This document shows, piece by piece, positions 1 to 64,000 of a DNA stretch of 64,000 bases. The stretch is taken from contig CAZWAK010000020.1 of assembly GCA_964631865.1 (NCBI GenBank), positions 3,587 to 67,586 of the forward strand. Reading direction: 5' to 3'. The position numbers and the translations under genes are program-made. The notes under the pieces are model-generated. The model searched no databases. It saw nothing but the letters and a program-made list of their open reading frames with translations, and was not told the DNA's origin. This stretch comes from an uncultured Heliobacteriaceae bacterium (GTDB taxonomy: Bacteria > Acidobacteriota > Blastocatellia > RBC074). Position 1 is the stretch's first letter; each line of letters opens with the position of its first letter.

Positions 1-1
1 C

Positions 2-169
2 GGCGTGCAGAATGTGTACTTCGAGAGCGAAGCGGCGGTGCAGGCGGTGCTGGATTTGAAAGCAGGCAAGCCCGTCGCCGACGTGATCCGCGATCCGGGC
101 TTTGTGATTCATCAAAGCAACCTGAACGAAATGTCCGCGAAGATGTGGGGCGCGCAGGTGAAGAAATAA
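2..169 (+). CDS. 3' end of a probable sugar ABC transporter substrate-binding protein (truncated by window edge)
   Basis: Open frame from 2 (GVQNVYFESEAAVQAVLDLKAG...MWGAQVKK) to TAA 167-169, directly upstream of permease/ATPase/permease genes. Product inferred from context. Confidence 0.6.
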   Translation, partial: GVQNVYFESEAAVQAVLDLKAGKPVADVIRDPGFVIHQSNLNEMSAKMWGAQVKK

Positions 170-170
170 A

Positions 171-262
171 CCATTTTCCATTCTCCATTTTTGATTTGTC
201 ATTGTGTTCCGGATTCCCGCCGCAATGACAAATGAGAAATGACAAGTGGAAAATGGAAAATG
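171..262. repeat. Inverted heptamer-repeat hairpin element (CCATTTT/TTTGTCA vs AATGACA/AAATGGA)
   Basis: Left arm 171-204, right arm 223-262. Perfect 11-bp core stem ATTTGTCATTG (194-204) / CAATGACAAAT (223-233). Confidence 0.85.
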
Positions 263-273
263 TCAGGATTCAA

Positions 274-1275
274 ATGGCTCAATCAGAAACGCAAATCCAG
301 GTAGAACACGCGACGCACAAAAGTGAACGGCAGCCGCGCTGGCGCGCGTTGGTTGCATCTGAATATCAAGTTTTGCTGCTCTGTCTGCTCTGGTTTCTCA
401 TCAGCCTGCCGTTCACGCCGGGACTGCTTTCGGCGGAAAACATCAGCAACATTTTCTCGAATCTTTTGCCGCTGCTGATTCTGGCGACGGGGCAAACGCT
501 CGTGCTGATTACGGGCGGCATTGATTTGTCGGTGACGTCGGTGATGGCGCTCAGCAGCGTGACGGGCGCAATGGTGATGAGTGGCGGCGAGGCGCGCGTG
601 ACGTTGCTCGGCGTAGCCGCGATGTTGCTCGTTGGCGCTGTCATAGGCCTGTGCAACGGGCTGGCGATCACGAAATTGCAAATGCCGCCGTTCATCGTCA
701 CGTTGACGGCGATGATGTTTTTCAGCGGTTTGGCAATCTGGCTGACGAAATCCAAAACGATTTACAACCTGCCGTCGTCGTTCAATGCCATCGGCAAAGG
801 CGCGTTGTGGTTCATCCCGTATGCGTTGCTCGTCACGGCGTTGCTCGTCGTCGCCGCGCACCTTCTGCTCACGCGCAGTCTGCTGGGGCGCTGGCTGTAT
901 GCGGTTGGATTGAACGTCAAAGCCGCGCGCATTTCCGGCGTGCCGGTTGAGCGCACGATGTTGGCGGCTTACATCCTCAGTGGTTTGTTCGCTGCTGTCG
1001 CGGCCATTTTGTACACCGGTCGTTTGGAAACCGGCTCGCCTGTGTTGGGGCAGCGGTTGTTGTTGGATGTCATCGGCGCAGCAGTCATCGGCGGCACAAG
1101 CCTGTTCGGCGGCAGAGGCAAAATCGCGTGGACGCTATACGGCGTGCTGTTTCTGACGCTGATTGATAACAGCCTAAACCTCGCCGGGCATTCGCATTTC
1201 ACGATCATGATGGTCAAAGGCAGCGTGATTTTGCTGGCGGCGTTGTTGGATGTGTTGCGGACGAAATTACGATGA
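274..1275 (+). CDS. Sugar ABC transporter permease (RbsC/BPD_transp_2 family)
   Basis: GQTLVLITGGIDLSV, AAVIGGTSLFGGRG motifs and multiple TM helices. Start moved to ATG 274 because the ORF-track start at 232 lies inside the repeat. Confidence 0.9.
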   Translation: MAQSETQIQVEHATHKSERQPRWRALVASEYQVLLLCLLWFLISLPFTPGLLSAENISNIFSNLLPLLILATGQTLVLITGGIDLSVTSVMALSSVTGAMVMSGGEARVTLLGVAAMLLVGAVIGLCNGLAITKLQMPPFIVTLTAMMFFSGLAIWLTKSKTIYNLPSSFNAIGKGALWFIPYALLVTALLVVAAHLLLTRSLLGRWLYAVGLNVKAARISGVPVERTMLAAYILSGLFAAVAAILYTGRLETGSPVLGQRLLLDVIGAAVIGGTSLFGGRGKIAWTLYGVLFLTLIDNSLNLAGHSHFTIMMVKGSVILLAALLDVLRTKLR

Positions 1276-2753
1276 ATCCTCTCCTGGAATGTTCTCAAAT
1301 TGAGAAGCGATATTTCGGCGTCTCCGTGTTGCGCGGCGTCAATCTGGCGCTCGCGCCGGGGCGTGTGCTGGGTTTGGTGGGGGAAAACGGCGCGGGCAAA
1401 TCCACGTTGATGAATATTCTGGGCGGCGTTGTGCCAGCGGATGGCGGCACAATGCGATTCGCAGGCGAAGCTTACACGCCGCAAACACCGGCTGATGCGA
1501 CGCGGCGCGGCGTGGCGTTTGTGCATCAGGAATTGAATCTCTTCACGAATTTGAGCATCGCGGAAAATCTGTTTCTGCCCTATCTGCCGCGCCGCAAAAC
1601 GATGCACACGAAAGCCGCCGAATTGCTGGCGGCGGTGAATCTCAACATCGCGCCGGACACGCTCGTGGAAAGCCTCTCGCCGGGCGAACGGCAGTTGGTC
1701 GAAATTGCGAAAGCGTTGGGGCAGGACGCGCGCTTGATGATTTTTGACGAACCGACAACTTCGTTGACGAGCCGCGAAACCGAGCGATTGTTTACGTTGA
1801 TCGAACGGCTGCGCGCGCAGGGCATCGCGGTGATTTATATCTCGCATGTGCTCGCAGACATCTTTCGCCTCTGCGATGAACTGTTGGTCTTGCGCGATGG
1901 CGAAGTCGTAGCGGCGGGCGGCAAAGACGAATTCACGCCGGAATCATTGATTACGTTGATGGTCGGGCGCAGCTTGTCGCAACTCTATCCGCCGCGACAA
2001 ATGAACCCGGCAAACGAAACCGCGCTCGCGGTCGAAGCCGTCTCGCAACCGGGCGTGCTGGAGGATGTCAGCTTCACGTTGCAACGTGGCGAAGTCCTGG
2101 GCATCGCAGGCTTGATGGGCGCGGGCCGCACCGAACTCGCGCGCGTTCTCTTCGGCCTTGATCCGTGTGCGCGCGGCAGTATCAAGCTGAACAGTGCAGA
2201 AATTCGGCATCGCTCGACGCGCGAACGCATTCAATTTGGCATGGCGTTGCTCACCGAAAACCGCCGCGAAGAAGGTTTGCTGATGGATGCCGGGATCGCC
2301 GACAACATCGCGCTGGCGGCGCTCGCAGGATTTACGAACAAAGGCTGGATCGCTTCGGCGCGGCTGAACGAAGCCGTGAGCGAAGCTGTCGCCGCTGTGC
2401 AAATCAAAGGTGCAAGCCGCGCGGAGCAAGCCGTGCGCACGCTCAGCGGCGGCAATCAACAAAAGGTCGTGCTGGCAAAATGGCTGCTGCAAAAACCGTC
2501 GGTCTTCATCCTCGACGAACCGACACGCGGCGTAGATGTCGGCGCGCGCGCGGAGATTTATCGCCTCATCAATCGGCTCACGGAACAAGGCGCGGGTGTG
2601 TTGTTCATTTCGTCCGAGATTGAAGAATTGATCGGGATGTGCGACCGCCTGCTGGTGATGCGACAAGGCACAATCACGGCGCATTTTGCGCGCGCGGAAT
2701 TTGACCGTGAACACATTCTGAGCGCGGCACTGCACGGAGGAACAAAGGTATGA
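1272..2753 (+). CDS. Sugar ABC transporter ATP-binding protein (RbsA/MglA type, two NBDs)
   Basis: Walker A GENGAGKST, LSPGERQ, second LSGGNQQK, DEPTRGVDVGA. ATGA overlap with the upstream gene. Confidence 0.95.
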   Translation: MNPLLECSQIEKRYFGVSVLRGVNLALAPGRVLGLVGENGAGKSTLMNILGGVVPADGGTMRFAGEAYTPQTPADATRRGVAFVHQELNLFTNLSIAENLFLPYLPRRKTMHTKAAELLAAVNLNIAPDTLVESLSPGERQLVEIAKALGQDARLMIFDEPTTSLTSRETERLFTLIERLRAQGIAVIYISHVLADIFRLCDELLVLRDGEVVAAGGKDEFTPESLITLMVGRSLSQLYPPRQMNPANETALAVEAVSQPGVLEDVSFTLQRGEVLGIAGLMGAGRTELARVLFGLDPCARGSIKLNSAEIRHRSTRERIQFGMALLTENRREEGLLMDAGIADNIALAALAGFTNKGWIASARLNEAVSEAVAAVQIKGASRAEQAVRTLSGGNQQKVVLAKWLLQKPSVFILDEPTRGVDVGARAEIYRLINRLTEQGAGVLFISSEIEELIGMCDRLLVMRQGTITAHFARAEFDREHILSAALHGGTKV

Positions 2754-3730
2754 CGCGCTCGCCAAGCTTTGTGCCTGCGTTGTTGCGCCACGCGCCATGG
2801 CTGTTGTTCATCGCCGTGCTCGCGGTTTTCAGTTTGCTTGCGCCGCGTTTTCTGGCGGGCAACAATTTCCTCAACATCCTCGTGCAATCCGCCGCGACGA
2901 CGATTGTGGCGACGGGAATGACGTTTGTGTTGCTCACGGCGGGCATTGATCTGTCGGTCGGTTCCGTGATGTTCGTCGCGGCGGCGTTGGCAGGCAAATT
3001 GGTCTTGAACGGGCAACCGTTGTGGCTGGCTTGCGGGGTGATTTTACTGACCGGCGTCTTGTATGGCGCAGTCAACGCGCTGTTCATTACGCGGCTGCGT
3101 GTCATCCCGTTCATTGTCACGCTGGCGACGCTGTATTTCGGGCGCGGCTTGGGATTGTGGATTACAGAAACGCGCGCGATGAATTTGCCGGATTCCATCT
3201 TGCGCATCGGCACGGCCAGCCTCGCAGGCATTCCGTTCCCTGCCTTGATGCTCGTAGTTGTCGTCGTCATCGCGCACATCGTGCTGACACGCACGTCGTT
3301 CGGTCGCCAGATTTATGCGCTCGGCAATGACGCCGATGCGGCGCGCAAGGCGGGCATTCGCGTCGGGCGCATTCAATTCGCCGTGTATGTCATCAGCGGC
3401 GGCTGCGCGGCGCTCGGCGGACTTGTCTCCATCGCGCAACTCGGCGCGGTCTCTCCAACGTTCGGCAATCAACGCGAATTTGCCGCGATTGCGGCGGCAG
3501 TGCTGGGCGGCGTGAGTTTGTTCGGCGGCAGAGGCGCGGTGTTGCCAGGGATATTGCTCGGCGCGTTGCTGATTCAAACGATTGAAAATGGTTTGGTGAT
3601 CGCCAACGCCGATCCGTACCTCTATCCGTTGGTGATGAGCGCAATCATCTTTGTGGCGGTGCTGGTCGACAGCTTGCGCAACCGGCAACTGCAACGCGCG
3701 CAACGCCGCAAGGTGCGCGCGGCGGCATAA
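2750..3730 (+). CDS. Sugar ABC transporter permease (RbsC family)
   Basis: GMTFVLLTAGIDLSVGS and AAVLGGVSLFGGRG motifs. Confidence 0.9.
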   Translation: MTRSPSFVPALLRHAPWLLFIAVLAVFSLLAPRFLAGNNFLNILVQSAATTIVATGMTFVLLTAGIDLSVGSVMFVAAALAGKLVLNGQPLWLACGVILLTGVLYGAVNALFITRLRVIPFIVTLATLYFGRGLGLWITETRAMNLPDSILRIGTASLAGIPFPALMLVVVVVIAHIVLTRTSFGRQIYALGNDADAARKAGIRVGRIQFAVYVISGGCAALGGLVSIAQLGAVSPTFGNQREFAAIAAAVLGGVSLFGGRGAVLPGILLGALLIQTIENGLVIANADPYLYPLVMSAIIFVAVLVDSLRNRQLQRAQRRKVRAAA

Positions 3731-3949
3731 ATTGAACCGGAGCCGCAACGTTGCGCCGCTTGCACTCTCGTTACCAGATGCCAGGGCGACCATTGCGGCT
3801 TTTTGTCAGGCTAAGTTATGATGCGTCCGAAAAATTTGCGTCACGACAAAAAATTGTGACAAATCAAGCAACCGCAATAATAAAGGTGGCATCCCAGACG
3901 GCGCGCAAGGATCGCAAGTAGTTCATTTCATTTGTTTCGCGAGTTGCCT

Positions 3950-4606
3950 ATGTCGTCTGTCTCAATCACTGCTTCCAGGCCTGTCTTTGGGATGCCCGCC
4001 GCTAAGAGCGCTTCTGTAGCGCGAGCAAACGTGATGGTGGGAACAACCACAACGAACCCGGCGGTGCCGGATTTCGAACTGACACAGGCTGCCTCCAAGG
4101 GCGATATGACTGCGTTCGAGACGTTATACGAACGCCACTATCGCCGCGTCTACAGCTTATGCTTACGCATGCTGGCCAACGCGACCGAAGCCGAAGACTT
4201 AACGCAGGAAGTTTTTGTGCAGCTTTTCCGCAAGCTCGGCAGCTTTCGCGGCGAATCGCAATTCACGACCTGGCTGCATCGGTTGACAGTCAATCAAGTC
4301 CTGATGCACTTCCGCAAAAAAGGCGTGAAGTTGGAAAAGACGACGGAAGAAGGCGACGAGTTGAATGACATCGTCCAAATGGGCACCGAACGACCGAGTT
4401 CGATGCCGGTCGTGGATCGCATTGCGCTGGACGATGCCATCGCGCAATTGCCGCCGGGCTATCGGTCGGTCTTTGTGCTGCACGATGTCGAAGGCTACGA
4501 ACACGAAGAAATTGGAAAGTTACTGGGAGTAAGCGTGGGCACGTCCAAATCGCAACTCCACAAAGCTCGGATGAAATTACGTGGCTTGTTAACGAAAAAA
4601 CTATAA
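3950..4606 (+). CDS. ECF sigma-70 factor
   Basis: Region 2 (AEDLTQEVF...[13 protein letters not shown]) and region 4 ([41 protein letters not shown]). Start uncertain (3932, 3950 or 4033). Confidence 0.92.
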
Positions 4607-4674
4607 CGTCCTTTGCAATGTACGAAGGACCGTAGAGTACGAACTCAGCAAAACTATGAGAGAGGAAAATCAGT

Positions 4675-5343
4675 ATGGAATGTCGTGTTGTTATCAGTTC
4701 TCTGTCTGATTACCTTGATGGTTCACTGGCCAACCAAGAGATTCAGTCCATCGAAACCCACCTAAGCCATTGCGCCCCTTGCGACACCGTCAAAGCCGAT
4801 TTATCGCAGATTTGTCTGGCCGCGAAGGAATTGCCGTTGCGCACGCCGCCGCGCGCGTTGTGGGCACGGATTCAAAACGAAATCGAGTTGGAGGCGGCAG
4901 GGCCGGGAAAGCAGACCGAAAAAAAAGCCCGCAAGGCGAGTTGGTGGAAAAGCCTGAGCGAGCGCCGCTTTACCTTCACATTACCCCAACTGGCCGGAGC
5001 CAGCGCGTTGGCGTTTTCGTTGATGGTCTTCGGGATGTATCACGCCCTGCACCGCGACCCGACCGTGGCGACGGAAGCCGCCGCCAGTGCGCTGTCGCCG
5101 CTGGAGACCGAGATGCAGTCGAAGATTCAACAAAAGGCGAACTTCCTCAACACTCGTCGCCAGGCGTGGAATCCAGAGATTAGAACGGTGTATGATACCC
5201 ATCTGCAACGCATTGACAGTTCGCTCAATCGCGTGCGGCAAACGCTGGTCACGATGCGCGATCAGGATCAGCAAAAAATGTTGATGGATTTGTACAACGA
5301 GAAACTCCAACTCATGGAAGATTTCGAGAAAATTGAGAAGTGA
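4675..5343 (+). CDS. Zinc-finger anti-sigma factor (zf-HC2) with single TM helix
   Basis: LSDYLDG...HLSHCAPC (HxxxCxxC) and a TM segment, immediately after the ECF sigma. Confidence 0.85.
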   Translation: MECRVVISSLSDYLDGSLANQEIQSIETHLSHCAPCDTVKADLSQICLAAKELPLRTPPRALWARIQNEIELEAAGPGKQTEKKARKASWWKSLSERRFTFTLPQLAGASALAFSLMVFGMYHALHRDPTVATEAAASALSPLETEMQSKIQQKANFLNTRRQAWNPEIRTVYDTHLQRIDSSLNRVRQTLVTMRDQDQQKMLMDLYNEKLQLMEDFEKIEK

Positions 5344-5346
5344 ATT

Positions 5347-6054
5347 ATGCCGGGAAAAAACCTGTTGTTTAGTTTGGTGTTGTCGGCTGGCTTGAGCGCG
5401 GTCGCCCCTGCTCAGGATTTCAGCAAATCGTTCAAGGTCTTGCCCGATTCCGGGTCGCTGGAAATCAAAACCAAAATGGGGTCGGTGACGGTCGTTCCAG
5501 CCGAAGGCAATACGATTCAAGTATTGGCCAGACGCGCGGGGAACAGCGTGACGGCGTCGCAACCTTCGCCGCAAGGCAAGGTTCATGTCGAAGTCACCAG
5601 TGACGCACCCGTTGACCTCATCGTCAATGTTCCATCCAGCACGTCTTTGGATGTGTTTTGTGTGAAATGTTCGGGCGGCGTGATCGTGCGCGGCTTGCGC
5701 GGAGCCATCAAGGTCAATAACACAGATGGTGACATTCAATTGACCGGGCTTCGCAGCTCGCAGGTCGAAGCCCGTAGCATGAGCGGGAACGTCAGCTACA
5801 GCGGTGAAGTGCTTCCCAGCGGCAGCTATTATCTGAAATCCTTTTCAGGTCGCGTGGACGCTGCCTTGCCAGCGGGAGCCAAATTCAAACTGGATGCGAC
5901 GTCTGGGCGTGGCGGCATTGAACTCGCGCCGGGCGAGTTTCAGTTAACCGTGCATAAGCAAACATCCCACTTAGTCCAGGGATTGGTAGAGTCAGCCACT
6001 GCGACCGTAACCTTATGGACGCAGGATGGCAGCATTCGAGTGCGTAAGAAATAA
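5347..6054 (+). CDS. Secreted DUF4097/adhesin-like beta-repeat protein
   Basis: Signal peptide and repeated beta motifs (GAIKVNNTDGDI, ARSMSGNV, LKSFSGRV, DATSGRGGI). Third gene of the sigma/anti-sigma operon. Confidence 0.7.
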   Translation: MPGKNLLFSLVLSAGLSAVAPAQDFSKSFKVLPDSGSLEIKTKMGSVTVVPAEGNTIQVLARRAGNSVTASQPSPQGKVHVEVTSDAPVDLIVNVPSSTSLDVFCVKCSGGVIVRGLRGAIKVNNTDGDIQLTGLRSSQVEARSMSGNVSYSGEVLPSGSYYLKSFSGRVDAALPAGAKFKLDATSGRGGIELAPGEFQLTVHKQTSHLVQGLVESATATVTLWTQDGSIRVRKK

Positions 6055-6057
6055 CAA

Positions 6058-6096
6058 AGCGTGTACGGCGGAACATCTTGCCCTGCCGTACACGCT
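6058..6096. terminator. Hairpin between convergent genes (probable bidirectional terminator)
   Basis: Perfect 12-bp IR AGCGTGTACGGC (6058-6069) / GCCGTACACGCT (6085-6096). Confidence 0.65.
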
Positions 6097-6120
6097 CTTT
6101 CGCTACTCTCTCTTTCGCCA

Positions 6121-8559
6121 TTATCCGCCCATCTGCGCCGCGACTTCCTGCATTCTTGCCTTGACGCCGCGGTACTGCACATCAATCGCATAAATTTCCG
6201 CGAACGTTTCGTAGGCGTCTTTGAATTCGCCCATCGCGGCGTACGCTTCGGCCAAATCGTACCGCAAGGCTTGATAGGCCCCCTCATCGCGCAGCGGAGC
6301 CTCCAGGGCTTTTTTGAGCCACACGACCGCCAGACGCGGCAGTCCTTTTTGTGCAAAGCAAAACGCAAGCATGTTGCAGCACGAAACATAATGCGTATGG
6401 GCTGGATCGCTCATAATCGCCTTGAACGCCTGTTGGAACTCTTCAATGGCCTCATCGAACATATCCATTTCCTTGTAGGCCAGCCCCAAATTGTAATGCG
6501 TGTCGAAGTCTTCCTGCGGGTTGTGCTGTTCGGTTTCTGCTTTGAATTCATCCAGGAAATCCAGCAACTCACCCATCTCGTCGCCGGCAAACAAATCGAA
6601 TGAATTACCGGCAGGAGAGGCCGATGGCGCGGGCGTGGATGGCGCTTCCGACCACGCGACGGCGGGCGTCTCGGACAATGAGTTTGTCGAGATGTTCGGC
6701 GTAGAATGGCGCGGTTGCGTCACGAGAATTGTCGCCTCTTCGGCGTCTTGGGCAGGCGGCGAAGCAAGGTAGCCGGTGGCAACGTCTTGCAAACCGAACG
6801 AACTCACGGCGGGCACTTCGGGAACGATTTGTACTTCCGTTGCCACGACCGCCTGGGAGTCCAGAGAAATCGCTTCGACGACGTCAATTTGTTGGTCGGG
6901 CGCAAGAACGGTTTGCGCGTTTTGGGCCTCCGCTTGTTGCAGTTGGGCCAATTTGGCTTTGACTTCAGGAGCCTGTGGATATTGTGCCGCAATGGATTCG
7001 AGCGTGTAGCGCGCCACATCCAGCATCCCTTGATACAGATAAAAATCTACGCTCTCCAACTCATCCCGCAAATTCGCTGTAGACGAACCGGCCACTGCGA
7101 CGTCCACGGCCTCCGGCACGACGCTGAAAGAAGGAACTTCCGTTTGCACTTCCATCGCCTGGTCAGACGAGTGTGCATCCCAGGCACCTTGCGGCTCAGT
7201 ACGCGACTCAGCCCCCTGAGTGGCCTCTTCCGCTAGAACGGAATAGCGAGAGACGTCGGCGGTCGCTTCGGGCTGCAACTCCTGGAAGGTTGAAGGCTCG
7301 TCTTCCGACTGATCCCAAAAATCCATGCCAGCGTTCGACGCGCTGGGACGTTCATACCCTGCCCCATACGATTCGGAGGGCGGCTCTGCCTCTTCTCCCA
7401 CCAATTGGCGCAACCGCCGTCGGTGTTGAATTTCATCCGGCTCCAATTCGAGCAGCCGTTTGAGGGCGCTGACGGCGGCGGGTTCGCTGCCCGTTTGTAG
7501 AGCGGCGTCTGTAAGCAAGTTGAGCGTCTCGACCAGCAAATGATCGTCGTGCGTGTGTTCATACACTGCCGCGAGCCGTGTCAGCGCGCCCAGATGTTGC
7601 GATTCGACGGCCAGGACATCGCGGAGCAATTGGGCGGCTTTTTCTTCTTCCCGATATTCGTACAGAATTTCCACGACCCGATCAAAGACGCGCAACGCGC
7701 CCATCGCATCGTGTCGCTGCACATAGGAATGACTGAGGTCTAACGCATACTGATAGCGTGAGCGCGCGGTGTGGAGCATTTTCTCAATCGTTGTCTCTGC
7801 CGCTTCCAGTTTCTGTGCCGACTGATAAATGCGCGCCAACAGCGTCAGCAACTCGGCGTCGTTTGGTCGTTCCTGCAGCAGCCCTTCGATCAACTCGACA
7901 GCGCTTCCGGTCTCTTCTCGTTCGAGGTACAAATTCACTGCCGAAGCCAGCGCCGCCTGTCCACGTGGCTGCGCTTTGATGGCGCGCAGATACGTTTGCA
8001 GCGCCTCCTGCTCTTTGTTTTGCCGCCGCATCTCGCCCGCCGCCAGCAGGAAGGTGTCGTACGCCTTGTCGTTTTGATTTTCGCGCAGGAACGCTTCGGC
8101 CAGCTTGATTTGCACAGCCGTGTTTTCAGGATCGAGGTCGGCAATTTTCTGATAAATCTCCAGCGCCTGTTGGCTCTGGCCTTCGCGGATGTAATGCTCT
8201 GCCACACTCAAGTATTGATGCCGTGCGTCTACGATCAATTTCTGCTGCGCATATAACCCCGCCAGCTTCAGCGACACGTTAATGTTGCCGCTGTCGAGTT
8301 TGCTGACCTTTTTCAGCATGGCGATGGCCTTGAGGTAAAAACCGCTGACCCGATAATGCTCGGCGATGTGCATGAAGCTGGCAATGGCTTCGCTCGTTTG
8401 CCCGACTTTCACGTACAAATCACCGAGTGTGTTGAGGGTGGTCACGTCGGAAGGATCGGCCTGCGCGATTTGGCGATATTCTTCAATCGCCGATTGATAT
8501 TTCCCTTGCTGAACGTATTTGGAGGCTGTCTTGAGTGCTTTGGCTTTATTGAATGACAT
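6121..8559 (-). CDS. Large TPR protein (N-terminal TPR array, acidic linker, C-terminal TPRs; SgmX-like architecture)
   Basis: Start MSFNKAKALK at ATG 8559. TPR repeats such as TLNTLGDLYVKVG and C-terminal THYNLGLAYKEMDMFDEAIEEFQQA. Confidence 0.85.
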   Translation of the reverse strand: MSFNKAKALKTASKYVQQGKYQSAIEEYRQIAQADPSDVTTLNTLGDLYVKVGQTSEAIASFMHIAEHYRVSGFYLKAIAMLKKVSKLDSGNINVSLKLAGLYAQQKLIVDARHQYLSVAEHYIREGQSQQALEIYQKIADLDPENTAVQIKLAEAFLRENQNDKAYDTFLLAAGEMRRQNKEQEALQTYLRAIKAQPRGQAALASAVNLYLEREETGSAVELIEGLLQERPNDAELLTLLARIYQSAQKLEAAETTIEKMLHTARSRYQYALDLSHSYVQRHDAMGALRVFDRVVEILYEYREEEKAAQLLRDVLAVESQHLGALTRLAAVYEHTHDDHLLVETLNLLTDAALQTGSEPAAVSALKRLLELEPDEIQHRRRLRQLVGEEAEPPSESYGAGYERPSASNAGMDFWDQSEDEPSTFQELQPEATADVSRYSVLAEEATQGAESRTEPQGAWDAHSSDQAMEVQTEVPSFSVVPEAVDVAVAGSSTANLRDELESVDFYLYQGMLDVARYTLESIAAQYPQAPEVKAKLAQLQQAEAQNAQTVLAPDQQIDVVEAISLDSQAVVATEVQIVPEVPAVSSFGLQDVATGYLASPPAQDAEEATILVTQPRHSTPNISTNSLSETPAVAWSEAPSTPAPSASPAGNSFDLFAGDEMGELLDFLDEFKAETEQHNPQEDFDTHYNLGLAYKEMDMFDEAIEEFQQAFKAIMSDPAHTHYVSCCNMLAFCFAQKGLPRLAVVWLKKALEAPLRDEGAYQALRYDLAEAYAAMGEFKDAYETFAEIYAIDVQYRGVKARMQEVAAQMGG

Positions 8560-8754
8560 CGGCTTCGCCTGCTTGGTTGAGAGGTTTGCTGGTGGGTTGA
8601 AATTTCGTAGGAACAAACGCGAGGCGGGACCAACCGCGCGCAACATAGCACTAGGCTCAACGCCTTGTCAATCTGAAGTTTTGAGCAGACGGTTGCAGAG
8701 TTGTGACAAGCCGATGAACAGGTCAAGTTGACTGAAAATCCAGCGCCGCAACGG

Positions 8755-9321
8755 TCATTTGACCGGGAACGACAGAGCCTTGAAGCCAGCGCCGCGTTTG
8801 AATTCCACACTCGTTTTGTGGTTGGCAGCTTTCAGCAGCACTTGATTGACTTGATCCTCGAACAGTTCAAAAAACACGCGCTGGCGGAGTTGCGTGCCCG
8901 CCAAGCCTTCCGGCAGTTTGGCTTCGACGTACAACAAGGCTACATCGGCTTTCGGCTCCATCCCAATCCACGTCAGTTTTTTGACTTGTCCGCGGCTGCC
9001 TTTGAGTTCGACGGTTTCGCGCAGATACATCGCGATCAACGCAGGCGCATCTTTGTGATCAAGCTTGACCGCTTTGCCGCGGCGTTGGCTGAGCGCGGCT
9101 TCTAAATCGTTGGCAAAGACGCGCACCGTGATTTCCGCCGTCTTTGCCGCCGCGTTGTATTCAATCTGCGTGAAGCTGACGTGAAATTTGTGGGCAGCGG
9201 CAGGGAAAAAAAGAAGAAGGGGCAGGGAAAAGGGGAGAAGATGAGACAGGAGATGCCGCCAAGCGATCTCCCTATCTCCCCGTCTCCCTTTCTCCCCCTC
9301 TCCCCTTCTCGCAAACTTCAT
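8755..9321 (-). CDS. Exported protein resembling DUF6702 family
   Basis: Signal peptide ending AAA, then HKFHVSFTQIEYN...ITVRVFANDLEAAL...FFELFEDQVNQV. Start placed at ATG 9321; the longer ORF to 9684 looks non-coding. Confidence 0.7.
   Translation of the reverse strand: MKFARRGEGEKGRRGDREIAWRHLLSHLLPFSLPLLLFFPAAAHKFHVSFTQIEYNAAAKTAEITVRVFANDLEAALSQRRGKAVKLDHKDAPALIAMYLRETVELKGSRGQVKKLTWIGMEPKADVALLYVEAKLPEGLAGTQLRQRVFFELFEDQVNQVLLKAANHKTSVEFKRGAGFKALSFPVK
9202..9310. repeat. Inverted octamer-repeat element (TCTCCCNN x5.5 vs purine-rich arm) inside a CDS 5' end
   Basis: 9267-9310 reads TCTCCCTA TCTCCCCG TCTCCCTT TCTCCCCC TCTCCCCT TCTC. A degenerate complementary GGGAGA-type arm lies at 9202-9253. 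Confidence 0.75.
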
Positions 9322-9567
9322 TACCAACCTCACTCCTGATTGCCGCCCGTAGGTGGTGGCGTTTTTTTCTCCGGCTGATTTCCGCTGGGATGCGCCTCTC
9401 TTCTTTTGTGCTGTCGCCGCCTTCAATCGCCGGATTATAGAGAAATTTTTTCGGTCGCGCGAGGCGGCGCGGGCTTGACTTAGGCGTAGGGAAGGAAAGT
9501 AAACTGACGCTATCATCTCGCGCGGAAGAGCAACTATCGAAACGGTCTCAGGATGGAGTAAGCCCCG

Positions 9568-9978
9568 ATGCAAACACTGGATTACAGATGTACGGACGCG
9601 GCGAAGATCGAAAGCTTTTACGAGGCGATAGATTTTCCGACGGAAGAAGAGTGGTTGGAGGTGCTGGAAATCAGCTTGCCGCAATCGCCCCGGCTGCCGC
9701 CGACCACCTCAGCGGCAGTGAATGCGACGTCGCGCGATTTGGCCCAGCACTGGCAGAATCTGAATGGTCTGACGTCGCCGCCACTGCGCCCGGAAAAGGA
9801 CGAGCATTATCTGGCGTCATGGCTCGAAGACCCGGTGTCGCATCGAGCCATGACGGTCGAGCCGGACTTTCTCGCGGCGCTGGTTACATTTTTGATGGAG
9901 CGTCTGACCTTGCGCCTGCACGAAGTTTCGGACGTGCAGTGCCAACTGATGGAGGAGTTGGCAAAGCTCAAACGCTGA
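9568..9978 (+). CDS. Hypothetical protein
   Basis: 136-aa ORF with genome-like codon usage, co-oriented 30 bp upstream of the ferritin-like gene. No motif recognised. Confidence 0.6.
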   Translation: MQTLDYRCTDAAKIESFYEAIDFPTEEEWLEVLEISLPQSPRLPPTTSAAVNATSRDLAQHWQNLNGLTSPPLRPEKDEHYLASWLEDPVSHRAMTVEPDFLAALVTFLMERLTLRLHEVSDVQCQLMEELAKLKR

Positions 9979-10008
9979 CCCGCTTTTTTAATTACGGAGT
10001 ACACAACG

Positions 10009-10446
10009 ATGGCAAACGAGCAATTACTGGCGGCGCTGAACGAGGTGTTGGCGATGGAATACGGCGCGGTCATTCAATACGCGCAGCATCATTTTCTGGT
10101 GCGCGGACACGACCGGATTTTGTTTGGAAATTTCTTTGCCACCAATAGCCAGGAAGCCCATCTGCACGCGCTCAACTTGGGCAACAAGATTGTGGCGCTT
10201 GGCGGCGTGCCCACCATCAAGCCTGTGCCCGCGCAGGAAGCGGCGCACTTGCACGACATGCTGCTCCAGGATTTGGCCATGGAACGCCGCGCGTTGGCCG
10301 CGTACACGCAAGCGTGGGAGTTGGCGGCAGAACATCAATCGTTGCGGTTTTGGTTGGAAGACATCATCCGCCTCGAACAATTGCACGTCGAAGAGTTGGA
10401 ACGGCTCACCGATGAACAAGCCGCCAAAGCCAACACGACGGCTTGA
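10009..10446 (+). CDS. Ferritin-like (bacterioferritin/Dps-fold) di-iron protein
   Basis: LNEVLAMEYGAVIQY, EAHLHA..LGNKIVALGGVP, DLAMERRALAAY, EQLHVEEL (ExxH ligands). GGAG RBS. Confidence 0.85.
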   Translation: MANEQLLAALNEVLAMEYGAVIQYAQHHFLVRGHDRILFGNFFATNSQEAHLHALNLGNKIVALGGVPTIKPVPAQEAAHLHDMLLQDLAMERRALAAYTQAWELAAEHQSLRFWLEDIIRLEQLHVEELERLTDEQAAKANTTA

Positions 10447-10487
10447 AGTAACCACACCGAACGCCACCGCTGAGTGCGCAGACCACT

Positions 10488-11015
10488 ATGATTGCCGAGC
10501 GTATCAAATTCGACCCGCTTCCCCTGACCCGCGAGCAAACGCTGACGGCGCTGTTTGCCGAAGAGGCGCAGGTGGAGGAGTTCATCGCGCGTCTCGGCGC
10601 ATTGGGAATTGCCACCCAGGCGGTCACGGTCATCGGCGTGGCGCTGGGAGAACCGCCGAAACGGCTCAACCTGACGGCCAAGCCCCCCAACCTCTCTCGC
10701 TACACGAAAAAGGGCGGCATCATAGGCATCCTCGTCGCCTTGTTGCTGGGCGCGATTTTGTACGGCACAAATTTTTTGCATCTTTCGTTGCTCGAAGCCT
10801 TGTTGATTCACACGCTCGCGCTCGTCATTCTCGGCAGTGTGATCGGAGCCGCCATTGGCGCGATTCTGGCTTCCGTCCAAGCGCAGGACACCGTGACGAC
10901 CTTGCCGCCACAAAACACCGAAGGCTTTCTGGTCACCAGCAAAATGTCGGTGCTTTTGGTGCCGCAAGGCGAAGCCCTCGCCCGTGCTGCCGGAGCCAAA
11001 AAGGTGATCTCCTGA
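10488..11015 (+). CDS. Two-TM membrane protein of unknown function
   Basis: Gly-rich TM hairpin (GGIIGILVALLLGAIL; GSVIGAAIGAIL) flanked by small soluble segments. Confidence 0.7.
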   Translation: MIAERIKFDPLPLTREQTLTALFAEEAQVEEFIARLGALGIATQAVTVIGVALGEPPKRLNLTAKPPNLSRYTKKGGIIGILVALLLGAILYGTNFLHLSLLEALLIHTLALVILGSVIGAAIGAILASVQAQDTVTTLPPQNTEGFLVTSKMSVLLVPQGEALARAAGAKKVIS

Positions 11016-11117
11016 CCGCCACAACGCGCCCTCCCTCCATTTGTCAAATGCCCGCGTTTCGAGTACCGTTGTCGCGGACTGCCCAAATAATTGAAGAGTG
11101 TGCGGAATTGAGATGTA

Positions 11118-11212
11118 CATTCTTCCTTCTTCATTCTTTACTCTTCATTCTTTTCGAGAAAAAAAGAAACCCTCTCGTCAGGAAGGAAGAAGGAAGAAGG
11201 AAGAAGAAAATG
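11118..11212. repeat. Inverted heptamer-repeat element (TTCTTCM vs GGAAGAA)
   Basis: Left arm 11118-11154, right arm 11181-11212 (GGAAGGAAGAAGGAAGAAGGAAGAAG). Confidence 0.75.
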
Positions 11213-11353
11213 CCTGATTTTACAGGCTTTCCATTCCGCCCACTCTGCAAATAATTGATAGCGCAAACGTTCAGTTTGCGTTGCGGCGCGAACAAATTCC
11301 TAAGTGACGCAACAAGGCAAACTGACCGTTTGCGCTACCCCTCTCCCAAACCT

Positions 11354-12271
11354 ATGAACACCTCTCGTCGTGATCTACTCAAATTTCTCGCCAGCAGTTG
11401 TGTGGCCGCGAGCGTGCCGACCTTCAGCGCCGCCGCGAAAACACCGCGTATTCGCTGGGCACAAGGCTATTTGCTCTGGCGCGGTTTCAAAGGCGCGCAA
11501 CTCACGTTGCAAGACGCGCTCAACGATCTACAAGCCATCGGAGCCGACGGCATAGAGTTTTCGCCGCAAGGCAGCGAACTCGAACGCAATAGCCTGACGA
11601 CGGCAACGTTCAAGCAATTGATGGCCGAGAAAAAGCTGGCGATTGCGGGCAATTACCTGAGCGCACCGTTTTACGATCTGGCCAAACGCGAAGAGATTTT
11701 GCAGGAGGCAAACAAACGCTTTGCCTTGCTGAAAGAATTCGGCGGCAAGAACATCATCATCGGCCCGCCCGGCGTGCTCGGCACGGTGGATCGCCCGCAA
11801 CTCATCAAACAACAAGCGCCGCTGCTCAACGAAATTGGTAAGCGCGCAAAAGATCAGGGGTTGGAAATTGGCATTCATCCGCATCTGAACACGTTGGTGG
11901 AAACGCCTGCGGAAATTGATTTGGCGATGGCAACGACCGATCCGCGTTACGTGCATTTTTCGGCGGACACGGGTCACATTCATTTGGCGGGCGGTGATGT
12001 CCCAGCGATTTTGCGCAAGTACAAAACGCGGCTGAATTATTTTCACTTCAAAGACGGTGTGCGTCCGTTTGTGCGCCCGAATTTCCAACCAAACTTGCGC
12101 GAATTAGGCCGAGGCGAAGTGAATTTCCCAGCGATTATGAGGCTGCTGAAAGAAATTCGCTTCACCGGTTGGATCAACATCGAGCAAGACACCACAACGC
12201 TCACACCACAGGAATCCAGCCGCATCAGCATGGAATATGTGACCAAAACGCTGAAGCCGATTTATACGTGA
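11354..12271 (+). CDS. Tat-exported sugar-phosphate isomerase/epimerase (AP_endonuc_2 TIM barrel, IolE-like)
   Basis: Tat motif SRRDLLK. Metal-binding motifs IHPH, DTGH, HFKD, ELGRG and IEQD. Start at ATG 11354. Confidence 0.85.
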   Translation: MNTSRRDLLKFLASSCVAASVPTFSAAAKTPRIRWAQGYLLWRGFKGAQLTLQDALNDLQAIGADGIEFSPQGSELERNSLTTATFKQLMAEKKLAIAGNYLSAPFYDLAKREEILQEANKRFALLKEFGGKNIIIGPPGVLGTVDRPQLIKQQAPLLNEIGKRAKDQGLEIGIHPHLNTLVETPAEIDLAMATTDPRYVHFSADTGHIHLAGGDVPAILRKYKTRLNYFHFKDGVRPFVRPNFQPNLRELGRGEVNFPAIMRLLKEIRFTGWINIEQDTTTLTPQESSRISMEYVTKTLKPIYT

Positions 12272-12275
12272 AGAG

Positions 12276-12383
12276 GGTGGCCGGTGATCGGTGGCTGGTG
12301 GCCGGTTCTCTCATAGATCAGTGATAGGTGATCGTGAGCCAAAGGTTTACTACCGACCACCGATCACCGGCCACCGACCACCG
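12276..12383. repeat. Inverted heptamer-repeat element (GGTGRYY x4 vs ACCGRYC x4) between convergent genes
   Basis: 12276-12306 GGTGGCC GGTGATC GGTGGCT GGTGGCC GGT. 12352-12383 ACCGACC ACCGATC ACCGGCC ACCGACC ACCG. Confidence 0.9.
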
Positions 12384-13731
12384 TCTGCGTTCCCGGTTTG
12401 AAGTCGAAGATCGCAACGGACACAGCTAAATCGCGCTTGTTCACGAAATGCGTGAAGATCGGAACGACGCGCCCGCCGTACGCATCAATGCCGTTGTAAT
12501 CGCCGAAGAAAACGCCTTTGTTGCACTCGAACGGCGCGAGGTTGATTTTGTGATTGACGAACGTTTTGCCCCCGTCAATGCTGCGTGCGAGTGTCACGCC
12601 CGTCTTTGTGCCATCCAAATCGCGGCGATCATAAAACACAATGTTGACCGCGCCATCCACGGGATCAACCGCCATCCACGTGAAGAATTGATCCTTGCCG
12701 TTTTTCAGCTTGTCATTGTTCACGCGCACGGCTTCCGACCACGTCACGCCACCATCGCGTGAGGCCATCACAAACACATCGTGATCGCCGTTGCGCGCGT
12801 CTACCCAATTCACATACAGCGTGCCGTGATGAGGGCCGTTGCTCGTGTCCACTTTGGTCACAGGCATGCCGTTCGCGCGACTGATGCCGGGAATGTCAAT
12901 GTCCCAACCGCCGGGCATCGCCGCGATGATTTTGTCGTTGCCAAACGTCGCGCCGCCATCGAGCGATTTGTCGAAGTACAAACCTTTCGGCCCCGCCCAC
13001 ACCAAATAGACTTCGCCTTTCACGCCGCTGGCGGCAATCGCGCCTTCCATCGTGTTGTCGCCGTCTTCGCAATCGCCCGTCGTGTCCGCGACTTCAAACG
13101 GCGGCGCAAACGTTTTGCCGCCATCGCTCGAACTGGAAAAGTAAATGTGCGAGCGATGCTGCGCGTCCTTGCTGCCATAAACATCAAAGCGCGTCCACGC
13201 CAAATAAATATTGTTCTTGTGCGGCGAGCCGAAGACGTTGTCGGTCACGATGTACGGCTTGTCTTCAAACGGCGTGACCGAATTGACGTGGTCAATCACT
13301 GCGACCGGAGCCGCCCATTCGTGACCGCCATCGCGCGATGCACTGACCCATATCCCGCTGAAGGCGCGCGGCGGGCGTTTGACGCGAATGCCATCGAACG
13401 ACATGTAGCAGTGATACGCGACGCCTTCGCTGCTGAACGCAATCGAATCATCGCCTTGTGGCAAGCTGCGTTCGTTCGGTGCGAAGACCGTCGTCCAGGT
13501 TTTGCCGCCGTCGTGCGTGACATACCGCGCATTGCTCACGCGCGCCTGCCCCGGTTTGCCGTACTGCAACGACACGCCGATGAGGTTGTCAGGATTGGTC
13601 GGATTGATCGCGATGGAAACTTCGCTTGGGTTGATCGCGTCTTTTTCCGTGATTTGAATGACGCGATGCGTTTGTGCCAACAGCGGGAGAGAAAGAGCCA
13701 AAAATAAGAGCAGCCCAACGCGACAATTCAT
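12364..13731 (-). CDS. Secreted BNR/Asp-box repeat (sialidase-like beta-propeller) protein
   Basis: Signal peptide and multiple SxDGGxTW/F boxes (THDGGKTW, SRDGGHEW, SSDGGKTF, SLDGGATF, SRDGGVTW, SIDGGKTF). Confidence 0.85.
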   Translation of the reverse strand: MNCRVGLLLFLALSLPLLAQTHRVIQITEKDAINPSEVSIAINPTNPDNLIGVSLQYGKPGQARVSNARYVTHDGGKTWTTVFAPNERSLPQGDDSIAFSSEGVAYHCYMSFDGIRVKRPPRAFSGIWVSASRDGGHEWAAPVAVIDHVNSVTPFEDKPYIVTDNVFGSPHKNNIYLAWTRFDVYGSKDAQHRSHIYFSSSSDGGKTFAPPFEVADTTGDCEDGDNTMEGAIAASGVKGEVYLVWAGPKGLYFDKSLDGGATFGNDKIIAAMPGGWDIDIPGISRANGMPVTKVDTSNGPHHGTLYVNWVDARNGDHDVFVMASRDGGVTWSEAVRVNNDKLKNGKDQFFTWMAVDPVDGAVNIVFYDRRDLDGTKTGVTLARSIDGGKTFVNHKINLAPFECNKGVFFGDYNGIDAYGGRVVPIFTHFVNKRDLAVSVAIFDFKPGTQTVVGGR

Positions 13732-14490
13732 CTAAGCCATTTTCCTTTCTGCTTCAACGAAGGTTTCCAGCACGGGCACATCGGTTCGCGGCAACAATGC
13801 CAACGCTGCTGCGATGACTTGATGTTGCAGCGCGGGATGGTTCGGCGCACCCAATGGAAAGCCCATCGGATACGACACCCACAACGCGCGCGGCGGATGA
13901 ATGATCGAAGTCACTTCGCGCAACAACGACACCGAAGTCGTCGTGATGTTCTCGCGTTCGATGGCTCCGGCCAGCAGACCAACGGTCTGCACACACATCG
14001 GTCACATCGGCGTCAGAAACACGACGTCCACATTGTCAGCGCGTAACATCTGCGCGACTTGCACCGACGTTTCGTCAATCAATTTGCGCGGCATCACAAT
14101 CGAACCCATAAAGCTGAAATGCCGATGATTCAATTCGCCAATTACGCCTTGTGCTTCGAGTTCTCGAAAGCGATCCAGCGGAAAACCCAGGTTGCGATCC
14201 GCCGCGATGCCCGTGTGATCGAAGCCGGGGCTGCGATGCGTTTCGAGCAGCGTCTGTGTTACGACCGTGTTCGGGATTTCGCGGAACGACGTGTCACCGC
14301 CCTTGATCGAATGATCGAAGCCTGCCTGTTCGGGCAAGCTCACGCCCGCCGAAGTCACGAGCGCGACGCGCGCTTCAGGCAGCGGTTTACCGAGCGGCGT
14401 ACACGGCACGGGGTCGTTCGCGTAATGCGAAAACGGATAGGCTTTCATAAACAGCCGATGCGAAAAAACCAAATCGTCGTACGTTGCCAT
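13732..14490 (-). CDS. Selenoprotein of the glycine/sarcosine/betaine/D-proline reductase selenoprotein B family (GrdB/PrdB-like), Sec at codon 163
   Basis: ORFs 14002-14490 and 13732-13998 share a frame and are joined by TGA (14002-14004), giving VFLTPM-U-PMCVQTV (UxxC). Family motifs ARVALVTSAG, DRNLGFPLDRFREL, PRALWVSYPMGFPLG. SECIS-like hairpin follows. Confidence 0.85.
13974..13990 (-). promoter_or_regulatory. Candidate bacterial SECIS stem-loop
   Basis: On the minus strand, UGA + 11 nt (CCGATGTGTGT) then GCAGACC-GTT-GGTCTGC: 7-bp perfect stem with a G/U apical loop. Confidence 0.75.
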
Positions 14491-14493
14491 AAC

Positions 14494-15135
14494 TTACAAA
14501 TCAATCACGATGGGCGCATTCACAATTTTATACGCCTCGTTGCAGGACGAAGCATTGATAAACTGCACGCCGCCCTGTTCCACGTGCCCGTAGCCCGCGT
14601 GAATATGCCCGAAGATATGCACGCGCGGTCGAATGCGCTGCACGATGGGCAACAATTCTTCGCAGCCGGCGGCTTCATACGTTCCTGTCCAACGATCAAT
14701 TACCATATCCAGAATTCCCTTCGGCGGGCCGTGCGTAATCAGCACGTCGGTGTCGTCGGGAATCATTTCCCACTTGCGCCGAATCTCAGGGCCGCGATCC
14801 AGATTGAACGCCCAATCGAAAAAGCGCGGCTGCCACGGTGAGCCGTAAATCTTCAAGCCTTCGATGATGACGAAGGAGTCTAGCAAATACGTCGCGTTCG
14901 TCAGCAACACGCGCGCCAACTCGGGCGAACGCTCGAACAAAAAATCGTGATTGCCGGCGACAAAGATTTTATGTTTGTGCGGCAACGTGCCGAGCCAGCG
15001 ATTGAATTCGATAACCTCGTCAAATTTGCCGTGACCGGTCGCGTCTCCGGCGTGAATCAGAATATCGCCATCGGGGATTGCGCTGAACTGTTGATGACGT
15101 GAGTGCGTATCACTGATCGCTACGATGCGTGGCAT
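14494..15135 (-). CDS. Metallophosphoesterase (calcineurin-like, MPPED/239FB type)
   Basis: ISDTH, HAGD, AGNHD, LITHGPP and HIFGHIH motifs. Confidence 0.92.
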   Translation of the reverse strand: MPRIVAISDTHSRHQQFSAIPDGDILIHAGDATGHGKFDEVIEFNRWLGTLPHKHKIFVAGNHDFLFERSPELARVLLTNATYLLDSFVIIEGLKIYGSPWQPRFFDWAFNLDRGPEIRRKWEMIPDDTDVLITHGPPKGILDMVIDRWTGTYEAAGCEELLPIVQRIRPRVHIFGHIHAGYGHVEQGGVQFINASSCNEAYKIVNAPIVIDL

Positions 15136-15200
15136 AAAATGCAGTATACAATGGCGTATGCGATAATGCCCGCCGAAAAATTTACGGAGCAGAAAGCCGC

Positions 15201-16265
15201 ATGTCCGAAAGTCAAGCCAACGAAATCATTCGCCGCAAACAAAGCCACTTCGAGTTGTGCGCCGAGCAGGATGTCGAATTCAAAACCAAAACCACCTGGC
15301 TCGAACATGTCGAATTGGTGCATCAACCGCTGACGGAAACCTTGCTCGACGAGATTGATTTGAGCGGCGAAATCTGCGGCAAACGTTTGCGTGCGCCGAT
15401 TGTGATTACGGCGATGACAGGCGGCACGCCGGACACAGGAAAATTCAATCAAGAAGTGGCCGCGCTCGCGGATCGTTTGGGTTTGGGTTTCGGCGTCGGC
15501 TCGCAGCGCGTGATGCTGAAGTACCCGGAAGTGACCGACACGTTTTGCGTGCGCGAGCAAGCCCCGAATGTGCTGTTACTCGGCAACATCGGCATCGCAC
15601 AAGCGCGCGAGCTGAGTCTGGCGCAATTGCAAAAGCTAGTGGACGACATTCAAGCCGACGCGCTTTGCGTGCATTTGAACACGGCGATGGAAATTGTGCA
15701 GCATCAGGGCGACCGCGATTTTCGTGGCTCTTTGCAAGCCATCGAACGACTCGTCCGCGAATTGCCCGTACCGCTCATCGTCAAAGAAACCGGCTGTGGT
15801 TTTGCGCGCGAAACGGGCGAGAAGTTAGCGGCGACGGGCGTCGAATGGGTTGACGTTTCAGGCGCAGGCGGCACGTCGTGGGTTGGCGTCGAAACGCTGC
15901 GCAATCGCGCGTTGCAGCATCTGGGCGAGGCGTTTTGGGATTGGGGCGTGCCGACAGCAGCGAGTCTTTTGGAACTGCGTGGCCTGGGGCTGAAGTTGAT
16001 TGCCTCGGGCGGCATTCGCACTGGCCTGCACGCAGCCAAAGCCATTGCACTCGGCGCACAAGCTGCTGGAGTCGCGTTGCCTGTGTTGCGCGCGTACGTG
16101 AACGGCGGCAGCGCTGCCGTCGAAGAGTATTTGTCTGCAATGATTGCGGAGTTGCGTGCGGCAATGATGTTGTGCGGTTGTGAGCGCGTTGCGGATATGC
16201 ACACGAATCGCGCGGTGATCGGCGAACAATTATTGGAATGGGCGACGCAGCGAAAACTGCTTTAG
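15201..16265 (+). CDS. fni: Type 2 (FMN-dependent) isopentenyl-diphosphate delta-isomerase
   Basis: RKQSH, AMTGG, GVGSQR, HLN, VKETGCG, DVSGAGGTSW, WGVPT and ASGGIR motifs. Confidence 0.93.
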   Translation: MSESQANEIIRRKQSHFELCAEQDVEFKTKTTWLEHVELVHQPLTETLLDEIDLSGEICGKRLRAPIVITAMTGGTPDTGKFNQEVAALADRLGLGFGVGSQRVMLKYPEVTDTFCVREQAPNVLLLGNIGIAQARELSLAQLQKLVDDIQADALCVHLNTAMEIVQHQGDRDFRGSLQAIERLVRELPVPLIVKETGCGFARETGEKLAATGVEWVDVSGAGGTSWVGVETLRNRALQHLGEAFWDWGVPTAASLLELRGLGLKLIASGGIRTGLHAAKAIALGAQAAGVALPVLRAYVNGGSAAVEEYLSAMIAELRAAMMLCGCERVADMHTNRAVIGEQLLEWATQRKLL

Positions 16266-16306
16266 ATTTGCCGGAACTTTGTTTTTCGCTCGTCGTGTGA
16301 CAAGCG

Positions 16307-16969
16307 ATGAAAACCAAAGCTGTTGTTTTGAAATTAGTAATTCTTGCGCTGCAACTTGCGTCCTTAGTCATAATCTTTCTTGTTCATTTTCGTCTTGTAT
16401 TTTGGGTAGACCAAACCTATTCCCTGGAAAACTCGGACTTTGCCTTAGTAGCCGCAATGGGACTCACTTTGACTCCATTGGCGCTGCTTGCAGTCGTATT
16501 TTATCGTTGGCTCAAACGTCGCTGGACGTCATCTAAACCGGACGTGATTGCGTTGAGCTTCGTGCTTTTATTCTTTGGCACGATGTGGACGTGGGGACTA
16601 TTTACCCTCAACAAATTATTGAAGCATGGACACCATGCATCGGTGATCCAATCCTTGCAAGTCATCCATAAGGCGCAAGCCGATTTCAAGACAAGACACA
16701 ATCGGTATGCAACGCTGCGGGAGTTGATTGACACTGAGCTTCTTCACCCCAATCTTCTCAAGGAAGAAAAGATTCCCGGCTATAGATTCTCTGAATCAGA
16801 TATCTCAACCGATACTTACTGCATTCACGCAGACCGCACAATGAACGGCTCAGGGTATCGAGATTTCAACCTGACAGAATCAGGCGACATTCGCTTCATC
16901 GAAACGCGCCTCAAAGGAACGGTGCCGAGGGGAGTGGGGGAGAACCTCTATTCCGTCGAGAAGGAGTAA
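16307..16969 (+). CDS. Membrane protein with a C-terminal pilin/pseudopilin-like globular domain
   Basis: Three N-terminal TM segments, then SLQVIHKAQADF...YATLREL...GYRF...YCIHA...GYRDFNLTESGDIRF. Visibly more AT-rich than neighbours. Confidence 0.55.
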   Translation: MKTKAVVLKLVILALQLASLVIIFLVHFRLVFWVDQTYSLENSDFALVAAMGLTLTPLALLAVVFYRWLKRRWTSSKPDVIALSFVLLFFGTMWTWGLFTLNKLLKHGHHASVIQSLQVIHKAQADFKTRHNRYATLRELIDTELLHPNLLKEEKIPGYRFSESDISTDTYCIHADRTMNGSGYRDFNLTESGDIRFIETRLKGTVPRGVGENLYSVEKE

Positions 16970-17047
16970 CTAATAGAACCAAAAGGCGAGCGCAGCTTGA
17001 TTCCGTTTGTGGGCTTGCGAATGGAATTTTGAGTGGCGAAGATAGAA

Positions 17048-17078
17048 GGGCGCGCACACGACCCGACGGTGCGCGCCC
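17048..17078. terminator. Hairpin between convergent genes
   Basis: Perfect 10-bp IR GGGCGCGCAC / GTGCGCGCCC, 6 bp beyond the inositol oxygenase stop. No strong U-tract. Confidence 0.5.
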
Positions 17079-17083
17079 AGTGA

Positions 17084-17917
17084 TTACCACTTCAATTTCG
17101 GCGGGAAAAACTCAGCGACCAAATCTTCGTAATACGCGCGATAATCCTCAAAATTCGGCGTCTCTTCGACTTTGGAATAGAGGTCGTACGGGTTGAACGC
17201 TTTCACCCATTGGAGCATTTCGTGATCGCGCTCGGTCAACAAATGACCGTATTCGTTTTCGTTGTGGATCACGTAGCACGAGTGATACCGAATCATCCAC
17301 TGCGCTTCTTCGGGCAAATAATTTTTGACGACGTGGTACAAATATTCGTCGTGCCCCCACGACAAATGCACGTTGTCCAGGCCGCAATGCGGTTCGTAAA
17401 TTCCGTACTTCGTGTTGAGTTGCGAGTTCTGGGAATCAGGGTTGTTGGCGAAAAATTCGGAATAGACAATCTTGTCCGAAAACGCGCAGCCGACCGGGTT
17501 TGTGTCGCCCACGACGGCCCATTGCGGCTCGTCGAACATACAGAGCATTTTGCCCAGATCGTGAATGAAGCCCGCGAGGATAAACCAGCGCGGATGCCCG
17601 TCTTGCCGGATCGCTTCGGCGGTTTGCAGTGCGTGGATGATTTGCGGCAAGGCTAAATCCGGGTCACTATCGTCCACGAAATTGTTCAGAAAATCCATCG
17701 CTTCCCAAACGCTCATTTCGGCGTGATTGAGCGGCGTGTATTCGGCCTTTTTCGCCCGCACGAAATCAAGCGTTTGTTGGCTGTGATTCAGACGATACAG
17801 TTCTTTGACGCAATCGCGCGCTTCGGCAGCGTAATTGCGATACGCATCGGGCGCTTTGTCCTCGTGCCGCAGATGCGCGGGAATTTCCGACATGGAGGGG
17901 TGTAGTGCAACAGACAT
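17084..17917 (-). CDS. myo-Inositol oxygenase (MIOX family)
   Basis: [52 protein letters not shown] and FNPYDLYSK motifs. Start 17917 or 17893. Confidence 0.9.
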
Positions 17918-17988
17918 ATCAATTTTCTCCTTCGCTGGTTGGGACGTGGCAATAGTACGCTGGTTGGGGGAGAAAGCGGAAGTCTTTT

Positions 17989-19224
17989 TTATTCGTACCG
18001 CAAGGCTTCAATCGGGTCAAGACGCGCGGCTTTGACTGCCGGATACAGCCCAAAAATCAGGCCGATGCTGACCGAAACGCCGAAGCCGATGCCGACCCAC
18101 ATCATCGGAATCGCGGACGGAAACCTGATCGCTTTCAGAATGAAGCTGACCAAAAAGCCGAAGCCAATGCCCACCACACCGCCGAGACCGGTCAAGGTCA
18201 TGGCTTCCAGCAGGAACTGCGTCACGATGTCCATTTTGCGTGCGCCGATGGCGCGGCGGATGCCGATTTCTTTGGTGCGTTCGGTCACGCTGACGAGCAT
18301 GATGTTCATCACGCCGATGCCGCCGACCAGCAACGCCACGCTCGTGATGGGCACAATCACCAACGCGACGATTTTCAGAATGCCGCTGAAGGTTTCGATG
18401 ATGCCGCTCGGTGTGTTCACGGCAAAGCTGTCAGGTTGATCGGCGGGCACGTTGCGACGGCGGCGCAGCAACTCCGTGACCTGGTCAATCATTTTGTCGA
18501 GGTTGCCGCTGGCCGCGCTAACCGTGATGAAATGGTCTTCCTGACCGGGATACATCGTGTGCATCACGCCGTATGGAATCAAAATCACGCCGTCATTGTT
18601 GGGGCCGCCGCCGAAGCCTTGTTTGGCTTGCGCCAGCGTGCCGATCACGGTGAACATCTTGGAGCCGATGGAGATTTCTTTGCCGAGCGGATCGTAGCCG
18701 CTGAAGAGTTTGTCCTTGATGTTGTAGCCAATCACGCAAACCGGAATCTTGTGTTCGTCTTCGGTTTCGGTAAAGAAGCGACCGCCTTCCAACGCAATGT
18801 CGCGTGTGCGTTCGTAAGCGGCCCAGACGCCACGCACGTTGGAAGTTTGCACTTGATTGTCGCGGTATTTGACGGTGGGTGGCAGGCTGTCGGGACGCAG
18901 CACAGGCGAAGCGGCTTCGACCAGCGACAACTTGCTGACGGCCAGGGCGTCGTCGTACGTGAGCGGCTTGCGCTTGCGTTCTTCTTCGGTCAAATCGCTA
19001 AAGCGCGGGCCGCCGCGAAAGCGACTGATGAACGCGGTGTTCGTACCGAACTGTTCGATCTGCTCCTTGAAGGTTTGCTCCATGCCGCCGACCAACGAGG
19101 CGACGGCAATTGTTGTCGCCGTGCCAATCACGACGCCCAACACCGTCAGGAACGAGCGAAACTTGTGCGACCACAACGTCCCCATCGCCTGTGAAACCAA
19201 TTCTCGAAATTGCTGTTTTTGCAT
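17989..19224 (-). CDS. MacB/FtsX-type ABC transporter permease
   Basis: [55 protein letters not shown]. Confidence 0.92.
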
Positions 19225-19239
19225 ACCTCAGACTTCAGA

Positions 19240-20463
19240 CTACTCTGCCCGCAGCGCGACAATCGGATCGAGGCGTGCCGCTTTCCAGGCGGGATAAATG
19301 CCAAAAATCGCGCCCGTTGCGCTGGAAACGATCAACGCCATCGCTACCGCCCACAACGGCATTGAAGCGGGAACGGGCGTGAATTTGACCAGTAATGTTT
19401 TGATGCCATACGCGATGGCGAGGCCGATCAAACCGCCACACGCCGACAGCACAACGGATTCGATCAGGAATTGCAACAGAATGTCTTTGCGCCGCGCGCC
19501 GAGGCTTTTGCGGATGCCGATTTCGCGCGTGCGTTCCGTCACGGCGACGAGCATGATGTTCATAATCACGATGCCGCCGACGACCAATGAAATCGAAGTC
19601 ACGCCGAGCGCGACGGTCGCAATTACGCCAGTCAGGTTCTGGAACAAATCGTTGATCGCATCCGCCGTGATGATGCCGAAGGTGTCTTTGTCGTTGTAAT
19701 TGAGCCTGTGCCGCGTGCGCATCATCATTCTGACTTGATCTTGCAGGTCGAGAGTTTTGACATTTTCCGGGCCTTTGATCGAAAGACTCAGGCTGCGGCG
19801 CGCGCCCCAAATCTTCTGAAAAGTCGTGACCGGGATGACGACGAATTCGTCCTGCGATTGCCCGAAAACCGAGCCTTGTGCTTTGGCGACGCCGATGACT
19901 TCAAACGGCAAGCCTTCGATCTTGATTTCCATGCCGACGACTTCGCGCCGCCCATAGAGCCGATCCGCCACGTCTGCGCCGATCATCGTGACATAGCGGC
20001 TGCGCTCTTCTTCCATCTCGCTGATGTAGCGCCCGAATTCCGGCTGCACCGTATCAATGTTGCCCATCGAAGCCGTCACGCCGCGCACGTTGATGCGCGC
20101 CATGTTTTCGTTGCCGTATTTGACTTCGGTGGAGGTGCCGCCCGAAGCCCCGACATAACTCGCCAACGTCAGGCGTTCGCGCAGATAGTCCACATCCGCG
20201 AGCGTCAAGTCTTTGTTGCGGCGATTGGCTTCGAGGAATTCTTCAAAGCTGGTGATGATGCCAAATTTCTCCACGCTGAGCGTGTTCGACCCCATGTCAG
20301 CGATCTTTTCCGCAATGTATTTGTTCGCACCTTCGATGACGGACGCGACCGCGACGACCGTGACCACACCGAAGATGACACCGAGCAGGGTTAAGACGCT
20401 GCGCAGCTTGTGAGCGCGCAAGGAGGCGAGGGCGAGTTTGAGGGATTCGATTAGGGCGTACAT
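19240..20463 (-). CDS. MacB/FtsX-type ABC transporter permease (paralog)
   Basis: KLRSVLTLLGVIFG, GGIVIMNIMLVAVTERTREIGIRKSLGA, AARLDPIVALRAE. Confidence 0.92.
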   Translation of the reverse strand: MYALIESLKLALASLRAHKLRSVLTLLGVIFGVVTVVAVASVIEGANKYIAEKIADMGSNTLSVEKFGIITSFEEFLEANRRNKDLTLADVDYLRERLTLASYVGASGGTSTEVKYGNENMARINVRGVTASMGNIDTVQPEFGRYISEMEEERSRYVTMIGADVADRLYGRREVVGMEIKIEGLPFEVIGVAKAQGSVFGQSQDEFVVIPVTTFQKIWGARRSLSLSIKGPENVKTLDLQDQVRMMMRTRHRLNYNDKDTFGIITADAINDLFQNLTGVIATVALGVTSISLVVGGIVIMNIMLVAVTERTREIGIRKSLGARRKDILLQFLIESVVLSACGGLIGLAIAYGIKTLLVKFTPVPASMPLWAVAMALIVSSATGAIFGIYPAWKAARLDPIVALRAE

Positions 20464-20582
20464 AGTCACCTGTCACAATTGGAATGCGCCGAGAGAGTCA
20501 TCGGCTACCAGCCCTAAACGATAACACAAGGAGGTAAGTTGCAGGAAAGAAAGGCTGAGGACGCTGCACCAACAGCAGGGGA

Positions 20583-21611
20583 TTAGAGTTCAGGCAAATT
20601 GACGTTGCGCACGCCCAACACGCCTTCGGTCAGACATGCCGTGAAACAATCCACGACACAGGGATCGAACTGCGTGCCTGCCGCGTCTTGCAGGCGTTGG
20701 ACGGCTGTGTCCTGCCCCATACCAAGCCGGTACGGACGATCTGACGTCATGGCATCGTAGGCATCCACGACGGCGATAATCCGCGATTCCAGTGGGATTT
20801 CTTCGCCCGCCAGTTTGCCCGGATACCCACGTCCATCCCACCATTCATGATGGCGCAGCACCAATTCGCTGATGCGTTTGAGACGCGGGATTTTGACCAA
20901 CGCTTCATAGCCCCGAATCACGTGCTGATCCATGATTTTTTTCTCCCGCTCATCCAGCCGTCCCGGTTTCTGCAAGATGGCTTCCGGCACGCCAATCTTG
21001 CCAATGTCGTGCAACAAGGCGGCCAGCTTTAACTCATAAATCGAGTCTTCTGTCAGCCCCAGACGCCGTCCGACTTTGGCAACAAAATTCAAGACCGCGC
21101 CGGAATGTTCGCCCGTATAGTTATCTTTCGCGGAAAGCAACGACGCCAGCGCCAACAACACGGAAGAATTGGTTTCTTCCAGTTCCTGATGCAACAGGCG
21201 ATTGGTTTCCCGAATTTCGAAGGTCAGCAACACGTTCTCAATGACGTTGAGGAGTTCGTGTTCACTGAAGGGTTTGAGTAAATACGCCGCCAAGCCACGC
21301 GTGAACAACGAGCGTTGTTCCGCTAAGCTGGCCTGACGCCCGGTCAGCATGACGACCGGAATGCGCTTGGCACGGGCGGCGTCTTGTTGGAGGACAAGCA
21401 AATCAAAAACTTCTTTGCCTGTCATATCCCGAAGGGAATAATCCAGTAAAATTAAATCTACCTGGTGTTCTGCAACGATTCTCAAGGCTTCCTGTCCGTC
21501 CTGCGCGGTGAGGAAACGATAGCCGGCTTTCACTAAAATGATCTGCCCGACTTCGAGTTGCGACGGATCATCGTCCACCCAGAGAACCTGCTTGTTTGCG
21601 TGAGGGTGCAT
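20583..21611 (-). CDS. Response regulator receiver + HD-GYP phosphodiesterase (RpfG-like)
   Basis: REC domain (WVDDD, LILLDY, MLTG, LLKPF). HD-GYP motifs HDIGKIG, HHEWWDGRGYP, DAYDAMTSDRPYR. Start set to ATG 21611. Confidence 0.9.
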   Translation of the reverse strand: MHPHANKQVLWVDDDPSQLEVGQIILVKAGYRFLTAQDGQEALRIVAEHQVDLILLDYSLRDMTGKEVFDLLVLQQDAARAKRIPVVMLTGRQASLAEQRSLFTRGLAAYLLKPFSEHELLNVIENVLLTFEIRETNRLLHQELEETNSSVLLALASLLSAKDNYTGEHSGAVLNFVAKVGRRLGLTEDSIYELKLAALLHDIGKIGVPEAILQKPGRLDEREKKIMDQHVIRGYEALVKIPRLKRISELVLRHHEWWDGRGYPGKLAGEEIPLESRIIAVVDAYDAMTSDRPYRLGMGQDTAVQRLQDAAGTQFDPCVVDCFTACLTEGVLGVRNVNLPEL

Positions 21612-22262
21612 ACAATGGTTCCTGGTTGAGGCAGAGCTCAGCGGGATACAACTGGAGCCGCCGTGATTGATGGAGGACTTCACTCTTTGTCTTGGACAAA
21701 ACCGGCTTTTTATCCCACGACCAGTTTTTTCCTGGGAGCGTTTGGAAGCAAATGTGTGTAGGAGAGGAATGAACGATATGCAGCCAGACGAAACGTAGTT
21801 CGTTGATGTCAAGATCAAGTGTTACGTTAGGACTTCGGCAACCCCAGTGAATGCAAGGGCACGACCGTTGATTCGTAAACTATCCAAACCATCTCCGCAG
21901 ACCGCTGTGAAGCCAGACTTACAGGAAGGGCAAAGCACACTCGTGAATCCTGTAAGGCGTAGGTGTCTATCGTTGGTAGAAAGGCAAGAAGGCGGGCGAT
22001 TCTACTGTTTCGGAAATAGCAGAACCAATGAACTCCTTCTCGAGTTAGTAGGGCACAATGAATTTATAACTAATAGGGGTACTGGATATTTAAATCAGCT
22101 ACCAACGCGGGGGAGTATAACCAGCGCCTTTTCACCTGGCAAGACAATCTTCAGGCGCTGTGTTAAAACTCCCTGCCGAAGCGGATTTTAACTGAGTCAG
22201 TGGAAGAATTACTCGAAGACAAAAGCCGCGCCTCTTTTTCCGCCCGGAGTTTTTTTGCTTGC

Positions 22263-22290
22263 TTGCAATCGGCAGGTGATTCGGTACAAT
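22263..22290 (+). promoter_or_regulatory. Candidate sigma-70 promoter for the ferredoxin gene
   Basis: TTGCAA (22263-22268), N16, TACAAT (22285-22290). AAGGAG RBS precedes ATG 22344. Confidence 0.45.
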
Positions 22291-22343
22291 GGCGCACGCT
22301 ATTAGCGCGCAGATTATCTACTTAATCAAAGGAGATTATACGA

Positions 22344-22604
22344 ATGGCCACCTATGTTATTTGCGATCCGTGTATCGGCACGAAAGACACGGCTTGCGTA
22401 GACGTTTGTCCCGTGGATTGTATTCACCCGCGCCGCGACGAACCCGAATTTGAATCGTCCAACATGCTCTTCATCAACCCGGACGAATGTATTGATTGTG
22501 GCGCGTGCCAACCGGCCTGTCCCGTCGAAGCCATTTATCGCGACGAAGATGTCCCGGCGGACTGGCAACAGTATATTGAAATCAACGCGAATCATTATCG
22601 CTGA
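22344..22604 (+). CDS. 7Fe/8Fe ferredoxin (FdxA type)
   Basis: CIGTKDTACVDVCPVDCI and INPDECIDCGACQPACPVEAI motifs. Confidence 0.93.
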   Translation: MATYVICDPCIGTKDTACVDVCPVDCIHPRRDEPEFESSNMLFINPDECIDCGACQPACPVEAIYRDEDVPADWQQYIEINANHYR

Positions 22605-22654
22605 GAACTTTTGGTGGCGCGCGACTCGGAGCGGACGCCATCAGGCTTTGGCCT

Positions 22655-22831
22655 ATGTTTGAGCAGTTCTTTTTAGGCTTGGCATTGATCGGTTGTCTGG
22701 TCTTGGTTTATCGTCGGCTGCGTCTGCCGCGTGCGGCGCAGTCGGCGGACAGTTGCCCTCGTGCGTCCTGTCACTGCGAAGCAACGGACGAATTCACTGC
22801 CAGCGCCGGAGGCGAGAACAAGAGCCTCTGA
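22655..22831 (+). CDS. Small (58 aa) membrane protein with Cys-rich tail, FeoB-associated-like; absent from ORF track
   Basis: Manual translation MFEQFFLGLALIGCLVLVYRRLRLPRAAQSADSCPRASCHCEATDEFTASAGGENKSL*. One TM helix, basic patch, C-x4-C-x-C. Confidence 0.5.
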   Translation: MFEQFFLGLALIGCLVLVYRRLRLPRAAQSADSCPRASCHCEATDEFTASAGGENKSL

Positions 22832-22994
22832 ATTCTCCCCGATTTTGCAGGGACTGAAACCATTCTTCAGCTCTTCGCTTCGACTGTGGTTCGCTCGCCG
22901 CCACCGCTGCCCCGCTTGCTTCTTTCACTTTTATTCGCGCTTGCCCCGAGGCTAACAATCGCTCCCCCAATCCGTACGATGACAGCACACATTC

Positions 22995-23810
22995 ATGGTT
23001 AACCCGTCGGAAGTCATCCCATTCAGCCCTGCGGCTCCCGTCCCTGCGCCGGAACCCATCGCTTTACAAACCCGCAATCTGACGCGCTGGTTCGGAGATT
23101 TCGTCGCGGTCAATCATTTGCATCTGACGGTTCGACGCGGGTCGTTTTTTGGCTTTCTGGGGCCGAACGGCGCGGGCAAATCCACCACGATCAAAATGCT
23201 GACCGGCTTGTTAGCTCCGACCGAAGGCCAGATCGAATTGCTGGGACACGATCTGATCGCCGACCCCATCGCCGTCAAACGCTTGATCGGCGTCGTGCCC
23301 GAAGACCTGAATTTATTTGATCGTCTGACGGGCGCAGAGTATTTGACCTTCGTCGGGCGTATGCACGAACTGGAGCGCCACGTCATTGCCGAGCGCACCG
23401 CGGAACTGCTGCACGTGATGGAATTGGAGGACAAACCGAAGTCGTTGCTCATCGAATATTCACACGGCATGCGGAAAAAGATTTCGCTCGCCGCCGCGCT
23501 GCTGCATAACCCGCAGATGTTGTTTTTGGACGAGCCGTTTGAAGGCGTAGATGCGGTCGCCGCGCGCACGATCAAAAATCTGCTCGAACGCATGCGCGAA
23601 CGCGGCGTAACGATTTTTTTGACCTCGCATATTCTGGAAATCGTCGAACGGCTTTGCACCGACATCGCGATCATCAATCACGGACGCATCGTCACGGCAG
23701 GACGTCTGGACGAATTGCGCGTGCAGGCTGGCACGACCCTCGAAGATTATTTCGTCAATCTCGTCGGCGGTGAACGACGCCGGACAGATACGTTGTCCTG
23801 GATTGGCTGA
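22995..23810 (+). CDS. ABC-2 type transporter ATP-binding protein
   Basis: GPNGAGKST, YSHGMRKK, LFLDEPFEGVD, SHIL motifs. Confidence 0.93.
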   Translation: MVNPSEVIPFSPAAPVPAPEPIALQTRNLTRWFGDFVAVNHLHLTVRRGSFFGFLGPNGAGKSTTIKMLTGLLAPTEGQIELLGHDLIADPIAVKRLIGVVPEDLNLFDRLTGAEYLTFVGRMHELERHVIAERTAELLHVMELEDKPKSLLIEYSHGMRKKISLAAALLHNPQMLFLDEPFEGVDAVAARTIKNLLERMRERGVTIFLTSHILEIVERLCTDIAIINHGRIVTAGRLDELRVQAGTTLEDYFVNLVGGERRRTDTLSWIG

Positions 23811-23819
23811 GATCAACGC

Positions 23820-23851
23820 AATCTCAAATCTCAAATCTCAAATTTCAAATC
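23820..23851. repeat. Heptamer tandem array (AATYTCA x4.5) just before a start codon
   Basis: AATCTCA AATCTCA AATCTCA AATTTCA AATC, 5 nt before ATG 23857. Confidence 0.85.
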
Positions 23852-23856
23852 CTTAC

Positions 23857-25509
23857 ATGTCCCAACTCGCCACCCTCTTCTGGCTTCGCTACACGGTCTT
23901 CAAAAACTCGCTCACCACGCGGGGCGAAGTGGCGCGGCAGGTGTTGAATGCGGTGCTCTTGCTCGTGCCGCTGTTGATGAGTCTTGGCATCGGCGTGGCG
24001 CTGTTTGTGGCGCTGTTGCTGGTTGAGCATTTTCGTGAGCCAGTGGTGTCGGGCGGGATGACAACCGTGCTGGCGACGCTGTTGTTTTTGATGCTGATCT
24101 CGCAATCTACCGGCGCGTCTTCGCACTTCGACCCGCGCCGGTTCCTGCTCTTCCCCGTCCGACTGAGCAAGTTATATGTGCTGAATCTGCTCTCGGCGTT
24201 GGGCGAGTTTTCCATGCTCATGATTTTGCCTTCGATGGCGGGCATGCTGTTGGGCTTGGGGTTTGCGTACGGACAACCGCTTGGAGGCTTACTCGCCTTC
24301 ATCCTCGCGCTGTTGTGGGTAGATTCGTTGTTCATTTGCACGGGGATGTTGTTCGCGTGGTTGCTGTCGGGGCGCAAACGCAGCCGCGAGATTTTGTTTG
24401 CCCTGCTCATCGGCGCAATGACGATTGGCGGACAGTTGTTGCCGCGCTTTTTTATGACGACCTACGGGCGCGGGCTGGTGCAATGGCTGCTGCCGTATCG
24501 GCAAATCATCGCGACCGTGTTTGATTGGACACCGATTGGCGTGTGGTCGTTTTTTTTCCGGCATCTGGCGGCGGGAGAAATCGCCACCGCGTACGTGCAG
24601 TTGCTGCTCGTTTGTGGGCTGTGGATCGGTTTGGCGTGGGGCGTGGGCTATGCGCTCTTTCGCCGTCTGGCCACGAGTGCCAGCGCCAGCAGCAGCGTGA
24701 ATCGTAAGTCTACAGACGGCACGCAAATCAATTTGCACAACTTCCTCGCTTTGCGTTTGCCCTTTGTGTCCGGGCAAGTCTCCGCCATCATCGCCAAAGA
24801 ACTGCGCTACTTCGGGCGTAATCCCGCGACCTATCTCACGATTCTCTCGTCGTTGATTTTTCCGCTGCTCTTCTTCCGTTCGGGCCGCAAAGGCACGGGG
24901 CTGGGCGAAGGGTTGGGGTGGATCAGCGGCTGGGTCGGCTATGTGTTTCTGATGAACCTGCAATATTTCGTCGGGCTGTTTGCCTACGACGCCGCTGGGT
25001 TTCGGCAATATCTGCTCGCGCCGATCCAGTGGAAACGGTTGCTGTTAGGAAAAAACATCGCCATTTGGCTGATCGTGACGATGCAAATCAGCCTGGTTTT
25101 ATTGGGCGCGGAACTGCTGGATCACAATTTGACCGCTGAAAAAGTGTATGTCGCGGGATGCTCGTCGCTGCTGGCAGCAGCGATTTACAGCACAGTGGGC
25201 AATTACGTTTCGATTTACTTTCCGTACCGCGTGCAGTTCGGCGTGCCCGCGCGGCGGCGGGAAAACTGGTCGGGCATCAATTTGCTCGTGCAATTTGCGT
25301 TGTTGTTCGGCGTGATTGGGTTGCTGTTATTGCCCATCGGCGCGGGCTATTGGTTCAAAAGCAAAGGGCTGCTGTATGTCTTATTCGCGTTGCTGGCGCT
25401 GGCGAGTTGGGGGATTTATGTCTGGCTGCTGGAACGGCAAGGCAAGCTGTTGGAAGCGCGCCGCTTTGAGATCGCTGAAACATTGACACGCAAAACGGAG
25501 AAGGTTTGA
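23857..25509 (+). CDS. ABC-2 type permease (duplicated multi-TM membrane subunit)
   Basis: About 12 TM helices in two halves (FLLFPVRLSKLY; AIIAKELRYFGRNP). Start moved to ATG 23857. Confidence 0.8.
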   Translation: MSQLATLFWLRYTVFKNSLTTRGEVARQVLNAVLLLVPLLMSLGIGVALFVALLLVEHFREPVVSGGMTTVLATLLFLMLISQSTGASSHFDPRRFLLFPVRLSKLYVLNLLSALGEFSMLMILPSMAGMLLGLGFAYGQPLGGLLAFILALLWVDSLFICTGMLFAWLLSGRKRSREILFALLIGAMTIGGQLLPRFFMTTYGRGLVQWLLPYRQIIATVFDWTPIGVWSFFFRHLAAGEIATAYVQLLLVCGLWIGLAWGVGYALFRRLATSASASSSVNRKSTDGTQINLHNFLALRLPFVSGQVSAIIAKELRYFGRNPATYLTILSSLIFPLLFFRSGRKGTGLGEGLGWISGWVGYVFLMNLQYFVGLFAYDAAGFRQYLLAPIQWKRLLLGKNIAIWLIVTMQISLVLLGAELLDHNLTAEKVYVAGCSSLLAAAIYSTVGNYVSIYFPYRVQFGVPARRRENWSGINLLVQFALLFGVIGLLLLPIGAGYWFKSKGLLYVLFALLALASWGIYVWLLERQGKLLEARRFEIAETLTRKTEKV

Positions 25510-25548
25510 CTTTCTCTCAATCGAAGCCTGCAACCTGGAGACAATGGC

Positions 25549-25637
25549 TTTCACCACGAAGATCACAAAGAACACAAAGAACCTTTGTCCTGATTCGTTT
25601 CTCTTCTTTCTTCGTGCTCTTTATGCCCTTTGTGGTT
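25549..25637. repeat. Inverted nonamer-repeat element, copy 1
   Basis: CCACGAAGA TCACAAAGA ACACAAAGA arm vs TTCTTCGTG CTCTTTATG CCCTTTGTG GTT arm, between convergent genes. Confidence 0.85.
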
Positions 25638-25652
25638 TGTCGTCGTTCTGAT

Positions 25653-26561
25653 TTAGTTTTTCGCCGTGATCGTCAACACTGAAATTTCCGGCGGCACGCG
25701 AAAGCGCACCGGCAAGATGCTCGTGCCAATGCCGGGCGTCACAAACAACCGCCGCTCGCCTTCTTCGACAGAGCCAATCGCATATTTCTCGCCATGATTT
25801 GAAGGCACAACGCGCCGTCCGAGCAGCGGCAAATTCACTTGCCCGCCGTGCGTGTGCCCGGCCAACGTCAAAATGAATTGCGGCGGCAGCTTGAGAAAAA
25901 GATCCGGCGTGTGCGTGAGCGCCACAATCGGGTCGGCAGAGGTAACAGCGCGCAAGGTTTTTTCAAGATCATCTTTGTGTGTGAAGTAATCGCCCAGCCC
26001 CCCCAGCCACAACGTACTGCCCCGGCGCTCGATCCGCACTGCATCGTTCGTCAACACGCGAATCCCAACTCCTTCAAAAGCGCGCGTGACGCGCTCGCGC
26101 CCCAACCACCAATCGTGATTGCCAAGCACCGCATACACGCCAAGCGGCGCGCGCAAGTCCTTGAGGATTTCGACAAAGGCTTCTGGCTCGGTGAAGCTCC
26201 CGCCGATGACGTCTTGAATCACGTAGTCGCCGAGCAGCACGATTAAATCGGGCTGCTGTTCATTGCTGCGGCGCACGACTTCACGCACTTTGTCGAGCGT
26301 GATGTGCGGCGCACCGACGTGCAAATCCGACAACGCGACGACTTTGAGACCGGCAAAGCCTGCGGGCCAGTTCGGAATCGCAATCGCAGTGGCTTTGACC
26401 GTGAGTTGATTCGGCTCCCACCAGAGCGTCCACCACGCCAATGCCAGCCCAAGCAGCAGAAGCACCGGGACGACGCGCACGTACATCCACCGCGCCCGTT
26501 TCCACGCTCGCGCATCCAGCCAGCGCCACCACGCCCGCGCGCGTCTCAAGCGAGTGCTCAT
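25653..26561 (-). CDS. Membrane-anchored metallophosphoesterase (YkuE-like)
   Basis: LSDLHVG, LLGDY, VLGNHD, LTHTPD, LAGHTHGGQV. Start ATG 26561 overlaps the upstream stop (ATGA). Confidence 0.9.
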   Translation of the reverse strand: MSTRLRRARAWWRWLDARAWKRARWMYVRVVPVLLLLGLALAWWTLWWEPNQLTVKATAIAIPNWPAGFAGLKVVALSDLHVGAPHITLDKVREVVRRSNEQQPDLIVLLGDYVIQDVIGGSFTEPEAFVEILKDLRAPLGVYAVLGNHDWWLGRERVTRAFEGVGIRVLTNDAVRIERRGSTLWLGGLGDYFTHKDDLEKTLRAVTSADPIVALTHTPDLFLKLPPQFILTLAGHTHGGQVNLPLLGRRVVPSNHGEKYAIGSVEEGERRLFVTPGIGTSILPVRFRVPPEISVLTITAKN

Positions 26562-27826
26562 CGCGCCTCCTCCGCCAACTTCGCCAGAAACATTTGATCC
26601 AGATGATTCTGCTCCGCCCAATACCGATCAAAGAACGAATAGCTTTTGCGCCCACGCGCGACCTGCTCGACGCGGCTTGTCCAGTCCCGCAATTTCTGCC
26701 GATGTGCTTCCCAGGCATCCGCGCGCGACAAGGCTTCGACTTGAAACGTCACGCGCGCTTCTTCGACCATTGCGCGCCGTCGCGCGTAATCGCCGATGAC
26801 CATTCGGTGCAATCGTTCGTGCTGCCAGAACAACGCTTCCGTGTCGCCGAGATGGTTGTCGCGCCCAATAATGACGGGCTTATAAACGCTCAGGCACGGC
26901 GACGAAGTGCCCGTCAAATAATGCTGCGCGCCGCTTGTCGTCACGCGACTGACCATCGAACCCGTCGTTTGTCCTGACCGTCGCGTTGGCCACCACGAAG
27001 CGTGGGTGCAAGGCATTTGCAACCGCCAACCTTGTCGCGGCGTAAAACCGTTGTGATCGCGCAGTGCGGCAAACATATCTTCGCGCCCGATGCCTTTCGC
27101 ATTGCTCGAAAGTCGTTGCATCGTGCAAGCGCGACGCACCGCGCCGCCGCTCAAATCCGCACGTTTCGCATCGCCGAAGCAGCGCGCGAAATCAAAGTCA
27201 TCCGCCGCTTTGCACCAGCCCTGACGGCGCGCAAATTCGTACGTCCCCGGCGCGATCAAATCGAATTCCTTGCCAATCGTCAACAAATTGGAGATCGTGC
27301 GAATGCCTTTCACTTTCTCTGCGACCCAATATTGATCGGCAGTTTCGAGCACCCAGGCTTCGTTCGCATCCGCAATCAAAAACGAATTGTGGTAGCGAAA
27401 TTTTTTGTTGCGATAACCACACGCGCCGCCTTGTCCGTGCTGAGCGATGAGGTCAGTTATGATCTGCAAAGCTTCGCGCGCACAACTGCCGCGTTCCAGC
27501 GCGAGCCGCAACAGATCCATGCCGAGCAAGCCATTTTGCGCGTACGGCAACTTCGTGAACACGGCTTCGTTGCCAATCACCACGCCGCGTTCATTCGCGC
27601 CCATTTCCGCGCCCCACATCCAAAACGGACGACTCAACACGACTTCAAACGTGTGCCTGGCCTGCGGGATTTCGAGGTACGTGCAACGCAGTTTCGCGGC
27701 ATCGTGCGTACGCGCAGGCAAATGTTCGACGAGTTGCATTTCGCCCGGTTCGCGGTCGCTGTTTTTGCCAAACCAGACGGCTCCATCCGCTGTCGCGGGA
27801 GGCACGGCTACCATTGTGTCGCACAT
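26558..27826 (-). CDS. Peptidase C69 (secernin/dipeptidase, Ntn hydrolase)
   Basis: N-terminal MCDT nucleophile, FGKNSDREPGE, WGAEMGANERGVVIGNEAV, GMDLLRLALER. Confidence 0.88.
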   Translation of the reverse strand: MCDTMVAVPPATADGAVWFGKNSDREPGEMQLVEHLPARTHDAAKLRCTYLEIPQARHTFEVVLSRPFWMWGAEMGANERGVVIGNEAVFTKLPYAQNGLLGMDLLRLALERGSCAREALQIITDLIAQHGQGGACGYRNKKFRYHNSFLIADANEAWVLETADQYWVAEKVKGIRTISNLLTIGKEFDLIAPGTYEFARRQGWCKAADDFDFARCFGDAKRADLSGGAVRRACTMQRLSSNAKGIGREDMFAALRDHNGFTPRQGWRLQMPCTHASWWPTRRSGQTTGSMVSRVTTSGAQHYLTGTSSPCLSVYKPVIIGRDNHLGDTEALFWQHERLHRMVIGDYARRRAMVEEARVTFQVEALSRADAWEAHRQKLRDWTSRVEQVARGRKSYSFFDRYWAEQNHLDQMFLAKLAEEAR

Positions 27827-27961
27827 AAAAAACTATTGGTTCTTTCAGCGTTCTGAAAACGTGGGGAAAGTAGCAGGGAAATTGGATGCAGGCAAATGCG
27901 CGACGATTGAGCGGCAGATGACGTTCGATTCCAGCGCCGAGTCGAGTACAATCCAACGACT

Positions 27962-29461
27962 ATGAGCGATTCCCTGGCGATCCCTGAGTTTCAACAGATT
28001 CGTGACGCGCTGGACATCCCGCGTGCGTTTGACGCGGCGGTTTTGCGAGAAGCGGAAGCGGCGGTGCAACACGATCTTTCCGCGCTTCCGAATCGGCAAG
28101 AGATTCCGTTCGTCACGATTGATCCCCCGACGAGCCGCGATTTGGATCAGGCGTTTTTTGCCGCGCGGCAAGGCGTTGGATACGAGGTCAAATACGCGAT
28201 TGCGGACGTCGGTTTCTTCGTCGCACGCGGCAGCGCGTTGGAGCAGGAGGCGTGGCGACGCGGCTTGACGATGTACAGTCCCGATTTGAAAACGCCGTTG
28301 TATCCGCCGCAGTTGAGCGAAGGAGCCGCGAGTTTATTGCCCGATGTCGCACGTCCCGCTATCGTGTTTTCGTTTGCACTCGACGCGCGCGCCGAAGTGG
28401 AATCTTGCACGCTCGAACGCGCGGTGATTCGCAGCCGCGCGAAACTGGCGTACCCGGAAGTCAGTTCGCATCTGGATTGCGAACGCCACACGCTCAACAG
28501 CGGCGCGCTCGCGGGTCACGAATGGTCAGGCGCATTAACCTTGCTCGAAGAAATTGGACGCCGCCGCGAAGAGCTTGAAGCCGAACGCGGCGGCGTTAGT
28601 TTGCGCATCCCCGCGCAACAGGTCGAGCGCTGGTCAACTGCACTGCACGGCTATCGCCTGGCGTTTGAAGAAGCCAGCACGGTTGAAGGATGGAATGCAC
28701 AAATCTCGTTGATGACCGGCATGGCGGCGGCGCAGTTGATGCTCGAACACGGCGTGGGATTGTTGCGGGCACTTGATCCGCCGCGCCCCGAACGGGTGCA
28801 GATGCTGCGGCTGACGGCGCGCGCGCTGCAAATCCCCTGGCCAACAGAAATCCGCTACGACGAATTTGTGCGCCGTCTTGATCCCAAACAGCCGCTGCAC
28901 GCCGTGCTGTTGCATCAAGCCGCGCGCGTCACGGGCGGCGCACGCTATGTTGCATTTGCAGGCGAAGCCACCGCGAGACATTCTGCGATTGCCTCTCCGT
29001 ACGCGCACACGACCGCGCCGCTGCGCCGCTTGGCGGATCGCTATGTGCTGGATTTGTTACTGGAATTGGCGAGCGGTCGTCACCCCGATCAAGCGATGAC
29101 CGAAACGTTGCAGCAGCTTCCGCCCGTGATGAGCGAAGCGGATCGTGTGTCGCGCCAACTGGAAAGTGCCATTGTAAATTTTGCCGAAGCGCGGTTGTTG
29201 CAGGATCGTGTGGGCGAAGTGTTCGCGGCGATGGTGATTGGCTTGCGGCAGGAAGGCGCGATTGTGCAAATCACGGAGCCGCCGATTCGGACGTTGATTC
29301 CGGCGGCAGTTTGGAGCGCGCCAGCAGAAGCAGCAAAACTGGCTGACGATGGCGCAACGCTTGTCCTCGCGGACACGCAAATTACTTTGGGGCAAACGTT
29401 GTCGCTCAGGCTTGAGGCCGCGAACACGAAGGCCAGAAGCCTGAGCTTTTCGCTCGCCTGA
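27962..29461 (+). CDS. RNB-domain ribonuclease (RNase II/R family)
   Basis: FVTIDPPTSRDLDQA, YAIADV, YAHTTAPLRRLADRY, C-terminal S1-like domain. Confidence 0.9.
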   Translation: MSDSLAIPEFQQIRDALDIPRAFDAAVLREAEAAVQHDLSALPNRQEIPFVTIDPPTSRDLDQAFFAARQGVGYEVKYAIADVGFFVARGSALEQEAWRRGLTMYSPDLKTPLYPPQLSEGAASLLPDVARPAIVFSFALDARAEVESCTLERAVIRSRAKLAYPEVSSHLDCERHTLNSGALAGHEWSGALTLLEEIGRRREELEAERGGVSLRIPAQQVERWSTALHGYRLAFEEASTVEGWNAQISLMTGMAAAQLMLEHGVGLLRALDPPRPERVQMLRLTARALQIPWPTEIRYDEFVRRLDPKQPLHAVLLHQAARVTGGARYVAFAGEATARHSAIASPYAHTTAPLRRLADRYVLDLLLELASGRHPDQAMTETLQQLPPVMSEADRVSRQLESAIVNFAEARLLQDRVGEVFAAMVIGLRQEGAIVQITEPPIRTLIPAAVWSAPAEAAKLADDGATLVLADTQITLGQTLSLRLEAANTKARSLSFSLA

Positions 29462-29464
29462 TGA

Positions 29465-31609
29465 TTACTTCTTTTCCGCTGCTTTCATCGCGGGCAAATA
29501 CATCCGCTCGGCATATTCCTTGACCATCCGCCGCGCGCTGAACGCGGGTGCGCCGTACTTGATCGCGGCTTTCATCACCTGCACCCAACCGCGCGGGACG
29601 CCGTCGGAATCGCGGTCGTAAAACAACGGCACGACTTCGCGTTCGAGCGTGGTGTAGAGCGATTCGGCATCGGCGGCATCGCGTTCTTCTTCGTTCATCT
29701 CAATCATTGGATCAGAACCGATCACCCAGCCGTTTGTGCCGTGATAGCCTTCGTACCACCAGCCGTCGCGCACACTGAAATTCGGCGCACCGTTCAGCGC
29801 GGCTTTCATCCCGCTCGTGCCGCTGGCTTCGAGCGGCGGACGCGGATTGTTCATCCACACGTCCACGCCGTGATACAGATGTTTGGCGACCAGGATGTCA
29901 TAATCTTCGACAAACGCGATGTGCCCGCCCATCCCGTAATCGCGCGCCATTTCGTAGATATTGTGAATCAGATTGCGCCCCGGCGCATCGTCCGGGTGCG
30001 CTTTGCCCGCGAAGACGATTTGCACGGGACGCCACGAATCTTGCAGGATTTTCTTCAGCCGCTCAATGTCGCGGAAGGCCAGCAACGCGCGTTTGTAGGT
30101 GGCAAAGCGGCGCGCGAAACCAATCGTCAACGCTTCGGGATCGAACAGCGTGCCCGACGCCAGCGCGTGCGTTGCGCCTGTGCCTTCGACCATCCATTTG
30201 CGGCGCGCGCGTTCGCGCATAAAGCCCATCAATTTGGCGCGCAGACGTTGATGCAAACTCCACAATTCTTCGTCCGGGATTTCGTCAATCCGTTCCCAAA
30301 ACTTCGGATCATCGTGCTGCCGCAGCCAATCCTGACCGAGGTGCTTGGAATACAAACGGCTCAACTCCGGCGCGAGCCACGTCGGCACGTGAACGCCGTT
30401 TGTGACGGAAGTGATCGGCACTTCGTCCGCCGTTTTTTCCGGCCACATCGGCTGCCACATTTTGCGCGAGACAACGCCGTTGAGTTGGCTGACGCCGTTG
30501 TATTGCCCCGTCAAACGCAAGGCGAGCGCGGTCATATTGAAATTTGTGCCGCCGCCGAAATGGTCGTTGTACGCCCCGAGCGCGAGGAAATTTTCGCGGT
30601 TGATGCCGAGTTGATCCCAGTAGCCCGCGAAGTGCTTTTCGATGAGGCTGAATTGAAACGTGTCGTGACCCGCCGGCACAGGCGTGTGCGTGGTGAAGAT
30701 GCTGGTCGCGCGCACTTGTTCGACCGCGTCGTCAAACGAAGTGCCAGCCTCGACCAATTCGCGAATCCGTTCGAGCAACAAAAACGCCGCGTGGCCTTCG
30801 TTCGCGTGATAGACGACGGGGTTCAACTGCAACGCGCGCAGCATCCGCACACCGCCGATGCCGAGCAGCATTTCCTGCATCAGGCGTGTTTCCCGATTGC
30901 CGCCGTACAAGCGCGAGGAGAGTTCCCGATCCCAGGGCTGATTTTCTTCGACGTCGGCGTTCATCAACACCAACGAACCCGATCCGAGTCGCACGCGCCA
31001 CACGGCCACGTAAATGTCGCGCCCGCCGAGAAAAAATTTGAGCGGCCCGCTCGTGTCTTTTGTGAAGACCGGTTCTAACGGCGCGGTCGAATAATCGAGT
31101 TGCAGGTAATGCGCTTCCTGCTGCCCGGCGGCAGAAATCTTTTGCTGAAAATAACCTTCGGGGTAGACGAAGCCGATGCCGACAAACGGCAAGCCGAGGT
31201 CGCTGGCTTCTTTGCTGTGATCGCCGGCCAAAATCCCTAAGCCACCCGAATAGATCGGCAGCGAATTGTGGACGCCGAATTCGGCCGAGAAATAGGCGAT
31301 GGTGCGATCTTTGAGGTGCGGATAGGTTTCGGGAAACCAATCGCCCTGGCTCGAAAGCTCGCGCTCGAACGACAACAGCACGCCATCGTAGCGGCGCAAA
31401 AAGGCGGGATCACTGGCGGCGGCGTCCAAGCGGGCGGGCGCGATTTGCCGCAGCAATTTCACCGGATTATTTTGCGTCAACGCCCAAAGCGTTTTGTCGA
31501 GATATTGAAACAGGGCGCTGGCATCGGGGTTCCAGCTCCACCACACGTTGTAAGCCAGTTCGCCTAACCGCCCAATGCGCGGGGGGAGTTTGAAATTTTG
31601 ATAACTCAT
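29465..31609 (-). CDS. glgP: Alpha-glucan (glycogen/starch) phosphorylase
   Basis: AYFSAEFG, YSGGLGILAGDH, NEGH, FTTHTPVPAG, FARRFATYKR, EASGTSGMKA (PLP lysine). Confidence 0.95.
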   Translation of the reverse strand: MSYQNFKLPPRIGRLGELAYNVWWSWNPDASALFQYLDKTLWALTQNNPVKLLRQIAPARLDAAASDPAFLRRYDGVLLSFERELSSQGDWFPETYPHLKDRTIAYFSAEFGVHNSLPIYSGGLGILAGDHSKEASDLGLPFVGIGFVYPEGYFQQKISAAGQQEAHYLQLDYSTAPLEPVFTKDTSGPLKFFLGGRDIYVAVWRVRLGSGSLVLMNADVEENQPWDRELSSRLYGGNRETRLMQEMLLGIGGVRMLRALQLNPVVYHANEGHAAFLLLERIRELVEAGTSFDDAVEQVRATSIFTTHTPVPAGHDTFQFSLIEKHFAGYWDQLGINRENFLALGAYNDHFGGGTNFNMTALALRLTGQYNGVSQLNGVVSRKMWQPMWPEKTADEVPITSVTNGVHVPTWLAPELSRLYSKHLGQDWLRQHDDPKFWERIDEIPDEELWSLHQRLRAKLMGFMRERARRKWMVEGTGATHALASGTLFDPEALTIGFARRFATYKRALLAFRDIERLKKILQDSWRPVQIVFAGKAHPDDAPGRNLIHNIYEMARDYGMGGHIAFVEDYDILVAKHLYHGVDVWMNNPRPPLEASGTSGMKAALNGAPNFSVRDGWWYEGYHGTNGWVIGSDPMIEMNEEERDAADAESLYTTLEREVVPLFYDRDSDGVPRGWVQVMKAAIKYGAPAFSARRMVKEYAERMYLPAMKAAEKK

Positions 31610-31665
31610 ACTTGGTTTTGTCTTTCCTGGATTGAGTAAAAACGCGCGGGCATAGTTGATGGGTG

Positions 31666-31709
31666 CATCAATCTTTCGTCAATCGGTCGTCAATCGGTCG
31701 TCAATGAGC
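31666..31709. promoter_or_regulatory. Four 11-bp direct repeats (core TCAAT) in the divergent glgP / DnaJ-TPR promoter region
   Basis: CATCAATCTTT CGTCAATCGGT CGTCAATCGGT CGTCAATGAGC. Confidence 0.55.
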
Positions 31710-32037
31710 GGAGAATGTACCGAACCACTTTGCAACCGTCAACCTTTTCCTTGCGATACGGAAAATCGCTACCAGCAATCGCATCTTTGTTGTAAACTCC
31801 CGGCTTCAGAGTTACGAAGTATCGCAGTACGCCTTGAGACAGGAACTCAAGCAGGCCCCCTAAGACGAGATTACCTTAGAAGCCATTTGAAAAGTTTTCG
31901 CAGCATGGGCAAACCTGCCCGTCCGCCGTTCCCCGCAACGGTCTTTCGCTCGCAACGAGCCGGGTTCTTCCGGCAGCGGCTGCGCGCGCGCCGCTCGTGC
32001 TGTATACATTTTCAATCGCTTCTCCACACGAGATTCG

Positions 32038-33783
32038 ATGTACATGACTTTGAAATTCTCACCAACAGGCGTCCTCACGACGACTCCGTTTGTTGAACTG
32101 GCAGGTGTAATTCATCGGCAACGATTGACTGGGAGTTTATATCTCAGCGACAGCCGCACGGAACGGCGGGCCGAACGGGTCGTTTATTTTTCGCACGGCG
32201 AAGTTTATGCCGCGGCCAGCAATCTGGCCGTAGATTCGGCGCTGGCACTCTTGCTGCGCGCGGGGCGGGTGACACAAGAACTGGCCTTGCGCATCCAAAA
32301 TGAGGTGTCCGCCGGACGTTCGTTCAGCGAGTTGTTAGTCAAATATGGGTGTGTCACGCGCGACGAGTTGAATCAATTGCGCATCGAGCACGTCAAATCC
32401 ATTTTTAATTCCCTGTGCGAATGGACGAACGGCGAGTATCGCTTCACCGAAGGCAGCCAAATCGCGGGCGGGCGGCTCGGCGTCAGCACAAAGGCTTTGC
32501 TGATTGAAGGGGCGCTGGTGTCTGCCGTGCCGCTGCGCTTCAGGGAACTCGTCGGCGATGGGCGCACGTGGGTGTCCGCCGATCAGTCCGCGACGCCCGA
32601 TTTGACGCTGCAACCGTTTGCGTATTTCCTGCTGAGTTGTTTGAGCCAACCGCGTAACCTCGTCGTCCTGACCGAAAGCGGCAGAATGGATGAGAGCGAT
32701 CAAGAGGTCTGGCAACAACTGTACGGTTTGGCGGCGGCAGGACTGGTAGATTTCACGACGGCTTTGAGTCCGGCAGAAAATCCGCTGCTGACTGGGGTCG
32801 AAACGCAAGATGCGCTGATCGCCAAAGCCAAAGCGCAACGACCGGCGGCTCCCCCTGTCCAGAAGTCGTCGGAACCTTGCACGGCGCTGGCGTTCCCGTT
32901 GCATGAAGACCCGGAAACGGCGAAGCGGCGACGGCTGGAGGCCATCAAACGCGATATCAAGCAAATGCGCCAAACGCTTTCGTCGTCCAATGACGATTAT
33001 GCGGTGCTGGGCTTGCAGGCGGGCGTGACGCCCTATCAGGTCAAACATGCCTATCGCAACCTCGTCAATCACTATCATCCCGACCGGCATCACGCGCATT
33101 GCGATCCGATCACGCTGGCGACGTTGAGCGATGTCTTGATGGCCATTCGCGCGGCGTACGAAACCGCCATCGAACATGCCCTGCTCGCGGAGATCATCAG
33201 CAATCACTCTCCGCGCTCTAAAGCGATGCGAAACTCCCAGCCGATGGCGACTGTGGCTCAGCCTCCGGCTCCGCCGCTCTCCTTTGAGCAACGACGAGCC
33301 GAGCGGAAAGCCGTCGAGACCATGCGCAACCAATCGCTGGCCGAACTCAAGCATCGCAAAGCGTTGTCGCACCAAACGCAGGGCGAATACGAAGCCGCCA
33401 TCCGGTTGTTGACCGATGCCGTCACGCTCGTGCCCGATTGCGCGCGTTATCACGGCGATCTCGCGGCGTTGCTGGAAAAAGTTCCCATGCGCCGTGAACA
33501 GGCCGAACACCATTTGTTACGCGCGACCGAGTTGGAACCGAGTAATTTGTATTATCATCTGCAACTCGGAACCTTTTATCGCGCCGCCGGGATGCTTTCG
33601 CGCGCCGAGCAGCAGTTCGTGCTGGCGCTCAAACTCGATCCCGTAGATCGCGCGGCGGCTTCGGCTCTGGAAGAAGTCGTCAGCTTGAAGAAAGCCCAGC
33701 TTGCCAACGCGCAGTACGGGCAAAAGCGCGCTCCCAAAGGACAAGGATTCTGGGCGCGACTTTTTAATCGGAGCGTGCAGTAA
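32038..33783 (+). CDS. DUF4388-like N-terminal domain + DnaJ (J) domain + TPR protein
   Basis: N-terminal TGSLYL...VYFSHGEVYAA...WTNGEYRF. J domain DDYAVLGL...YRNLVNHYHPDR. C-terminal TPRs. Confidence 0.85.
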   Translation: MYMTLKFSPTGVLTTTPFVELAGVIHRQRLTGSLYLSDSRTERRAERVVYFSHGEVYAAASNLAVDSALALLLRAGRVTQELALRIQNEVSAGRSFSELLVKYGCVTRDELNQLRIEHVKSIFNSLCEWTNGEYRFTEGSQIAGGRLGVSTKALLIEGALVSAVPLRFRELVGDGRTWVSADQSATPDLTLQPFAYFLLSCLSQPRNLVVLTESGRMDESDQEVWQQLYGLAAAGLVDFTTALSPAENPLLTGVETQDALIAKAKAQRPAAPPVQKSSEPCTALAFPLHEDPETAKRRRLEAIKRDIKQMRQTLSSSNDDYAVLGLQAGVTPYQVKHAYRNLVNHYHPDRHHAHCDPITLATLSDVLMAIRAAYETAIEHALLAEIISNHSPRSKAMRNSQPMATVAQPPAPPLSFEQRRAERKAVETMRNQSLAELKHRKALSHQTQGEYEAAIRLLTDAVTLVPDCARYHGDLAALLEKVPMRREQAEHHLLRATELEPSNLYYHLQLGTFYRAAGMLSRAEQQFVLALKLDPVDRAAASALEEVVSLKKAQLANAQYGQKRAPKGQGFWARLFNRSVQ

Positions 33784-33806
33784 CGCGATTTGGCAAATCG
33801 CGCTAC
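33780..33806 (-). repeat. Single GTAG-type REP element
   Basis: Reverse complement GTAG-CGCGATTTG-C-CAAATCGCG-TTAC, the same palindrome as the 55222 array. Overlaps the stop codon at 33781-33783. Confidence 0.75.
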
Positions 33807-33831
33807 CTTTTCTGAGGAGAACCAAAGTTTC

Positions 33832-34443
33832 ATGCAAGGTCAGCGCATTCTTACCGCTGAAGTCAACGCCGAACAAATTGCCCGCCAGGTAGTCGAAGCG
33901 CAATTGACGGAACTGGCCGCCGAAATAGATCAAGTCGAAGGCTACACAAATCCGCACGGCACGTTTTTGGCCCGGATGGCGGAAGTTCTGGGCGCGCATT
34001 TCGGTCTGCGCGAGGGCGATTTGCTGGCGCTCAAACACGCCGCGCTGGCCCACGATTTAGGCGAGCGCGTGATGAAGCGCGAATATTTTGCGCGGCGCGG
34101 CGAATTGACCTGGGACGAACGGTTCGATTTGTGGCGGCATCCGATTTTAGGCGAACAGGCCGCCGCGCAACGCGAATTGCCACGCCAGTCGCAACTGCTG
34201 ATCCGCTGGCATCACGAATGGTGGAACGGACGCGGCTACCCCGACAATTTGGCGGGCGAGGCGATTCCGCTCGGCGCGCGGATTCTGCGCGTCGTGGATA
34301 CCTATAGTGCCTTAATCTCAGATCGTCCGCACCGCGAATCGTTTGACGAAGCGGTGGCCAAACAGATCATCGCGGACAGTGCCGGGATTGAGTTCGATCC
34401 GCGCGTGACAAAAGCGTTTCTCGAACTCGCCGCGAAACAATGA
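33832..34443 (+). CDS. Stand-alone HD-GYP domain protein
   Basis: [42 protein letters not shown] before ATG 33832; the ORF-track start lies inside the REP. Confidence 0.85.
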
Positions 34444-34474
34444 ACTCCCCCATGAACGCCCAACGATACTCGCT

Positions 34475-35386
34475 ATGAAAAATCGCCGCTGGCTGGGCTA
34501 CGAGCTAAGCGTACTCCGCCGCATCAAGTTCAATTCGATTGCCATTCCCTTCTCCGGTCAGCCCGATCTGGATTGGTATCTCAAGTTTTGGGGCAAACAG
34601 ATTTTCAGCAACGACCTGTGCCAATGGGCGTGGTGGACGTCGCGCGCGCTGGTCGAAAACCAGCAGGAATCCCTGGGCGAAGAGGAAGTCGCACAAATTT
34701 TGCACAACGCCTACGTGCCGCGCCGCCGCCTCAACAATCCCGCGCTGGCGCAAACGATGAGCGAGATGGATGCCTGGTGGTTCGACAACGTCTGGCTCAA
34801 CATTCAGCAAATCGAAAACCCGCATCAACGCGCGCTGGCCTATTATCACGCGCTCGGCGTGGGCGATTACGTGCATTCGTTTACGCCCGAAACGGCAGAG
34901 TTGCGGCGTCCGCTCTCGGAAGTCTTTGAAGACCTCTGGCGCAGTCAGCGCAAAGTGCAAAACAACGAAAAGGAAAATCGCAGTTCCAATCTCGAAGCGA
35001 ATGAATTCATCGGCACCGCCCGCACCGATTTGATGTTCGCGCATTTTCCCCACCCGGACGGCTTAGTCGCACAAACGCATTCGGCGATTGGCTGGCGTGA
35101 GACGTGGGTGCGCGGTTCGGCCAGCGGCTTTGCCGAATTGCTGGCGCGGCTCAACGGGCTGGGCGATTACATCGCTTCCAAAGGGCGGTATCTGGATCTG
35201 GTCAGCAAATTCCTCGAAAACGCCAAACATATTCCCAAATGGGCCATCGCGCACCCGGAAGACGGCTTCATCACCGCGGCGGAGATGGGCGAATTGATTA
35301 AGACCTTCCGCCCCGTCGAAGTCACCTACGCGAAAGATTTCTCCGAAATCAGCGGCGGACTGAACACGTACATCATTGTGGCTTGA
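34475..35386 (+). CDS. DNA adenine methyltransferase-fold protein with degenerate catalytic motif
   Basis: PFSG (motif I-like), IFSNDL, WFDN.W..I, and SNLEANEF...DLMFAHFPH where DPPY is expected. Confidence 0.55.
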
Positions 35387-35418
35387 GTTGAGTGTTTTCG
35401 ATTTTAGCTGACAGGCAA

Positions 35419-35450
35419 AATCTCAAATTTCAAATTTCAAATCTCAAATC
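35419..35450. repeat. Heptamer tandem array (AATYTCA x4.5), same family as 23820
   Basis: AATCTCA AATTTCA AATTTCA AATCTCA AATC, 3 nt before ATG 35454. Confidence 0.85.
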
Positions 35451-35453
35451 TTC

Positions 35454-36302
35454 ATGAGCTTGCACGAAGACAATCAGCGCTTGCGCGAAGAACGCGATTT
35501 GTTGCGGCGGCGCTTGGCTGAATTGGAAGAAGGCTTCGCACACAGCAACAGGGAAGTCTTCGCGATGAACGAGGCGCTGGTGCAGATGAATGCGCGACTC
35601 AGCGAATTGGATCGCATGAAAGACACGTTTCTTTCGATGATCACGCACGAACTGCGCACGCCGATGACCGCGATGATCGGCCTCGCCGAAAACCTCGAAG
35701 CCGGTGTCTACGGCCCGCTCAACGAAACCCAAACCGAGACGCTGCACAAGATCATCGAAAGCGGCGGACGGCTGCGCCAACTCGTCAACGATTTGCTCGA
35801 CCTCTCCAAAATGGAAGCCGGTGCGATGCGCTTGCAACGCGAACCGCTTGATCCGCGCACGCTGGTCGAAGCCGTGATTTATCAATTGGAATCACTCGCC
35901 GAAGCAGGCGGCGTGAAGCTCGTCAATCGCGTCGGCTACGATCTGCCCGAAGTGGATTGCGACGGGCAACGCATCGAACAGGTGTTGACGAACCTCATCA
36001 GCAACGCGCTGAAATTTACGCCGCCGGATGGGAGCGTGACGATTTCTGCGGCGACGCAAAATGATTTTGTCGTCTTCACAGTCACGGACACCGGTTGCGG
36101 CATTCCGCCCGAATCGCAGGCACACATCTTCGACAAATTCATTCAGCTTCATCCGAACCGCGATGATCGCACGAAAGGCACAGGGCTTGGGTTGGCCATT
36201 GTGCGGCATTTGGTGGAACTGCACGGCGGCAGCGTGAGCGTCGAAAGCGAAGTCGGGCAGGGCAGCCGTTTTTCCTTCCGCCTGCCAATTTCGCAACAAT
36301 GA
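35454..36302 (+). CDS. Cytoplasmic histidine kinase (coiled coil + HisKA + HATPase_c)
   Basis: H-box [10 protein letters not shown]-box [11 protein letters not shown]1 DTGCGI, F-box IFDKF, G2 GTGLGLAI. No TM or sensor domain. Confidence 0.92.
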
Positions 36303-36398
36303 ACGCGCCGCGAAGGCCGTCATTTGCAAACTCGTTTCCTCGCTATTATCATCCCGGTTTCATTTCTGACCGTTATTTAAGGCAACAAAAGGAAACTC

Positions 36399-37799
36399 AT
36401 GGCAGAGACTTACGACGTTACAATCATCGGCGCGGGGCCGGGCGGTTATACGGCAGCAATCCGCGCGGCACAAGTGGGCTTGAAAACCGCGATTATCGAA
36501 CGCGACTCGCGGCTCGGCGGCACGTGCGGATTGCGCGGTTGCATTCCGACCAAAGAGTATTTGCACTCCGCGCATCTCGCCGACACGATGACGCACGCGG
36601 CGGAATTCGGGATTGAAGTGCCGGAGTACAAAATCAATTTCGAGAGCGTCTACCAACGCAAAAACAAAATCGTAGATCAGCTTGCCAAAGGCGTCGCGTT
36701 CCTGATGAAGAAGAACAAAATCACCGTCTTCACCGGACAAGGCAAGCTCGAAGGCAAAGGCAAAGTTTCTGTCACTGATGCGAACGGCAAAGTCGAAACG
36801 ATTGACACGAAGAACGTCATCATTGCGACGGGTTCTGCGCCGCGTTTGTTGCCCGGCTTGGAAGTGAACGCGCCGCGCGTCGTGACGAGTGATGAATTGC
36901 TCGAACTGCGCCATATCCCAAAATCTATGGTCGTGCTGGGCGCAGGCGCAGTCGGCGTCGAATTCGCTTCGGTGTTCGCGCATTTCGGTAGCGCCGTCAC
37001 GATTATTGAATTACTGCCGCGCATCGTGCCGATTGAAGACGAAGACATTTCCAAAGAACTCACGCGCGTTTTCAAGAAACGCAAGATCAACGTGCTGACC
37101 GACACGCGGTTTCAATCCGCGAAAGTCAACCAAGACGATGTCGAACTCACCTACGTGGACAGCAAAGGTAAGGAAGGCAAAATCACTTGCGAAACGTTGC
37201 TGGTTGCGACGGGACGCCGCGCCGTCACCGATGGCTTAGGCGTCGAAAGCACGAAGATTGAAATGGAGCGCGGCTACATCAAGGTAGATGAGTTGATGCG
37301 CACCGCTGAGCCGAACCTCTACGCGATTGGCGATGTGATTCCGACGCCGTGGCTTGCGCACGTCGCGGCAAAAGAAGGCTGCGTTGCTGCTGAACATATC
37401 GCGGGCAAAAATCCGCGCCCGGTCAATTACAACCTCGTCCCAAATTGCACCTACTGCCATCCCGAAATCGGCAGCGTCGGTTTGACCGAAGCGAAAGCCA
37501 AAGAAAAAGGCTACGAAGTCAAGGTCGGCAAATTCCCGTTCACGGCGCTCGGCAAAGCCAAAATTCTGGGCGAGACAGATGGCTTCGTGAAAGTGGTTGC
37601 GGATGCGAAATACGACGAAGTGCTCGGCGTTCACATCATCGGCCCGCACGCGACCGATTTGCTCGCGGAAGCCTGCGTCGCGATGGGCTTGGAAGCGACC
37701 GCCGAAGAACTCGGTCACATTATGCACGCGCATCCGACGCTGTCTGAATCGCTGATGGAAGCCGCCGAAGACGTGCATAAAATGGCGATCAATATGTAA
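36399..37799 (+). CDS. lpdA: Dihydrolipoamide dehydrogenase (E3)
   Basis: GAGPGGY, GGTCGLRGCIPTK redox disulfide, ATGS, GAGAVGVE, HAHPTLSE. Confidence 0.96.
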   Translation: MAETYDVTIIGAGPGGYTAAIRAAQVGLKTAIIERDSRLGGTCGLRGCIPTKEYLHSAHLADTMTHAAEFGIEVPEYKINFESVYQRKNKIVDQLAKGVAFLMKKNKITVFTGQGKLEGKGKVSVTDANGKVETIDTKNVIIATGSAPRLLPGLEVNAPRVVTSDELLELRHIPKSMVVLGAGAVGVEFASVFAHFGSAVTIIELLPRIVPIEDEDISKELTRVFKKRKINVLTDTRFQSAKVNQDDVELTYVDSKGKEGKITCETLLVATGRRAVTDGLGVESTKIEMERGYIKVDELMRTAEPNLYAIGDVIPTPWLAHVAAKEGCVAAEHIAGKNPRPVNYNLVPNCTYCHPEIGSVGLTEAKAKEKGYEVKVGKFPFTALGKAKILGETDGFVKVVADAKYDEVLGVHIIGPHATDLLAEACVAMGLEATAEELGHIMHAHPTLSESLMEAAEDVHKMAINM

Positions 37800-37817
37800 A
37801 TTACCCTAAGTGAGGCT

Positions 37818-38687
37818 ATGCAAATCTTTGATCAGACAATCCAAGGAGTTCTCAGTCAAAAGCTGGATGAATTGGAGGCAAACTTTGGGTCAGACGTGAT
37901 TTTTTACTTTGGGGAAATCCATCCGTATTTTGAGAAATCCTTCCGGGACTTCATTGAAGATTTGAAAGCCGAGCAGCCCCATCAAAAGCGGCTGACCGTT
38001 ATTCTTAATACTCCCGGTGGAAGCGTGGAAACCGTCGAAAAAATGGTGGAGATCATCCGCTTCCATTACTCAGAGGTGTATTTCGTTGTCCCTGATTTTG
38101 CGATGTCGGCAGGAACGGTTCTTTGCATGTCTGGGAACAAAATCTTCATGGATTACTCCTCATCCTTAGGGCCAATTGACCCCCAGGTTTTCAATGGCAA
38201 AGAGTATGTTCCCGCTCTGGGGTATTTAGATCAGGTTGAGCGGTTATTGCAAAAAGCACAGAATGGAACGATTACTCAGGCCGAGTTCTTGATTTTACAG
38301 AATCAAGATTTGGCAATGCTCAGCCGCTATGAGCAAGCCCGCAATCTAACCATCACTTTGCTGAAAAAATGGTTGGTTGAATACAAATTCAGCGATTGGG
38401 TTGCCCACCAAACAACGCCGAGTAAACTAGGGCAACCTGTCACGCTGGAGGAAAAAGAAGAACGAGCCGAAGAGATTGCCAGGCTTTTGGGCGATAACAA
38501 AATCTGGCACTCGCACGGAAGAATGATTAGCGCCATTACCTTGCGCAAGGTTCTCAAATTACAAATTGAAGATTACTCAGATAATCTCGTCCTCAGAAAT
38601 TTGATTCGGTCGTATAATGACCTTCTGATTGAGTACATCAATCGGAGCGGCCTCAAATTCTTCTTGCACAACAGAAAATATTTTTAA
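37818..38687 (+). CDS. Clp-fold serine protease (SDH_sah/SppA-like)
   Basis: LNTPGGSVETVE, AMSAGT (catalytic Ser), SSLGPIDPQ, WHSHGRMIS. Visibly AT-rich. Confidence 0.82.
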   Translation: MQIFDQTIQGVLSQKLDELEANFGSDVIFYFGEIHPYFEKSFRDFIEDLKAEQPHQKRLTVILNTPGGSVETVEKMVEIIRFHYSEVYFVVPDFAMSAGTVLCMSGNKIFMDYSSSLGPIDPQVFNGKEYVPALGYLDQVERLLQKAQNGTITQAEFLILQNQDLAMLSRYEQARNLTITLLKKWLVEYKFSDWVAHQTTPSKLGQPVTLEEKEERAEEIARLLGDNKIWHSHGRMISAITLRKVLKLQIEDYSDNLVLRNLIRSYNDLLIEYINRSGLKFFLHNRKYF

Positions 38688-38701
38688 GCGAAAGGGCAAA
38701 T

Positions 38702-38908
38702 ATGAAGATCGAAGAACGCATTCAAGAGGCGATTACAAAGACTGAAGCATCGTTGAATAGCAACCCTGAGTTTCTCAAATTGCGGGAATTCTACTTGGAA
38801 ATGAAGGAAGCGGGAGTTGCTCAAAAACAAGAATACACCTTACCCCCACTCGACACTTCGGGACGGCGATTGCACGAGATGACCGTTAGTAAAATAACAA
38901 AGAAATAA
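38702..38908 (+). CDS. Small hypothetical protein (68 aa) coupled to the protease
   Basis: Starts 14 bp after the protease stop and shares its AT-rich composition. Confidence 0.6.
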   Translation: MKIEERIQEAITKTEASLNSNPEFLKLREFYLEMKEAGVAQKQEYTLPPLDTSGRRLHEMTVSKITKK

Positions 38909-38923
38909 TTTAGGAGACTTGGA

Positions 38924-40618
38924 ATGCCTACAGATGTAGTGATGCCGCAACTCGGCGAATCCATTGCCGAAGGAACGATTGTGCGTTGGTTGAAAAAAGT
39001 CGGTGACAGCGTGCAACGCGATGAACCGTTACTCGAAGTTTCGACCGACAAGGTAGACACCGAAATTCCTGCCGCTGCGGCGGGAACGTTGATTGCCATT
39101 CTCGCGCAGGAAGGCGAAACCGTCGCGGTGAATGCGGTCATTGCACAACTCGGCGAAGCGGGAGAAGCTGCTGTGCCTGCCGCGCCTGCCGCAGCACCTG
39201 CGCCGCCGCCACCGCCTGCCGCGCCCGCTGCGGTTGCGCCGCCTGCGCTTGCTGCTCCGGCTGCGCCTGTTGCCGCTGGCGCTGCGACGAACGTTGTGAT
39301 GCCGCAACTCGGCGAATCCATTGCCGAAGGAACGATTGTGCGTTGGTTGAAAAAAGTCGGTGACAGCGTGCAACGCGATGAACCGTTACTCGAAGTTTCG
39401 ACCGACAAGGTAGACACCGAAATTCCTTCGCCCGTTGCGGGTACATTGTTGTCCATCCTCGCGCAAGAAGGTGACACTGTCGCGGTGAACACAGCGATTG
39501 CGACGATTGGCGAAGCCGGAGCCGCTGCCCCAGCCGCACCCGCGCCAACGCCTGCACCTGCTGCGCCCGCTGCACCTGCGCCGCCGCCTGTTGCACCGCC
39601 TGCCGCGCCTGCTGTGGCTGCGGCTGCTGCGGTGGGTGGTTCGATTGAAGATTTACGCCGCGTCAAATCTTCGCCCGTCGTGCGCAAGATCGCTTCTGAA
39701 CATAACGTTAACATCGCGCACATCGCGGGTTCCGGCATTTCCGGTCGCGTGACGAAGAAAGACATTCTCAACTTTATTGCGAATCCGCCTGCACGGCCTG
39801 CGGCTCCATTCGTTGCGCCGCCGCCCATTGTTGCACCGCCGCCTGTGGCTGCGCCTGTCGCGGCTCTGGCTGCGCCTGCGAAACCCGCTGCGCCAGCCTT
39901 CGCACCGGGCGAGCGCGTGAAGATCGAACCGATGTCGAAGATGCGCAAGTCCATTGCCGAACACATGGTCTTGAGCAAACACACCGCGCCGCACGTCACG
40001 ACGTTCTTTGAAGTGGACTTCACGAACATCGCGCGCTTGCGTGATCGCGTGAAAAAAGACTTCGAGGCGAAAAACGGCGCGAAACTCACGTTCATGCCGT
40101 TCATCATCAAAGCCACGATTGACGCGCTCAAAGCCTTGCCCATCGTGAATGCTTCGCTGGATGGCGACAACATCGTTTACAAACAAGACATCAACATCGG
40201 GATGGCTGTTGCGCTGGATTGGGGCTTGATCGTCCCCGTTATCAAACAAGCCGATTCGATGAATCTAATCGGCCTTGCACGCGCCACGCAAGACCTCGCT
40301 GCACGCGCACGCGGCAAGCAACTCAAGCCCGATGAAATCGCGGGCGGCACATTCTCAATCACGAACTTCGGCTTGTTCGGAGGCTTGACTGCAACACCGG
40401 TCATCAATCAACCGCAATCCGCGATCCTCGGTGTCGGCGGCATTCACAAACGTCCCTGGGTGATGGAAACCGAACACGGCGACGTGATTGCGATTCGCCA
40501 CATCGGCATCCTGAGCCTGTCGTTCGATCATCGTCTGATTGACGGCGCGGTTGGCGATGAGTTTTTGGCGACGATGAAGAAATCGCTGGAAACAACCGAT
40601 TTTTCGGGTTTGCTGTAA
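38924..40618 (+). CDS. 2-oxoacid dehydrogenase E2 (dihydrolipoamide acyltransferase, SucB/DlaT-like) with two lipoyl domains
   Basis: Two EVSTDKVDTEIP lipoyl motifs, Ala/Pro linkers, E3-binding SSPVVRKIA, catalytic SFDHRLIDG. Confidence 0.95.
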   Translation: MPTDVVMPQLGESIAEGTIVRWLKKVGDSVQRDEPLLEVSTDKVDTEIPAAAAGTLIAILAQEGETVAVNAVIAQLGEAGEAAVPAAPAAAPAPPPPPAAPAAVAPPALAAPAAPVAAGAATNVVMPQLGESIAEGTIVRWLKKVGDSVQRDEPLLEVSTDKVDTEIPSPVAGTLLSILAQEGDTVAVNTAIATIGEAGAAAPAAPAPTPAPAAPAAPAPPPVAPPAAPAVAAAAAVGGSIEDLRRVKSSPVVRKIASEHNVNIAHIAGSGISGRVTKKDILNFIANPPARPAAPFVAPPPIVAPPPVAAPVAALAAPAKPAAPAFAPGERVKIEPMSKMRKSIAEHMVLSKHTAPHVTTFFEVDFTNIARLRDRVKKDFEAKNGAKLTFMPFIIKATIDALKALPIVNASLDGDNIVYKQDINIGMAVALDWGLIVPVIKQADSMNLIGLARATQDLAARARGKQLKPDEIAGGTFSITNFGLFGGLTATPVINQPQSAILGVGGIHKRPWVMETEHGDVIAIRHIGILSLSFDHRLIDGAVGDEFLATMKKSLETTDFSGLL

Positions 40619-40621
40619 ACC

Positions 40622-40735
40622 AAAAGCATTCTCGATTCTCCATTCTCAATTCTCCATTCGCAGGCCGGGAAAGATCGAACAACGACTTCCTGGCAAAGAA
40701 TTGAGAATGGAGAATCGAGAATTGAGAATGCTTTT
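40622..40735. repeat. Inverted heptamer-repeat element (ATTCTCV vs BGAGAAT) with 12-bp terminal IR
   Basis: AAAAGCATTCTC...(40622-40659) and ...GAGAATGCTTTT (40698-40735). Ends 3 nt before lipB ATG. Confidence 0.9.
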
Positions 40736-40738
40736 CCC

Positions 40739-41395
40739 ATGAAGGTTTGCGAATATCGTTATCTCGGTCGCACCCCTTACGCCGAAGCTTTAGCGTTGCA
40801 ACAAGCACTGCACGATGCGCGCAAGCGTGACGAAGTTTCGGACACGCTGCTCTTGCTCGAACATCCGCACGTCATTACACTGGGGCGCGGAGCGAATCGC
40901 GCGAATATTCTCGCCGATGAGCAGACGCGCGCCGCGAAGCACGTCGAATTATTTGAAACGGGTCGCGGCGGCGATGTTACCTATCACGGGCCAGGGCAGC
41001 TCGTCGGCTATCCCATCATCAACTTAGCGCCGGATCGTCAGGATGTGCGCCGTTACGTGCGCGACATCCAGGAGGTACTCGTGCGCACCGCGCGGGACTT
41101 CGGCGTCGAGGCCGAACCGCGCGGCGGGGAATATGTGGGCGTTTGGGTCGGTGATGACAAGCTCGCGGCCATCGGCATTCGCATTTCGCGTTGGGTGACG
41201 ATGCACGGCTTCGCCTTCAATGTCTCGACCGATTTAGATTACTTCAACCTCATCATTCCTTGCGGCATCGCCGCTCACGGTGTAACCTCACTCGAAAAAA
41301 TTCTTGGAGAAACAATCGCACTCGAAGCCGTCGCCGAAGCCGTCACGAAACATTTCGGCGATGTATTTCAACGTGAAATCGTCAGTCGTTCGTAG
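40739..41395 (+). CDS. lipB: Lipoyl(octanoyl) transferase
   Basis: LLEHPHVITLG, RGGDVTYHGPGQLVGYPI, KLAAIG, TMHGFAFN, IIPCG. Confidence 0.96.
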   Translation: MKVCEYRYLGRTPYAEALALQQALHDARKRDEVSDTLLLLEHPHVITLGRGANRANILADEQTRAAKHVELFETGRGGDVTYHGPGQLVGYPIINLAPDRQDVRRYVRDIQEVLVRTARDFGVEAEPRGGEYVGVWVGDDKLAAIGIRISRWVTMHGFAFNVSTDLDYFNLIIPCGIAAHGVTSLEKILGETIALEAVAEAVTKHFGDVFQREIVSRS

Positions 41396-41455
41396 TCCGT
41401 CGTCAGTTGGTTTCCAGACGAGGGCTACTGGCAACTGACAACGGACAACGGACAA
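41384..41455. repeat. Inverted heptamer-repeat element (GTCCGTY vs CAACGGA)
   Basis: GTCCGTCGTCAGTTG (41395-41409) pairs with CAACTGACAACGGAC (41432-41446). Contains the lipB stop and ends 2 nt before ATG 41458. Confidence 0.8.
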
Positions 41456-41457
41456 TC

Positions 41458-42756
41458 ATGCCCAATAAATTCAAACTCTCCCTGACACATCAAATCTTCA
41501 TCGGGCTGGGGCTTGGCATTCTGATCGGCGCGATGATTCATTACCTTTTTGACAGCAACCCACACGCCAAAGAACAAGCTATTCAATGGGTGCGCGTGCT
41601 GAGCCGCATCTTCCTGAGCCTCATCAAACTCATCATCGCCCCGCTGATTTTCTCGACGCTCGTCGTCGGCATCGCGGGCGCGGGCAGCATCAAAGCCGTC
41701 GGGCGCATCGGGATGAAGGCGATGGCCTATTTCACGTTTGCGACAATGTTGGCGCTCGTGATCGGCTTAGTTGCCGTCAACATCACACGTCCCGGCGATG
41801 GCGTGAATCTGCCGAACGAACAAAGCGCCGAAGCCAAAGAGATCGCCGAACGCGCAGGCAAAATGACGCCACAGGATCACATCGTCACGATCTTTCCGAC
41901 CAGCATCATCAAAGCGATGGCCGACAACGAAGTGTTGCAGATCGTCGTGTTCAGTTTGCTGTTTGCCGTCGCAGTCGCAGGCATCGGCGAGAAAGGCCGC
42001 CCGATGGTCGCGTGGTGCGAATCGTTGTCGGAGGCGATGTTCAAGTTCACGGCGTATGTCATGAACTTCGCGCCCTGGGGCGTGGGCGCGGCAATGGCCG
42101 TCACGGTCGGCAACAAAGGCTTGGGCGTGCTCATCAACTTGGGCAATATGATCCTGACGTTGTATGCCGCGTTGGCCGTGTTCATCCTGATCGTGCTCGT
42201 GCCCATCGCCTTCCTCATTCGCCTGCCCTTCAAACGCTTCTTCCAACTCGTCAAAGAACCCGCGATGCTGGCGTTCACGACGACGTCGAGCGAATCGGCG
42301 TTTCCCAAAGCACTCGAAAACATGGAACGCTTAGGCGTGCCGCGTCGCATCGTGAGTTTTATTTTGCCGCTCGGTTACAGCTTCAATCTCGACGGCTCGA
42401 CGTTGTATTTATCGCTGGCCGCGATGTTCGTTGCGCAAGCCGCCAACAAACCGCTTTCGATCTCGCAGCAAATCATTATGCTGTTGACGCTGATGCTTTC
42501 GACCAAAGGCATCGCCGCCGTGCCGCGCGCGTCGTTAGTCGTGTTGGCTGGCACGCTCGCGCAATTCGATTTGCCGCTCGAAGGCATTGCAGTGATTCTC
42601 GGCGTTGACGAATTGATGGATATGGCGCGCACGGCAACGAATGTGATCGGCAATTGTTTGGCGACGGCGGTGGTCGCGCGCTGGGAAGGCGAATTCAACG
42701 ATGCGGGTAATGAGGTTGTGGCCCCCATTGATCCTGCGACCGTTTCGCATCATTAA
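41458..42756 (+). CDS. Dicarboxylate/amino acid:cation symporter (GltP/DAACS family)
   Basis: IFLSLIKLIIAPLIFSTLV, AFTTTSSE, GYSFNLDGS, DMARTATNVIGN. Confidence 0.93.
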   Translation: MPNKFKLSLTHQIFIGLGLGILIGAMIHYLFDSNPHAKEQAIQWVRVLSRIFLSLIKLIIAPLIFSTLVVGIAGAGSIKAVGRIGMKAMAYFTFATMLALVIGLVAVNITRPGDGVNLPNEQSAEAKEIAERAGKMTPQDHIVTIFPTSIIKAMADNEVLQIVVFSLLFAVAVAGIGEKGRPMVAWCESLSEAMFKFTAYVMNFAPWGVGAAMAVTVGNKGLGVLINLGNMILTLYAALAVFILIVLVPIAFLIRLPFKRFFQLVKEPAMLAFTTTSSESAFPKALENMERLGVPRRIVSFILPLGYSFNLDGSTLYLSLAAMFVAQAANKPLSISQQIIMLLTLMLSTKGIAAVPRASLVVLAGTLAQFDLPLEGIAVILGVDELMDMARTATNVIGNCLATAVVARWEGEFNDAGNEVVAPIDPATVSHH

Positions 42757-42781
42757 CTCTAACTATAGACTTCAAGAAATG

Positions 42782-42876
42782 AACCACGAAGAAACGAAGA
42801 GCACGAAGAGGAGAAGCGCAGAATTTATTGAACTTTCTGTGGCTCCTTCGTGTTCTTTGTGATCTTCGTGGTGAAA
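42782..42876. repeat. Inverted nonamer-repeat element, copy 2 (opposite orientation to copy 1)
   Basis: 42850-42876 is the exact 27-nt reverse complement of 25549-25575. 42797-42808 matches the reverse complement of 25610-25621. Confidence 0.85.
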
Positions 42877-42914
42877 TGCTTTTTCTTGACCTCTATACAC
42901 CAAAGGAGACTCGC

Positions 42915-44279
42915 ATGAGCTTCAACGATGAAACCGTCGGCCCGCCGATTGATCGCGGCGACGAAACCACCAGCGATACGCGCGGCCTGGCGTTGCACAC
43001 CAAGATATTGATTGGTCTGGCAATCGGCGCAGTGCTCGGCGTCACCGCAAATTTGACTGTCGCATCAAGCCCCTGGCTCGCCTGGACGCTGAAAAATATT
43101 GCCGATCCGCTGGGGCAGATTTTTTTGCGCATGCTGTTTATGGTCGTCGTGCCGCTGGTCTTCACGTCGCTGGCATTGGGCGTCGCGCAACTCGGCGATT
43201 TGCGCAAACTGGGGCGCATCGGCTTGCGCGTGGCGATTTATTTCGTCGTGGTCTCCATCGTCGCGGCAGTGATCGGGCTGGTGCTGGTCAACGTTTTCAA
43301 GCCGGGCGAAGGCTTCTCGCCCGAAGTGCAGCAACAGTTGATGGCTGCCTACAGCGACGAAGCGCAGAAGCGGCAGCAACAAGCGACCGAGGGCGGCTTC
43401 GGCATCAGCACCTTCATCAACATTGTGCCGCGCAACCCGATTCAAGCTGCCGCGAACACGGACATGCTGGCGGTGATTTTCTTTGCGCTCATCTTTGGCA
43501 TCGCGTTGACGTTGATTCCGGGCGAGAAAGCCGACCCCGTGATGCGCGTGCTGGACGGCGTCAGCGAAGCCATCATCCGCATCGTCGGGATGGCCATGCA
43601 AATCGCGCCTTTCGCCGTCGCGGCCTTGATTTTCGCTACGACGGCGCGCTTCGGCTGGGGCTTGCTCAGGAGTCTGCTGTCCTACGCGCTGATCGTGTTG
43701 GCGGGCTTGTTCATTCATCAATTCGGCGTCTTTGCGCTGCTGCTCAAGTTTTTGGTCAAGCTCAACCCGCTCACGTTTTATCGCAAGATCACACCTGTGA
43801 TGGTGACAGCGTTTTCCACGAGTTCCTCGAACGCGACGTTGCCGACCTCAATCAAAACCGCCGAAGAAGAGTTGGGCGTGCCGCCGCAAATCACGGGCTT
43901 CGTGTTGCCGCTTGGCGCAACGATGAATATGAACGGCACGGCGTTGTTTGAGGGCGTGACGTGCGTCTTCCTCGCGCAAGTGTTCGGTGTGGAGTTAAGT
44001 CTCGGCCAGCAATTGATCGTCATTGCGCTGTCGGTGCTGATGGCGATTGGCGCGGCGGGCGTGCCCGGCGGTTCGTTGCCACTGCTGATGATTGTGCTCA
44101 GTACCATTGGCGTGCCGCCCGGCGGCATTGCTATCATCCTCGGCATTGACCGCATCCTCGATATGTCGCGCACCGTCCCGAACGTCACGGGCGATTTGAC
44201 CTGTGCCTGTTACATCGCGCGCACCGAAGGCGTAGATTTACTCGCCGCTCCGCAGCCCGCGCATTCGGTGGCGGATTAG
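42915..44279 (+). CDS. Second DAACS family symporter
   Basis: FLRMLFMVVVPLVF, AFSTSSSNATLP, GATMNMNGTALF, DMSRTVPNVTGD. AAGGAG RBS before ATG 42915. Confidence 0.93.
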   Translation: MSFNDETVGPPIDRGDETTSDTRGLALHTKILIGLAIGAVLGVTANLTVASSPWLAWTLKNIADPLGQIFLRMLFMVVVPLVFTSLALGVAQLGDLRKLGRIGLRVAIYFVVVSIVAAVIGLVLVNVFKPGEGFSPEVQQQLMAAYSDEAQKRQQQATEGGFGISTFINIVPRNPIQAAANTDMLAVIFFALIFGIALTLIPGEKADPVMRVLDGVSEAIIRIVGMAMQIAPFAVAALIFATTARFGWGLLRSLLSYALIVLAGLFIHQFGVFALLLKFLVKLNPLTFYRKITPVMVTAFSTSSSNATLPTSIKTAEEELGVPPQITGFVLPLGATMNMNGTALFEGVTCVFLAQVFGVELSLGQQLIVIALSVLMAIGAAGVPGGSLPLLMIVLSTIGVPPGGIAIILGIDRILDMSRTVPNVTGDLTCACYIARTEGVDLLAAPQPAHSVAD

Positions 44280-44419
44280 CAGAGTCGTCCGTGACCTGCG
44301 GCGCGCGCCCGTCGAAAGCAATGCCTGGATGCAGGAGATTGAATTTCCGACGAGCGATTTCGGGTGAATGATTCCGTTTGAGAAAATCGCGCCATCGCAA
44401 GTCAAGGAGCCAAATTGAA

Positions 44420-44986
44420 ATGGGGGCATCGTTAGCCAGCAAGTACAAAAAATCTCTGACGGAGCAATGGGCGCTTCGTTTCAAGACGATTCATCCCGAT
44501 GGCGATAATTACGATGGCCTGGTAACGCACATCAAGTCGGATTTCATTGTCATTCGAGCGGAGCGGGATTTTGAATTCGATGGGGTCATCATTTTGCCGA
44601 AGCGCGTCATCAAAGGCTATCGTGACAATCGTTACGATGAGTGTTGCAACAAAATCCTTCGACAGAATGGGCAAATCGGAAAGTTGAAAACGCCGCATTG
44701 GCTGAATAACTGTGACTCTATCTTTGACGTGCTGACAGCCATGCAAAAAAGGAACATTTGGCCTGCCGTTGAAATGCTGCGCGATGAAGGCAAAGATTCA
44801 GCCTTTTATATCGGGCCGCTTGAAGGCGTTTATGAAGATTCTTTTTATCTTCACTGCTATGACGCAGCGGGCAAGTGGGAAAAGCCTTACTATTTGACCA
44901 TCGCTAACATTTTCAGAATCGAATTGGATAGCAAATATTGCAGGCATTTCAATCGTTATATGAAAGCGGTGAATCCTCCAACATAA
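44420..44986 (+). CDS. Hypothetical protein (AT-rich)
   Basis: AAGGAG RBS, 188-aa ORF with two beta-rich halves. No family recognised. Confidence 0.65.
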   Translation: MGASLASKYKKSLTEQWALRFKTIHPDGDNYDGLVTHIKSDFIVIRAERDFEFDGVIILPKRVIKGYRDNRYDECCNKILRQNGQIGKLKTPHWLNNCDSIFDVLTAMQKRNIWPAVEMLRDEGKDSAFYIGPLEGVYEDSFYLHCYDAAGKWEKPYYLTIANIFRIELDSKYCRHFNRYMKAVNPPT

Positions 44987-45010
44987 ACCGGATTTGATGG
45001 AGAGGCTTGT

Positions 45011-45319
45011 ATGACAGAAGCAGAACTCAAAGCAAAGTGGACACGCGAACATTTTGAGGAAATCAAGGCACAAGGGTTTAGCAGCCCAAGTGAAACATAC
45101 GAAGATTATCTTGAAATGCGACGCGAACAAGAAGAACTGCGCGAGCATCAGCTTCAGGAAATCCTTGCTGACTATGGCACGTTACCGCACGAAGAACCGC
45201 CCGATATAGACGAAGAGAATCGTCGTCTGACCATCCGCCAGAAAAAGCTTTCGGAATTCTTTGCTGAATCGCCCCTCGTTGGCGTCGAACTTGATCTCAC
45301 ACGCGATTCTCACTCGTAA
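45011..45319 (+). CDS. Hypothetical acidic protein with antitoxin-like C-terminus
   Basis: GGAGAGG RBS. C-terminus LSEFFAESPLVGVELDLTRD resembles the tails of VapB/Phd-type antitoxins (from recall). Confidence 0.6.
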   Translation: MTEAELKAKWTREHFEEIKAQGFSSPSETYEDYLEMRREQEELREHQLQEILADYGTLPHEEPPDIDEENRRLTIRQKKLSEFFAESPLVGVELDLTRDSHS

Positions 45320-45339
45320 CTGCACTTCTCCCGATTCGC

Positions 45340-45348
45340 TGCTATAAT
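45340..45348 (+). promoter_or_regulatory. Extended -10 promoter element for lipA
   Basis: TGCTATAAT (TGn + perfect -10) ends 8 nt before ATG 45357. No SD sequence. Confidence 0.6.
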
Positions 45349-45356
45349 CCCCAGCC

Positions 45357-46301
45357 ATGACAACAGCGAAACAAATTGCACCCAAGCCCAAGTGGTTGAA
45401 GATTCGGCTCAACACGGGCGGCGAATATCAACAGATCAAACATCTCGTCAACGATCTGAGCCTGCACACCGTGTGTCAGGAAGCGCGTTGCCCGAACATC
45501 TATGAATGCTGGTCGCACGGCACGGCGACGTTCATGATCTCCGGCGAGGTTTGCACGCGGCGTTGTGGCTTTTGCGCGGTCAGCAAAGGCGCGCCCGTTC
45601 TGCTCGACCCGCAGGAACCGCAGCACGTCGCCGAGGCTGTGCGCAAGATGGGCGTCAAGCACGCCGTCATCACCAGCGTGAATCGCGACGATCTGCCCGA
45701 CGGCGCGGCTTCGCATTGGGTCGCCACGATCAATGCCGTGCGCGCGCTGAATCCGCACACGAAAGTCGAAGTGCTGACTCCTGACTTCGAGGGCAACACC
45801 ACCGCGATGGATATGATCTTTGCCGCGCGTCCCGACGTGCTGAATCACAACACCGAAACCGTGCCGCGACTGTATCGCCGGGTGCGCCCGCACGCGAAGT
45901 ATCACGAATGGACGATGATGCTCTTGACGCGCGCGGGCAAGTTCCGCGACGAACACGCACCGCAGATGTTGACGAAGTCGGGCCTTATGGTCGGCTTGGG
46001 CGAAACGACTGAAGAAGTCATCGCCACGATGCGCGATTTGCGGAGCGTGGACTGCGACATCTTGACGATTGGTCAGTATCTGCAACCCGCGCCGAAGCGG
46101 TTGAAAGTCGAAAAATACTACACGCCGGATGAGTTTGCGGAATTCAAAGCGATGGGCTTGGAGATGGGCTTTCGCTATGTCGAATCGGGGCCGCTCGTGC
46201 GGTCAAGTTATCACGCGCACGAACATACGGCGGGCGCGCAACCGATTGCGGTGCTGACTCCAAACAAACGCGAATTGCCGGTTCTGAATTTTTCGGCGTA
46301 G
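45357..46301 (+). CDS. lipA: Lipoyl synthase
   Basis: CQEARCPNIYEC auxiliary cluster, CTRRCGFC radical SAM motif, NHNTETVPRL, GPLVRSSYHA. Confidence 0.97.
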   Translation: MTTAKQIAPKPKWLKIRLNTGGEYQQIKHLVNDLSLHTVCQEARCPNIYECWSHGTATFMISGEVCTRRCGFCAVSKGAPVLLDPQEPQHVAEAVRKMGVKHAVITSVNRDDLPDGAASHWVATINAVRALNPHTKVEVLTPDFEGNTTAMDMIFAARPDVLNHNTETVPRLYRRVRPHAKYHEWTMMLLTRAGKFRDEHAPQMLTKSGLMVGLGETTEEVIATMRDLRSVDCDILTIGQYLQPAPKRLKVEKYYTPDEFAEFKAMGLEMGFRYVESGPLVRSSYHAHEHTAGAQPIAVLTPNKRELPVLNFSA

Positions 46302-46307
46302 GAGCCA

Positions 46308-46874
46308 ATGGTTATGACTACGATAGCTCGACGTTGGACATCAGCGGATTTGGCGATGTTGCCGGACGACAACAATCGCTACGAGATCATTGCCGGCGAG
46401 TTGTATGTTTCTGGCCTGCCGCATTACGCGCACCAACGAGCCTGCACTAACATCTGTGGCTTGCTCGGAGAGTTTTCGCGGCAAACCAAGCTGGGCGAAC
46501 CAGTCTACGGACGGGGAATTCTTTTTGCCGAAGATGAAGAAGTGATTCCTGACATTGCTTGGGTAAGTCGCCAACGACGCAGCGAGATTTTGGGCGCGGA
46601 CGGGCATTTTCACGGTGCGCCCGAATTAACGATTGAAGTGCTTGCCTATTCAGACGCAGACGTGCAACGCGACCGTGAGGCGAAGCTCAACCTCTATGCG
46701 CGGCGCGGCGTGGATGAATACTGGATCGTGGATTGGAAAGCTCAGCAGGTCGAAGTTTATCGGCGCGTTGCGTCTGTGCTGGAACTGGTCGCCACATTGA
46801 GTGCCACAGAGACATTAACCTCGCCTCGGCTGCCCGGCTTTAGTTGTCTTGTCGGGGAAATATTCGAGGACTGA
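46308..46874 (+). CDS. Uma2 family PD-(D/E)XK endonuclease-like protein
   Basis: NRYEIIAGEL, IPDIAW, PELTIEV, DREAKLNLYARRGVDEYWIVD. Confidence 0.88.
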   Translation: MVMTTIARRWTSADLAMLPDDNNRYEIIAGELYVSGLPHYAHQRACTNICGLLGEFSRQTKLGEPVYGRGILFAEDEEVIPDIAWVSRQRRSEILGADGHFHGAPELTIEVLAYSDADVQRDREAKLNLYARRGVDEYWIVDWKAQQVEVYRRVASVLELVATLSATETLTSPRLPGFSCLVGEIFED

Positions 46875-46889
46875 CACTTTTACGAATTT

Positions 46890-47120
46890 ATGCCGAATCC
46901 GAATGCCAAACAGCCGCAGAATGTGCCGGGGCGCTTTTATGTGGACACGAATTGTATTGATTGCGATGTCTGCCGCGACTTAGCTGAAAACAATTTCACG
47001 CGCCACGATGATGGCGGCTATTCCTACGTGTACAAACAACCCACCACGCCGGAAGAAGAAGCCCTCTGTCAGGAAGCGTTGGAGGTTTGCCCCGTCGAAG
47101 CGATTGGAAAGACTGCTTAG
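46890..47120 (+). CDS. Single-cluster ferredoxin
   Basis: YVDTNCIDCDVC...CPVEAIG. Confidence 0.9.
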   Translation: MPNPNAKQPQNVPGRFYVDTNCIDCDVCRDLAENNFTRHDDGGYSYVYKQPTTPEEEALCQEALEVCPVEAIGKTA

Positions 47121-47121
47121 A

Positions 47122-47216
47122 GTAGACGGTAGACAGTAGACGGTAGACAGTAGGCGGTAGAAGAGCTATCGCGTGACATCGAACTACCGACTACCGTCTA
47201 CCGTCTACCGTCTACT
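47122..47216. repeat. Empty inverted heptamer element (GTAGACR x5.5 vs CTACCGT x4.5)
   Basis: Arms 47122-47160 and 47184-47215 around a 23-nt core. Same heptamer as the flanks of the four-helix-bundle gene. Confidence 0.92.
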
Positions 47217-47886
47217 CCTTCCTCCACACGCTCCCATCCACATACTCAATCCGCTTGATCGCAACCGCGTCCTGATGAAATTGCGACGGGTCTTGAAAGC
47301 TCTTGCTGCACACGGATTCAAATGCCTTGCCGTCGCTGATCGTCACCACTTTGCATTTCATTGCACCTTGCGGCAGCGGTTGTTTGAGCGTTTTTTTGCC
47401 ACCGGGTTTGATCTCGGCTTTGCTCGTCACGTCGTAGCGCAACAGCAGCTTGCCGTCTTCATAACGCGGAAAGGCGAAGTCCCAGACGATGGTTTTGATG
47501 GCTTTGTCCGAGGTGTTTTTGAGCGAGAGGTTCACCCACTCGGCCAGATCAATCACGCGAATCGTCGAGCGCAATCTGCCGCCGCTTTTGTCTTCGGGCG
47601 CAATCACGCCGCGCGGGGTGGATTGGTTGTAAGTCGAATTCCCACGATTCGCCTGCGCTGTGCGGCGCGCGATTTTTTCGGCTTCGGTGGGCGGAATCTC
47701 CACCGCTTCTGCCGTGAAGGCGGAAGGCTGACGATCCAGCAGCGGGTAGTAATTGTTGCCGATTTTGAAGCTGATGATTTCGAGCGCAGGCTTGTCAGCG
47801 GCTTGGTTCGATTGCGCGAGGCCAGAAGCGGAAGCGCAAACAACGCTCAGCAAAACTAACCACGACCGGAGTAACAGGCTTCTCAT
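47212..47886 (-). CDS. Secreted hypothetical protein
   Basis: Signal peptide, Ig-like beta content (NLSLKNTSDKAIKTIVWDF...IKRIEYVDGSVW). The stop TAG lies in the repeat arm. Confidence 0.75.
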   Translation of the reverse strand: MRSLLLRSWLVLLSVVCASASGLAQSNQAADKPALEIISFKIGNNYYPLLDRQPSAFTAEAVEIPPTEAEKIARRTAQANRGNSTYNQSTPRGVIAPEDKSGGRLRSTIRVIDLAEWVNLSLKNTSDKAIKTIVWDFAFPRYEDGKLLLRYDVTSKAEIKPGGKKTLKQPLPQGAMKCKVVTISDGKAFESVCSKSFQDPSQFHQDAVAIKRIEYVDGSVWRKE

Positions 47887-47945
47887 AACTGCTTCCTTTC
47901 TGCTGTGGGGAGATGATGGCTGCCATCTTACGCCTGCGGTGCGCG

Positions 47946-47992
47946 AAAGGAAAAGAAAAGCTCGCCCGATAAAAAATATCAGGCGAGCTTTT
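47946..47992 (-). terminator. Rho-independent terminator of the TonB receptor gene
   Basis: Minus strand AAAAGCTCGCCTGATA-loop-TATCGGGCGAGCTTTT followed by CTTTTCCTTTC. Confidence 0.8.
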
Positions 47993-48014
47993 GAGGAGGT
48001 GCTAAGCCGAAAGC

Positions 48015-51000
48015 CTAGAACTGATAGCGCAAGGCGAATTGCAGCTCGCGGTTGCCGCCTTTGCCCGAAATCTTGCCGAACGTACTGCGGGCAAGATCAA
48101 CTTTGCCGTCTGTGCCGATGACGACGTTGTTCGGGTTGGTATCTGGGCCGCTCCAATCCGGGTGATTCAACCAGTTGAAGGCTTCCGCGCGGAAGGTGAT
48201 GCGATGACCTTCCTTGATCGTGAAGTCTTTGTGGATGCCCAGATTGTGATTCTGGAAGCCGGGATTGTAGAGGATGTTGCGTACGCGATCCGTCACGATA
48301 GTGCCATTGGCGGGTTGCGTAAAGATGCGTGTGCCATCCGGGTTGGCAATATTAAACCAGAAGTTCGGTTCCGTCGTGCGATTAACCGCAAATTTCTGGC
48401 TGCCGCTGTCGAGCGTCGGGCTGCCACTCACACGCCAGAACTGTCCGCCGCTGCCCGTGCCGACACCTGCGAAGTCATCGCCTGTGCCGATGCTGAACGG
48501 CGTACCGGTCTGCATCTGCGACACGGCAGAGATGGTCCAGCCGCCGAGCAATTTGCCCGTCCAGCGCGAACGATCTTTGAAGATCGGCACTTCATAGACA
48601 GCATTGAGCACCATTACGTGACGGCGATCATAGCCCGCCGGCCCCCAAAGATTGCTGGTGTCGTAAGCGTTAGGGACAACGTCACGTTGCGCCGAACCAG
48701 CATCCCAAGTCTTCGAGAGCGTGTACGCGCCACCGAAACTCAAGCCCTGTGCGAAACGACGATTCACACTGAATTGCAATCCGTTGTAGAGCGAATTCGC
48801 TTCGTTGCCCGTCACGCGAATAACTGCATAGCCCTTGTATGGACGCAGCGCGTCTACGTTCGCTCCAGCGTTGGCGGCGAGGAAGCGTGCGCCGACTGGC
48901 AACTGGTTCAGGTTCCGTTCGCGTTGTCCGAACAATCCGCGCCGTCCCACATAGCCGACTTCGACCGTCGTGTTCCAGCCGATTTCGCGCTCGTAGGTCA
49001 TATTCCACGTCCAGGCTTCGGGCGCACGGAAGTTTCTGTCCTGCGTGGTGATTGTCAGCGGGAAGTTGACGCCCGCCGCGCCGCCCGGACTGTCCACGTT
49101 GCCGAAGCTCACCGAGACGGACGGTTGCAGCGGCGGATTACCGCCGAGGAACACCGAGTCGCTGACGCCGAGGCGGGTCAGGAAGCGGCCTGCGCCGCCG
49201 CGCAGCACGTTCTTGTCATTGAAGGCGTACGCAAAGCCAATACGTGGTTGGAACGTGTTCCAGGGGTTGAGGTCGGAATAGGATTTGTTTTCCGCGCCCC
49301 CACGGAACAGGAAATCAAATTCGCCTGTGGTCGCAATCGGTACACGCCCCGGGCCTTTGGCCGCATCCGGCCAGCCATTGCCCGGAATCACCATGCCGTT
49401 GTAGCGCGCTTGCAAAGTGCCTGCCGTGATACGCCCCGTCGCACGATCAATGGTGAGCGGGAGATTCGGGTCGTAATACTTCGGATCAAACACCAGCATG
49501 TTACGCCACAAGCTGTAATATGGCTGGATCAGCGAATGCCGCAGCCCGGCTTCCAGACGCAGCTTCGGCGTCATCTTCCAGGAATCCTGCACGAACCACT
49601 CGACCATGTGGCCGCGATACGGCGTGAACGACCGCGTACCTAATTCGGCGTACGTGTCGAACAAACCAATCGCTGCATTGGCGAGGGCAATGCCCGTGCC
49701 GTTCGGCGTCGTCCGGTTGAACACGAAACGACCATTCTGGTTGTTGGTTCCGCCGGGCACACCTGCGACGTTGATCTGGTCAAAGTCGTTTTGTCCGGCA
49801 CGCTCGAAGTAGCCGCCGAATTTGAACGTGTGGTTGCCGCGAATGTTCGTCCAGTTCTGATTGGCCTGATAAATCGGGCCAGTGGATTGCGCCGGATACG
49901 GGCCGCCATCCAAACCGGTGAAATCCTGCCAGTCTACAGTCGGAATCTTGTCGGTGATTTCCTTCTGTGCGCCGGGGAAAATGTACGGATAGTTGATGCC
50001 GTATTTGCTGCGGCGGAAGCGGTCGCCTTCGGTTTGCACTTTGATGAAGACCTGATCGCGGCTGCCCGCAATCAAGGTTTCTGCAATCCAGGTCGGTGAG
50101 AGCGTCCACACCCAGTTGATCGTCGCAGTTTGATTCGGACGGTCAAGTGTGGCAGGCGCGCGATCTGTGCCACCGCGGAAAGCATCCGGGAAGGTTCCGT
50201 CATAAAGCTGCGCGCGGAAGCGGAATTGATGTTGCTCGGTTGGGTAAAAGTCCACCGAAATAGTGTTCTTGAGTTGTGAGCGATTGGCGGCGCGCGATTG
50301 GAAGAAGTTCTGTCCGCTGGGGCCGAAGAAACCCGCAATCGGATCAGGCATAGCGCGCATCAGCGCCAGACCGTTCGGACTCAGCCGCGCGGCGGGAATC
50401 TTGTTGATCACGCCGCCATCGCTGAAGCAGCCCGTCGTGTCGGTGGCGCTGCATCCGCCCGCCTTTTGCGGGTCTTTGACATAGTAGTTCAAGCCGAGCG
50501 CCGCCACATAGTTCGGGCCGCCGGGAAGCGTTTCGCTGAAATCCCCCGTGCGCATGCGTGCCGTTGGGACGCGAATCGTGGTCGTCTGTTCGCGATTGAA
50601 GCGGAACCATTCTTGTCCCCACAGCCAGAAGAGTTTGTTGCGTCCGGCGTTGAAATCGGTGCCGGGGATAATGACCGGGCCACTCAGGTTGTACCCGAAT
50701 TGGTTATAGCGGAACGGTTCCGGGCGACAGTGGTTGGCTTTCTCAAAGCGCGGATCGCTGCACGGCTGGTTTGCGGGCGTTGCCGCGTTGCGTCCCCACG
50801 AGTTGGCGTTGAGCGCCGAATTGCGATGATACTCGTAGAAGTTACCGTGAAAATCTTTGGCACCCGATTTCGTCACGATGCGAATCTGACCGCCCGCCGA
50901 ACGTCCATACTCGGCGTTGTAGTTCGCCGTCAGAATTTGGATTTCCTGCGTTGAATCGAGGTCAGCCACGCCGATGGAGGTGCCGTTCGAGCGCGTGCGG

Positions 51001-51614
51001 ATACCGACCGCGCCGTCAAACGTAATTAGGTTGTCCTGCGAACGCGAACCATTGATATTAAAGCCGCCGCTAGTGCCCTCGGCGCTGAAACCGCCGAGCG
51101 CACCGCCCGCCACGCCGGGTTTGAGCAGCGCCAGGAACAACGGGTTACGGCCATTGAGTTGCAGCTTTTCGACCTGCTGCACGTCCACCAGTTTGCCGAC
51201 CGTAGATGATTCGGTCTGCACCTGATTGGACGAAGCGGTGATGTTCACGACTTCGGTGACTTGTCCGGGCTGCAACGTGGCGTCCACGCGCGCCGGAAGG
51301 TTGGGATCAAGTTTGCGACCCGTTTCTTTGTAGAGCTTGAAGCCGCCAGCCTCAATCGAAACGGTGTATAAGCCGGGCGACAATTGGGTGATGATGTAAT
51401 AACCATCGCTGTTCGTGGTGGCCAATCGTTCAAGACCGGTGGCGTCATTCGTCACCGTGACTTTGGCGTTGGCGATCACCGCGCCGGCCTGGTCTTTGAT
51501 AGTGCCGGAAAGCTGTGTGTTATCGGATTGCGCCAAGGCTAGCACGGAGCCAAGCACCAGGCACAACCCAATGCTCAGCAGTTGCACGAGCATTTTTGGT
51601 TTTTGGGTAATCAT
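48015..51614 (-). CDS. TonB-dependent receptor, Oar-like, with carboxypeptidase-regulatory N-terminal domain
   Basis: Signal peptide, LSGTIKDQAGAVIANAKV, plug QEIQILTANYNAEYGRSAGG, C-terminal FRAEAFNWLNHP...RELQFALRYQF. Confidence 0.92.
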   Translation of the reverse strand: MITQKPKMLVQLLSIGLCLVLGSVLALAQSDNTQLSGTIKDQAGAVIANAKVTVTNDATGLERLATTNSDGYYIITQLSPGLYTVSIEAGGFKLYKETGRKLDPNLPARVDATLQPGQVTEVVNITASSNQVQTESSTVGKLVDVQQVEKLQLNGRNPLFLALLKPGVAGGALGGFSAEGTSGGFNINGSRSQDNLITFDGAVGIRTRSNGTSIGVADLDSTQEIQILTANYNAEYGRSAGGQIRIVTKSGAKDFHGNFYEYHRNSALNANSWGRNAATPANQPCSDPRFEKANHCRPEPFRYNQFGYNLSGPVIIPGTDFNAGRNKLFWLWGQEWFRFNREQTTTIRVPTARMRTGDFSETLPGGPNYVAALGLNYYVKDPQKAGGCSATDTTGCFSDGGVINKIPAARLSPNGLALMRAMPDPIAGFFGPSGQNFFQSRAANRSQLKNTISVDFYPTEQHQFRFRAQLYDGTFPDAFRGGTDRAPATLDRPNQTATINWVWTLSPTWIAETLIAGSRDQVFIKVQTEGDRFRRSKYGINYPYIFPGAQKEITDKIPTVDWQDFTGLDGGPYPAQSTGPIYQANQNWTNIRGNHTFKFGGYFERAGQNDFDQINVAGVPGGTNNQNGRFVFNRTTPNGTGIALANAAIGLFDTYAELGTRSFTPYRGHMVEWFVQDSWKMTPKLRLEAGLRHSLIQPYYSLWRNMLVFDPKYYDPNLPLTIDRATGRITAGTLQARYNGMVIPGNGWPDAAKGPGRVPIATTGEFDFLFRGGAENKSYSDLNPWNTFQPRIGFAYAFNDKNVLRGGAGRFLTRLGVSDSVFLGGNPPLQPSVSVSFGNVDSPGGAAGVNFPLTITTQDRNFRAPEAWTWNMTYEREIGWNTTVEVGYVGRRGLFGQRERNLNQLPVGARFLAANAGANVDALRPYKGYAVIRVTGNEANSLYNGLQFSVNRRFAQGLSFGGAYTLSKTWDAGSAQRDVVPNAYDTSNLWGPAGYDRRHVMVLNAVYEVPIFKDRSRWTGKLLGGWTISAVSQMQTGTPFSIGTGDDFAGVGTGSGGQFWRVSGSPTLDSGSQKFAVNRTTEPNFWFNIANPDGTRIFTQPANGTIVTDRVRNILYNPGFQNHNLGIHKDFTIKEGHRITFRAEAFNWLNHPDWSGPDTNPNNVVIGTDGKVDLARSTFGKISGKGGNRELQFALRYQF

Positions 51615-51968
51615 TTGATGTACTCCTCTGAGAATGACCGCAGCCCGAAGAGGCTACGGAAGATTTTGCTGCACGAACGACTTTCCCAATGAGCAACGAA
51701 TTCGGAAGCCGCTGCACAGCTTTTCAAAGTTTGGTAATAACAAGTTCGAGGATTGTATTTTCAGCCCAGCAGTGCCGACTAAGTCTGCCATCGGTGGAAT
51801 TTCAGGAGATGGCCTTCGTGAACTTCGCTTGATCTCGTCAGCTTGCCGCGAATTATCGCCAGTGGTTTGACCAACTGTCAAGAGTGCGAGTATGCTTACG
51901 GCTCTTCGTGCCCTAAAATTTACGTTTCCTTAAACCCATCACTTGACACCCGCTTTCGGAGGATTTTT

Positions 51969-53324
<1,356 letters not shown>

Positions 53325-53335
53325 GCTTTGCTGGA

Positions 53336-53434
53336 GTAGACGGTAGACGGTAGACGGTAGGTTTAGGCACCAGGTTCCATTGCGCTGCGCGAGCGTGCGA
53401 TCAATCGCCAGCGCAATGGGACGGTAGACGGTAG
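53336..53434. repeat. Left arm of four-helix-bundle element: GTAGACG array, including a 37-bp direct duplication
   Basis: GTAGACG x3.5 at 53336-53360. 53346-53382 is identical to 53420-53456. Confidence 0.9.
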
Positions 53435-53466
53435 GTTTAGGCACCAGGTTCCATTGGGGAGAAATT

Positions 53467-53838
53467 ATGTCGCCGGCAAAAACATTTCAGGACTTGGAGG
53501 TTTGGAAGTTGGCACATCAGTTTGTGTTGAGTATTTACAAACTGACGGAAGGACTGCCGAAGCACGAAATGTTTGGGTTGACCTCGCAGTTACGTCGAGC
53601 GGCGGTTTCCGTTCCGGCGAATATTGCCGAAGGTTTCAAAAAGCGAACTCCTGCGGACAAGGCAAAGTTCTATAACATCTCGCAAGGCTCACTAGAAGAA
53701 TGCCGTTATTACCTGATCCTGATCCACGATCTTCAATATGCAGAAACCCCTCAGTTGCAAGATGAAGTAGATCGAATAGCCCGTGTTCTCGATTCCTATT
53801 TGAAAGCGATGTTAGAAGGATTTGCGACCTCTCGATAA
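53467..53838 (+). CDS. Four helix bundle protein (23S rRNA IVP / Avd-like family)
   Basis: FQDLEVWKLAH, LPKHEMFGLTSQLRRAAVSVPANIAEG, FYNISQGSLEECRYYLIL..DLQY. Confidence 0.95.
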   Translation: MSPAKTFQDLEVWKLAHQFVLSIYKLTEGLPKHEMFGLTSQLRRAAVSVPANIAEGFKKRTPADKAKFYNISQGSLEECRYYLILIHDLQYAETPQLQDEVDRIARVLDSYLKAMLEGFATSR

Positions 53839-53841
53839 CAA

Positions 53842-53927
53842 CTACCGTCTACCGTCTACCGTCTACCGTCTACCGTCTACTGTCTACTGTCTACCGTCTA
53901 CCGTCTACCGTCTACTGTCTACTGTCT
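53842..53927. repeat. Right arm: CTACYGT x12 tandem array, reverse complement of left arm
   Basis: 12 complete heptamers at 53842-53925, ending 3 nt before ATG 53929. Confidence 0.95.
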
Positions 53928-53928
53928 T

Positions 53929-55197
53929 ATGCCTAATCCTGTTGTCACTGCGATCCGAAGCGGCTCTGCGCCTGCGCCCGCGAAAATGGCGGCGGCGCGT
54001 GCAGCCCTGCCGTTGCCGCCCGAACACATGCTCGAAGTGCTCGTCTTGTTGACGCAGGACGCGGACGCTGAACTGAGCGCGACCGCGACGAAATCGCTCA
54101 ACGAATTTGACGCGGAACGGATGAAGAATGTGGTGATGATGAAAGAAACCGCGCGCGACGTGTTGCAACATTTATGCTCGTGGCGCGGCGGCAAACGCGA
54201 AGTCTATGAAGCTTTGATCCTGAACGACGCGACGCCTGATCCAGGCATCACGGAATTGGCGCGCTGGAACAAAGACGGCGCGGTGCTCGAACTCATCGCG
54301 ATCAATCAGGAGCGCATGATTCGTTACCCCGACATCATCAGCGCGCTCATTGACAACAAAGCCAGCACGCCCGAAGCCGTGCGCCGCGCGACCGAAGTGC
54401 GCATTGAATTCTTCGAGAAAGAACTCGGCGCAAAACGCATCGAAGAAGAACGCCGCGCCCGTGCCGCCGCCGCTTCGGCAGCATTGGGCTTACGCTACGT
54501 CGAAGAATCGCTCGTCGAATTGATTGACGAAGACATCGCGGCAGAAGACTTGAAGTTGGAAAACGCGCTGGGGTCGGAAGATGATCCGAAGATCGGGCCG
54601 GAATTCCTCCGCGCCATTCGCGACGAAGTCCAGCGCGTGCAAGCCGAGCCAGTCGTGGAAGCGCCCGTCGTCGCGCCGCCTGAGACCCCAGCCGAAGCCG
54701 CGCCCGACGAGGATGTAGAAACACAACAGGCCGTCAACGAAATCCTCAATCAGATGAAGGCCGATGGCGAAGAAGCGACGGCGGAACGGCTGACGATTAT
54801 GCAAAAGATCGCGCGCATGAGTGCGAAGGCGCGCGTGCAATTGGCGCTCAAAGGCAACCGCGAAGCGCGCAACATTCTGCGTCGCGATTCCAGCAAATCC
54901 GTCATCCTCGGCGTGCTGGGCAACCCGCGCATCACCGAATCTGAAGTCGAAGCGATTTCGGCGATGAAGACCTTGCCCGAAGAAGCGTTGCGCTTGATTG
55001 CCCTGAACCGCATGTGGATTCGCAACTATCCGATTGTTCACAATCTGGTGCGCAACGCGCGCACGCCCGTCGCGACGAGTCTGCCGCTCTTGAATCGCTT
55101 GTTCCCGAAAGACCTCAAAGGCCTGACCGGCAATCGCAACGTGCCCGATGTGTTGCGCAAACAGGCGGATCGGTTGGTGAAGGCGAAGAAGATTTAG
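53929..55197 (+). CDS. Conserved hypothetical helical-repeat protein
   Basis: 422-aa alpha-helical ORF with acidic linker and C-terminal repeats (LALKGNREARNILRRD...VLGNPRITESEV...LVRNARTP). Confidence 0.8.
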   Translation: MPNPVVTAIRSGSAPAPAKMAAARAALPLPPEHMLEVLVLLTQDADAELSATATKSLNEFDAERMKNVVMMKETARDVLQHLCSWRGGKREVYEALILNDATPDPGITELARWNKDGAVLELIAINQERMIRYPDIISALIDNKASTPEAVRRATEVRIEFFEKELGAKRIEEERRARAAAASAALGLRYVEESLVELIDEDIAAEDLKLENALGSEDDPKIGPEFLRAIRDEVQRVQAEPVVEAPVVAPPETPAEAAPDEDVETQQAVNEILNQMKADGEEATAERLTIMQKIARMSAKARVQLALKGNREARNILRRDSSKSVILGVLGNPRITESEVEAISAMKTLPEEALRLIALNRMWIRNYPIVHNLVRNARTPVATSLPLLNRLFPKDLKGLTGNRNVPDVLRKQADRLVKAKKI

Positions 55198-55221
55198 GCA
55201 GTCACACAAAAATTCTGCGCG

Positions 55222-55373
55222 GTGGCGCGATTTGCTAAATCGCGTTACGAACCCCTGCGGTGTGGCGCGATTTGCCAAATCGCGTTACGAACCCCTGCGG
55301 TGTGGCGCGATTTGCCAAATCGCGTTACGAACCCCTGCGGTGTGGCGCGATTTGCCAAATCGCGCTACGAACC
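55222..55373. repeat. Tandem array of four 40-bp REP units (GTGG + CGCGATTTG-C-CAAATCGCG palindrome)
   Basis: Units start at 55222, 55262, 55302 and 55342, with identical 13-nt linkers GAACCCCTGCGGT, between convergent genes. Confidence 0.9.
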
Positions 55374-55985
55374 TTGCACAGGCAGAGAGAAATGTTTTTT
55401 GAGCAGCATCAGGCCCGCGCGGACACGAGTCTTGACTGTGCCGAGCGGCAGGGCAAAGCGTTCTGCCAACTCTGTCTGACTGAGTCCTTCAAAATACGCC
55501 GCTTCAATCAACATCCGCTGTTCCGGGGTCAGTTGTGCCAACGCGCGGCGCACCGTCTGACTGCGTTCAGCATAGATGCTCATCTTTTCGGGATTGTCGC
55601 CAGGCGCGGCATAATGCACGACGGTGTCCAGCGTTTCGGTTTCCTGGCGCAAATACGAAGCGGAACGCAAACGATCAATCGAACGGGTGCGCGCAATCGT
55701 CATCAGCCACGAGAGCACCGTGCCGCGCATCGCTTCAAACTGCGCCGCCTGTCGCCACACTTGCATATAAATGTCGGTCGTGACTTCTTCTGCCGTCTCC
55801 CGATTGCCCAAAATGCGCAGCGCCAAACTAAACACCAGCCGATGCGTCTGATCGTAGAAGGTCGTGAACGCTTCCTGCTCGCCGCGCGCGATGGCGGTCA
55901 TCAACTTGCCCAATTGCTGGTCCTGGTCGGAACGCGGGACCGCTTTGGTCGGGGTCGAACTCAAGATTTGGGATGGTGCTGTCAT
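55365..55985 (-). CDS. ECF sigma-70 factor (SigK-like)
   Basis: AEEVTTDIYMQVWRQA.QF...RGTVLSWL..IARTRSID; YFEGLSQTELA....PLGTVKTRVR. The stop lies in the last REP unit. Confidence 0.92.
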   Translation of the reverse strand: MTAPSQILSSTPTKAVPRSDQDQQLGKLMTAIARGEQEAFTTFYDQTHRLVFSLALRILGNRETAEEVTTDIYMQVWRQAAQFEAMRGTVLSWLMTIARTRSIDRLRSASYLRQETETLDTVVHYAAPGDNPEKMSIYAERSQTVRRALAQLTPEQRMLIEAAYFEGLSQTELAERFALPLGTVKTRVRAGLMLLKKHFSLPVQGS

Positions 55986-55996
55986 AACCGCTCTCC

Positions 55997-56227
55997 TCAC
56001 AGGTCAGTTTGAAACGATGGCTCTTCGGCTGGTTCGGGTTCCATCTCTTCCGGCGCATCTTCCGGCTGGTAGTTTTGGCACGCCGCGACGATCCACTGCA
56101 GCGCCTCTTCGGGGGTGGCCGTGCGCTGGCGTTCGCCTTTTTGGATATGCTCAATGTCAAACACGATCTTTTCCGCGCCGTCCCGAATCACCCAACAACG
56201 CACTAAAAATGAACTGTACAGTTTCAT
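55997..56227 (-). CDS. Small hypothetical protein (76 aa) upstream of the ECF sigma
   Basis: MKLYSSFLVRCWVIRDGAEKIVFDIEHIQKGE..., with acidic tail. Its 3' end carries the GAGGAG RBS of the sigma gene. Confidence 0.65.
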   Translation of the reverse strand: MKLYSSFLVRCWVIRDGAEKIVFDIEHIQKGERQRTATPEEALQWIVAACQNYQPEDAPEEMEPEPAEEPSFQTDL

Positions 56228-56443
56228 CGCTTCAATTCTCCTGCTGTTGCTGTCAAAGTATGAGGCAACCTTACCAAACCGTGCTTCCAGGAATGTTCCG
56301 CCGCCCTGCAATTTGTGCTTCCAGTCGCCTTCCAAATTCGTTCCAACCGGGAAAGCGTTGTGATCGTTGGGATTAGAAGAAATTGGGCGGCGAATATTTA
56401 TGGCAGAAAATATTTTTATTTGCTTCTCACACCTCCGCAAAGT

Positions 56444-56484
56444 TGTGACGCAGATCACGCGGGTCTGTGATTGCGGTCACAGAC
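56444..56484. promoter_or_regulatory. Two tandem CRP-type boxes upstream of the cytochrome operon
   Basis: TGTGA-cgcaga-TCACG (56444-56459) and TGTGA-ttgcgg-TCACA (56466-56481, extended palindrome GTCTGTGA/TCACAGAC), 22 bp apart. Confidence 0.8.
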
Positions 56485-56624
56485 GCATTCTGCGATTCAG
56501 GCGTAAACTCCAGTTGCCGTGTAGATCGAATACAAGTTTTCCTTTCGATAGTCGTTACAACAATTGATGTCAGAAGCTTGTGGCCCTAGAGGCCGCCGTT
56601 TTGCCCCTATCTGGGAGGTGTGCT

Positions 56625-57434
56625 GTGCTCAAGAAGCTGATTGCCGTAGTTGCCTTTGTCCTGTTCGGTTTCCTATGGATTCCCAGTCAGGCAACCCTTT
56701 CCTCGACTCAGGATGCGTTGGCTGCATTCAAAAGCAACAATTGTGTGACGTGTCATTCGCGGGCGCGCGCACCGTATGAATTGACCACCAAATACGCGGA
56801 GTGGCACATGTCGCTGCACCGCGACAAAGGTGTCGGCTGCGAAAAATGTCACGGCGGCGATCCGGCGGCGACCGATAAGGTCAAATCGCACGTGGGAATG
56901 CTGCCGCCGAAAGAGGCCGACAGTCGGTTGCATCCGAAAAATCTGGCTTCCACCTGTGGCGCGTGTCACAAGGAAATTGCCAACTCTTTTGTCGAGAGCA
57001 AGCATTTCCAAAGTCTGAAAAGCGCGGGCATCGGGCCGTCGTGCAACACCTGTCACGCGCACATGGCGTCCGAAGTCCTTTACCTGCCGGAGCAAGCCGC
57101 GAACCTCTGCGCCAGTTGTCATGATTCCTCCAATGCGTTGATGCCCAAGCGCCCGGAAATCCCCAAACAAGCCGACGAAACGATGCAAGCCCTCAAGCGC
57201 GCGAACTTCGTTGTCGGTTGGGCAGATCGGCTGCTGGAACAGGCCCAGGGCAAAAAGCTGGACACCACCGAGGCGGCCAAGGAAATGAAAGTGGTGCGCG
57301 CGATGCTGGCCGAGTCAAAAATAAGCTGGCACGTCTTCAATCTGGAGGTCGTGCGCAAGAAAGCAGATGCCGCTTTTGAGGAGGGGACAAAGGTGAAAGA
57401 TGAGTTGCGCAAGAAGTTGTACCCCAACTCATAA
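56625..57434 (+). CDS. Periplasmic pentaheme c-type cytochrome with C-terminal helical domain
   Basis: Five CxxCH motifs (CVTCH, CEKCH, CGACH, CNTCH, CASCH). GGAGG RBS before GTG 56625. Signal peptide. Confidence 0.88.
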
Positions 57435-57473
57435 GGTTCTCCTGCGATCCCCGCTTTTTACGGGAGTTTATCT

Positions 57474-58502
57474 ATGCGAATTCTCAAACTCGTGCTCGTC
57501 GTTTTCTTTGGTGCGGCAGCAGCGGCTGTGCCATTTCTTTCCACGAAGCTGGCGGCTGAAGCAGAAAAAGAAGCTGCCGCTTTGCCGCCGCAAGACCTGA
57601 GCCTGTTCATCGGCAACGAATCGTGCGCCGAATGTCATGACAATCAGGCCACGCACTACAAATTGACCGCCCACAGCAAAACCAACAACGACAAGTACCG
57701 CGCCAATCAACGCGGTTGCGAAGCCTGTCACGGCGGCGCGAAACTGCACGTCGAGTTTTACACCACCGCGCAACGGCTGATGAAAGACGGCAAAGACGCC
57801 GAGGCGCAGGCGATGTACGCCGACGAAACCAAAGCCAAAGCGGCGGCGATGCGTTCGTTCAGCGAACTCTCGCCCAAAGCGGCATCGGCTGTCTGCCTGA
57901 CCTGTCACGAAGGCACGCAAGGCCGCAGCGAAGAACGCTTCAACTTCCGCCGCAGCGAACACGCGCGGCACGGCGTTTCGTGTCTGGATTGCCACTCTTC
58001 GCACTCGCCCAAACGCACGGAATTTCTGTTGCGCGGGACACAGCCCGATATGTGTTATCAGTGCCACGCCGATCAGAAAGCGACCTTTGCCAAACCGTTT
58101 CATCACAAGGTTCCCGAAGGCGGCATGAAATGTTCGGACTGCCACAACCAACACGGCGGCTTTGCGGCCAAGCAACTGCGCAATTCGGTGACGGGCGATA
58201 TGCCGTGTTTGAAATGCCACACCGACAAACAAGGGCCGTTTGTCTTTGAGCATGCACCGGTCAAAGCGGAAGGCTGTCAGGCTTGTCATACGCCACACGG
58301 TTCGACCTATCCTAAAATGTTGACGCGCCCGGTGGTGCGATTGCTGTGTCTGGAATGTCACTCCAACACGCCGGGCATCGAAGGCGAAGGTACAGGCATT
58401 GGCGTTAGCCCGACGCACAACCTCGCCGATCCGCGCTATCAAAACTGCACGCTTTGTCACACGGACATTCACGGGTCGAACAAACATCGTCAATTCCGCT
58501 AG
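57474..58502 (+). CDS. Decaheme c-type cytochrome, DmsE/MtrA/PioA/MtoA family
   Basis: Ten CxxCH motifs. Family-typical Cxx[38 protein letters not shown]. Confidence 0.93.
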
Positions 58503-58520
58503 AGAGAAAGGAAGCAGGCT

Positions 58521-60650
58521 ATGAACCCGCAAACCCTCATTGCTCAGCTCGTCCGCTCCTGTGCGAGAGCCTTGATTTTCGCGCTCTTCGTTGCGACGAC
58601 GTATGCACAGAGCAGCGTCGAGAAGAGCGAAACGACACAACAAACCAAAACACAAGAAGACGAATTGGCACTGGCGCGCGCGGCAGTCAATAAGCCAAAT
58701 GACAAGCGCGACCAGCCGGAGACGGGACGCCTCTGGGGCGGCTATTCGGTGCAATCGGCGCTGGAGTTTGGCTACCGTTTTGAAAACACGCGCGGCAATC
58801 GCAACAGCTTTTTGTCGCAAGTCAACGTGCGCGATGGCTTCCGCGTGCTGGAATATTCGTTGGACTCGCGCGCGCTGGATGGGCGCGGGATGCTCTACGA
58901 CTCGCTGCGTTCCGAAGTCAACAACGCGGGCGGCGATCAGAGTCAGAACTTCTCGCTGCGGATGGACAAAGCGCGCGCCTATCGCTTTGACTCGCACGTC
59001 CGGCGCTTCAATTACTTCCGCACGCCGGGGCCAAACTTCGCGCGCGACATTCGCAATTCGGATTTACGCCAACAGGTCGCGGATTACAACTTGCGCCTGT
59101 TTCCGCAACGCGCTGTCCGCTTCAATCTCGGCTTTGGTCGCAGCTCGGCCAAAGGGCGCTACAACCCGGACATCAGTTTCTCAAACGATTTCTTTCAACT
59201 GCTTGGCGCGACGCGCTGGGAGTCGAATGATTATCGCGCGGGGATGGATGCCACTTATGGCGGCTGGAATTTCAGCGCCTCCGCGTTGCATCGCCGCTTC
59301 AAGGATGATCCGAGCGTCACGTCGAAATCCTTCGTAGACCCCGGCATTCTGAACCCGACGGACAATTCCTCGCTGACTTCGTTCAGCCGTCTCGTGCCGA
59401 TTCGTTCGCACGCAACGGTGGTGAGCGGCAGCGTGCAGGGCAACATCGGCGAACGGGTGCATGTCGTCGTGCGCGGGCTGCACGATGAGGAATTCAGTCG
59501 CGGGCTTTACAATCAGTCATATTTGGGCAACACCACGACCGCTAATCAACGCTCCACGCAAACCTTCAATGCCGACAGTGCGACGAAGCGTCCGAGCGAC
59601 ACGGTGGATGCTGCGATTTCGTTCGATCTGAATGAGCATTTCACGCTGAACAACACGTTCCGCTATTCCTCGTTTCGCATTCAGGGTGATATGCGAACGA
59701 ATCAATCCACCGTGACTCAAACCGGCACGAATCCGCCCGGCACACCTTCGATCTCGCGCACCTTTGGCGACCGTTTGACGGGGCTGACTTCGTTTTGGAA
59801 CACGCTGGATTTGGGGATGAATTTTGGCAAGAAGTTCAGCGCCAATCTGGGCTGGCGTGCGATGCAACGCGAGGTGGAAATCCTCGGCAGCGTCACCACC
59901 GCGAACAGTCCGGCCTTCACGCCGAGCGTTCGAGCCAATAACGAAGCGGAAAGCATTGACACGCACGCTTTCGTCGGTGGCTTTCGCGTGCGTCCGACGA
60001 ATCGGATGAGCTTTATTTTCGACGTCGAACACGGCACGAATAATAATGCGTTCATCCGCATCAATCCGCTGGATTTCACGCGCTTCCGCTTTCGCACGCA
60101 GATTCAGGCGACCGACCAATTGTCGTTCGTCGGAGCCTTCACTTCGATTGATCGCGTGAACCCGACACCGCAAGTGCAAAACGAATCCGACGCGCGGACG
60201 TACACGGCTTCGGTGGATTGGACGCCACATCCGCGTGCCTGGATCAATGTCGGCTACGATCATCACAATCTGTTCACGACCGCGAACCTGCGCTATTTCC
60301 TCGGCACGGGAGCATCGCGCGTTGAAGTCCTGGGCAAGCTGTTGGCGTATGGACGAATGAATTCCGTGTTCACGAATGCGCGGTTTGCGCTGACGAATCG
60401 GTTGGATTTTCTGATGGTTTATTACTACATCAAAGATTTGGGTGCGCCGTCCGTGACGACTGGAACGAGCGACACGATTCTGGCGTTGCCGCTACGTCGT
60501 CACAACCCGGAAGCGCGGCTCGCTTATCGCTTCAACAACCATCTCACGGGCAATTTTAGTTATCGCCATTTCAGTTACAACGAACGTGATTTCAGTGCGC
60601 TGGACTATCGCTCGAACATCAGCACGATTAGTCTGCGCGTCACTTTTTAA
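58521..60650 (+). CDS. Outer-membrane beta-barrel, MtrB/PioB/MtoB-like porin
   Basis: Signal peptide, 709 aa of alternating beta strands, C-terminal Phe (LRVTF), directly after the decaheme cytochrome. Confidence 0.8.
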   Translation: MNPQTLIAQLVRSCARALIFALFVATTYAQSSVEKSETTQQTKTQEDELALARAAVNKPNDKRDQPETGRLWGGYSVQSALEFGYRFENTRGNRNSFLSQVNVRDGFRVLEYSLDSRALDGRGMLYDSLRSEVNNAGGDQSQNFSLRMDKARAYRFDSHVRRFNYFRTPGPNFARDIRNSDLRQQVADYNLRLFPQRAVRFNLGFGRSSAKGRYNPDISFSNDFFQLLGATRWESNDYRAGMDATYGGWNFSASALHRRFKDDPSVTSKSFVDPGILNPTDNSSLTSFSRLVPIRSHATVVSGSVQGNIGERVHVVVRGLHDEEFSRGLYNQSYLGNTTTANQRSTQTFNADSATKRPSDTVDAAISFDLNEHFTLNNTFRYSSFRIQGDMRTNQSTVTQTGTNPPGTPSISRTFGDRLTGLTSFWNTLDLGMNFGKKFSANLGWRAMQREVEILGSVTTANSPAFTPSVRANNEAESIDTHAFVGGFRVRPTNRMSFIFDVEHGTNNNAFIRINPLDFTRFRFRTQIQATDQLSFVGAFTSIDRVNPTPQVQNESDARTYTASVDWTPHPRAWINVGYDHHNLFTTANLRYFLGTGASRVEVLGKLLAYGRMNSVFTNARFALTNRLDFLMVYYYIKDLGAPSVTTGTSDTILALPLRRHNPEARLAYRFNNHLTGNFSYRHFSYNERDFSALDYRSNISTISLRVTF

Positions 60651-60663
60651 GGAGGAACCAACG

Positions 60664-60999
60664 ATGAACAAACTCAAACTCACGCTTTCCGTCGGCGCGA
60701 TTTTATTGGCCGCGAGCGTTTTCACCACGATGCAACCGTTGTCTACCACTGCCGCCGTGCAGGATGGCGCAACGCTGTACAAAACCAAATGCGTTTCGTG
60801 TCATGGGGTGGATGGCAGCGGGAACACGGCGGCAGGCAAAAAGCTAAACGTGCGTGATCTGCGCCCGGAAATCAAAAAAATGAGCGATGCGCAAATCAGC
60901 GAACTCATCACCAAAGGCAAAGGTAAGATGCCTGCGAATAAAAGCTTCAGTGCCGATCAAGTCAAACAACTGGTCGCGCACGTGCGTGGGTTGAAGTAG
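60664..60999 (+). CDS. Monoheme cytochrome c (class I, c6-like)
   Basis: AAGGAGG RBS, signal peptide, CVSCHG, distal KMP methionine. Confidence 0.92.
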   Translation: MNKLKLTLSVGAILLAASVFTTMQPLSTTAAVQDGATLYKTKCVSCHGVDGSGNTAAGKKLNVRDLRPEIKKMSDAQISELITKGKGKMPANKSFSADQVKQLVAHVRGLK

Positions 61000-61018
61000 C
61001 TTTTGAGAAGGCCACAAT

Positions 61019-61549
61019 ATGACTACAAAAACCGAACCGACCTTGAGCGGGCGGCGCTCATTTCTCGGCGTGTTGCTCGGCTTCATCGGCGCGGCGACGG
61101 GCATCTTGTTGTCTGTCCCACTGTTTCGCTTCGCGCTACATCCGCTGCTCGCCGCGACGACGGAAACCGCGTGGTCTGATCTTGGCGCAGAAGATGAGTT
61201 TGCGGAATTGAACGTACCTGCCAAGCGCGTCATAAAAATCGAGCAGCTTGATGGCTGGCGGCGCATCGTTTCGGAAAAAGCCGTTTACGTCATCAAAGGC
61301 AAAGACGGAAAGCTGCGCGTGTTGTCGGCAGTCTGTCCGCATCTCGGTTGTGCGATTACGTGGGGCGAGGCAAAGCAGCAATTTGTTTGCCCGTGTCACG
61401 TCGGCATCTTTGCGGCGGATGGCGCGCTCGTTTCCGGGCCGCCGCCGCGCGCGATGGACGACCTGGAACACCGCATCGAAAACGGACGGCTGCAAGTGCG
61501 GTATCAATATTTTCGCCAACTGATTCCCACCAAAGAAGTCATCGCCTGA
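61019..61549 (+). CDS. Rieske [2Fe-2S] protein of a bc/b6f-type complex
   Basis: Tat motif GRRSFL, TM anchor, CPHLGC and CPCH, GPPPRAMD. Confidence 0.95.
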   Translation: MTTKTEPTLSGRRSFLGVLLGFIGAATGILLSVPLFRFALHPLLAATTETAWSDLGAEDEFAELNVPAKRVIKIEQLDGWRRIVSEKAVYVIKGKDGKLRVLSAVCPHLGCAITWGEAKQQFVCPCHVGIFAADGALVSGPPPRAMDDLEHRIENGRLQVRYQYFRQLIPTKEVIA

Positions 61550-61564
61550 GCAGGGAGAACAATC

Positions 61565-63004
61565 ATGCCCAAAATTGTCAAAGCCTCAGACACCCCATCA
61601 CACGGTCGTCTGTTCCACTGGTTCGACCGGCGCGTCGGCCTGCAGGCATTGCTGCACGAAGCGTTGGATGAACCGATTCCCGGCGGCGCGCGGCTCGCGT
61701 ATGTGTTTGGTTCGGGGCTGTTGTATTTGTTCCTCTCGCAAATCATCTCCGGCGTCGTGCTCGCGTTGTATTACGTGCCGTCGGCGGATCACGCGCACAC
61801 GACGGTCGCGTACATCACCAAACAAGTGATGGCGGGTTCATTCTTGCGCAGCCTGCATTCGTATGGTTCCAGCGCCGTCGTTGTAATTTTATTGCTGCAT
61901 TTGGCGCAGACGTTTTTGTACGGCGCGTACAAAGGGCGGCGCGAATTGCTATGGCTGTCGGGCTGCTTGTTGTTCGCGCTGATGATCGGGATGGCGTTCA
62001 CGGGATACTTGTTGCCGTGGGATATGAAAGCGTATTTCGCTACCGCCGTCGGCACGAACATCGCCAGCGAAGTGCCGTTGATTGGCGAATGGTTGAAGAA
62101 GCTGATGCGTGGCGGCGCGGAGATGGGGACACTCACGCTCTCGCGGTTTTACGTCGCGCATGTCTTTTTGATCCCGGCGGCGATTTTTGCTGTCGTCGCG
62201 GCGCACATCTTTTTGTTTCGCAAAGCCGGAGCCGCCGGGCCCGTGAACGAAGACCCATTTCACCCCATACAACCCGCCGAACGCTTTTATCCGCGTCAGG
62301 TCGTGATGGACATGGGCTTTTCGTTATTGCTGATCGCGGCGCTCGGCGTGCTGTCGTATTTGGTTCCGGCAGAGTTGGGGCCGAAAGCGGATCCGTCCGA
62401 CACGCAATATCTGCCGCGCCCGGAGTGGTATTACATTCCGGCGTTTGAATGGCTGAAATATTGGCCGGGTTCGCGCGCGTTGATCGGGATTGTCATCATT
62501 CCGCTGATTGTGATTGGCTTGTTCGTGGGCTTGCCGTTTCTGGATCGGCGCTTGGAACGCCGTCCGTGGAAGCGGCCTGTGGCGGTTGGATTTTTCGCGC
62601 TCGTGTTTTTGTCGCTCGTTGGTTTGGGCGTGCTGAGTTATCGCGCCGATCATCGTGATCCTGCCATCGCCAAACAGCTTGAGTGGCAGCGCGAAGAAAC
62701 CGAAGCGTTTATGAAGGAGCCGTTCGAGCCGGAAATGCCGATGGTTCCGCTGCTGACGCCAGTGCAAGCCAAAGGCAAAACCGTGTACGAAGCCAACACC
62801 TGCAATTCCTGTCACGGCGATCAAGGCGAAGGTTCGGCGGCTGGCTCGAAGCTCATCGGCATGCGCAAAAAACATGCGGCGGACAAACTCGCTGCGATGC
62901 TGAAACAACCGACGGACAAAATGACGGAAGGCGGCATGACGCCGCTTGAAATTAGCGACGAAGAGATGACCGCACTCGTCGCGTTTCTTCATAGCTTACG
63001 GTGA
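61565..63004 (+). CDS. Cytochrome b/b6 + subunit IV + cytochrome c fusion
   Basis: LRSLHSYG, TGYLLPWD, RFYVAHVF, Qo motif PRPEWY, C-terminal CNSCHG. Confidence 0.93.
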   Translation: MPKIVKASDTPSHGRLFHWFDRRVGLQALLHEALDEPIPGGARLAYVFGSGLLYLFLSQIISGVVLALYYVPSADHAHTTVAYITKQVMAGSFLRSLHSYGSSAVVVILLLHLAQTFLYGAYKGRRELLWLSGCLLFALMIGMAFTGYLLPWDMKAYFATAVGTNIASEVPLIGEWLKKLMRGGAEMGTLTLSRFYVAHVFLIPAAIFAVVAAHIFLFRKAGAAGPVNEDPFHPIQPAERFYPRQVVMDMGFSLLLIAALGVLSYLVPAELGPKADPSDTQYLPRPEWYYIPAFEWLKYWPGSRALIGIVIIPLIVIGLFVGLPFLDRRLERRPWKRPVAVGFFALVFLSLVGLGVLSYRADHRDPAIAKQLEWQREETEAFMKEPFEPEMPMVPLLTPVQAKGKTVYEANTCNSCHGDQGEGSAAGSKLIGMRKKHAADKLAAMLKQPTDKMTEGGMTPLEISDEEMTALVAFLHSLR

Positions 63005-63011
63005 AAACAGA

Positions 63012-63728
63012 TCAGTAATTCACAATGCGCTCCAGTGCGGCTTTGTTTTGAATATACAAGCTGGAGCCGTTCAGGCCAATCACACGCTTGCTGCGAAACT
63101 CGCCCAAGACTCGCGTAACCGTTTCGCGCGAAGCGCCGATCATTTGCCCGATTTCTCCGTGTGTCAGCGACAGCTTGAGTTGGATGCCGTGCTCGGTTTC
63201 CTTGCCTTCGCGCGCGCACCAGCCGAGTAACAACTTCGCCAGTTTTTCCGCGACGGAATCCGACAGCGCCAGCGCGCGAATTTGATCGCAGACGACGTAG
63301 TAATTCCAACTCAGCAGTTCCGCCACGCGCAAGCTGGCTTCGCCGTGTTCGCGCAGAAATTTCAGAAACGCGACGCGCTCGACAAAGTTGACTTTCCCAT
63401 CGTTTAGCATTTCCGCCGAAACCTCGTAGGGCTTCCCGGAAATCGCCGCGTTCAGTCCCAGCAATTCGCTCGGCTCGGTCACGCGCATCAGCGATTTGCC
63501 GTTGCTCGAATTGATGGAAAGTTTGGCGCGTCCCGTACAAAGGATAAAGATGCCTTGCGGCGACTGGCCTTCCAAAAACAAGACCGTGCCTTGCGGATAG
63601 AAATGAGGATGCACGATTTGCTCGAAGGCGGCCAGCACATGCGCGGACAACCCGCAAAAAGAAAAGCCGGAGCGGCAACTGCAAGTTCCGCATTGCTCGG
63701 TAATTTTTGTGCGATCAGAATAGAACAT
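63012..63728 (-). CDS. Crp/Fnr family transcriptional regulator with N-terminal Cys cluster
   Basis: CGTCSCRSGFSFC N-terminus, cNMP-binding domain, HTH LTHGEIGQMIGASRETVTR. Start ATG 63728. Confidence 0.92.
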   Translation of the reverse strand: MFYSDRTKITEQCGTCSCRSGFSFCGLSAHVLAAFEQIVHPHFYPQGTVLFLEGQSPQGIFILCTGRAKLSINSSNGKSLMRVTEPSELLGLNAAISGKPYEVSAEMLNDGKVNFVERVAFLKFLREHGEASLRVAELLSWNYYVVCDQIRALALSDSVAEKLAKLLLGWCAREGKETEHGIQLKLSLTHGEIGQMIGASRETVTRVLGEFRSKRVIGLNGSSLYIQNKAALERIVNY

Positions 63729-64000
63729 AATCCCACCTGTCAAACGAACTGAGCTTTTTCTCGGCAACTCACTTTTCCACATCTGCAACCGATATGCCGC
63801 TTCAGAATCCGGCTTTGGCAGCGGTGGCGCGCGTGAATTTCCGCGCGGCCTGCGCAAATTGCCGCAAGGCCACTGCACGCGCATTGGCCAATTCCTCAAA
63901 ATTTCCCTTTCACACTGTGGGCGCGGCTGGCATCGGGATTGCCTCAAGATGAGTGGCAGGCGCGGCGTGAAAAGGTTGTGGAAGATTCCCCAGCATCAGC

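Follow-up and report, generated by a model that had tools for sequence, protein, structure and literature searches.

A small four-helix-bundle (4HB) gene flanked by inverted arrays of 7-base repeats lies at 53335-53927 of the window, the whole 64-kb stretch of DNA analyzed here, wedged between two ordinary genes. Together they fill the entire gap between these co-oriented neighbors: the 5' arm begins 10 nt after the upstream stop codon, and the 3' array ends 1 nt before the downstream start codon (array, then T-ATG). The TAT signal of the upstream product scores 19.8 bits against the TIGR01409 cut-off of 16.7. Feature coordinates are collected in Table 1.

Table 1. The 4HB cassette, its host genes and a nearby 'empty' hairpin (positions in the window)
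Feature	Position	Strand	Basis or remark
Upstream host gene: Gfo/Idh/MocA oxidoreductase, TAT signal	51843..53324	+	PF01408 2.9e-22; TIGR01409
Outer 5' arm: A + (GTAGACG) x3.6	53335..53360	+	Tandem Repeats Finder: 53336-53360
Leader copy A GTTTAGGCACCAGGTTCCATTG	53361..53382	+	Within 37-nt exact duplication
Small internal hairpin, 14-nt arms, 21-nt loop	53374..53422	+	Inverted repeat I21
Inner 5' mini-arm (GACGGTA) x2.1	53420..53434	+	Tandem Repeats Finder
Leader copy B + Shine-Dalgarno-like GGGGAG, 7 nt before ATG	53435..53466	+	Read from sequence
4HB gene, 123 aa, PF05635 / TIGR02436	53467..53838	+	Profile matches
3' arm (CTACYGT) x12.3	53842..53927	+	Tandem Repeats Finder score 144
Downstream host gene, conserved in Blastocatellia	53929..55197	+	Without Pfam match
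'Empty' hairpin, GTAGACR x5.7 / CTACCGT x4.6, about 22-nt loop	47120..47217		Between convergent genes

The arms are arrays of one heptamer and its reverse complement. The unit of the outer 5' arm, GGTAGAC in our register, is purine-rich, and the 3' arm is made of CTACCGT and CTACTGT units (96% matches). A repeat search found the 26 nt of the outer 5' arm to be 100% complementary to 53856-53881 or 53891-53916, with many additional slipped registers between the arms (inverted repeats I1-I20). The arms are strongly unequal, at 5.7 units on the 5' side (x3.6 and x2.1) and 12.3 on the 3' side. Period 7 is the sole over-represented tandem period in the 64-kb window, and a chance origin of the arms is excluded, since shuffled and displaced controls never match the observed arm complementarity. 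Folded as RNA, the cassette is predicted to hold its ORF in the loop of a two-tier stem (MFE -227 kcal/mol versus -188 ± 7.6 for shuffles; z = -5.1). Sequence and predicted fold together show the complementary termini and long ORF-enclosing stem by which intervening sequences (IVSs) are recognized. The preliminary description of this DNA had reported GTAGACG repeats upstream and 12 reverse-complementary CTACYGT repeats downstream, able to fold into a long slippable stem with the ORF in its loop, and had suggested an insertion between a Tat oxidoreductase gene and a conserved gene; what it observed is confirmed, and its interpretation is partly supported.

One feature had been overlooked. Relative to the sister cassettes described below, the 5' side carries a 74-nt insertion, consisting of a 37-nt exact duplication (direct repeat D2; 53346-53382 = 53420-53456) that flanks the internal hairpin. 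This insertion gives rise to the second mini-arm, which is 100% complementary to the proximal 3' array (I12-I17) and forms the inner stem tier of the MFE structure. The inserted sequence is unique within the window, and the internal hairpin is specific to the present copy, being absent from three sister loci (L001, L006 and L010). In these the leader is conserved as one copy; the leaders of L001 and L006 align with leader copy B.

Searches for known signals covered the cassette and its surroundings. A scan of 53000-54300 found no promoter- or terminator-like site, and the 3' array continues into T-ATG instead of forming the G+C-rich hairpin and U tract of an intrinsic terminator. Rfam searches (E<=1 over 46.5-56.5 kb, with gathering-threshold scans of 20 loci) assigned no RNA family to the arms or leader, returning only one tRNA and spurious miRNA-precursor matches to the empty hairpin. 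With no rRNA match in 46.5-56.5 kb, the cassette does not sit inside a 16S/23S rRNA helix.

The 4HB protein belongs to the IVP-type family named at first reading, matching PF05635 (E=6e-36; 123.3 bits, cut-off 33.8) and TIGR02436 (E=2.2e-34; 118 bits, cut-off 24) well above threshold. All four residues of the motif R44-x3-S48-x3-N52-x2-E55, already noted by Zhang and Ye (PMC3936711), are invariant in the family alignment. The nearest solved structure is 2GSC (E=1.5e-18; 5 chains), from Xanthomonas XCC0516, a protein listed among IVS-encoded S23p orthologues (PMC4990558). The protein is under strong purifying selection, with dN/dS of 0.05-0.09 against sister copies. The family is very large, with at least 8000 matches among those listed in the PF05635/TIGR02436 search. 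To our knowledge, no function has been assigned to it in the roughly 30 years since its discovery in rRNA IVSs.

Inverted arrays across the protein family

Inverted heptamer arrays are a common feature of the family. Locus-specific arrays bracket 55 of 85 homologous 4HB loci, drawn from at least 10 phyla, where a locus counts as hairpin-positive at an IR score of at least 14. The same score was reached at 1 of 83 displaced positions, in none of 85 shuffles and at 5 of 116 neighboring genes (2/58 and 3/58), and arrays of period 7 show an enrichment of about 17-fold in the 250 nt around 4HB genes. The preliminary description had proposed a survey of other family members for such flanks, and they are found in numbers far beyond the 0-1 of about 85 seen in controls. 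These figures bear on the thought that a genome rich in array hairpins simply happens to have one around a small gene. The window does hold further array hairpins, at least five in number, along with several single arrays, and none of these has a 4HB gene. Yet the displaced, shuffled and neighboring-gene controls effectively refute coincidence, and arms, leader and ORF form a single homology unit among sister cassettes; we regard this account as having almost no chance of being right.

The arms share a recognizable theme. The 5' arm is purine-rich in all 55 hairpin-positive loci, and the units fit R-G-N-A-G-N-C, with G2 and A4 invariant among 23 distinct dominant units (mean fit 5.22/7 versus 4.54 ± 0.10 for the null). 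Complementarity is locus-specific: of the 55 5' arms, 15 pair best with their own 3' arm, and 29 have it among their top three partners. Isolated stem mismatches are biased toward G.U-type (29) over A.C-type (11; p=0.003). Array copy number is variable, reaching 17 units in L090, and SD-like AGGAG units stand directly 5' of many 4HB start codons.

The cassettes are fitted closely into operons. By a heuristic count using a GC3-aware ORF rule, suited to high-GC loci such as L008 and L048, 46 hairpin-positive cassettes are co-oriented with both neighbors and none is opposed to both. Median distances are -1.5 nt from the upstream stop to the start of the 5' arm, 3 nt from the 4HB stop to the start of the 3' arm, and 10 nt from the end of that arm to the next start codon. 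The gyrB|gyrA junction carries independent insertions in two phyla, with different units, and further operon contexts include coxS|coxL, livG|livF-like and atp-like genes. About 35% of sampled 4HB genes lack a detectable hairpin, among them, in Bryobacterales and Acidobacteriales, a subgroup with conserved synteny and opposite orientation. Both relatives on viral contigs (41-48% identical) are also bracketed; as these are only two, phages do not appear to be a major home for the present subfamily. Packaging common to most of the sampled relatives points to a widespread, largely undescribed kind of insertable gene cassette.

Sister cassettes and empty hairpins

Sister cassettes with like arms sit in unrelated gene contexts. 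The closest, P0002 (94% identical), lies between two ClpB-like genes (L001); P0004 (90%) between an ATPase gene and a DAO gene (L006); and P0011 (81%) between anti-sigma kinase and SpoIIE genes (L010). In P0015 (72%), between coxS- and coxL-like genes (L008), both arms have changed to GGTAGTC/GACTACC. P0003 is a further relative at 90% identity. Homology among the sister cassettes begins at the outer 5' arm and stops at the outer end of the 3' array (L001, L006).

The orthologous site is free of the cassette in two close relatives, an outcome of the comparison that the preliminary description had proposed. L092 and L093 keep the synteny from the Gfo/Idh/MocA gene to the downstream gene, whose orthologues are 89-90% identical, with a spacer of 155-187 nt before the latter and no 4HB gene. 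The spacer of L092 holds a period-10 array hairpin and that of L093 a plain hairpin. The cassette is thus sporadic among close relatives, as IVSs are.

The placement of the cassettes weighs against fixed, non-mobile cis-regulatory arrays, that is, operators or RNA-binding sites that drift in place by slippage and serve either a DNA-bending protein of global reach, the role proposed for paired heptamer sites in Geobacter, or the 4HB protein itself (autoregulation). Retention of the R-G-N-A-G-N-C core across phyla does suggest sequence-specific recognition, and the SD-like units before 4HB starts, the variable copy number and the reading of Geobacter MTYCTGA x5 pairs as global-regulator sites (PMC2700814) fit such a role. 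But arms and gene occur together in unrelated contexts and are missing together at the orthologous site, the gyrB|gyrA insertions arose independently with different units, and 4HB genes are scattered in cas operons (PMC3936711) and rRNA genes. Regulation and mobility can, moreover, coexist. We consider purely fixed regulatory arrays improbable.

No recent movement is documented. Target-site duplications are absent from the flanks of the window copy, L001, L006 and L010, and a domain search found no transposase, integrase or RAYT-type gene within ±8 kb. The nearest copies are 88-93% identical in nucleotides, with no near-identical copies found; in these features the cassette departs from IS elements and MITEs. 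Synonymous divergence (pS) of the sister cassettes, at 0.25-0.39, is close to the 0.37-0.41 of host genes, so we rejected recent transfer as unsupported, and old paralogues may instead have been lost differentially.

Hairpins of the same unit also occur without a gene. The preliminary description had distinguished 'loaded' from empty forms, a distinction that the hairpin at 47120-47217 upholds: 6 kb from the cassette, it shares the GTAGACG-type unit and the outer ends (GAGTAGAC...GTCTACTC) with the cassette, and it folds as RNA to -59.6 kcal/mol (z = -6.4). Its loop resembles the 3' end of the ORF by eye over too short a stretch to be evidence that it is a deletion product of the cassette. A metagenome scan for (GTAGACG)3 returned 115 arrays, among them 34 short hairpins, all with one arm order, 73 solitary arrays and 1 clearly loaded cassette (L098). 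Arrays are nested within larger unique palindromes at L090 and L199. At L213 a GTAGACG hairpin encloses a 117-aa ORF without a Pfam family; profile comparison with the 4HB alignment gave no significant match (E=0.11), and other types of cargo may exist.

Empty hairpins invite an explanation at the level of DNA. The cassette could be a palindromic ('foldback'-type) mobile or recombining element in which any RNA stem is a by-product and the 4HB protein either travels as cargo or helps by binding DNA, the arrays acting as cruciforms, single-stranded DNA hairpins or homology for RecA exchange with empty hairpins of the same unit. Homology that stops exactly at the palindrome ends without target-site duplication, an empty hairpin with identical outer ends 6 kb off, the uniform arm order of the metagenome hairpins, the nested palindromes, and the hairpins that L092 and L093 carry in place of the cassette all suit this account. 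A DNA palindrome is strand-symmetric, however, yet the cassettes are co-oriented with both neighbors 46 times to 0, and the stem mismatches are biased to G.U on the sense strand. Co-orientation could, though, have a simpler cause, since an ORF without a promoter depends on read-through transcription. The lack of a transposase, integrase or RAYT-type gene within ±8 kb and of any near-identical copy among those found also speaks against a DNA-level element, which we judge unlikely, though it deserves more weight than fixed regulatory arrays.

A candidate operon counterpart of rRNA intervening sequences

We favor, with some reserve, the reading that the present element probably belongs to a widespread class of 4HB-gene cassettes that lack a promoter, operon counterparts of the ORF-containing IVSs of 23S rRNA. 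Such a cassette would consist of a 4HB gene of about 120 aa bounded by inverted arrays of a 7-nt R-G-N-A-G-N-C unit (here GGTAGAC), and it would be transcribed by read-through as part of the host operon. Pairing of the purine-rich 5' array with the pyrimidine-rich 3' array, possible in several registers, would form a stem of at least 26 bp, whose base would bring the stop codon of the upstream gene next to the start codon of the gene downstream. Double-stranded RNA stems of at least 20 bp are canonical RNase III substrates. The stem is a candidate for RNase III, by analogy with the IVSs of Coxiella, Leptospira and Salmonella; cleavage would free the 4HB mRNA and part the flanking cistrons, and the compact geometry would hold down the cost to the host operon. 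Because the heptamer theme is conserved, a sequence-specific partner is suggested, most economically the 4HB protein itself, a remote Avd homologue. New sites might be reached by recombination through the arrays into empty hairpins, by insertion at the apex of existing hairpins, or by an RNA-mediated route.

Several observations sit less easily with an IVS-type cassette. The G.U excess could stem from C-to-T coding- or leading-strand bias rather than from selection for RNA pairing, and a stem around the ORF would tend to be opened by ribosomes during translation. The arms are very unequal, about 35% of sampled 4HB genes show no detectable hairpin, and most metagenome GTAGACG arrays are unloaded. 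The sister copies have diverged about as much as host genes, and differential loss of old paralogues may account for their distribution.

A bolder extension, which we advance tentatively and think more apt to fail than to hold, would treat loaded cassettes and the commoner empty hairpins as autonomous and non-autonomous forms of one element class. A pentameric 4HB protein would recognize R-G-N-A-G-N-C arrays and promote their spread or maintenance at the apices of existing hairpins, whether in terminators, in operon spacers or in rRNA helices. Counted among the empty forms would be the 47120 hairpin, others in the window and the Geobacter 'regulator sites'. If this extension holds, a single origin would account for ORF-containing rRNA IVSs, for many of the heptamer arrays between genes and for the puzzling dispersal of 4HB genes across cas and housekeeping operons.

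The operon-cassette reading has consequences of its own. If 4HB genes are typically packaged in this way, rRNA IVSs would be one special case of a general element. Reported 4HB 'associations' with CRISPR-Cas and other operons would then probably be insertions and not functional links, and a candidate origin would emerge for the paired heptamer arrays now listed as regulator sites or as STRR-like repeats. The reading would also offer a testable model of low-cost residence in an operon transcript, by way of an RNase III-cleavable stem that juxtaposes stop and start, and a defined nucleic-acid ligand to try on an Avd-related protein family.

Relation to known systems

The closest known relatives are the ORF-containing IVSs of 23S rRNA in Coxiella burnetii, Leptospira, Xanthomonas (XCC0516) and Brucella, which encode the same protein family. 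The preliminary description had pointed to this link, and it proves stronger than stated there: the Coxiella IVS has the same heptamer-plus-ORF layout, with three tandem GACAGAT heptamers 5' of the 4HB ORF that vary in copy number among strains, and a 28-bp terminal stem that RNase III cuts mid-stem (PMC4990558). IVSs and the present cassette alike have inverted repeats at their termini that can pair into a long stem, with an ORF inside that lies on the sense strand of the host transcript, and both are sporadic among relatives. They differ in that the cassette lies between protein-coding genes, not within an rRNA helix, and that its arms are pure tandem arrays, reaching 12 units in the present copy and 17 in L090.

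Avd proteins of diversity-generating retroelements (DGRs) are pentameric four-helix bundles that serve as positively charged scaffolds binding nucleic acid and reverse transcriptase. The Avd homology claimed in the preliminary description is real but remote, judged by profile scores: model NF033474 matches at E=9e-5 and 22.7 bits against a cut-off of 80, so the protein falls short of an Avd equivalog. Nor does the setting resemble a DGR. Pfam found no reverse transcriptase among 13 neighboring proteins within ±8 kb, and the only repeats around the gene are the heptamer arrays and the 37-nt duplication; no template/variable pair was noticed around the cassette. We know of no DGR Avd gene that is bracketed by heptamer arrays.

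Paired or tandem heptamers have been described elsewhere. In Geobacter, Aklujkar et al. (2009, PMC2700814) found MTYCTGA units in paired arrays, each of about five units and on the strand opposite to its partner some 100 nt away, between the operon genes moaA|mosC and proB|proA, and read them as binding sites of a global regulator, an IHF/HU-type protein. Their unit AGRAKTC fits R-G-N-A-G-N-C, and the pairs resemble the empty form of the cassette; they were described without an enclosed gene and without a link to the 4HB family or IVSs (PMC2700814). The STRR and TAACTGA repeats of cyanobacteria, Beggiatoaceae and Bacteroidetes are intergenic tandem 7-nt units near start codons, variable in copy number and patchy among phyla, with a proposed post-transcriptional role (PMC4679880). 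They differ from the cassette in being direct arrays of another unit, with only one inverted case reported in the Beggiatoa genome, and in enclosing no gene.

Like the cassette arms, REP/BIME sequences and MITEs are short, multi-copy intergenic palindromes that can form hairpins in RNA or single-stranded DNA. The cassette unit happens to contain GTAG and CGTC, the tags of one group of REPs (PMC3733652); most sister loci use units that lack GTAG. REPs are single palindromes of 20-40 bp mobilized by RAYTs, and MITEs have target-site duplications; the cassette has neither a RAYT gene within ±8 kb nor a duplication. Its arms, unlike REP palindromes, are tandem arrays whose unit varies by locus.

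4HB genes have also been met in CRISPR-Cas operons. Altae-Tran et al. 2023 are said to have reported 23S_rRNA_IVP genes within cas operons. Zhang and Ye (2013, PMC3936711) described such genes there, for example between cmr3 and cmr2, and took them to be functionally associated with CRISPR, without considering the repeats that flank them. Like the cassette, these genes are wedged between co-oriented operon genes. The varied operon contexts seen here suggest that 4HB genes insert promiscuously into operons in general. In openly accessible full texts we found no work linking PF05635/TIGR02436 to inverted heptamer arrays beyond the Coxiella IVS. Relative to the searchable papers, what appears to be new is the general occurrence of this architecture outside rRNA and the shared R-G-N-A-G-N-C unit.

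Inverted heptamer arrays bracket four-helix-bundle genes across the family

Four-helix-bundle (4HB) genes are enclosed by inverted heptamer arrays family-wide. Searching with an alignment of 24 homologues yielded 80 loci from GTDB species genomes in Acidobacteriota, Planctomycetota, Nitrospirota, Cyanobacteria, Verrucomicrobiota, Bacteroidota, Firmicutes, Desulfobacterota, Fibrobacterota and Calditrichota. The bracket score is that of the strongest ungapped inverted repeat formed between the two 160-nt flanks of each ORF. Scores of at least 14 occurred at 55 of 85 4HB loci, in 1 of 83 controls with the frame displaced by 1.3 kb, in 0 of 85 shuffled controls, and around 2 of 58 upstream and 3 of 58 downstream neighbour genes, revealing at other 4HB genes the inverted-repeat enrichment that the preliminary description had proposed to look for. 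The same displaced, shuffled and neighbour-gene controls rule out coincidence as the source of the bracket. Within 250 nt of a 4HB gene, period-7 arrays reach ~17-fold the density seen over the rest of the same loci, and the only two viral-contig relatives (41–48% identical) are bracketed too.

The bracket is typical rather than universal, with about one third of sampled members lacking it. Among those without it is a subgroup from Bryobacterales and Acidobacteriales (loci L050, L058, L061, L066, L068, L071, L073, L088 and L091) that is syntenic and oppositely oriented; the neighbouring gene calls to either side fall on the other strand, and no arrays were detected at any of the nine loci. A homologous ~550-aa upstream gene is common to L061, L066, L068, L073, L088 and L091, and another upstream gene to L050, L058 and L071. 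This subgroup is possibly a fixed, 'domesticated' 4HB branch.

The heptamer unit is locus-specific (AGGAGTC, AGAAGTC, AGAATAC, GGAAGAC, AGTAGCG and others), and the arms within one locus match: among 55 loci, the cognate 3' arm was the best partner of the 5' arm at 15 and ranked within the top three at 29. At sites common to related genomes the unit drifts and both arms drift with it, as at coxS–coxL (GGTAGTC versus GGAAGTC), x–lgt (CAGAAAT versus CAGAAGC) and a livG/livF-like ABC gene pair. The gyrB–gyrA junction, read from translated termini, holds a 4HB cassette in a Nitrospiraceae genome and a Lacunisphaera (Verrucomicrobiota) genome (L040 and L048 (3001-3366)). Their different units (CAGGAGT versus AGTAGCG) suggest that this operon junction received the two cassettes independently.

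The cassette behaves as a unit in unrelated gene contexts

The window cassette has the architecture attributed to it from sequence. Its 26-nt arms are 100% complementary (53335-53360 against 53856-53881 or 53891-53916) in many slipped registers by repeat search, and period 7 alone is enriched among tandem periods across the window. The ORF matches PF05635 (6e-36) and TIGR02436 (2e-34), both far over cut-offs, and the Avd model of diversity-generating retroelements weakly (22.7 bits; cut-off 80). The region is predicted to fold into a two-tier stem with the ORF in the loop, at -227 kcal/mol versus -188 ± 7.6 for shuffles. Inverted complementary arrays around the 123-aa gene, a transcript foldable (in silico) around it, and a place between a Tat oxidoreductase gene and a conserved gene are all as first described. 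A second 5' mini-arm, overlooked then, is supplied by a 74-nt insertion in the leader, consisting of a 37-nt exact duplication flanking a small hairpin. A sequence scan found no promoter-like or terminator-like site inside the cassette, and genes for a reverse transcriptase, transposase or integrase are absent from the 8 kb on either side.

Repeat features of the window and the neighbours of the cassette
Feature	Window position	Strand	Setting or method
Upstream neighbour of cassette, TAT-signal Gfo/Idh/MocA oxidoreductase gene			
Outer 5' array, GTAGACG x3.6	53336-53360	+	Tandem Repeats Finder
Second 5' block (mini-arm), x2.1	53420-53434	+	Tandem Repeats Finder
4HB ORF, 123 aa	53467-53838	+	enclosed by arms
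3' array, CTACCGT x12.3	53842-53927	+	Tandem Repeats Finder
Downstream neighbour of cassette, conserved Blastocatellia protein gene without Pfam domain			
Empty hairpin, GTAGACR/CTACCGT, ~22-nt loop	47120-47217		between convergent genes
Inverted heptamers, CCATTYT/GGAAAAT	170-262		intergenic
Inverted heptamers, CATTCTT/GAAGGAA (z -2.4)	11118-11206		intergenic
Inverted heptamers, GGTGRYC/ACCGRYC	12276-12383		intergenic
Inverted heptamers, CATTCTC/GAGAATG	40627-40730		intergenic
Solitary array, 8-mer ATCTCCCC	9266-9310		directly before start codon
Solitary array, AATCTCA	23820-23851		directly before start codon
Solitary array, AAATTTC/AATCTCA	35418-35454		directly before start codon
Solitary array, CAACGGA	41432-41455		directly before start codon

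Sister cassettes occupy unrelated contexts. We located the closest homologues of the window protein on their own contigs: P0002 (94% identical; locus L001) is flanked by two ClpB-like genes, P0004 (90%; L006) by an AAA ATPase gene and a DAO-family gene, P0011 (81%; L010) by anti-sigma kinase and SpoIIE phosphatase genes, and P0015 (72%; L008) by the small and large subunit genes of a molybdenum hydroxylase. All four share the layout (GTAGACG)n, ~40-nt leader, ORF, TAA-CAA, (CTACCGT)n. Copy number n varies (4.5/3.5 in L001, 10/4 in L006), and in L008 both arms have changed in concert to GGTAGTC/GACTACC. End alignment places the limits of homology at the outer array ends on both sides and finds no target-site duplication there. 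dN/dS among cassette copies is 0.05-0.09; the 4HB protein is thus functional and under purifying selection.

The cassette site is polymorphic for presence and absence. An empty site in relatives, which had been suggested as a check, exists in L092 and L093 (a Blastocatellia MAG), where the downstream gene is 90% and 89% identical and the order TonB-dependent receptor, Gfo/Idh/MocA, downstream gene is preserved. Neither has a 4HB gene at the orthologous site, the spacer being just 187 nt (L092) and 155 nt (L093). The L093 spacer holds a plain terminator-like hairpin; that of L092 (557-680) holds instead a hairpin of period-10 arrays (GGAAAGTCTG / CAGACTTTCC), so one spacer can hold array hairpins of differing periods. 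A conserved ~45-nt stretch before the downstream ATG is present in both relatives and lost from the window; the window state is therefore derived, and the cassette is an insertion that replaced the spacer. Of the earlier proposal that the cassette is mobile, relocation or gain is shown by the data, whereas a recent jump is not documented, pS of cassette copies (0.25-0.39) being similar to that of host genes (0.37-0.41). In more distant relatives (L094/L095, 2053-2721), window gene 53929 has an orthologue with an RNase III gene ~1.3 kb upstream; the proximity is probably coincidental, but the gene shows that the enzyme exists in the clade.

Empty hairpins and other arrays

Array hairpins also occur without the gene. 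The empty window hairpin has outer ends (GAGTAGAC...GTCTACTC) identical to those of the cassettes. Ahead of it lie a Uma2-family gene (46308-46874; PF05685, putative restriction endonuclease) and a ferredoxin-like small ORF (46891-47119) whose stop codon abuts the hairpin; Uma2 likewise is a family with many copies in genomes of this kind. Among 115 evaluable metagenome (GTAGACG)3 arrays, 34 form short hairpins, 8 have a distant partner and 73 are solitary; a 4HB gene is clearly present in one of the eight (L098), and none of the 115 has the pyrimidine arm first. Taken with the family bracket, these counts mean that prediction runs one way, from a 4HB gene to a hairpin but not from a hairpin to a 4HB gene.

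Several loci show further arrangements. L090 (2800-3579) has 17+17 GGAGACR units enclosing a 4HB gene, with complementary unique 19-mers outside, and L199 (~10040-10280) nests hexamer arrays (AAAGGC/GCCTTT) in a GC-rich palindrome, within GTAGACG arms, within an A9/T9 palindrome, as if arrays or whole cassettes occupied the apex of older hairpins. In L213 (~60-650, stored orientation), a GTAGACG-type hairpin surrounds a 117-aa ORF without Pfam family, whose resemblance to the 4HB motif is local and insignificant (RLRLAFQMIAEEIAEG); the ORF encodes either a 4HB that has diverged very far or a different cargo. L189 (~3520-4290) carries GTAGACG/CTACCGT arrays in two consecutive spacers around an opposite-strand ORF, by eye like ATP synthase delta subunit; arrays sharing one unit can therefore populate adjacent operon spacers.

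The window holds other repeats as well. Three of its four intergenic inverted-heptamer hairpins (170-262, 12276-12383, 40627-40730) fold strongly (z -6.4 to -10), and in three of the four the pyrimidine-rich arm leads, the reverse of all 4HB cassettes. The solitary arrays, near which no inverted partner was seen, resemble cyanobacterial STRR / TAACTGA-type repeats. A 40-nt unit repeated four times (55215-55373; 96% matches; palindrome GCGATTTGCCAAATCGC in each), between convergent genes 53929-55197 and 55365-56000 (ECF sigma factor), looks like a REP-like array. A 357-nt tandem duplication (38939-39603; x1.9, 83% matches) within ORF 38924-40618, flanked by Ala/Pro-rich repeats of 9 to 21 nt, is probably an ordinary duplicated lipoyl domain with linkers of an E2 acyltransferase.

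A probable intervening-sequence-type cassette outside rRNA

Bracketed cassettes share polarity, unit theme and orientation. In all 55 hairpin-positive loci the purine-rich arm (median 73% purine) is the 5' one. The 23 distinct dominant units share the theme R-G-N-A-G-N-C (G2 and A4 invariant, G5 in 18, C7 in 15), with a mean fit of 5.22/7 versus 4.54 ± 0.10 for letter-shuffled units; the window's GGTAGAC fits. A fixed regulatory operator would agree with so conserved a unit but is at odds with the changing contexts, and we consider it improbable. By heuristic gene calls, 46 hairpin-positive loci are oriented with both neighbours and none is opposed to both. The cassette fills the spacer: by median, the 5' arm overlaps the last 1.5 nt of the upstream stop codon, and the 3' arm starts 3 nt past the 4HB stop and ends 10 nt ahead of the next start codon (window gaps 10, 3 and 1 nt). 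Isolated stem mismatches are G.U-type in 29 cases versus A.C-type in 11 (p=0.003), an excess that fits sense-RNA pairing and that strand-biased C-to-T mutation could also give. A foldback or recombination element acting in DNA, which would account for the cassette boundaries and empty hairpins but agrees less with co-orientation and the G.U bias, is unlikely, if the stronger of these two alternatives.

The best-supported reading is an intervening sequence (IVS)-type cassette residing in an operon transcript, that is, an IVS outside rRNA. The promoterless cassette would be co-transcribed with its host operon, and its arrays would pair into an enclosing stem that RNase III should cleave. Compactly built, the folded stem would bring the upstream stop codon beside the downstream start codon. 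The 4HB protein may recognise the heptamer unit, and some route of mobility is presumed. Every computational test proposed with the preliminary description came out in favour of this interpretation, its RNA-level part remaining a prediction.

Known systems contain pieces of this arrangement. Among solved structures, the Xanthomonas protein XCC0516 (2GSC, E=1.5e-18), described as an IVS-encoded homopentamer (PMC4990558), is nearest to the window protein. In the 23S IVS of Coxiella burnetii, RNase III cuts a 28-bp terminal stem in its middle (in vitro, RACE), and two or three tandem GACAGAT heptamers, in strain-dependent number, precede the 4HB ORF (PMC4990558); as AGATGAC, the unit fits our theme at 6/7 positions. 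Other family members are found inside insertions in the 16S and 23S rRNA of CPR bacteria. Still others lie between cas genes, for example cmr3 and cmr2, a position interpreted as functional association (PMC3936711). A full-text literature search found no paper joining these observations or giving the bracket as a 4HB-family property. In Geobacter metallireducens, paired arrays of five MTYCTGA each, on opposite strands and with ~100 nt between them, separate genes of an operon and were annotated as sites for a global regulator (PMC2700814). Their unit fits the theme (AGRAKTC), and the pairs resemble the empty form of the cassette hairpin.
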